29,455 nt of DNA from Armatimonadia bacterium (GTDB taxonomy: Bacteria > Armatimonadota > Zipacnadia > Zipacnadales > UBA11051): contig JBDKRC010000286.1 in assembly GCA_039683575.1 (NCBI GenBank), positions 1-29,455 of the forward strand. Reading direction: 5' to 3'. The position numbers and the translations under genes were made by a program. Within the stretch, counting starts at the first letter, position 1, and every line of letters begins with the position of its first letter. Below, one piece after another: positions 1-29,455 of the stretch. Below the pieces are notes generated by a model, which was given only the letters and a program-made list of their open reading frames with translations, did not search any database and was not told where the DNA came from.

Positions 1-91
1 GACGGCGAAGCAGATGATTCTGGGGGATGTAAGAGGCGCCGACAACGTCGTCGTAGAGCGAGGGCGCATGGGGCTGAGACTTGTGCTGCAA
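1..91 (-). CDS. Transposase N-terminus (DUF772 / IS1182-IS5-like), 3'-truncated by the window edge
   Basis: GAGGTG RBS, then TTG at 91. Manual translation MQHKSQPHAPSLYDDVVGASYIPQNHLLRR. The 'IPxxHLLR' segment matches the P-x-x-H-x-L-R motif of DUF772 transposase N-termini. Not in the ORF track. Confidence 0.65.
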   Translation of the reverse strand, partial: MQHKSQPHAPSLYDDVVGASYIPQNHLLRR

Positions 92-159
92 GCAGATCAC
101 CTCAACCAAGGATTCCCTTGAGACAAAACGATACCTGCTTGCTGTTTTTCAGCGGCTAC
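1..159 (-). mobile_element. Left end of a probable IS1182/IS5-like insertion sequence (continues beyond the window)
   Basis: The minus strand reads GTAGCCGCTGAAAAAC from 159, resembling the GCTGCTGAAAAA-type termini of IS5/IS1182-like elements. It starts exactly where the prepilin ORF breaks off and precedes a transposase-like ORF. The right end and target duplication are not in the window. Confidence 0.6.
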
Positions 160-215
160 ATGATCGCGATGACAACCAACAACTCGATGAGGGTGAAACC
201 GTGCCGTTTGAACAT
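156..215 (-). pseudogene. Interrupted prepilin-type N-terminal cleavage/methylation protein (DUF1559-like), 5' fragment
   Basis: AGGAGG at 230-225 and ATG at 215. Translation MFKRHGFTLIELLVVIAIM* carries the class III signal G|FTLIE and stops (TAG 158-156) in the middle of the hydrophobic helix, at the IS-like end. Confidence 0.8.
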
Positions 216-260
216 GCCTTTACGCCTCCTTGTGTGGTTGTAGACGATTGCTACACTGCA

Positions 261-289
261 AAGTTACGCACAGGCGAGGGCGTTGTCAA
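261..289 (-). promoter_or_regulatory. Sigma70-type promoter of the prepilin-type gene
   Basis: Minus strand TTGACA (289-284), 17-nt spacer, TAACTT (266-261), in an AT-rich intergenic patch. Confidence 0.6.
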
Positions 290-327
290 CATATTCTTCT
301 GAATATGGTATCTGTTAGATAATCACA

Positions 328-1329
328 TTACCCATTTTCGGGGGATTTCACCGGGGACCAACCGTGGAAAAGCCAGAGGTAGAGTGCGATTCCGGACAGG
401 GCACCGAAGGCAAGCCTGATTTGGTCGCTATGGAAGGGGCCTGTGGACAGGGGGCTGAGCAGGCCCTCTACCAGGCCGGCGAAGATGAACATGGGGATGG
501 TGCCAAGTGCGAGCTGGCCGGCCTGGCGGGCGGCGACCATGAGCGCATCGCGGCGGAGATAGTCTCCAGGGTTGATTAGTGCGTATCCGAGGCGCAGGCC
601 GGCGGCGGCGGCGATGACTACGGCGGAGATCTCCACGACGCCGTGGGGGGCCACTATGGAGAGCATTACGAGCAGCTTTCCGTGATGGGCGCCCAGACCG
701 AGGGCCGCGCCGAGGTGAAGGGCATTGCGTGCGAGGACAAAAAGGGTCCCGACACCCCAGCCAATGCCCAGGGCAAAGCATAACAAGGCTACTTGAATAT
801 TGTTTGTCATCAGAAAGCCCGAGAAGCCGCCATGCCCCATGCTCCTGGCGGTATCGGCGAAGTATTCCCCGGCCGGCTTGTTTGACTGCAGGAACGTCCC
901 CATGGCCTCTTTGAGGCCCGCACCGCCGATGATGGTAGCCCAGTCGGTGTTTTGGGCGGTGGCGACATAGCCGATCGTGCCGCCCGCGATAAGCACCCCG
1001 AGGGCGAAGAGCCAGTATGGCAGACATTCCCGGAAGGTTGCGGGGACGGTGGCGCCGAAGAATTCGAGGAGTTGCAGCTTTCGCCCGGCGCGGCGGGCGT
1101 AGAGACGATTGTGGGCGCGCCCGACGAGTTGGTTGAGGTACTGCACGAGGTCTTCGCGGCGGCGAGCGCGGGCGAGGGAGAGATCGCTGGAAGCCACGCG
1201 GTAAAGGCGGCTTAGCTCGCGCAGCTCTTCGGGCGACAGCGAGCGCAGGCCGCCCTCGTAGTCGCACTTTTCGAGCAACTCAGTCAGCCGGTCCCAGTCC
1301 GGTTGTTTATCCTGTGTCAGAAAGCTCAT
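328..1329 (-). CDS. Stage II sporulation protein M-like (DUF95) membrane protein
   Basis: N-terminal 'W.RL..LL...EL.RLYR..S.DL...R' helices, 'MTNNIQVA', 'PHGVVEI' and 'AGLVEG' motifs, several TM segments. Start at ATG 1329 (GGGGGAAGG upstream) rather than 1377. Confidence 0.85.
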   Translation of the reverse strand: MSFLTQDKQPDWDRLTELLEKCDYEGGLRSLSPEELRELSRLYRVASSDLSLARARRREDLVQYLNQLVGRAHNRLYARRAGRKLQLLEFFGATVPATFRECLPYWLFALGVLIAGGTIGYVATAQNTDWATIIGGAGLKEAMGTFLQSNKPAGEYFADTARSMGHGGFSGFLMTNNIQVALLCFALGIGWGVGTLFVLARNALHLGAALGLGAHHGKLLVMLSIVAPHGVVEISAVVIAAAAGLRLGYALINPGDYLRRDALMVAARQAGQLALGTIPMFIFAGLVEGLLSPLSTGPFHSDQIRLAFGALSGIALYLWLFHGWSPVKSPENG

Positions 1330-1338
1330 CCTTCCCCC

Positions 1339-2118
1339 ATGACCGACGATCATGTGCTGATAGAGACGCCGGAGCACATTGAGGTTGACTACGAACTGGC
1401 AGGGCTTGGTTCGCGCGCGCTGGCCGGGATACTGGATACGGTCATCCAGGGGCTGCTCACGGCCCTGGTCGTGGCTGGGCTCGGGTGGCTGGGCGACAGG
1501 TACAATATCGAGGCCGCGTTGGGCATAATGTACGCGGTCATCATAGCCACCATGGGATTCCTCGCCGCCACTGCGTACTTTGTAGTGAGCGAGATGCTGA
1601 TGGACGGGCAGAGCCCGGGCAAGCGCATGGCGGGCCTGCGGGTAGTCCGGGACGACGGGAGCCCCATCACTTTCCTTGATTCAGCGCTCCGTAATATCAT
1701 TCGCGTTGTAGACATGCTCCCCTTCTTCTACAGTGTCGGGCTGATCGCCATGTTCTTCTCCAAACACGCCAAGCGCCTGGGAGACATGGCGGCAGGGACG
1801 ATCGTGGTGAAGGAGCGGCTGTTCGAACCGCCGGGGCAGGTGACAGAGGAGGGGGAGAGGGCAGAGGTAGTCGGGGCACCGCTGGAACTGATGGCCCGGC
1901 TGCGGACGGTGATGCATATGCTTGGCCCGGAGGACTACCAGACGGCTGAACGCTTTCTGGAGCGGCGGTACGAGCTGGAGAGGGAGACGCGCGAGCGGCT
2001 GGGGCGGCAGATGGCGGAGGGCCTGCTGGCGCGTGCGGGGCTGGCGCCTGAGGAGCAATATCCTCCCGAGGTGGTGCTGGAGGCGCTGGTGGAGCTCCAA
2101 CGAGGCAGGCCGCTGTAG
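1339..2118 (+). CDS. RDD family membrane protein
   Basis: 'IETPE...YELAG.GSR..A..LD', 'GQSPGKR..GLRVV', 'RN..R..D' and 'KRLGD.AAGTIVV' motifs. Likely start ATG 1339. Confidence 0.9.
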   Translation: MTDDHVLIETPEHIEVDYELAGLGSRALAGILDTVIQGLLTALVVAGLGWLGDRYNIEAALGIMYAVIIATMGFLAATAYFVVSEMLMDGQSPGKRMAGLRVVRDDGSPITFLDSALRNIIRVVDMLPFFYSVGLIAMFFSKHAKRLGDMAAGTIVVKERLFEPPGQVTEEGERAEVVGAPLELMARLRTVMHMLGPEDYQTAERFLERRYELERETRERLGRQMAEGLLARAGLAPEEQYPPEVVLEALVELQRGRPL

Positions 2119-2139
2119 AGACGGAGTACCGCGAAAGAT

Positions 2140-2176
2140 ACGGGGACAGGCTGGATGGCCTGTCCCCGTTTCGTTT
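2140..2176. terminator. Hairpin between convergent genes (probable intrinsic terminator, REP-like)
   Basis: ACGGGGACAGGC-tggatg-GCCTGTCCCCGT, a perfect 12-bp stem followed by TTCGTTT. Confidence 0.7.
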
Positions 2177-2228
2177 GCTTACATGTGATAGCCGGGCTCG
2201 GAAGAGCCCTTCTACCATATCCTGACGA

Positions 2229-3731
2229 CTAGCCCTCGAAGCCTTCTGACTCCTGCCGGGCTACGCCAAGACGCTGCAGCGCGCGCTCTGCGGAGTTCGA
2301 TACCTGCGGCGAGGGGTCGCTCAGGGCGCGCACCAGGACCCGCTGGGAGGCTTTGTCGTGGAGCTTGCCGAGGGCCACTACGGCGGCCCAGCGGACGTCG
2401 GGATCCGGGTCGGCAGTCTCATCGAGCATGGCCGAAAGCGACTGCACGATGCTCGTGGCAACTTCCGGCGCAAGCGGGGCCTGCTTGGCCTCCTTGGCGG
2501 GAGCAGCGATGCGCCCCAACTGAATGGCGGCGTCGCGCCGGACGCTGGCATCGCGATCGAGAGTGGCCTGATTGAGCGCGGGTACAACCGCAGGACTTCC
2601 AACCCAGCCCAGGGCCTCGACCGCAAAGCGACGGACTTCAGGAACCTTGTCGGTTGTCGCGGCCGAAGCGATCTGCGGGACCACGGGGGCAGCTGGGACA
2701 GTAATCAGTGCGGCGGCGGCGCGGCGGCGGACGTAGGCATCGGGATCCTTGAGCGCGGCAGCCAGCGGAGCGGCGGCTGAGGCCTCACCAAGGTAGCCCA
2801 AGCCCTGGGCGGCGGTTTCGCGCGTGGCGGGGTAGGGATCATTCTTGAGCGCCCAGAGCAGGGGCTGCAGGCCGGTGAGATTGGCTTTGCGGTCGCCCAT
2901 GATCTGGCGGTGGGTGGTCTGGGCCTGGCGCGCGAAAATGTCGATGCTGGGGTTGTAGCCAGCGCAGATGAGGCCTATGCACATGGCGGCAGCGTGGCGC
3001 TGCGGGCCCAACTTGCTCTCGTAAAGCGTCTTGATGAGGAAGGGCAGGGCGGGAGCGCCCTGCGCGTGGAGGGTCAGCGCGGCCTTGGCGCTGGCATCAT
3101 TGTCAGGCTGGCCCAGCAGCATAACCAACTGCTCGTTTCCGGCCTTGCCGGAGGCGGCGAGCATCTGCGTGAGGCTGATAATGGCCATGGAGCGCAGGCC
3201 GGGGTCGGGGTCTTTGGCATACTGGCGCAGGGTCTGCTCAACGACGCCACCGGGAGGGAACTTGGCCAGGGCCAGCAGCGCAGCCTTGCGGACGTCGGGA
3301 CTGCGATCAGTCTTGGAGATCGCGATGATTGGCTCGGGCTCCAGGTCTTCCACGCCCTGCAGGATGCCGACGGCACCGGCGCGGACTTGTTCACGACGGT
3401 CGGTGCGGGCGAGGGTCATGACGTAGTCAACCATCGGCTTGCGCAACTGCGCGTCGCGCTGGGTGACTACCATCTTCTGTAGTTCCTCGAGGCCCTTCTG
3501 AACACCGTGGCTATCCTCGGAGGAGATCATGCTCTTGATCTGCGCAAGGGTGACCTTGGGCGCCTCTTCCTTCTTCTTCTCTTTTTCCTTCGCCTGCTCC
3601 TCAGCCTTGGCTTCAGCCTCTTTGTCATGTCCAGCAGTGGACGGAGGCGGGGCGGGAGCGAGCAGAATAGTGAGCCCGACCAGAAGAATGAGGGCGCCGG
3701 CAATCAACAGCGTCCCGGTCTTGATCTTCAT
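2229..3731 (-). CDS. HEAT/PBS-lyase repeat protein with N-terminal signal or membrane anchor
   Basis: Many 'D.d..VR..A..ALG' repeats. MKIK followed by a hydrophobic helix and a K/E-rich linker. AAGGGAGGA RBS precedes ATG 3731. Confidence 0.85.
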   Translation of the reverse strand: MKIKTGTLLIAGALILLVGLTILLAPAPPPSTAGHDKEAEAKAEEQAKEKEKKKEEAPKVTLAQIKSMISSEDSHGVQKGLEELQKMVVTQRDAQLRKPMVDYVMTLARTDRREQVRAGAVGILQGVEDLEPEPIIAISKTDRSPDVRKAALLALAKFPPGGVVEQTLRQYAKDPDPGLRSMAIISLTQMLAASGKAGNEQLVMLLGQPDNDASAKAALTLHAQGAPALPFLIKTLYESKLGPQRHAAAMCIGLICAGYNPSIDIFARQAQTTHRQIMGDRKANLTGLQPLLWALKNDPYPATRETAAQGLGYLGEASAAAPLAAALKDPDAYVRRRAAAALITVPAAPVVPQIASAATTDKVPEVRRFAVEALGWVGSPAVVPALNQATLDRDASVRRDAAIQLGRIAAPAKEAKQAPLAPEVATSIVQSLSAMLDETADPDPDVRWAAVVALGKLHDKASQRVLVRALSDPSPQVSNSAERALQRLGVARQESEGFEG

Positions 3732-3774
3732 GACAGATGCGTCCTCCCTTGCCATAGCGCGCAAACGCGGCAGG

Positions 3775-3796
3775 AAAAGCGGGGCCAAGGCCCCGC
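3775..3796 (-). terminator. Intrinsic terminator-like hairpin just upstream of the HEAT gene RBS
   Basis: Minus strand GCGGGGC-CTTG-GCCCCGC-TTTT. Confidence 0.55.
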
Positions 3797-3913
3797 CGTT
3801 TTGTGATGCCTGAGGGGAAGATGGCGCGCCAGGCGCAGTGCCACTCTCCACACAGGGGTACAACGTTCGTCGCGGGGGAGTGGGTTCCCCACGGGCGCGA
3901 TAATCGCAATCGC

Positions 3914-3938
3914 GTGGGTCGGTTCGTCTCGAACCGAC
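3914..3938. repeat. REP-like palindrome, family A copy 1
   Basis: GTCGGTTCG-TCT-CGAACCGAC. The reverse complement of 3914-3935 matches 9722-9743 at 21 of 22 nt. Confidence 0.7.
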
Positions 3939-3983
3939 ACCTGGTTTGGTGGGTGTGGGACGCACCGACCGACGCAGAAGGGG

Positions 3984-5288
3984 TTAGCGCAGGTTATGCA
4001 GCAGCCGCAGCCCGCACTCCACGATCATCTGCTCGCTCTCCGGCCGTAGCATCGTGTCGCCGTAGAAGCGGATGGCGTGGGTGACCTCGTAGCCCCCTTC
4101 GCCGAAGGCGGCCGCAGTGGGGACGTAGCCGACGTTGCCGTTGGTGTACGCCATGGTGGCTGTTTCTTTGTAGCCAGGAGCGCGGTCCATGTTGAGGGCG
4201 TACTCGACGAAGACTTCGCCGGGCAGGCCGACCAAGCCGAAATCGCCGATACGCATAGCCTGAACCTCGAAACTGCGTGTCAGGCCCGTAGCGCCGGCTT
4301 TGGCCAGTTCGAGGATGCGTTCGGCCCACTCGATGTCCCCGGCATCCATCATGGCGATGCCACGATTCGGGTTTTCGCGGGCGGCGGCGGTTTCTCGGAT
4401 GGAGGCAAGCTGCGCCTCCGCTTCTTCAATCGTCGGCGGGTCGAAGCATGGCAGTTGCAGCACCTCGGAGGCGCAACCGAGGGTGAGTTCGGCTTCTTTC
4501 AGGCAGTATTCCGCTGCCTTGGCGACCGCGCCCGCCATTACCCGGCCCTGGGCCTCGGCTATCTCATAGGTTCCGCGGGGATCGCTGTTGATATTGCCAC
4601 AGCAGCCCTGGCCGAACATAGCAACGCAGCCCTCGCCATAGATGGCTTCCACGGCGCGGCGGGCGTAGCCTGGCCAGTCGGCGGTGATATCGAGCCCTGA
4701 GAGGGTCACGGCGTGAGCGGCGTGGACGAAGTAGCGGGCGATGGGCTTGCCCTCCATGGTGTCCACGGAGATGACGTCGGCCCAGGGAGCCGTTACACCG
4801 GCGTCGTTGCGACCGATGATCGTCTGGCCGGCCTTCACGGTGCGGCGGTTGATGCCGACGGCGACAGGTTCGCGCAGATAGCCAAGGGCAGCCGGCCGGC
4901 GCTGATCGAAGGCCATCTTGCCCAGGCCGATGAGTTTGCGCTTGAGGACCGCAAAGTACTCCTGGTCTACCTTCCCGAGCGACCTGATGCAGGGGGTAGC
5001 CGGGCCGGAGTGGGTATGGCTGCAGCCAATCATGATGTTCCCGGCTGGAATGGCGGTGAGGGCGCTGATCTCCTGGCGGATCTCAGCGACGGAAGCGTCG
5101 TCGATGCCGATCAGGTCGCAGGTCATGATCAGGAGGGGCAGGTTGCTTTCGAGGTACAGTGCACCGGCGTAGAGATCGTCGTGCAGAGCGACGGAGGCGC
5201 CTTCGCGGGCTCCGAAGCCGCAGAGATCTACTCCTACGGGTGGGGTGATGACGACGCTGGCGGCACCGGCTTTGAGTTGGGTAGGCAT
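3984..5288 (-). CDS. Neutral/alkaline ceramidase-family hydrolase (substrate unknown)
   Basis: 'ITPP.G..L.G..R', 'HDDLYA', 'SHTHSGP', 'ADWPG', 'QGCCGNI', 'PGEVF' and 'GYVPT....GGYE' motifs. Confidence 0.8.
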   Translation of the reverse strand: MPTQLKAGAASVVITPPVGVDLCGFGAREGASVALHDDLYAGALYLESNLPLLIMTCDLIGIDDASVAEIRQEISALTAIPAGNIMIGCSHTHSGPATPCIRSLGKVDQEYFAVLKRKLIGLGKMAFDQRRPAALGYLREPVAVGINRRTVKAGQTIIGRNDAGVTAPWADVISVDTMEGKPIARYFVHAAHAVTLSGLDITADWPGYARRAVEAIYGEGCVAMFGQGCCGNINSDPRGTYEIAEAQGRVMAGAVAKAAEYCLKEAELTLGCASEVLQLPCFDPPTIEEAEAQLASIRETAAARENPNRGIAMMDAGDIEWAERILELAKAGATGLTRSFEVQAMRIGDFGLVGLPGEVFVEYALNMDRAPGYKETATMAYTNGNVGYVPTAAAFGEGGYEVTHAIRFYGDTMLRPESEQMIVECGLRLLHNLR

Positions 5289-5328
5289 AGCTTGGATCCT
5301 TGTAGAGTTGTAGCGTGATACAGACGGC

Positions 5329-5374
5329 GACGGGGCCGGATGCCGACGGCGAGACTGCCAGCATTCGGCCCGTC
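5329..5374. repeat. Long intergenic hairpin, REP-like family B copy 1
   Basis: GACGGGGCCGGATGC...GCATTCGGCCCGTC. GGGCCGGATGC (5333-5343) recurs inverted at 21163-21173. Confidence 0.5.
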
Positions 5375-5403
5375 CGTAGAGACGACCGTGAGAGAGCTGC
5401 GGG

Positions 5404-7065
5404 CTACCCTGAGAGGAGCACCCCGACGCCGACGAGGACGCCGAAGGCGGCCAGGACTGTCAGGACGATGCTACCCCAGAATTGGTAGGCCCAGTTGTGG
5501 CAGGTGTGAATGGTGCCATCTGGCAGTTGCACCCGCCAAAGCTCGAGATATGGGGACGGATAGCGGCGATACCAGCCTTGGGCGACGACATTCTGGCCCA
5601 CGAACGAGTCGGCCCTGAACAGGCCGAAGAGGAACTCGAAGATCCTCAGGGGCTGGCGGTAGTCCATGACCATGAAGCCGGTCTCGTCCTGTACGACGAG
5701 GTCCTCGCTCCAGTACAGACCGGGGATGCCACGGCCGATGATGCGACCGCGGAGGGTAGCCGGGTGACAGCGAATGTTGGAGACCTTGACCTCGCCGACG
5801 AGGTCGGCGACGTTGCTTGATTCAAAGCGATTCTTGGGGTAGGCAAACAGCATCCGAACGATGTTGCCCAGCGCAGCGCCGCCCACGGCGAGAGCGACGG
5901 TGAGCACGGCCGCTTGCCCGGTGACTCCGGCCATCGCCAAGCCTGTAACCGCACCGGCGATCAGGCCCAGCAGCGGCAGGTACTGGAAGAAGACGTCGGT
6001 TGCGAAATCATCCCAGTAGCTCTCGGAGGGGCGGGGAGGCAGGTCGTAGAGCGGTCGCTCGCCCATCAGGTGTGAAAGGCCCTGCAGGTGCCGGATGCGC
6101 CTGGCCGGCAGCGGGTGTGAGGACGAAAGCTCAGCGATCATCGCCCAGGGGTTCCAGATGTCCCATTTCATGGCGTTGATCGTGGTAGCGCTATCGTACG
6201 TATGTGTTGAGGCGCTGTAGCTGGCCGCGGACGAGAGAGCCATGGAGTTGCCAAACCTGGGGTCGAAGATGCCCATCATCTTGCTGCCCCCGGAGGCGAC
6301 GAGCGAGACGGCGCCCCGCCCCTGCTGCTGGGCAGCGGCGGGTTCGGCGCGGGCGAGGCCGTAGGCGATCTTGACCAGCGAGGAGGCGAGCAGGTTCGGG
6401 CTGCCGGTGACGACGCAAGAGAACTGGTCGGCGTAATACTCGCGGGTGCGGGAGAGGAAGAGCACAATGTACTGGCTGATGATGTAGGCGACGAAGGCGG
6501 TGACGGCCACGGCCATGACAGGCGCGCCTGCCTTGCGCACCTTGCCACCCCACTGGAATCCGAAGCGGTAGATGACGTAGAGGACCAGGGGCACGGTGGC
6601 GGCGACGGTCATCACCACAAAGTCCCAGTGCTTGATGTGGCCCAGTTCATGGGCCATGACCGCCCCTACCTCGTCTTCGTTGAGCATGTCGAGCAGGCCG
6701 CGGGTGACCACAAGGCGCGCATCGCCGGGGTAGTGGCCAAAGGTGAAGGCATTGGGATTGCCGTCCTCGATCACGCCGAACCGCGGGACGGGAAGGTTCT
6801 TATGGAGGCACATGTCGCGCAGGCGCTGAGCAATCGAGCCGCCGAGTTGCTCCGGCTCGATCCAGTTGATGCGCAGCATCCATTGGAGGATGTACGGCGA
6901 GATGGCGAACTGGAGCAGAGATATCGCGATAGTGCCGCCCAGCCCGATCCAGAGGGCCGTGTTTGACGGGAGATCCATCGCCACAAGCGCGGCCATCAGG
7001 ATGGCAAACAGCAGGCCAAACAGCGCGCCGAGCACCATGAACGACCGGAAGGCCAGATGTAGCAT
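5404..7065 (-). CDS. htpX: HtpX-like M48 zinc metalloprotease with C-terminal extension
   Basis: 'PNAFTFG', HELGH (HExxH), 'SRTREYYAD', 'SSHP...RI' and TM helices. About 190 extra C-terminal residues with additional TM segments and a beta-rich domain. Confidence 0.85.
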   Translation of the reverse strand: MLHLAFRSFMVLGALFGLLFAILMAALVAMDLPSNTALWIGLGGTIAISLLQFAISPYILQWMLRINWIEPEQLGGSIAQRLRDMCLHKNLPVPRFGVIEDGNPNAFTFGHYPGDARLVVTRGLLDMLNEDEVGAVMAHELGHIKHWDFVVMTVAATVPLVLYVIYRFGFQWGGKVRKAGAPVMAVAVTAFVAYIISQYIVLFLSRTREYYADQFSCVVTGSPNLLASSLVKIAYGLARAEPAAAQQQGRGAVSLVASGGSKMMGIFDPRFGNSMALSSAASYSASTHTYDSATTINAMKWDIWNPWAMIAELSSSHPLPARRIRHLQGLSHLMGERPLYDLPPRPSESYWDDFATDVFFQYLPLLGLIAGAVTGLAMAGVTGQAAVLTVALAVGGAALGNIVRMLFAYPKNRFESSNVADLVGEVKVSNIRCHPATLRGRIIGRGIPGLYWSEDLVVQDETGFMVMDYRQPLRIFEFLFGLFRADSFVGQNVVAQGWYRRYPSPYLELWRVQLPDGTIHTCHNWAYQFWGSIVLTVLAAFGVLVGVGVLLSG

Positions 7066-7087
7066 CTTTGCGACCCCCTATGGCGGA

Positions 7088-9667
7088 TTATCTGGTTGTG
7101 ATCTCATACCAGACTGTCGGAGCGTTGAGTTCCAGTGAATCGGCGGTGGCGGGAAGCTCCTGCTGGCGAGCACCGGTGCCATCAAGGGCGTAGGCCACCA
7201 GCTTGCGGCCCGGCATGGTCAGCTTCACAGGCACTGCTTCCGCGATGGTCGGACCGGTTCCCCAGGCTTTGCCGACGGTGCGACGGTCAGCACTCCAGCC
7301 CATGTTCTGGTTCTCCACCCGTGACATGACCACCAGGAGCATGCGCTTGGACTGCGTGAGCGGCAGGTCGTCCATGCTAGTGAGGGCGACGGCAGCCCAG
7401 CGATTGCTGGTCGGGCCGAGGTCGAAGGTGAGGTCGCCGATCTTGAGCGTCTGCCCGGCGATATGCCCCAGCGCCAGCTTCGTCTTCGGCGTGTCCACGC
7501 GGTAGAGGCTGTCGTCCTGCCCGCCGCGCCACAGAAGCTGGCCGGTGTCCGACTGCTGCTGATTGCCCTCGGGCACCTTCACGCGGTCAGCGGTGATATC
7601 CTTGGCCTTCGTCCACTGCAGCGCGATCCGCCTGGTGATGGAAGTCTCGCGGGGAACATCGTACTTCGTCCAGACACGGTCGGAATCCTTCAGATCCTCA
7701 GCCAGGAGGTTCGCAACCTCGCTTCCGGGTACCCGCATGACGGCGAGACCACGAGCGGGCGACATGTCGCCACGAATGAAGAGGTTGGCCGCCACGGGAA
7801 AGAAGGCGACCGGTGCGGGATCGGTGATCATCTGGAAGTAGCCCTGGACCCTGGCCGTTGTCCAATCCGCGGGTGTGCTGCCATAGTCGAACTGGAAGAT
7901 ACCATCCCAGTCCTGCAAGCCGGCAAAGGAAGCAGCCATGGGGATGCCCTCGGCGCGGCAGTCGCCCGGGGCCGGGTGGTTGTACTCGCTAACGGTGAAG
8001 GGCTTGCCGAAGATTCTATAGCGGGCAAGGCCAGTGAGCGTGTCCCTGCCCAGCGCCGCGGTCATGGGCGTATTGGCGATGAGCCAGTTGCCCCCGTCCC
8101 ACGGCTTGCCGGGGAAGCTGGGGTGTTGCCAGTAGGCGTGGGCGTCTATGTAGTCGAGTTGCGACTCGCGCCAGGCCCCGCCGAGGCCACCGTAGGTGTC
8201 CTGGGTGTCAATCACGCTCGCCCGTAGCTTCAGATCCTTCTTCAGGTAGTCATACATGCCCGAGGTGTATTTGCGCTCGAGGTCCATGATGAAAGCGAAC
8301 CAGTCGCGGCGGGCTTTCGCGGTGCTGGAGGAGGTGGGGAAGAGGACAGTGCCGGCCTCGAGGCTCTGATCGGGGGGCAGACCCAGCAAGCCGCCGGGCT
8401 TGAGGCTCAGGTCAGCCAGCCACACGTCGCCGAGGGTGTTTTGGCAGTTGAAGCTGATGCGGTTGTGGTCGGGCTTGGGATCACGGGCGCGGAAGGTGAA
8501 CTGGTAGGCGCGCCACTGGCTGTCGGCGGTGACGCGGGCATCGAGACCAATGCTGCGCCAGTCGGCAACGTCGTAGCGGGCGCCGATGTAGACCTCCCGC
8601 TTCGGGTCGGCCTTGATCCTGAACGAGACCGTGTAGAGCTTTCCCGCCTCGAGGCTGTGGCCGACCTGGTGAATCTGAAAGTCCCAGGAATTGGTGCCAG
8701 GCTTCACCAGCCGGGCGTGCAGAGCCTTGCCCACTTCGGGGTCCTGAACTACCTCGAAGACGTCTTCTCCTGGGTGACGGGTCTCGAGGACGAACTCCTT
8801 CGTGCCCTGGCTGAGGTCCTGGTTGCGCAGCAGCTCTTGACCGAGGGGCTCGCTGCCCTCGTCCCAGGCACGGCGCAGTTGCTCGGTGTTCTGATAGCGG
8901 GACTTGAGATAGTCGATCCAGTAGCCGCGCAGTTCGCTGATATATGGCTCTGGCAAATCATGCAGCGTGCGGTCGAACGCGAAGCCGAGAAGGCTGTTTT
9001 CGTTGTTCATCTCGACCAGAGCCACGCATGGCTCGTTCACATACTGGGTATTGGTGTAGGAGTTGGTATGGGTCAGCAGGTCGCGAGCGTAGTTCTTCTG
9101 CATCGCGATCATGCCCGCTGCGAAGTTGTCCACGCCCTTGCCGTATGAGGGCAGGAGCTTGCTGTTGGGAAAGCCGTCGCTGTCGTCCAGAGTGCGCGAC
9201 ACGTGGAGGTTGAGGTTGACGTAGATGCCCTGCTGCTTGAGTTGGTAGATGAACCAGTCCAGGCGGTCAAGCTGCCCGGCGTCGAGGTGCTGATGGTCCT
9301 TGAAGGCGGGATCCCAGATGCCCCGCGGGGTGAAGGCGTTGTCCATGTGATGGAAGCGGACACAGTTGATCCCGAGGGAGGCCATGCGGGCCGCGATGCG
9401 GGGGGCAAGCTCTTTGTCGGGGAAGGCAGTGGCAAAGGTGACGTTCGTGCCCAGGAAGCGCAGGCGCTGGCCCTTGCCATCCACGAAGCGGCCATCGCGG
9501 ACGGTCACAAAGCCGTTTTGGCCGGCAGGAACTGGCGAGGCGGGAGCGACGTTGCAGACGCTGCCGGGAGCAAGCTCAGAGATAACGAAGGGGAACCAGC
9601 CGGCGGGGACATCGGCCAGAGCGGGAAGGCTCAGGGAGACGCAGATGATGAGCCAGAGGAGCCTCAT
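7088..9667 (-). CDS. Secreted GH5-like (clan GH-A) glycoside hydrolase with inserted CBM4/9-like domain
   Basis: Signal peptide. 'R.LG.N', 'GIN.VRFHHMD', 'GIY..LNLH', acid/base 'NENS', 'D.HAYW.HP' and nucleophile 'VSEYN'. A beta-sandwich segment 'ELLRN.D...G..YT.SF..KA...W..Y.FTF' is inserted at about 8396-8836. Confidence 0.8.
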   Translation of the reverse strand: MRLLWLIICVSLSLPALADVPAGWFPFVISELAPGSVCNVAPASPVPAGQNGFVTVRDGRFVDGKGQRLRFLGTNVTFATAFPDKELAPRIAARMASLGINCVRFHHMDNAFTPRGIWDPAFKDHQHLDAGQLDRLDWFIYQLKQQGIYVNLNLHVSRTLDDSDGFPNSKLLPSYGKGVDNFAAGMIAMQKNYARDLLTHTNSYTNTQYVNEPCVALVEMNNENSLLGFAFDRTLHDLPEPYISELRGYWIDYLKSRYQNTEQLRRAWDEGSEPLGQELLRNQDLSQGTKEFVLETRHPGEDVFEVVQDPEVGKALHARLVKPGTNSWDFQIHQVGHSLEAGKLYTVSFRIKADPKREVYIGARYDVADWRSIGLDARVTADSQWRAYQFTFRARDPKPDHNRISFNCQNTLGDVWLADLSLKPGGLLGLPPDQSLEAGTVLFPTSSSTAKARRDWFAFIMDLERKYTSGMYDYLKKDLKLRASVIDTQDTYGGLGGAWRESQLDYIDAHAYWQHPSFPGKPWDGGNWLIANTPMTAALGRDTLTGLARYRIFGKPFTVSEYNHPAPGDCRAEGIPMAASFAGLQDWDGIFQFDYGSTPADWTTARVQGYFQMITDPAPVAFFPVAANLFIRGDMSPARGLAVMRVPGSEVANLLAEDLKDSDRVWTKYDVPRETSITRRIALQWTKAKDITADRVKVPEGNQQQSDTGQLLWRGGQDDSLYRVDTPKTKLALGHIAGQTLKIGDLTFDLGPTSNRWAAVALTSMDDLPLTQSKRMLLVVMSRVENQNMGWSADRRTVGKAWGTGPTIAEAVPVKLTMPGRKLVAYALDGTGARQQELPATADSLELNAPTVWYEITTR

Positions 9668-9710
9668 GTGTCACCTCACAAACGGGAGTCCAACCCCGGC
9701 GCCTGTCGAC

Positions 9711-9747
9711 GTGAGTGGGTAGGTTCGAGACGAACCCACCCACTCGC
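9711..9747. repeat. REP-like palindrome, family A copy 2
   Basis: GAGTGGGT-a-GGTTCG-AGA-CGAACC-c-ACCCACTC. Confidence 0.7.
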
Positions 9748-9761
9748 CTTGTTTGGGGGGG

Positions 9762-10442
9762 CTACTTCGGCTCCAGCAAGTTGACTACGATCTCCGGCCC
9801 CTTGCTGCCATCAGCCTGCAGCGTGTAGGCATGCAACTCATACCGCAGCTTCGGGGGCACCCCTCCACCGCTGAAGCTCACCCGCGGGGTTGCGATGCGG
9901 AACGTGAACTCACCCGTGACACTGGCGCGGTTGCGGATTCCCGGCACCACGCGCAGTTGCTCGCCGGTGTCGGCATTCAGCACTCTGGTGCTGATCACGA
10001 CGAGTTGGCCGGGGCCAGTTCGCCCGATGATCTCGATGCTGGGCCCAACGGTGTCGCCGTCTCTGGGCTGCGTCAGGGTGATCACATTCGTCGCAGCGGG
10101 CGGCCCGACAGGCCCGGAAGCCTGGCCGGACGCTGCGTTGCTAAGGGCGGAGGAGAGCTGTCCGGCGTCGTTGGCGGTGAAATAGCTCCCGCCGCCAGCC
10201 TTCGCGGTGTCCTGTAGGTACTTCTCAGCCTCGGAGCCGGCCGTGATGTCGAAGCCCACGGCGCTGATGGAGAGCTTCATCTGGGTCTGTTGCAGGGCCT
10301 GAGCGGCCTGATTGGCTGCCTGCTGCACGGTCTCCCCGTTGACTGATAGCTCCTCGGACTCCTTGGAGAAGTCATATTGTGCCAGGGCCGCCGTGCAGAC
10401 TAGTGCGGCGGCAATAATCGCGAATGTCAGCTTCTGGAGCAT
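9762..10442 (-). CDS. Secreted protein: C-terminal half of a VWA domain plus an Ig-like domain
   Basis: Own RBS (AAGGAGG 10455-10449) and signal peptide MLQKLTFAIIAAALVCTAALA|Q. 'ISAVGFDI...LQDTAKAGGGSYFTANDAGQLSSAL' corresponds to the last two strands and helices of VWA domains. 'ITLTQP.DG..V...I.I.G.T.PG' is Ig-like. Confidence 0.75.
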   Translation of the reverse strand: MLQKLTFAIIAAALVCTAALAQYDFSKESEELSVNGETVQQAANQAAQALQQTQMKLSISAVGFDITAGSEAEKYLQDTAKAGGGSYFTANDAGQLSSALSNAASGQASGPVGPPAATNVITLTQPRDGDTVGPSIEIIGRTGPGQLVVISTRVLNADTGEQLRVVPGIRNRASVTGEFTFRIATPRVSFSGGGVPPKLRYELHAYTLQADGSKGPEIVVNLLEPK

Positions 10443-12256
10443 TATCGGCCTCCTTGAGCGGGCATCTGCGCGGGCTGCACGGTGCGCATGAGCTTCATTA
10501 GCTGTGCGGCTGCCTCAGGCTGGCTGATTCCGCCATGTTCGGGACAGTTGTCCTGACCATCACACAGGATTACCATGCGTCCGGTTTTGCCGCGCCCGCG
10601 GGTCGTGAGGTAGGTGAGAGCCTTCTCGCGACCGTAGGTGAGCGGGGTATCGCCACCGTCGGAGAGCGCATCGGCGGCGGCCTTGATCTTGTTCGGGTCC
10701 ATGGTGAACCGGCAGACGGCGTTGACGCCGCAGCCACCAAACCGTACCAGGCACCATTCCGTCTTCTTATCGTTGGTCTGATCCACTGAGGTCTTGACGG
10801 CCGCGATGGCGGAGCTGATCTTCGCGCCGCTCATGCTTCCGCTGCAGTCCACGAGGAAGAGAATCGACAGCTCGGGCTTGCCTGATAGAGGGCCTGCCCA
10901 GTTGGCTTCGACCGTCATGTTACGCTCGGGCCAGCCAAACGGGCGCTTGTCGTTCTTGTTAGCCATCACGATACGGACCTTGGCGTTGTACTCCCCACCC
11001 TTGCTGGCGTCGAAGGGCACGCTTACGACGCACTTGCCCGCCTTGCCGCCGTTCCAGCCGGGCCGCTCCTCAATGGTTCCGGAATTCGGGCTCCCGACAC
11101 CGGGGGTCATGAACGGTATAGGCATCCACTGCCCGGTCTTGTCGCCGCCATAGACGTCCTTGCCGTTCGAATCCGTGATCTCGATGAAGGTCAGCAGGCT
11201 GGTTATCTCCGGCTTGCCGGGCCAAGCGGTACTGGCATCAAAGTGGGCACCCATTGCCATGCCCGTGTCGAGGTTCAGGTCGGGAACATTCAACGAAGCG
11301 GGGTTGGCGGCATAGGTGTTGAAGAAACCCACAACCTGGGAGGCCGCCGAACCGATGCGCTGGTCCCACTCACGGCAGAAGAGGCTGTACAGACCCAAAT
11401 CGTTGATGTTGTAGGTTACCGCCAGCCGCGCCTGCCCGGTCGCATCGGGCTCCACCATCTCCACTTTCTCAATGGTGAGGGGCTCCATCAGGGCTTTGTA
11501 CTCATCCGGGTTGGGCGGATAGCCCTTGAGCACGGTGCTGAAGACCGGCCCCGCGACCGACCAGCCCTGCCGGTGGCAGTTGAGCAGCCATCCCGAGGCT
11601 CCAGACATCAGCGCTGATGACCTGATCAGGTCGTCGTTGAAGGCCAGGGCCGTGTACTGCGTTATCGGTCGATAGACGATGTTGTTGGGGAAGGTGTCGT
11701 TGAAGGTGGCCGTGACGAGCTCGGTGGGCACAGCTCCGGCGCTGATGGCATATTCATCGAGGTTGCCGAAGCCCTTCTGGAAGACGTGTTCGCACTCAAC
11801 GAGTTCGAGGTGCTTGTGACGGACGATGAAGTCCCCACCAGCGCCGAAATACCCGCCGAACTGGTTGACCAGCGGGTGTACCACGCCGTCCGTGCAGTAG
11901 TGGCTGAGCCAGCCAAGCGCGAAGGCGAGGCCCTTGTTGCGGGATGCCTCGTTGGGGTCGGCAGCCGCGCGCTTGAGCATGTTGTTGATGATCTGGCCCG
12001 TGGCCTGGTAGTGGGCTTCCGAGCCAGGGTGTTGGTAGCCGAGGCCCTCGGCAATGAGGTAGGTGGTGAGGGCGATGTCCGGGCCAGTGGCGCCGGCGAT
12101 GTAGGCGGCGCGGTTGGTGTCTATGATGGCCCTGACCGCTGGTGGGGCTTGTTCGTAGGCCTTCAGGGCAACGTAGACGTGTCCGGGGCTCTGGCTGGCC
12201 CAGGCCCCGCAGGAGAGTAGCAGCAGCCCGATGAGCAAGGGAATAATGGGTCGCAA
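10442..12256 (-). CDS. Secreted Zn-dependent phospholipase C/P1-nuclease-fold protein with a C-terminally incomplete VWA domain
   Basis: AGGAGG then TTG 12256 and a signal peptide. PLC-family ligand pattern 'GH...GA.GPD...H...GWLSHYCTD..VHP.VN...H..LE'. VWA MIDAS elements DCSGS, GGDTPL and ILCDG, after which the protein ends about 35 aa later. Confidence 0.8.
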   Translation of the reverse strand: MRPIIPLLIGLLLLSCGAWASQSPGHVYVALKAYEQAPPAVRAIIDTNRAAYIAGATGPDIALTTYLIAEGLGYQHPGSEAHYQATGQIINNMLKRAAADPNEASRNKGLAFALGWLSHYCTDGVVHPLVNQFGGYFGAGGDFIVRHKHLELVECEHVFQKGFGNLDEYAISAGAVPTELVTATFNDTFPNNIVYRPITQYTALAFNDDLIRSSALMSGASGWLLNCHRQGWSVAGPVFSTVLKGYPPNPDEYKALMEPLTIEKVEMVEPDATGQARLAVTYNINDLGLYSLFCREWDQRIGSAASQVVGFFNTYAANPASLNVPDLNLDTGMAMGAHFDASTAWPGKPEITSLLTFIEITDSNGKDVYGGDKTGQWMPIPFMTPGVGSPNSGTIEERPGWNGGKAGKCVVSVPFDASKGGEYNAKVRIVMANKNDKRPFGWPERNMTVEANWAGPLSGKPELSILFLVDCSGSMSGAKISSAIAAVKTSVDQTNDKKTEWCLVRFGGCGVNAVCRFTMDPNKIKAAADALSDGGDTPLTYGREKALTYLTTRGRGKTGRMVILCDGQDNCPEHGGISQPEAAAQLMKLMRTVQPAQMPAQGGR

Positions 12257-12451
12257 GATCTGCCTCCTTGAGTTAGCGCGGAGCGCGTGGTGGCCCGCGG
12301 GAACGACCATCATCTTCAACCAGACATCATAGCAGGAACGACCGGGAAATACTATATAAGGAAAGACCCGCCAGGCGTCGCTGCGGTTGACGAAACCTTT
12401 GCGCCTAATGTATTGTGGCAGTGCATTCTACTTCCGCTCGAGATGAGCCTC

Positions 12452-13264
12452 ATGCAGTGGCTGCAATCCGCAGTAGATTTCGTCCGTGCCCTGCGCTGGA
12501 TTGATGGCGTTGACATCATCCTCGTGGCGATATTGTGCTACCAGGCGCTCCTGTTCATACGCCAGGCACGGTCGCTATCGCTCATCAAGGGCGTCATTGT
12601 TGTCGTCTCCGTCATCCTCATCACCACCTGGTTCCCCACCTTCAACTGGCTTGTGGACCGCCTGGTCCTGCCCGGTGTCATCGCCCTGGTTGTGATCTTC
12701 CAGCCCGAGTTGCGCATGGCGCTCGAGCGGCTGGGACGCGGCGGTTGGCTGTCGAACATGCTTGAACGCGTCTCGGTGGACGAGCAGCAGGCGGTGCTCA
12801 ACGAGGTGGTGGATACGGCTGAGGATTTTGCCGAGCGCCGCATCGGGGCGCTGATCGTGCTGCAGCGGCATTCGAGCCTGATGGGCATCACCCGCACCGG
12901 CAAGACGATCAACGCGCGCGTGTCGGCAGAGCTCCTGGCAGCGATCTTTGAGCCGCACAGCCCGCTGCACGACGGAGCCGTTGTCATTCGTGGCGACGTC
13001 CTCGTCGCCGCGGCCTGCGTGCTGCCACACTCCGAGAGTCCCAGCATCTCCGCCAGTACCGGCATGCGACACCGCGCCGCGCTGGGTCTCAGCGAACGCA
13101 CCGACGCCGTCTGCCTCGTCGTCTCAGAGGAGACCGGTGGTTTGACGCTGGCAGTTGACGGGGCACTCAGCCCGCACCTCGAAAAAGTGCAGCTGCTCGA
13201 GCGTTTGATGGCACTGGTCGAATCAGAGCGCGAGCAGGCGCGGTTCTTCTTCTGGCGCAAATAG
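12452..13264 (+). CDS. cdaA: Diadenylate cyclase CdaA (DacA)
   Basis: Three N-terminal TM helices, 'IFQPELR.ALE.LG', catalytic 'LHDGA' and 'RHRAA', 'VSEETG'. The start could alternatively be 12443. Confidence 0.95.
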   Translation: MQWLQSAVDFVRALRWIDGVDIILVAILCYQALLFIRQARSLSLIKGVIVVVSVILITTWFPTFNWLVDRLVLPGVIALVVIFQPELRMALERLGRGGWLSNMLERVSVDEQQAVLNEVVDTAEDFAERRIGALIVLQRHSSLMGITRTGKTINARVSAELLAAIFEPHSPLHDGAVVIRGDVLVAAACVLPHSESPSISASTGMRHRAALGLSERTDAVCLVVSEETGGLTLAVDGALSPHLEKVQLLERLMALVESEREQARFFFWRK

Positions 13265-13282
13265 CGCGTCACGCGGACCAAA

Positions 13283-14461
13283 ATGAATCTGGCAAAAAGA
13301 ATACGACACAACTTAGGCCTGAAAGCGCTCGCGCTGGCGTTGGCGCTGCTCATCTGGGGCCTCGTGCGCAACCAGGCGGATCCGTCCATGCTGCAGCACC
13401 GGACGCTCGCCGTGGAGGTCGTCGGCGTGCCGGAACACCTCGCGGTGGCGGCTGTTACCCCGAGCCAGGTGTCGCTGACGCTTTACGGGCGCAATTCGGC
13501 GTTGCAGCGGCTTGAGGACAGCGGATTCCGCATTGTTGCGCGGGTTACCGACGCCACTGCTCGATCAACTCGCGTCCAGGTTGAGCCTCAGAACCTCCCG
13601 CCCGGGGTCGAGATCAGGGATCTGGTCCCGCTCTCGGTCCGGGTTGAGCTTGACGCCGAAGTCTCCGCTGCGCGCCCCGTGTTCGTTCAACTGCGTGGCA
13701 ACCCCGCCGAAGGCTTTACCGCCTCGGAGCCTCAGGTTCGTCCGAATGAGGTCACAATCAGCGGACCCAGTCGCCAAGTCGAAAAGGTGGCGCGAGTGGT
13801 GGCGGAGGTTGATGTCTCCGGCCGCAGTACCGAGGAGCCAATCACCATTCCGCTACTGGCCCGCGATGCCGCCAGCCTGCTCGTGCCGGGTATCCAGATC
13901 ACTCCGGATCAGGTCGCGGTCACGGTACCGCTGCGCAAGATTGACAGCCGCACGGTTCCCGTCGCCCCGGTGCTCAGCGAGGTGCCACGAGGGTACGACG
14001 TAGAATCTGTCAGCGTGCGGCCAGTTGTCGTCACGGTCACTGGCTCCAGCAGACTGCTCGGCGACGTTGACACAGTGCAGACGGCGCCTATCAATCTGAC
14101 GGGCTCAGCGGGCCGCACGAGCTACACAGTCCCGTTGCGTCTCGCGACTGGTCTCCACAGTGACACCGACTCCGTCGTTGTCACCATAACATTGGGCCGT
14201 GGCGGAGGGAGTTCGGGCAATGGCCGCGGTTCGCGCGCCACTGAGACCTCCCCTGCCGGGGAAAGCGCTCCCGAGGCAACCAGCCCTTCCCCGCGGCCAC
14301 CCGCTGCGCAACCCGCCGAACAGACCCCGCCCCCTGCCGTCGCGCCTCCAGCCGGCGAGGAGGAGCGCTCTACGGGGGCCGCGCCTCGTAATCCATCGAC
14401 AACGCACGCACCGCGCACTCCGGCGCGAGGGCCCCGCCCCGAACCTAAGGGAACGGATTAG
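13283..14461 (+). CDS. cdaR: CdaR/YbbR-like regulator of diadenylate cyclase
   Basis: 'N.GLK.LAL.LA..IW' anchor, three 'V.P..V...G' YbbR-type repeats and a Pro/Ala-rich tail. Directly downstream of cdaA. Confidence 0.9.
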   Translation: MNLAKRIRHNLGLKALALALALLIWGLVRNQADPSMLQHRTLAVEVVGVPEHLAVAAVTPSQVSLTLYGRNSALQRLEDSGFRIVARVTDATARSTRVQVEPQNLPPGVEIRDLVPLSVRVELDAEVSAARPVFVQLRGNPAEGFTASEPQVRPNEVTISGPSRQVEKVARVVAEVDVSGRSTEEPITIPLLARDAASLLVPGIQITPDQVAVTVPLRKIDSRTVPVAPVLSEVPRGYDVESVSVRPVVVTVTGSSRLLGDVDTVQTAPINLTGSAGRTSYTVPLRLATGLHSDTDSVVVTITLGRGGGSSGNGRGSRATETSPAGESAPEATSPSPRPPAAQPAEQTPPPAVAPPAGEEERSTGAAPRNPSTTHAPRTPARGPRPEPKGTD

Positions 14462-14462
14462 C

Positions 14463-14753
14463 ATGACCATCAGCGAGTTCCAGCGCCGCATTGAGGCCAT
14501 CTACTTCGAGAAGGACAGCGGGCGAGGCATGGAAGCGACCTTCATGTGGCTTGTGGAGGAGATAGGGGAGTTGTCGCGCGCCTTGCGGCGCAAGAGCAAA
14601 GAGGAACTGCAGGGCGAGTTTGCCGACTGTGCCGCGTGGCTGAGCACCCTCGCCTCAATAGCGGAGATTGACCTCGAACAGGCCGTCGAGGAGAAGTACG
14701 GCCAGGGCTGCCCGAAGTGTCTGCAGACGCCCTGCGCCTGCGGCGGACCCTGA
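14463..14753 (+). CDS. Small MazG-like nucleotide pyrophosphohydrolase
   Basis: MTISEFQRRIEAIYFEKD...'WLVEEIGEL'...'EFAD..AWL..LA'...'KY...CPKC...PC.C'. ATG lies 1 nt after the cdaR stop. Confidence 0.85.
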   Translation: MTISEFQRRIEAIYFEKDSGRGMEATFMWLVEEIGELSRALRRKSKEELQGEFADCAAWLSTLASIAEIDLEQAVEEKYGQGCPKCLQTPCACGGP

Positions 14754-14760
14754 ACGGTCT

Positions 14761-16263
14761 CTACTGTAGCTTCGTGCCGTCCCATGTCCGGCTCTGTGAC
14801 CCATCCTTTGGCTGATCTCCGTACCACCATTTGCCTCGGAATGATCGGCCGTCCTCATCCAGAGTGAAGACCACGGCGCCGCCCCCCCGCGGAGGGGCGT
14901 AATCTGGAGCCTCTAGCCACACGCCTCTAAAGACCCTGCCGTCCCCCGAGACAACGCCCTGTACTTTGCCGCTCTTGTGTGTATACGTCCCGTAGGCTCT
15001 GTCCTTGTCCACGGTCAGCTCAAGCACCCCCCACGCCGTCTGCCACTTGCCGGCGAACGGCGCAGTGGGCGGCAACTCCTGCGCCTCATAGAGCCGGTCG
15101 TAGGTGATGCGTGAGCGCCCCGCCCTGACCGTGGCCCGCAGCAGTACCTGTTCCCCGGCCTTCAGCGGCACCGGCACCGCGACCTCGGAAGTGTGCTTCT
15201 CCTGGCCCGCCTCCCCTGCCACCTCCACTATCACTGGGTATCGCTGATCGTACATGTTCCACGGGATACCCGGGGTCTGGAAGGCGATCCAGCCACCAAC
15301 AGACCCCTGTCCTGAGCTGTCCTTCATCGTTGCGCTGGCACCAAGCTTGCTTCCCGGAACCAGGCGGTCAATGCTCTCCGGCGTGTACTTCCAGTTCATG
15401 ATGCCGTTGTGATTGCCGCTGAGTTCGCCCAGCGTCCAGCGCTCCTGGGACTGTATTGACCCGTCACATGCTCCACCGGACTGCTTGGAGTAGTCTGCAA
15501 GGTTGTAATCCTGACTCTTGTAGATCGTGCTACCCCCATAGACCCAGACGTACTGTCGCCTCTCAGTAGTCGGCAAAGGAGGAGGCTCAGTCCCCGGGGG
15601 AGGCAAGGTCGGCTTGGTGGTCGGTCCCATGCAAGCCGCTGCGGCAACTTCAGCATATCCCTCCCAACGATAGCCCTCGTTGCATGAGAACAGGCTGTAG
15701 CCCTGCTTCCGCATCTCCGAGCCCCATTCGGCCACCGGCATGCCATTCCACTTGCTGCCGTCCATGCCGGAGAACTGCTCGCCGTTCCCGACCGCGTGCT
15801 GCCACGGGTCGAAAATGTACATGCGTCCCTCGTGGATCAGGGCCACAGCTCCGTGATTGCGGTTGGGGTTGATGAGGTGGACGAAGCAGGGCTTGTAGGC
15901 GAGGATGTCAGCGACTTTCCCGGCTTTGAGCCCGGCACCAGCAAAGAGCGCCTTCGCGCGAGTTGTGAGGTCTCCGCAGGTGTATGCGTCGGGGCGCTCC
16001 TGGGTCAGCCTGCCAAGCCAACCGCTGTTCACGACTTTGCCCTGCTTGGCAAGGTACGTGCAGTACTCGCCGACCACATAGCGGGCCTTGACCAGGTCAT
16101 TGCCTTGCTTCACATGAGCCGGGGCTGACTTAAGATAGTCATGACCCAGAATCTGCAGTTGCTGTCTGGTCTTGGCGTCGAGTTCGTTCTCAGCGAAGGC
16201 GGCGCTGGTGAGACAGGCCAGCAGAACCATCATCAGGAGGGCATGGCATCTTGTCACTCTCAT
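14761..16263 (-). CDS. Secreted multidomain protein with a putative papain/transglutaminase-like Cys-His-Asp domain and a C-terminal Trp/Gly-rich beta-barrel domain
   Basis: Signal peptide ending AAFA|E. 'TCGD', 'NHGAV' and 'YIFDPW' in triad order, then a Pro/Thr linker. C-terminal 'FAGKW.T.WG.L.L...GTY...G.V.G...F.G.W...W.G.K'. The ORF-track extension to 16578 overlaps lutB and is not supported; the exact start is uncertain. Confidence 0.6.
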   Translation of the reverse strand: MRVTRCHALLMMVLLACLTSAAFAENELDAKTRQQLQILGHDYLKSAPAHVKQGNDLVKARYVVGEYCTYLAKQGKVVNSGWLGRLTQERPDAYTCGDLTTRAKALFAGAGLKAGKVADILAYKPCFVHLINPNRNHGAVALIHEGRMYIFDPWQHAVGNGEQFSGMDGSKWNGMPVAEWGSEMRKQGYSLFSCNEGYRWEGYAEVAAAACMGPTTKPTLPPPGTEPPPLPTTERRQYVWVYGGSTIYKSQDYNLADYSKQSGGACDGSIQSQERWTLGELSGNHNGIMNWKYTPESIDRLVPGSKLGASATMKDSSGQGSVGGWIAFQTPGIPWNMYDQRYPVIVEVAGEAGQEKHTSEVAVPVPLKAGEQVLLRATVRAGRSRITYDRLYEAQELPPTAPFAGKWQTAWGVLELTVDKDRAYGTYTHKSGKVQGVVSGDGRVFRGVWLEAPDYAPPRGGGAVVFTLDEDGRSFRGKWWYGDQPKDGSQSRTWDGTKLQ

Positions 16264-16316
16264 CACTCCTTGTGATACCCCCGCGCTCAGAGAGCCACCA
16301 AAAAGACCACGTATCG

Positions 16317-17675
16317 CTAATGGAAAGACCTCGACGGCAACGACGGAAGCTCCCTGCCCCACAGCCAACCCCGCACCGGCCCTAACACCCCCGCCAGCTT
16401 TCTGAGCCGCCACGCCTTGTGCATGCCCCACGTTGCCAGCCGATAGAGATGCGGGCTCGCGAGCACCCGCCCCATCACCCGATAGCCCAGCCGCTCGACC
16501 AATGGGAAGCGCCGTCGCCCCTGTGGCCGCACCCGCATCGCGGCAAGCTGGTGTGACAGCTTGTTCTTCACGGGGCAAACCTCGGCACAGGCTCCGCAGA
16601 GCGAGCAGACGAACGGGAGTTCCTCCACCCAGCCCTCGTCCGAAATGAAGGGCGCCCAGAGGTTGCCGATGGCACCGGGGTAGGTCCAGTAGGCGTGTCC
16701 GCCCACCTTGTTGTAGATGGGGCAGATGTTGCAGCAGGTCCCGCAGCGGATGCAGGTGAGAGCCGCGCGAGCGGAGGGATCGGCGAGCAGGCGCGAGCGG
16801 CCGTTGTCGAGCAGAATGACGTGAAGTTCCTTCGGGCCGTCCGCGTCCTGGCTGTGGCGGGGGCCGGTGATGAAGGTTGTGTAGCAGGTCAAGGTCTGGC
16901 CGGTGGAGTTCCGGGCCAACAGCCGCAGCAGCGGCCCAAGGTCAGACAGGCGCGGCACTACCTTGTCAATCCCAACGAGAGCAACGTGCACCTCTGGGAG
17001 CGCCGTCACGAGGCCCTGGTTACCCTCATTGTCGCAGATGACGAGGGTACCGGTCTCGGCCACGAGGAAGTTCCCACCGGAGACGCCCAGACGTGATTGC
17101 AGGAACTCCTGCCGCAGTTCCTCCCGCACGAGGAGCGTCAGCTTCTGCGGGTCATCGGTGAAGGGGACGCCGAGCTCCTTGCAGATCAGGCGCCCGCAGT
17201 CCTCGCGGGACATGTGCACTGCCGGGGCGGTGATGTGAGTGGGCCTGTCTCCGGCAAGCTGTACCAGGTATTCGCCGAGGTCGGTCTCAACCGGCTGCAA
17301 TCCGGCCTTGCCGAGCGCCTCGTTCAGGCAGGTCTCCTCCGAGGTCATCGTCTTGCCCTTGACGACCTTCTTCACCCCCACCCGCCGGGCCAGGTCGATG
17401 ATGTACTCATTGGCCGCGGCGGCATCCTCGGCCCAGAAGACCCGCGCCCCTGCCGCCTGCAGATTGTGTTCAGCCTGCGCCAGAAGCTCGTCCAGATGCG
17501 CCAGGCCGTACTGCCGGATGGCATGGGCGGCGTCGCGAAGCTCCTCCCACTCGGGCACCTCCGCCTTCCGCTCTTCGCGGTGGGCGAGCGAGGTACTCAT
17601 TGAGTGCCCCATCTTGCGGCGCAGTTCGGGGTCGGCGATCTTTTCAGCGAATATCTGTCGTGATTTGATGGTCAT
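16317..17675 (-). CDS. lutB: Lactate utilization protein B (LutB/YkgF/LldF), Fe-S protein
   Basis: 'VKGKTMTSEE', 'ETDLGEY', 'P.HI..PA.H', 'NEGN', 'GP.ELH.ILLDNGR' and two ferredoxin motifs (CIRCGTCCNICP, CSLCGACAEVCP). Confidence 0.9.
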   Translation of the reverse strand: MTIKSRQIFAEKIADPELRRKMGHSMSTSLAHREERKAEVPEWEELRDAAHAIRQYGLAHLDELLAQAEHNLQAAGARVFWAEDAAAANEYIIDLARRVGVKKVVKGKTMTSEETCLNEALGKAGLQPVETDLGEYLVQLAGDRPTHITAPAVHMSREDCGRLICKELGVPFTDDPQKLTLLVREELRQEFLQSRLGVSGGNFLVAETGTLVICDNEGNQGLVTALPEVHVALVGIDKVVPRLSDLGPLLRLLARNSTGQTLTCYTTFITGPRHSQDADGPKELHVILLDNGRSRLLADPSARAALTCIRCGTCCNICPIYNKVGGHAYWTYPGAIGNLWAPFISDEGWVEELPFVCSLCGACAEVCPVKNKLSHQLAAMRVRPQGRRRFPLVERLGYRVMGRVLASPHLYRLATWGMHKAWRLRKLAGVLGPVRGWLWGRELPSLPSRSFH

Positions 17676-17690
17676 GTTGCTGTGTGTGGT

Positions 17691-17718
17691 GCGGAGCCGG
17701 GCGAGACGCCCGGTCTGC
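17691..17718. repeat. Intergenic hairpin with CG-AGA-CG apex (REP-like)
   Basis: CCGGGCG-AGA-CGCCCGG at 17697-17713, between lutA and lutB. Confidence 0.55.
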
Positions 17719-17741
17719 GAAGAAAAGGGCAAGTGGATGCG

Positions 17742-18470
17742 CTAGAGGAGCCCCATCCCCCTCGCCAATAGCTCTGCCATGTGCCTCGTCCCAATCGCTA
17801 GCCCTCTGCGGTCGATTCGTCCCTGCAGATGCATCAGACAACTCGCCTCAACCCCCACAATCCACTCCGCGCCCGTCCGCAGTGCGTTGTCCAGCTTCTC
17901 ATCCGCCATCGCGGTGGACACTTCCGGGTACTTGGCCGAGAACACCCCACCGAACCCGCAGCAGACATCGGACTTCTCCATCTCCACGAGTTCGAGCCCT
18001 TCCACGGCCCGCAGGAGGGCTCGGGGCTGCTCGCGGACGCCCAACTCGCGTAGGGGGTGGCACGAATCGTGAACGGTCACTTTCGTCGAGAGTTTGGCGC
18101 CCAGGTTGGTGACACCCAGGTCATCTACCAGGAAGCTGGTCAGTTCCCGCACTCGTGGGCCGATCTCGCAGGACAGCCTCTCTTCGGGCTCCCCGGCGAA
18201 GAGTTGCGGATAGTTCACGCGCACCATGCTGACACAGGAGCCGGAGGGGGCAACGATCAGGTCGTGGTCTGCAAACACGCGCAGAAAGTTGCGCGCAATG
18301 CGGCGGCTCTCAGGCCAGTACCCCGCATTGAAGGTCGGCTGCCCGCAACAGGTCTGGTCTGGCGGCACAACAACCTCATGCCCAAGGTGCGACAGGATCC
18401 GCAGCGTGGCTTCAGCCACTTGCGGGAAGAACTGATCGACGTAACACGGCACAAACAGTGCGATCTTCAT
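17742..18470 (-). CDS. lutA: Lactate utilization protein A (LutA/YkgE/LldE), CCG-domain Fe-S protein
   Basis: 'LF.PC.VD', 'QTCCGQP..N.G', 'PSGSC', 'HDSCH', 'CCGFGG.FS' and 'SCLMH'. Confidence 0.92.
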   Translation of the reverse strand: MKIALFVPCYVDQFFPQVAEATLRILSHLGHEVVVPPDQTCCGQPTFNAGYWPESRRIARNFLRVFADHDLIVAPSGSCVSMVRVNYPQLFAGEPEERLSCEIGPRVRELTSFLVDDLGVTNLGAKLSTKVTVHDSCHPLRELGVREQPRALLRAVEGLELVEMEKSDVCCGFGGVFSAKYPEVSTAMADEKLDNALRTGAEWIVGVEASCLMHLQGRIDRRGLAIGTRHMAELLARGMGLL

Positions 18471-18473
18471 GCT

Positions 18474-19553
18474 CTAGGCCTTCAATACATGCACGGCGCT
18501 GCTGCGCCAGCACGTGCTGACAGTGTCGCCCTCAGCGATCCCGGCGGTCCGGTACGCCTGCGGTGTCATGGTGGCTAGCAAGGGCAGCGGCCCCTGCAGG
18601 TGCAGGCGCATGATCCGACCCCGGTCCTCAACCATGGTAAGGGTAAATCGCGGGCAGACGCCCTTCTCATCCACAATGGCCGTCACACCGGACGCAGTCG
18701 GCTTCTCCTGCGGGGTTACCTCGATCTCCTCGGGCCGGATCATCACCAGTAGCTCGTCTGCGTCAGGGAGATTGGCCACAGACAGCCGCAGTCCCTCCCC
18801 GACCACTACCTGACGTGCGGCGCGATCCACCTTGTGCACAGGAAAGACGTTCTCGGCTCCCACAAAACGAGCGATGAAGGCGCTCTCCGGCTTGCGGAAG
18901 ACTTCCGCCGGCGGACCGACTTGCAGCACCCGGCCCTGGTGCATGATTGCGATGCGGTCGGCCAGTTGCAGGGCCTCGTCAAAGTTGTGACACACGTGGA
19001 TGACCGTGGTGCCAAGTTCGTCGGAGATACGGCTCAGTTCCACTGACAACTCTGCCCGCGTCCCCTCATCGAGCGCACTGAGCGGCTCGTCCAGCAAGAG
19101 CAGTGTTGGTTCCGGGGCCAGAGCCCGCGCCAACGCCCCACGTTGCTGCTCGCCGCCGGAAAGCGTCCGCGGCTTGCGCTCCAGCAGGTGCGAGATGTTC
19201 AGGAGTCGCGAAAGCTGTTCCGTCCGCGCTTCGATCTGCTCCAGCGGCACCCGCTGCAACGCCAGCGAGAAGCCGATGTTGCGCCGCAACGACAGGTGGG
19301 GGAAGAGGACGTAGTCCTGGGGTACATAGCCGATCCGTCGCAACTCCGGCGCGAGGTTGGTCACGTCCCGTCCCTCAAGCCAAACCTCACCCTGGTCCAC
19401 CTTGTGCAGCCCCGCGATGCACTCTAAAAGGACCGTCTTCCCTGCGCCGGTCGGACCGAGAATCACGAAATACTCGCCGCTCTCAACGCGCAGGTCCACC
19501 CCGCGCAGCGAGAACTCGCCCAACTCCTTGTGCACATTCTTAACTTCGATCAT
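18474..19553 (-). CDS. modC: ABC ATPase, ModC/WtpC-like
   Basis: Walker A GPTGAGKT, 'LSGGEQQR', 'LLLDEP', H-loop and a TOBE-like C-terminus. ATGA overlap with the upstream gene at 19550-19553. Confidence 0.8.
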   Translation of the reverse strand: MIEVKNVHKELGEFSLRGVDLRVESGEYFVILGPTGAGKTVLLECIAGLHKVDQGEVWLEGRDVTNLAPELRRIGYVPQDYVLFPHLSLRRNIGFSLALQRVPLEQIEARTEQLSRLLNISHLLERKPRTLSGGEQQRGALARALAPEPTLLLLDEPLSALDEGTRAELSVELSRISDELGTTVIHVCHNFDEALQLADRIAIMHQGRVLQVGPPAEVFRKPESAFIARFVGAENVFPVHKVDRAARQVVVGEGLRLSVANLPDADELLVMIRPEEIEVTPQEKPTASGVTAIVDEKGVCPRFTLTMVEDRGRIMRLHLQGPLPLLATMTPQAYRTAGIAEGDTVSTCWRSSAVHVLKA

Positions 19554-20335
19554 GGGCTTGTTACCGGCTGAATCCTGTGCTTCTCCATGAGGTCGCGGGC
19601 CGCCGCGCTGCGGGCGAACTCGATGAACCGCTGCGCCTCCGGTGCGTTGGCCGCCGCTGCGGGAATGCCCAGCAGCACCGGTACCGGCGGGCTCATCTCC
19701 CTGGGGAATACTACCACAGACTTGATACTTCCCGGCTCTTCCCCCAGGCACAGCGACCACACTATCGCCGCGTCAATGTCGCGACCGAGCGAAAGCCACT
19801 TGAGCAATTCGCAACCGCTTTGTGTATAGACAAATCGCGGCTGCAGCTCCTGCCACAGGCCCGTCTTGCTCAGCGCCTGCTTGGCATAGTAGCCCACACC
19901 CACCTGGGCGGGATCGCCCACGCCGATGCGGCGCAGGCCGGGCTTGTGCAGGTCGGCGATACTACGCACCGGGGCTTTCACTCGCGACGAGGTGACAAGA
20001 GCGAGGCTGGTGTAGCCGATTTCGCTCGTCTGGCTGAAGCTGATTTGCCCGGTGCGGCTCAGGTGATCGAGCTCGAACTGGCCGAGGCTTGCGAAAAGGT
20101 CAAAGTTCGCCTTCATCCCCGGGCGTTTGAACAGCACGCAGGGCGGGCAGGTGAAGTCGGTGACGACGGTGACTTCTGGATGCTGCTCCTGATAACGCTT
20201 CACAAGGTCCGAGAAGAGCGCGTCCAGCGACGGCCCGCCACGGATGGTGAGATGCGTCTGGCCGGGCTTGCAGCCGCACAAGAGCAGCGGGAGCACCAAT
20301 ACAAGCAGAAGGTTCGCGAGTCTGCGATCTACCAC
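19550..20335 (-). CDS. ModA-like substrate-binding lipoprotein with CPPC motif
   Basis: GTG 20335 after GGGAGGGG, lipobox LLCGC. ModA-fold segments 'DLFAS', 'RIGVGDP..V.VG.YA.QAL...GLW' and 'A..FIEF..S'. Confidence 0.75.
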   Translation of the reverse strand: MVDRRLANLLLVLVLPLLLCGCKPGQTHLTIRGGPSLDALFSDLVKRYQEQHPEVTVVTDFTCPPCVLFKRPGMKANFDLFASLGQFELDHLSRTGQISFSQTSEIGYTSLALVTSSRVKAPVRSIADLHKPGLRRIGVGDPAQVGVGYYAKQALSKTGLWQELQPRFVYTQSGCELLKWLSLGRDIDAAIVWSLCLGEEPGSIKSVVVFPREMSPPVPVLLGIPAAAANAPEAQRFIEFARSAAARDLMEKHRIQPVTSP

Positions 20336-21132
20336 AGGTATCCCCTCCCGCCGAGTTTGCGGAACAGGAGCAAGGCCACAGTGGCCAGAATCACGAGAAT
20401 GATGGTCACGCTGAGGGCCATCTCGACGCGGCCGATGGACATGTTGAGAAAGACTGCAATGGAGAGCACTTCGGTCTTGTAGCGCGTCGCGCCGCAGAAC
20501 ATCAGGATGGGGCCGAACTCGCCCGCGGCGCGCGCCCACGTCATGATCGCCCCGGCCACCAGGCCATTGCGCGCGAGGGGCAAAAGCACTTGCCAGAAGG
20601 CCTGCCGCTCACTGCAGCCCAGTGTCCTTGCCACCTGCTCCATGCGTGGGTCCACGCTGTCAAAGGCGGCCTTTAGGGACCGCACGCAGAAGCTGGCCGC
20701 TGGCACAAGCTGCGCCAAAACGATCCCCTGCGTGGTGAACACAAAGGGCATGATGTGCGCCTCGATCCACTCTCCCGCCGCCGTTTGGAAGAACACCAGC
20801 AGCGCAATCCCTGCCACCAGCGGTGGGAGCACGATCGGCAGGTCAATGATCGTGTCGATCAGCGCGTGGAAGGGCAGCTTGTAGCGGCTCAGCGCATACG
20901 CAGAAGGCAGGGCCAGCGCCACAGAGATCAGCGTCGTAATCGTCGTGGTAATGGCTGTCAGCCTGATTGCGGAGAGGATCTCGGAGGAGACGAGGGCGGA
21001 GCTAAAGGTCGGGAGATCGAGGTAGAAGGCCATCGAGAGCAGGATGACCAGAATCACGCTGATCATCAGGATCAGTCCGGAGACGATCAGGAAGCGAAAG
21101 AACGCCCGGTTGACCTGTGAGGAGAGATTCAT
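20329..21132 (-). CDS. modB: ABC permease, ModB/WtpB-like
   Basis: 'DLPIVLPPLVAG.ALL', EAA-like 'MEQVARTLG' and 'WARA.GEFG'. Confidence 0.85.
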   Translation of the reverse strand: MNLSSQVNRAFFRFLIVSGLILMISVILVILLSMAFYLDLPTFSSALVSSEILSAIRLTAITTTITTLISVALALPSAYALSRYKLPFHALIDTIIDLPIVLPPLVAGIALLVFFQTAAGEWIEAHIMPFVFTTQGIVLAQLVPAASFCVRSLKAAFDSVDPRMEQVARTLGCSERQAFWQVLLPLARNGLVAGAIMTWARAAGEFGPILMFCGATRYKTEVLSIAVFLNMSIGRVEMALSVTIILVILATVALLLFRKLGGRGYLW

Positions 21133-21146
21133 GTCAGAATCACGCA

Positions 21147-21173
21147 GGGCCGGAGCGCATCTGCATCCGGCCC
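21147..21173. repeat. Intercistronic hairpin, REP-like family B copy 2
   Basis: GGGCCGGA...TCCGGCCC, between the binding-protein gene and the permease gene. Confidence 0.55.
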
Positions 21174-21196
21174 GATTGTGAGCTAAGTTGCGCCGC

Positions 21197-22756
21197 CTAC
21201 TTTGCTGCCGGCACCATGCCGCTCTGCTTCACTATCGCCTGGCCTTCGGAACTGCACAGGAAGTCGATGAAGGCCTGTGCCTCCGCCGGGTGCTTCGAGA
21301 ACTTCAGCAAACCGATAGGCGCGAGTGACGGCCGGTACAGGGCCTTGTCAATCGCGACCATGTCGCAGTCCTTGGTCTGCTGCGCCGCGGTTACATTCCA
21401 GACGATGGCGACATCAACGGACTTGAGCTTTACCGAGTTCCCCAGCTCGGGCACATTCCCCGCGCGGAAGACGACGTTGCGGTTGACCTGCTCAAAGAGC
21501 GCCGCCTTCTTCAGAAGCTCATCGGCCGCACGCCCTACCGCTGCCGCCTCGGGCTCGCCCAGGCCCACCTTCATCTTGGGCTTGGCCAGGTCGGCGAGCG
21601 TCTTGATGCCCTTGGGATTGCCTTTTTGCACGAGCAGTACGGGCTCGAAGCAACCCACCGGCTTCTCGGAACTGATGAATCCGCGTTCGGAGGCCTGCTT
21701 GAGGTAGAAGTCCTCGCCGGGCATGTACAGGTCTCCGCGCTTGCTGAAGGTCAACTGGCTGAGCAGGCAGCCTGACCCGGCGTAGCCGATGTCGAGGCGG
21801 ACCTTCGGGTTCAGCTTCTGAAATTCCTCGCTCGCCGCGTCAAGCATTGGCCGCAGACCAGCGCCGGCGTACAGATACAAGCTGGTGCGGGCGCCGCTGG
21901 CTGGTTCCTTAGCCCGGTCAAAAGCCCAGTTCTCCCAGATGTCCTGCACCTGGTCCTCGAGCAGCAGCGCGAGGAAGGCACGGCCCGCCGCGGGATTCGC
22001 CGCGCCCTTGATGACGGCGGCTTGCGCGGGGATCTGCCCGACGAGCTCCGTCGGCAGCTTACCAAGAAGCTGGACCTTCCCCGGCATTTCCTGCTGCTTG
22101 CCGCCGACGATCCGTGTCTCGCGCGTGCAGGGGTAGTAGACAACGCCCACGTCAGCCTTGCCGGCCGAGAGAGTGACTTTGATCTGTGCCGGTTCAGGCG
22201 TCAGCCACAGCTTCTTGCCCTTCTCAAGCGTGTCCCAGACACCGCTCTTCCTGAAGGCCTGCTCCGCATAGTAACCCGAGCTATTCTCCGGCGTCGCCAT
22301 GGCTACAGTCTTCACGGACTTCTTGGTGAGATCGGTGACTGCCTCGATCCCGCAGGGGTTGCCCTTCTTCACGATGAAGGCGATGGAGTTGTATGCATAC
22401 GTCACAGGCTGGCCGTCCACCCGCTCCTTCGCGGTCACACGCTGCATTTCGCGGTCACCGAGCGCCAGCCAGACATCCGGAGCGGCCTTGCCGTCGGCGA
22501 TGAGCTTGGTCTGCACGTCGATGTTGGCCAGTTGCGGCCTGACCTTGCAGTTCGGGTAGCGCTGCTCGAAAATCGCCTTCGTCTGCCCGAACGGCCCGGC
22601 GACGCCGCACGGAACGAAGACCGTCAGTTCACCGCTCGGTGGCAGCCCGGCGGGGGCGGGCGCAGCCGCCGTCGGAGTAGCTTCCTTCGGCTTCTGGCAG
22701 CCAGCCAGGATGATCAGAAGGCCCGTCGCAATGATCACGGGGATCAGTCTACGCAT
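21197..22756 (-). CDS. Tandem two-domain ModA-like substrate-binding lipoprotein
   Basis: Lipobox ILAGC, AGGAG 6 nt before ATG 22756. Domain 2 is near-canonical ('YAGAGL.P', 'YAGSG.LL.Q...GDLYMPG', 'GNP.GI', 'AAVG'). Domain 1 is divergent ('FVPCG', 'VYYPC..ET'). Confidence 0.8.
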   Translation of the reverse strand: MRRLIPVIIATGLLIILAGCQKPKEATPTAAAPAPAGLPPSGELTVFVPCGVAGPFGQTKAIFEQRYPNCKVRPQLANIDVQTKLIADGKAAPDVWLALGDREMQRVTAKERVDGQPVTYAYNSIAFIVKKGNPCGIEAVTDLTKKSVKTVAMATPENSSGYYAEQAFRKSGVWDTLEKGKKLWLTPEPAQIKVTLSAGKADVGVVYYPCTRETRIVGGKQQEMPGKVQLLGKLPTELVGQIPAQAAVIKGAANPAAGRAFLALLLEDQVQDIWENWAFDRAKEPASGARTSLYLYAGAGLRPMLDAASEEFQKLNPKVRLDIGYAGSGCLLSQLTFSKRGDLYMPGEDFYLKQASERGFISSEKPVGCFEPVLLVQKGNPKGIKTLADLAKPKMKVGLGEPEAAAVGRAADELLKKAALFEQVNRNVVFRAGNVPELGNSVKLKSVDVAIVWNVTAAQQTKDCDMVAIDKALYRPSLAPIGLLKFSKHPAEAQAFIDFLCSSEGQAIVKQSGMVPAAK

Positions 22757-22788
22757 CATCTGCTCCTGTAGGCGATACGAATCGCCAG

Positions 22789-23991
22789 CTACTTCGCTTC
22801 CTTCGATAGCTTGGCAAGCACGGCATACAGGTCTGCTTCGGTCCACTCTCCGCCTATTCCCATCTTGAAGGTGACCTCCACAGGCTTTCCGCCCTTGTCA
22901 TAGCTGAAGGTCTGCTCGTCATTGATCAGGATGCCACCACAGGTCATGCCAGCCGCCTGCCACCGCTCGTATCCCTTATCACTGGTGAAGTCCACGAACT
23001 CGGCGCTGACCCTGGGGTACTTGGCGGGCAGGCCCTCGATCAGCTTCTTGATCTTGGCGTGCCCCTCGTTGTTAGGGTAGTAGGCAACAAGCTTGATCGG
23101 TCGGTCAGCAGCGGGGGCCGCCGCCGCAGGGGCGGTGGTTCCGGGCGCCGGACAGGATGCCAGGTCGAGACACCCGGCCATGCCGGACTCGCTTAGCACC
23201 TTCAGCCCCTTGGCAGAGGTCAGGTAATCCACAAACTGCTGCGCAGCCGCGCTGTTCTTGCTGCCGGTCAGCATGGCCACAAGGCATTGCTGCTTCGTAT
23301 AGGACTCGGCGGGGAAGGAGAAGGCAACCCTGACCTTCGTCTTCGAGAGCTTATCCGGGTTGGTCTCCAGGGGGCAGTTCTTGTAGGCAATCGCCGCGTC
23401 GGCCTTGCCACTGGCTACCATGTTGTAGGCCACGATGGCATGATCGGGGTACGGCTTGAGGAACTTCGGCTGGAGCGCGTCCCAGAGGCCAAGCTTGGTG
23501 AGGGCCTGCTTGCCCGAGGCGCCGGTGGAGTTGGTCTCAGGGTTAGCGGAGCCTATGGTCTTGCACTTCTTCAGGTCCGCGGGGGTCTTCAGGTCCAGCT
23601 TGCTGTCTCGCGGCACGATCACTACCAGTTCGAAGGTGCCGATAGGCTTGGCCTCGCCCGCGATATGGCCCTTATCCTGCAGGGCCTTTAGCTCGACGCT
23701 GCCGGGGGTGACCACCAGGTCTGCCTGCTCGCCCTTGTCGGCGATGCGCTTGACGATGACCCCGGCGTTGTCATAGATGCCGGTGATCTTCAGGCCCGGG
23801 CGCTCCTTCATGAAAGCGTCTGCGGCAGTGCGCATGGGGATTATCATACCGCAGGGGATGAAGGCGCGGATCTCGGTGGGCGTCGCGGCGACCGGGGTCG
23901 GAGCTACCTCCGCAGGCTTGGGGCGCTGGCACCCAGCAAGCGCCAAAACCAGCGAGGACACCAGCAGCAGGCCGAGCAAGTTGCGAGACAT
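22789..23991 (-). CDS. ModA-like substrate-binding lipoprotein with a C-terminal thioredoxin-like domain
   Basis: AGGAGG then ATG 23991, lipobox LAGC. 'FIPCG', 'NP...S.G....QAL..LGLW', 'G.ADAAI.Y..C..ET', an Ala/Pro linker and a roughly 100-aa alpha/beta domain. Confidence 0.7.
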   Translation of the reverse strand: MSRNLLGLLLVSSLVLALAGCQRPKPAEVAPTPVAATPTEIRAFIPCGMIIPMRTAADAFMKERPGLKITGIYDNAGVIVKRIADKGEQADLVVTPGSVELKALQDKGHIAGEAKPIGTFELVVIVPRDSKLDLKTPADLKKCKTIGSANPETNSTGASGKQALTKLGLWDALQPKFLKPYPDHAIVAYNMVASGKADAAIAYKNCPLETNPDKLSKTKVRVAFSFPAESYTKQQCLVAMLTGSKNSAAAQQFVDYLTSAKGLKVLSESGMAGCLDLASCPAPGTTAPAAAAPAADRPIKLVAYYPNNEGHAKIKKLIEGLPAKYPRVSAEFVDFTSDKGYERWQAAGMTCGGILINDEQTFSYDKGGKPVEVTFKMGIGGEWTEADLYAVLAKLSKEAK

Positions 23992-24028
23992 GTTCATCCT
24001 CCTTGGCAGCTTCAGCATCAGATCCGCG

Positions 24029-25318
24029 TCATTTCCCCATCATACACTGGCAGATGTACTCCCCGGCTCCCGTCGCGAAGAACAGGGCAAAGGCTGCTGT
24101 CACGATGACCACCATCAGCTCATAGACAAGCGCCTTACGCCAGCCGATGGCCCGTCCCAGGACAATAAACCCCGGCAGGCTCGTTCCCGGCCCACTAATC
24201 AGCAGCGCCAGCGCCGGGCCGATGTCCATCCCAAGTTTCAGGAAGGCCTTGGTGAACGCTACTTCGGTCAGGATCGGGAAGTACATGACTTCACCGAATA
24301 GGGTGGCATTCAGGATCGGCCGTAGCGTCGCCCAGAAGCCGCTCCCCTCGGGCGTGGGCCCCACGAATTGGTAGACCAGCTTTACATCAATATAGGTAGC
24401 GATGACCCCGATGATCAGGATCGCGGGCAGGAGCACCGGGATGACCAGCTTGATCAGGGCCCAGCTCTCCGCCCACCACAATTTCCGCTCCTCGAGGTCG
24501 AAGGCCTTCTTCATCAGCACGATGATGGCAATACCCAGAGCCAGCATGCCCCCGATAAGCAGCGGCAGCCCGGCGCGACTGCCCTGCTCAAACTGCTTGC
24601 TTACAACGTCCGTCTGGTACGCGCCGAAGAGCACCATCGCCAGGAGTAGTGAAAAGAGCGCCCCCAGCCGCCACGAGAGCCCCGTACCGTGCGCGGCATC
24701 CCCGGTGGCCGGCACGGCATCCTGGTCCTTGTTCTCACGGCCATAGATCGCGGCCATGAGCAGGCCTATGATGACCGCCAGGATCGGCACGCCGATCGCT
24801 CGCCACGCACCCAGCGTTGGGCCGATGACCTGGAACGTGAAGATCATTGCCACCACATTAATGGCCGGCCCGGCGAACAGGAAGGTGAAGGCTGGGCCGA
24901 CGCCGGCCCCCCGCCGGTAGATCCCCATGAACAGCGGCACGATGTTGCATGAACAAAGTGACAGCACCACACCGGAGATGGCTGCGGTGGCATAGGCGCG
25001 CGGCTGGTTGCTCCGCGCCCCGAGGTAGCGCAACACGAGCGCGGTAGGAGCGAAAGCGGCAATGGCCCCACCAAGCAGGAACGCCGGCAGCATTGTGGTT
25101 AAGGCCTTCCAACTCAGCACGCAGCACTTGAAGACATCCACGACGCCAAGCAGCGTGTCCTGAGGCCGCGGAAGCCCCTGCAGCGCAGATCCGATCTGCC
25201 GCCACTGCAGGACGTAAGCAATCCCGAGAATCGCCACAGTAACAATGCCGATGAGCAGCAAGGGCCGCCGCGGCCTGCAGCAACTCTCCTCAGTGGTCCC
25301 GGGCTGTTCCTGATGCAT
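24029..25318 (-). CDS. ArsP/DUF318-family permease
   Basis: 'LSLCSCNIVPLF.G.Y.RGAG.GPA..FL..GPAIN', 'MYF..LTEV' and 'GPALALL..GP..SLP' motifs, many TM helices. Confidence 0.85.
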   Translation of the reverse strand: MHQEQPGTTEESCCRPRRPLLLIGIVTVAILGIAYVLQWRQIGSALQGLPRPQDTLLGVVDVFKCCVLSWKALTTMLPAFLLGGAIAAFAPTALVLRYLGARSNQPRAYATAAISGVVLSLCSCNIVPLFMGIYRRGAGVGPAFTFLFAGPAINVVAMIFTFQVIGPTLGAWRAIGVPILAVIIGLLMAAIYGRENKDQDAVPATGDAAHGTGLSWRLGALFSLLLAMVLFGAYQTDVVSKQFEQGSRAGLPLLIGGMLALGIAIIVLMKKAFDLEERKLWWAESWALIKLVIPVLLPAILIIGVIATYIDVKLVYQFVGPTPEGSGFWATLRPILNATLFGEVMYFPILTEVAFTKAFLKLGMDIGPALALLISGPGTSLPGFIVLGRAIGWRKALVYELMVVIVTAAFALFFATGAGEYICQCMMGK

Positions 25319-25500
25319 GAGCGAAAGCTCCAGAAGCGGAAATCCTGGTGAGTCCACTAAGCATAACAGCCACGGTCTCGGGGCGTACCTCCTGAAAGCG
25401 GAAGAAAAGCGAAAGAACAGGGGAAGTTGGGCGGCAGGAGTTGCCGATCTCAAATGGTGAGGGGGTAAGGAGGCGGGCAAGAGGAGGCTGCGTCCACACA

Positions 25501-25524
25501 GTAGGACGGGCTCCGCACCGTCCT
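25501..25524 (+). repeat. GTAG-footed REP-like hairpin
   Basis: GTAGGACGG-gctccgca-CCGTCCT. Confidence 0.45.
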
Positions 25525-25540
25525 GGAGCGCCTTCTGCCC

Positions 25541-26206
25541 CTACGCTTTGTCCCGCAGTTCCCACTTGCGCACGTCGAGGAACCAGTGCCCCATGACCTG
25601 GGCCGGGACCGCCTCGGTCAGCTCGAGACGCTGCTTGAAGATTGGACCATCCACTACTATGGTGTGGTACTCCCCGTTCTCGCCACAGACATCCAGCCCC
25701 TCCTGCCTCGAACACCAACTGAGAAAGCCCGGCCCGAGCCGCATCCCCATCTGGTCGGCTGAGAAGTAGTCGGGCCGCCCCGACACGATTACTGCCTCGA
25801 AGCCCGCTCCGAGGAACTCGTCCATGACCTGCCGGGTGCCGAGGTCGTAGATAGGATGGACAGCCTCAAGCCCAGCCTCCGCGCACATGCGCCGACCCCA
25901 ATCGCGGTTCGCCGCAGGGAAGATGTCGCCGAAGATAATGCCGGTGACACCGCGGAACCTGAGCTCCTGCAAGGCGGCGGCATAGGCCTGCTCATAGGTA
26001 TCATCCGGCGTGGGCCACTGGAGGAGTTCGATACCAATGGCCTCGGCCTGGGCATGAAGCAGGCTGGCAGGAGTGCCATGGAAGCGCACGCGGTTATAGC
26101 GCTCGTTGGTGGTGTTGAGAAGGAAGCGGACCGGGAGGCCCTGCCGGATAGCGCGGTAGGCGGCTAGGCAGCCGTCCTTGCCGCCACTCCATGAGGCTGC
26201 GTACAT
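25541..26206 (-). CDS. Diphthine-ammonia ligase-like (DUF71/MJ0570) PP-loop ATPase
   Basis: 'SWSGGKD', 'HG....L..QAEA.G', 'FGDI', 'CGENGEYHT.V.DGPIF'. GGAG precedes ATG 26206. Confidence 0.88.
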   Translation of the reverse strand: MYAASWSGGKDGCLAAYRAIRQGLPVRFLLNTTNERYNRVRFHGTPASLLHAQAEAIGIELLQWPTPDDTYEQAYAAALQELRFRGVTGIIFGDIFPAANRDWGRRMCAEAGLEAVHPIYDLGTRQVMDEFLGAGFEAVIVSGRPDYFSADQMGMRLGPGFLSWCSRQEGLDVCGENGEYHTIVVDGPIFKQRLELTEAVPAQVMGHWFLDVRKWELRDKA

Positions 26207-26251
26207 CTGACTTGCTCCGATGCTGAGGGCTAAGGTTGGCAAGAAGCGGCT

Positions 26252-26653
26252 TCAGGGCTCGATAATCGTGAGGGTAGCAAACGACGACTGATAGAAGCGT
26301 CCATCCCTGGTAAGGAGTCTATCCGCATTCACCGCCGCGTGGGCACCGACCAGAAAATCCCCGATCAAGCGGTTGCGCGGTCCGCCGTTGCGGCGGTACT
26401 GGGCCCAGGCGAGACCTGCAGCAGCAGCCATCGAAACGCACGACGGGATGAACAGAATGCCAAGCTCATTGAGAGTCTCTTCGAGTTCCGCTGAACCATG
26501 GAACTGAGGCATCAGCTCAGCGTAGACAACCTCGCCGATGATAAGCCGTCCCTGATCGAAAGCCTGCCGCAAAGCTGCCTCTGCGCGATCTGACCACTGT
26601 GGCTCGTCAAGCAGCAGGTCAAGCACGACGCAAGTATCCACTGCGGTCGTCAT
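26252..26653 (-). CDS. vapC: VapC PIN-domain toxin
   Basis: 'AVDT.V.LD', 'VYAEL', 'DFLVGAHA' and 'LLTRD' acidic PIN tetrad. ATGA overlap with the antitoxin gene. Confidence 0.9.
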   Translation of the reverse strand: MTTAVDTCVVLDLLLDEPQWSDRAEAALRQAFDQGRLIIGEVVYAELMPQFHGSAELEETLNELGILFIPSCVSMAAAAGLAWAQYRRNGGPRNRLIGDFLVGAHAAVNADRLLTRDGRFYQSSFATLTIIEP

Positions 26654-26874
26654 CGTCCCCGACTCTCTTTCAGATATGCATCGACATCCTGAATCACGCG
26701 ACGGTCCTTCAGGCGCCCTTTCAGTCGAGCGAAGCGATCAGTTGCACTGGAGCGCTTGCGGATCTTCACTCCATCCGGCGTATCAACAAATTCGACCTCC
26801 ATGCCGGGCCGAAGACCGTATTTGTCCCTAACGCGTTTGGGGATTGTGACTTGGCCCCGCTCTCCAACAACCAT
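26650..26874 (-). CDS. vapB: AbrB/MazE/SpoVT-family antitoxin (VapB)
   Basis: MVVGERGQVTIPK.VR...GL.PG.EVEF. GGAG lies 7 nt before ATG 26874 (alternative start 26880). Confidence 0.85.
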   Translation of the reverse strand: MVVGERGQVTIPKRVRDKYGLRPGMEVEFVDTPDGVKIRKRSSATDRFARLKGRLKDRRVIQDVDAYLKESRGR

Positions 26875-26910
26875 AGTCATGCTCCATGGGTATGTATTCC
26901 ATATCCCTAA

Positions 26911-26940
26911 ATCATACTTCGTAGTAGAACGCAATGTCAA
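26911..26940 (-). promoter_or_regulatory. Sigma70-type promoter of vapBC
   Basis: Minus strand TTGACA (26940-26935), 18 nt, TATGAT (26916-26911). An imperfect inverted repeat GGGTATG-tattc-CATATCCC at 26888-26907 lies just downstream. Confidence 0.65.
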
Positions 26941-28298
26941 GGCACAACCGGGGACGGACACTCCTCCGTGGAGCGCTCGCGGCGGCGTTCGTGGACGAAC
27001 TTGAGGAACCAGGCTCCGACCAGGCAGCAGACCACCGTGATCGCGAAGTCTACACGCCAGCCGAGGCCGGGTATCGCGGCGGAGATGGCACTGCCAACTG
27101 CCCCGCCAAGCGGAAAGGCGAGGATCTGCGGGACCACAGCCGAGGCGTTCCATACCCCGAGGTAGCGAGCGGCTTCGGCCTTGGGTAGGAGATTACAGGC
27201 GAGGGCCCATTCGACGGCCGTGAAGACGCCATAGGCGAGGCCCGCCGGGATGCCGGCGATGTAGGCCCACGTCAGGTTTGGGGCAAAGACGAAGATGCCG
27301 CACGCGATGGCCATGAGGAACTGAGCGATGAAGATCATGTTGCGACGGCCGAGGCGATCAGACAGGATGCCCGAGGGAACGCTGCTCAGGATCGCGGCGC
27401 CGATGGCCGGGAGCATGAGCATCATCGAGGCATGTTCGGCATCCGGGACCCTGAGGCTGTACTTGAGGAAGAAGAAAAGGACCTCAAGGAACATGTAGAA
27501 GCCAAGGTTCGTGATGGCACGCGAGAGGCTGAGCCAGAAGAAGTCCACGTTGCCCCGCACGTCCACGTTGAAGGAGCCGATCACCGTCTGCAAGGGAGAG
27601 AGGGCCGGACGCTCGTGAAGGCGCTTCTCTTTGATCGTGAGCACGCAGACGATCATGGTCAGCAGCATGAACCCGGCCATATACAGGCACATAAGCATGA
27701 AACGGTGGTCATGGAAGGCAATAAGGACAGCCTGAGCTGGGCTAAGGCCGAGATGCCCGGTGCTCAGCAGGCGCCCGGCAAGAATGAGGCCGCCGACGTC
27801 GCCGAGCAGCCGGGCCACACCCATGAATCCGGAAGCTTTGCCATGTTCGCGCGGGTTTACCGTGTCGGGCAGCAGCGCGGTAAAGGGGCCGAGGGCGGCA
27901 TTGCTGAAGAGCTGGACGAGAATGAGGGCGCCGGCGAAGGGCCAGAAGGACCTGGCGGCGCCAAGAAGGGTGAGCGCCCCCACGGCGAGCATGACCCCGG
28001 CCATCAGGAACGGGCGACGACGCCCCCAGGGGTGCATCGAGCGGTCACTGAAGGCGCCCACGATCATCTGAGTGGCAGTGCCGACGATGCCGCCAACGGC
28101 GCCGAGGATGCCAATGTAATAGCCGATATGGGCTTGGCCGAACCAGTCGGAGAGGCGACTTTGCAGGCCGAGATGCAAAAGCGCACCCCAGAGCAGTGAG
28201 TTGCTGAGCCAGTAGATGGTGAGGGCGAGGTGGTGCCCAAGCGGGCGAGGGGGGAGGAGATCAGCGTCTTCCGGAGGCTTTGCGACGGTTAGTTCCAT
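26937..28298 (-). CDS. MFS transporter (sucrose/GPH-like subgroup)
   Basis: About 12 TM helices, 'GAFSDR...WGRRRPF' and 'G.LSDRLGRR' motifs. Confidence 0.9.
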   Translation of the reverse strand: MELTVAKPPEDADLLPPRPLGHHLALTIYWLSNSLLWGALLHLGLQSRLSDWFGQAHIGYYIGILGAVGGIVGTATQMIVGAFSDRSMHPWGRRRPFLMAGVMLAVGALTLLGAARSFWPFAGALILVQLFSNAALGPFTALLPDTVNPREHGKASGFMGVARLLGDVGGLILAGRLLSTGHLGLSPAQAVLIAFHDHRFMLMCLYMAGFMLLTMIVCVLTIKEKRLHERPALSPLQTVIGSFNVDVRGNVDFFWLSLSRAITNLGFYMFLEVLFFFLKYSLRVPDAEHASMMLMLPAIGAAILSSVPSGILSDRLGRRNMIFIAQFLMAIACGIFVFAPNLTWAYIAGIPAGLAYGVFTAVEWALACNLLPKAEAARYLGVWNASAVVPQILAFPLGGAVGSAISAAIPGLGWRVDFAITVVCCLVGAWFLKFVHERRRERSTEECPSPVVP

Positions 28299-28348
28299 GG
28301 CGTGCCACCTGATTCTGACTATTCCAACTGTCGCCCCCGCTACACGCG

Positions 28349-28377
28349 ATTCTAGCGTCTCACCGCCAAAGAAGCAA
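28349..28377 (-). promoter_or_regulatory. Sigma70-type promoter of the MFS gene
   Basis: Minus strand TTGCTT (28377-28372), 17 nt, TAGAAT (28354-28349). Confidence 0.5.
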
Positions 28378-28391
28378 TCCCAACCAGCAAT

Positions 28392-29455
28392 TCAGCGCAG
28401 CTTCTTCCATTCGTCAATCATCGCCAGGACATTCTCCCAGGGCATGATGCTGTGAGCGGAGGGGGCGGGGGAGAGGATGAAGCCGGTGTGGCCGAACACG
28501 CGGATGCAGTCGCGGACCGCCTGGCGTGTGATCTCCGGGTCCTTCTCTTGCAGCTGATAGCTGCTGCTGGGACCGGTCCAGAAAGCCTTCGTCCCCTGCA
28601 TTGCAGTGTGCAGAGCCTCAAGGTCCAGATCGTTGAAGGCGATGTCTATGCTGAGCAGACAGTCAACATCGAGACGGCGGAGGTAGTCGAGCATGGGCAT
28701 GACGCCAGTGTTGACGGTATAGGTCTCGACTGCCCCGCCCTGGTGGATCAGCGCGGTTTCGGCCTGAAGCTTGTCGAAGAGGAAGTCTTCGAGCATGCGG
28801 GGGCTGTAGAAGTCGCTCGTTTCGTAGAAGCCGTTGCGGCCGATGATGTCTATCTCGAAATCCAGAGCGAGTTCGATCATGCGGAGATTGACCGCGTGGT
28901 CGATTTCAAGGTAGCGATGGATCAAGTCGGGCTTCTCGGCAGCCAGGAGGCAGAGATTGGTGGGGCCGAAGACCTGCAGGGCCCCGGTCAGGCCGTAGCC
29001 GCCGGAGGTCCAGGTGGCCAGATGCAGAGGATCGGCGATACGGCGCTTGATCTCAGCCAGGGCGAAACGGGTCTGGTCTAGTGAGGCTCCGCGGTCGGAG
29101 GGGCGGTGGATATAGCCAAAGCACTCGAGGTCCTGCTCGGACTCGATCCAGAACTTGGCGGCATGGCCAGGGTTGAAGTCGCTGAAGAAGGGGATGTCGA
29201 GACCGTGTGGCCAGCGGTCATCGTAACGGATCGTTGAACTGAGCTGGCCGGCAGGGGTGGTGTAGACCTTGTGAACCAGCCCCTCCTCATACCATACGCG
29301 GGAGGTCACGCCAGGCGCCGGGGCCGTGGCGGGAAGGCCGCAAGGGACGATCGGATCCACGCCGAGGGTGTTGACACAGTATTCGCAGCGCTCCCGCTCG
29401 GAGGGGCCCCAGGGGAATTGCCAACGGCGGCCGACGCGCTGGTGCTCTGTGAGGG
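28392..29455 (-). CDS. Uroporphyrinogen decarboxylase/MtaA-CmuA family protein, 5'-truncated by the window edge
   Basis: 'Y.TP.G.L', 'FYSP...E.F', 'V...I...G..GFILSP..S.....PWENV.AM' C-terminus. The frame stays open from 29360 to the window end. Confidence 0.75.
   Translation of the reverse strand, partial: LTEHQRVGRRWQFPWGPSERERCEYCVNTLGVDPIVPCGLPATAPAPGVTSRVWYEEGLVHKVYTTPAGQLSSTIRYDDRWPHGLDIPFFSDFNPGHAAKFWIESEQDLECFGYIHRPSDRGASLDQTRFALAEIKRRIADPLHLATWTSGGYGLTGALQVFGPTNLCLLAAEKPDLIHRYLEIDHAVNLRMIELALDFEIDIIGRNGFYETSDFYSPRMLEDFLFDKLQAETALIHQGGAVETYTVNTGVMPMLDYLRRLDVDCLLSIDIAFNDLDLEALHTAMQGTKAFWTGPSSSYQLQEKDPEITRQAVRDCIRVFGHTGFILSPAPSAHSIMPWENVLAMIDEWKKLR

Follow-up and report, generated by a model that had tools for sequence, protein, structure and literature searches.

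Two adjacent genes of a wastewater bacterium, located in the 29,455-nucleotide stretch of DNA analysed here (the window), each encode one part of a VWA domain. The reading that we favour, with a probability of roughly three in four, is that the two genes form an operon encoding a VWA domain that is split by nature, the halves of which would complete one fold after export and tie an enzyme to an Ig-like domain. Conservation of the split extends across a whole order of bacteria, and it is therefore probable that the two halves join after export and serve as a natural device for protein docking.

Organization of the gene pair

The elements of the locus are the following:

10442..12256, minus strand: gene 1 (P0001), 604 aa plus stop; cargo protein whose C-terminus is formed by the first two thirds of a VWA domain
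9762..10442, minus strand: gene 2 (P0002), 226 aa plus stop; adaptor consisting of the VWA C-half and an Ig-like domain
12263..12269, minus strand: Shine-Dalgarno sequence AAGGAGG of gene 1, 6 nt upstream of the TTG start at 12256
10449..10455, minus strand: Shine-Dalgarno sequence AAGGAGG of gene 2, within the final codons of gene 1 and 6 nt before the ATG
9713..9745, minus strand: stem-loop with a perfect 15-bp stem and a 3-nt loop, about 17 nt past the stop codon of gene 2

Gene 1 ends with TAA at 10444-10442 and gene 2 begins with ATG at 10442, the two codons overlapping as TAATG. This junction, the coordinates and the motifs discussed below were all recovered as an earlier note on this DNA had first described them. 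The Shine-Dalgarno sequence of gene 2 also codes for the conserved Gly-Gly tail of P0001, and P0056 and similar orthologues start at the residue equivalent to the TTG start of P0001.

Both genes are covered piecewise by RNA-library contigs of one sample, none of which spans the junction with 31 letters on each side. The stem-loop (-42 kcal/mol for a 76-nt stretch, z -4.7) probably marks the transcript end; a consensus terminator scan 3' of gene 2 found no T-tailed terminator. RNA-library contigs begin at 9747 and 9756, a weak hint on the transcript end only. The three neighbouring genes scanned with Pfam encode a CBM_4_9 protein, CdaA and a YbbR/CdaR-like protein.

The cargo protein ends in an incomplete VWA domain

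The AF2 model of P0001 (mean pLDDT 89.6) and the profile matches divide the protein into four parts:

12197..12256, minus strand: putative signal peptide, residues 1-20, with AWA/S cleavage, assigned by eye and from hydropathy
11489..12196, minus strand: residues 21-256, an all-helical domain resembling Zn-dependent phospholipase C and P1 nuclease (PF00882)
10877..11488, minus strand: beta-rich middle region, residues 257-460, with secondary structure from the AF2 model
10445..10876, minus strand: VWA N-half, residues 461-604, beta1-alpha1-beta2-beta3-alpha2-alpha3-beta4-alpha4, with the five MIDAS residues all kept

A hydrophobic N-terminus was seen by hydropathy in 51 of the 57 members of the N-half family. 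The enzyme-like domain, whose helices span residues 23-256 in the model, matches Zn_dep_PLPC (PF00882) at residues 26-134 (E 1.8e-10; score 41.4 bits, gathering cut-off 26.8), in an alignment that covers just profile positions 2-98 of 167. Eight residues (H26, D60, H82, H119, D123, H127, H147 and E151) are identical in 31/31 aligned PLC-type members; going by their motif pattern, they may correspond to the known zinc ligands. A sequence search with this domain against solved chains gave no match at E<=1, and the matches that Foldseek gave for the model of the entire P0001 were to VWA only, with none for the PLC-like domain. The beta-rich middle region is without a Pfam match.

The C-terminal part of P0001 is recognized by Pfam both as VWA_2 (PF13519; residues 465-568, 40.7 bits, cut-off 27) and as VWA (PF00092; residues 465-588, 29.8 bits, cut-off 23.8), the latter over profile positions 2-128 of 174. 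It carries the motifs DCSGS (470-474), GGDTPL (534-539) and ILCDGQDNC (563-571), followed by one helix, and its MIDAS residues D470, S472, S474, T537 and D566 are identical in all 57 aligned N-half proteins. The N-half also matches residues 8-144 of the 189 of the BchD VWA domain (2x31_A, E 6e-12). P0001 by itself does not contain the whole six-stranded alpha/beta fold, having beta1-4 and alpha1-4 only.

Modelled alone with AF2, the half-VWA reaches a pLDDT of about 90, except for its last helix (53-62), so that this model gives no hint of the need for a partner. Such confidence favours an alternative that we consider improbable, in which the two proteins are operon partners without fold complementation: the truncated VWA would stand by itself as a mini-domain in P0001, the N-terminal part of P0002 would be a small independent alpha/beta module, and the two proteins would either work together loosely or not bind.

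The adaptor carries the missing part and an Ig-like domain

P0002 (mean pLDDT 84.4 in its AF2 model) has three parts:

10380..10442, minus strand: putative signal peptide, residues 1-21, with ALA/Q cleavage, assigned by eye and from hydropathy
10113..10379, minus strand: VWA C-half, residues 22-110, based on the AF2 model and profile matches
9765..10082, minus strand: Ig-like / FN3-like sandwich, residues 121-226, seven-stranded, pLDDT >90

In the AF2 model the C-half comprises a helix (39-52), beta5 (59-64), alpha5 (71-82), beta6 (84-90) and a last helix (93-105), and the motifs VQQAANQAAQAL, ISAVGFDI, GGGSYFTA and DAGQLSSAL were found in P0002; a conserved Gly-Glu-Thr motif lies at residues 36-38. 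Pfam and NCBIfam scans of P0002 gave zero matches, as the alternative of an independent module would have it. A profile of the C-half family has a modest match to the VWFA chain 9e5c_4s at 419-481 (E 1.3e-4). Among 1.84 billion representatives searched with the C-half profile, 794 matched at E<=1e-3, and 71 of the best 150 of these are single chains with an N-half HMM match directly upstream. Taken together, the upstream N-half matches and the VWFA match show the C-half to be homologous to the C-terminal third of ordinary VWA domains, precisely the portion missing from P0001, which argues against an independent module.

Fold searches on P0002 covered residues 115-226 and returned for the Ig-like domain generic sandwiches only, the best match being 2xwx_A with Foldseek (3.1e-5) and 8f9r_B with VIA (Z 10.2, rmsd 2.3, 91 aligned). 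The PapD-like fold is merely one among many of these generic matches. No families were assigned by Pfam to the Ig-domain paralogue proteins or to the other adaptor types.

The split is conserved

Of the 401 Armatimonadota genomes sampled, 21 contain the N-half (E<=1e-10), and the same 21 genomes all have a C-half (E<=1.1e-24). All belong to one order, with family tallies of 11/11 (f1), 4/11 (f3), 4/13 (f4) and 1/2 (f5). The C-half gene lies directly downstream of 21 of their 27 N-half genes; for another four a second N-half gene comes next and then the C-half (N-N-C operons), and the remaining two are one gene at a contig end and one orphan. The 21 adjacent pairs have different stop codons and junctions that either overlap (15 pairs, -1 or -4) or leave a gap of 31-74 nt (6 pairs), and a fused ORF was seen in none of them. 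Every paired C-half gene (21/21) starts with a hydrophobic leader of its own; the earlier note had ascribed a signal peptide to P0002, and a putative one is assigned to it here by eye and from hydropathy. The point of division is constant as well: 56/56 relatives of the P0001 VWA part end after the same helix, and in 10/10 other cargo variants tested the Pfam VWA match ends at profile position 118-131. This identical break point and the strict co-occurrence in 21/21 genomes speak against mere operon partnership, with which the one N-half gene that has no adjoining C-half would agree.

A contig scan of genomes with P0002 alone as query gave 2 loci only. No longer relatives of P0002 (397-2000 aa) scored among 6761 candidates, which is weak evidence; the representative search did recover single-chain relatives of P0002. 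The split system may also occur outside Armatimonadota, in small library proteins made of a signal peptide and a C-half. A metagenome scan for this small family (A5) recovered no member of it among 9 loci; closest were L038 and L039, with 47-48% identity, both of them VWA ORFs of the usual fused kind.

Predicted complex of the two halves

The suggestion of the earlier note that the halves co-fold agrees with the complex prediction. From alignments prepared for this analysis, P0001 and P0002 are predicted to associate with an ipSAE of 0.82 (0.81, 0.82 and 0.84 in the separate runs), against 0.00 for the best of three controls; in calibration, the mark was reached by 58/80 solved complexes and by 2/110 mismatched pairs. 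The runs share at least 87% of their contacts, with a partner pLDDT of 78 or more. Contacts predicted with the highest confidence are canonical for a VWA fold and place residues 558-565 (beta4) of P0001 with residues 56-63 (beta5) of P0002, and residues 486-490 (alpha1) with residues 96-100 (last helix). The prediction consists of scores and contacts; its score may reflect model memory of the VWA fold, a reason for which halves of split genes tend to pass. The predicted pairing of beta4 with beta5 (0.82 against 0.00 for the best control) argues against loose partners, as do the single-ORF relatives described below.

Fold completion after export would proceed as follows. The product of gene 1 would be exported by the Sec system, bringing out the enzyme-like domain, the beta-rich region and four VWA strands with a complete MIDAS. 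Gene 2 would be translationally coupled to gene 1 and its product, the adaptor, exported separately; it would supply the missing beta5-alpha5-beta6-alpha6 and end in the Ig-like sandwich. Outside, beta5 would join beside beta4 and the last helix would pack against alpha1. The outcome would be a stable 1:1 heterodimer linking the enzyme domain to the Ig-like domain.

Single-ORF relatives and the duplicated helix

The two halves are linked in rare relatives with a single ORF. P0123 has the N-half, the C-half and the Ig domain in one chain, and L073 (from the genus of the window) and P0130 are single ORFs with a hydrophobic, signal-peptide-like stretch between the halves.

Comparison of the chains indicates that a helix equivalent to alpha4 is really carried by both P0001 and P0002, as the earlier note had it: the distance from the MIDAS Asp to beta5 is about 79 residues in the split pair, whereas 74 single-chain VWAs have a median of 28. 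With this helix on both chains, exchange could be possible. It could thus permit a transient completion of the donor-strand kind, in which the C-half protein would be a periplasmic chaperone or assembly factor that caps the half-VWA and is later exchanged, for instance for another subunit, so that a fibre is built or the cargo passes to a surface receptor. Such a role, to which we assign a low probability, would also fit the excess of N-halves over C-halves in 5/21 genomes and the extra Ig-only genes beside many pairs. It is opposed by the Pfam scan of just the three neighbouring genes, where no usher-like, pilin-like or second C-half subunit was found, by the translational coupling in 15/21 pairs, which suggests equimolar synthesis, and by the single-ORF relatives, which suggest a permanent union.

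A frameshift, an assembly error, a decaying gene, or programmed frameshifting or read-through giving one chain, for which the two frames overlapping at TAATG and the few distant single-ORF relatives might be cited, is very improbable and already contradicted by genome, junction and contig evidence: 21 genomes show the split, their junctions being overlaps of -4 or -1 or gaps of 31-74 nt and their stop codons varied, a full (putative) signal peptide opens every paired C-half gene, independent DNA contigs from two public runs span the gene 1/gene 2 junction free of indels, no indel was found at 9762-12256 in four public runs, and strain differences fall mostly at third codon positions (11/12 listed sites in P0002, 21/24 in P0001). 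The frameshift that the earlier note had thought unlikely thus finds no place, and a split unique to this genome, signs of decay or one fused ORF in close relatives were likewise not seen (21/401 genomes; 0/21 adjacent pairs).

Several cargoes share the half-VWA

Among the 57 N-half proteins, at least 7 unrelated classes of cargo end in the same half-VWA; further half-VWA partners, as anticipated in the earlier note, do exist, in these classes, in the N-N-C operons and in the one orphan N-half. N-halves outnumber C-halves in 5 of the 21 genomes, with N:C gene counts of 2:1 in G067, G203, G297 and G347 and of 3:2 in G302, all counted in draft genomes of many contigs. Some C-half proteins end in domains other than Ig, and for one of them, in L016 (the same protein as P0113), the gene immediately upstream encodes a PLC-type N-half. 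Extra Ig-only genes adjoin many of the N-half/C-half pairs. For two other cargo N-domains the ESM Atlas gave no usable match, the best score (0.80) being one often reached by shuffled proteins.

The sharing of one half-VWA by at least 7 cargoes, together with two or three N-halves per C-half in some genomes, leads to the view that the split domain is most likely a docking module common to several cargoes, a sharing that is deduced from gene counts in draft genomes.

Comparison with known systems

Single protein domains are nearly always encoded in one piece. The split pair has in common with single-chain VWA and integrin I-type domains (BchD 2x31, the Mfa5 pilus-tip protein 6tnj, CMG2) the DxSxS...T...D site, the Rossmann-like order, the Pfam VWA/VWA_2 assignment and the fold matches. 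It differs from them in being divided after alpha4 into two polypeptides, each with a putative signal peptide and an alpha4-like helix.

In donor-strand complementation, as in chaperone-usher and type V pili, one strand is given to an Ig-like pilin, and polymerisation follows. The proposed completion of an incomplete secreted fold in trans by another secreted protein resembles this; unlike a donor strand, the C-half would contribute three helices as well as two strands to an alpha/beta fold, and Pfam on three neighbouring genes only found no pilus machinery at the locus. In the cohesin-dockerin system, unrelated secreted enzymes dock via a short C-terminal module onto a multi-domain adaptor. 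The logic is the same here, with many unrelated cargoes, one C-terminal module and a partner module on an adaptor. There is, in contrast, no relation in sequence or fold, and contact between the halves of the split VWA would run through the hydrophobic core of one domain rather than between two folded ones; the dockerin and cohesin Pfam families are absent from P0001, P0002, 10 other cargo proteins and 8 further relatives. Split inteins are naturally split genes whose fragments reassemble one fold, and the arrangement proposed here likewise has one fold encoded by two genes with associating fragments. The naturally split, reassembling proteins that we know of are all cytoplasmic; the putative export signals on both VWA fragments mean that their assembly would have to follow Sec transport.

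In the literature, going by listings and the opening parts of abstracts, no description of such a split VWA system was found. The "split domains" of RTX adhesins, going by the same kind of source, are a different thing.

Implications

With some reserve, since we hold it somewhat less likely than an even chance, the favoured reading can be widened to a general combinatorial docking system of the envelope or exterior, in which unrelated half-VWA cargoes would be matched by fewer complementing adaptors and closure of the fold would be needed to make the metal site competent. One adaptor would then accept several cargoes, the adaptors carrying an Ig-like domain, some other beta domain, repeats, an alpha/beta domain or a Pro-rich tail, and the whole would amount to a natural, ligation-free "split-domain Velcro" acting after Sec export.

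For annotation, the label "VWA domain-containing protein" hides a shortened form whose partner has no family assignment. The duplicated alpha4 helices, the acquired signal peptide and the later re-fusions with a relic signal peptide would make the family a tractable model for the fixation of domain gene fission, and the pair could yield a compact heterodimerising pair for protein engineering. If the favoured reading is true, the split VWA domain would be a clear case of natural fold complementation as an assembly device outside the cytoplasm, and a novel strategy by which bacteria fix exchangeable enzymes onto one shared adaptor.

Organization of the locus

The two genes meet on the minus strand in the TAATG overlap described in the earlier note (gene 1 TAA at 10444-10442, gene 2 ATG from 10442), with AAGGAGG 6 nt upstream of the gene 2 ATG. 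Gene 1 starts with a TTG at 12256, likewise preceded by AAGGAGG at 6 nt, and all the protein motifs quoted in that note are found in the translated sequences.

Features of the locus
12287-14461, plus: CdaA diadenylate cyclase gene (DAC and CdaA_N), then a YbbR/CdaR-like gene with a Pro/Ala-rich tail; divergent from gene 1
10442-12256, minus: gene 1, encoding P0001 (putative signal peptide, PLC-like domain, beta-rich region, VWA N-half)
9762-10442, minus: gene 2, encoding P0002 (putative signal peptide, VWA C-half, Ig-like sandwich)
9713-9745: perfect 15-bp stem with a 3-nt loop just 3' of the gene 2 stop; no T-tail; z -4.7 against shuffles
7088-9667, minus: 859-aa secreted-looking protein, sole Pfam match CBM_4_9 (residues 314-408)

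Because the hairpin follows gene 2, with the CBM_4_9 gene beyond it (starting about 95 nt past the gene 2 stop) and the CdaA and YbbR/CdaR-like genes on the opposite strand, gene 1 and gene 2 look like a two-gene unit. RNA-library contigs (two libraries, one sample) cover 9747-12289 in pieces, two of them starting at 9747 and 9756, near the hairpin, and none lies on 9600-9693 or 12326-12400; this extent fits a hairpin-bounded transcript, without proving one.

A simple frameshift, already judged unlikely in the earlier note, finds no footing in the public sequence data, since DNA contigs from two wastewater runs span the junction (X1, 9600-10784; X2, 9839-10762) and no indel was seen within 9762-12256 in four public runs. 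Of the listed strain substitutions, 11 of 12 in P0002 and 21 of 24 in P0001 are third-position changes, with 55 more differences outside this listing. The split is not an artefact and is under selection.

Anatomy of the two proteins

P0001 (604 aa) matches Pfam Zn_dep_PLPC at residues 26-134 (E 1.8e-10), VWA_2 at 465-568 and VWA at 465-588, the last covering profile positions 2-128 of 174, and for P0002 (226 aa) neither Pfam nor NCBIfam gave a match. The AF2 model of P0001 (mean pLDDT 89.6) comprises an all-helical domain (23-256), a beta-rich region and the N-half, in which β1 (463-470), α1 (478-494), β2 (499-507), β3 (510-518), α2 (521-529), α3 (539-553), β4 (558-564) and α4 (579-591) follow one another, this last helix having a pLDDT of only 53-62. 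In the P0002 model (mean pLDDT 84.4) a helix (39-52), a strand (59-64), a helix (71-82), a strand (84-90) and a helix (93-105) precede a seven-stranded sandwich at 122-223 (pLDDT >90). The order of a VWA domain is β1-α1-β2-β3-α2-α3-β4-α4-β5-α5-β6-α6; therefore P0001 ends after α4, and P0002 adds an α4-like helix plus β5 to α6. The modeled elements and the truncated Pfam match thus agree with the proposal of one VWA domain split over two proteins. The MIDAS residues are invariant in 57 of 57 N-half sequences, as are eight His/Asp/Glu positions of the PLC-like domain in 31 of 31, which may correspond to the zinc ligands of phospholipase C.

Each half shows homology to the corresponding part of VWA domains. 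The N-half aligns with residues 8-144 of 189 of the BchD VWA (2x31_A, E 6e-12), and the profile of the P0002 family hits 419-481 of a solved VWFA chain (9e5c_4s; E 1.3e-4). A search of 1.84 billion representatives with a C-half-only profile (A4; 21 sequences, 90 positions) gave 794 proteins at E<=1e-3, of which 30 reach E<=1e-10. The best 150 of the 794 comprise 71 ordinary VWAs, single chains with an N-half HMM match directly upstream, 25 proteins in which a signal peptide precedes an N-terminal C-half (P0220 among them doubtful), 14 fragments and 40 others.

Predicted co-folding and the doubled helix

The complex prediction for P0001 445-604 and P0002 23-226 with custom alignments gave an ipSAE of 0.82 (runs 0.81, 0.82 and 0.84) versus 0.00 for the best of three controls, on a calibration, only rough for custom alignments, in which 58 of 80 solved complexes reach the mark, as do 2 of 110 mismatched pairs. 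At least 87% of the contacts are common to the runs, and partner pLDDT does not fall below 78. The contacts of highest confidence place β4 beside β5 (P0001 558-565 with P0002 56-63) and α1 against the last helix (P0001 486-490 with P0002 96-100); β6 of P0002 lies outside the predicted interface, as expected of an edge strand. This predicted arrangement, the canonical one of a VWA domain, supports the co-folding anticipated in the note but does not prove it, since a predictor trained on solved folds can let split-gene halves pass for that reason alone, and its output consists of contacts and scores, not coordinates. A Gly-Glu-Thr motif just before the first C-half helix (P0002 residues 36-38 and A4 equivalents), at least 90% conserved, falls within the predicted interface.

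The helix seen in both chains is borne out by spacing. From the MIDAS Asp to the β5 Val-Gly, 74 single-chain N/C match pairs have a median of 28 residues (26-29 in 48 of them), which leaves room for one helix, versus about 38 + 41 = 79 residues and two helices in the split pair.

Conservation of the split

Of 52 P0002 relatives of 124-270 aa, 44 (P0003-P0046) share the same build, down to 44% identity, and those with a named source are labelled Armatimonadota. In all 56 relatives of the P0001 VWA part (403-703 aa) the same helix is the last, with a short Gly-Gly-containing tail behind it; this tail is the next gene's Shine-Dalgarno sequence in translation. Searches with each half recovered both of them in 21 of 401 sampled Armatimonadota genomes, the N-half at E<=1e-10 and the C-half, in the same 21, at E<=1.1e-24; all 21 belong to one order (11/11, 4/11, 4/13 and 1/2 genomes in families f1, f3, f4 and f5, respectively). 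Two more genomes have only weak C-half matches, both inside longer ORFs.

Among 27 N-half genes, 21 have a C-half gene immediately downstream, four precede a second N-half and then a C-half (N-N-C operons of one genus), one is cut by a contig end and one is an orphan with a convergent downstream gene. At the 21 junctions the two genes overlap by 1 nt (4) or 4 nt (11) or leave a gap of 31-74 nt (6, start codon chosen by the analyst). Every adjacent C-half gene begins with a hydrophobic leader, and fusion of the halves into one ORF in close relatives, a concern of the earlier note, occurs at none of these 21 loci.

Single-ORF relatives do exist elsewhere. In P0123 (322 aa, 5'-partial) a single chain runs from the N-half through both helices and the C-half to the Ig domain, and its halves are not separated by a hydrophobic stretch. 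L073 (G337:C1:47964-51188; ORF L073:1-2853:-, open frame 1960 aa), from a genome of the same genus as the window, encodes its own leader, an N-half with lost MIDAS residues and a hydrophobic signal-peptide-like stretch whose end, Gly-Glu-Ala-Arg-Met-Leu-Ser, is also seen in some C-half precursors; the C-half (E 3.4e-18) and an extended repeat region without Pfam match come next. L073 looks like a split-pair fusion with the internal leader kept; P0130 has a similar internal stretch. We infer that the three are secondary fusions of a split pair, although the change may have run the opposite way. Whichever direction holds, their sequences link N-half to C-half.

Modularity of cargoes and adaptors

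After removal of the VWA part and all-against-all BLAST, the 57 N-half proteins (cargoes) fell into seven classes: 32 PLC-type, 10 of about 403 aa, 9 of about 570 aa, then 2, 2, 1 and 1; no Pfam family matches the cargo domains outside the PLC type. A hydrophobic N-terminus is present in 51, and the other six look like mis-called or cut starts. N-half genes outnumber C-half genes in five genomes, 2:1 in four and 3:2 in the fifth. Additional half-VWA proteins of the kind foreseen in the note do exist.

In one genus the operon order is N-half (non-PLC cargo), N-half (PLC-type), C-half-Ig and an Ig-only gene; two-cargo/one-adaptor operons are L014/L031 (G067:C63), L015/L032 (G297:C124), L035/L026 (G302:C208) and L034/L024 (G203:C31). 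The orphan N-half (L030, G347:C451, ORF 1492-3249, minus; 585 aa) begins with a helical N-domain and includes a linker of Pro-Asp-Asp-Gln-Gln repeats; its convergent downstream gene is not a C-half, and the sole C-half gene identified in this genome adjoins another N-half on a different contig (L023).

The C-half (adaptor) is also joined to other C-terminal domains.

Domains joined to the C-half
One or two copies of a different beta domain: P0113, P0115, P0118, P0119, L071
Repeats: P0116
Alpha/beta domain: P0124, P0125, P0128, P0129, P0135
Pro-rich tail: P0143, P0145, P0154, P0156, P0159

The non-Ig adaptor gene at locus L016, whose product is P0113, lies directly downstream of a PLC-type N-half. 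Read by eye, the library protein P0211 (252 aa) runs from a signal peptide through a C-half-like segment and a predicted membrane span to an FHA-type-like C-terminal part, and it may be a membrane-anchored adaptor version.

The Ig-like domain of P0002 has generic sandwich matches only. It is also C-terminal in other secreted-looking ORFs of the same genome, at the end of a 934-aa ORF (L036, G000:C239:12337-15138) and as three tandem copies (L037, G000:C54:21121-22414), neither with a Pfam family. A sandwich shared in this way at C-termini might serve to anchor or sort the proteins; candidate roles are anchor, sorting signal and binding module.

Proposed mechanism

Given their N-terminal leaders, P0001 and P0002 would both be exported unfolded by Sec, and equal amounts of the chains are expected from the coupled translation of 15 of the 21 pairs. 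Outside the cytoplasm the open N-half would gain β5, β6 and three helices from the C-half; the resulting single VWA domain would enclose the full MIDAS site and tie the enzyme to the Ig-like domain. VWA domains and gene fission are both known; no description of such a split exported VWA was found in the titles and opening abstract lines of the papers searched. The apparent novelty is that, across an order, one fold is retained in the form of two chains exported separately, and that many cargoes make use of it; where a genome has several N-half genes, these would share the adaptor.
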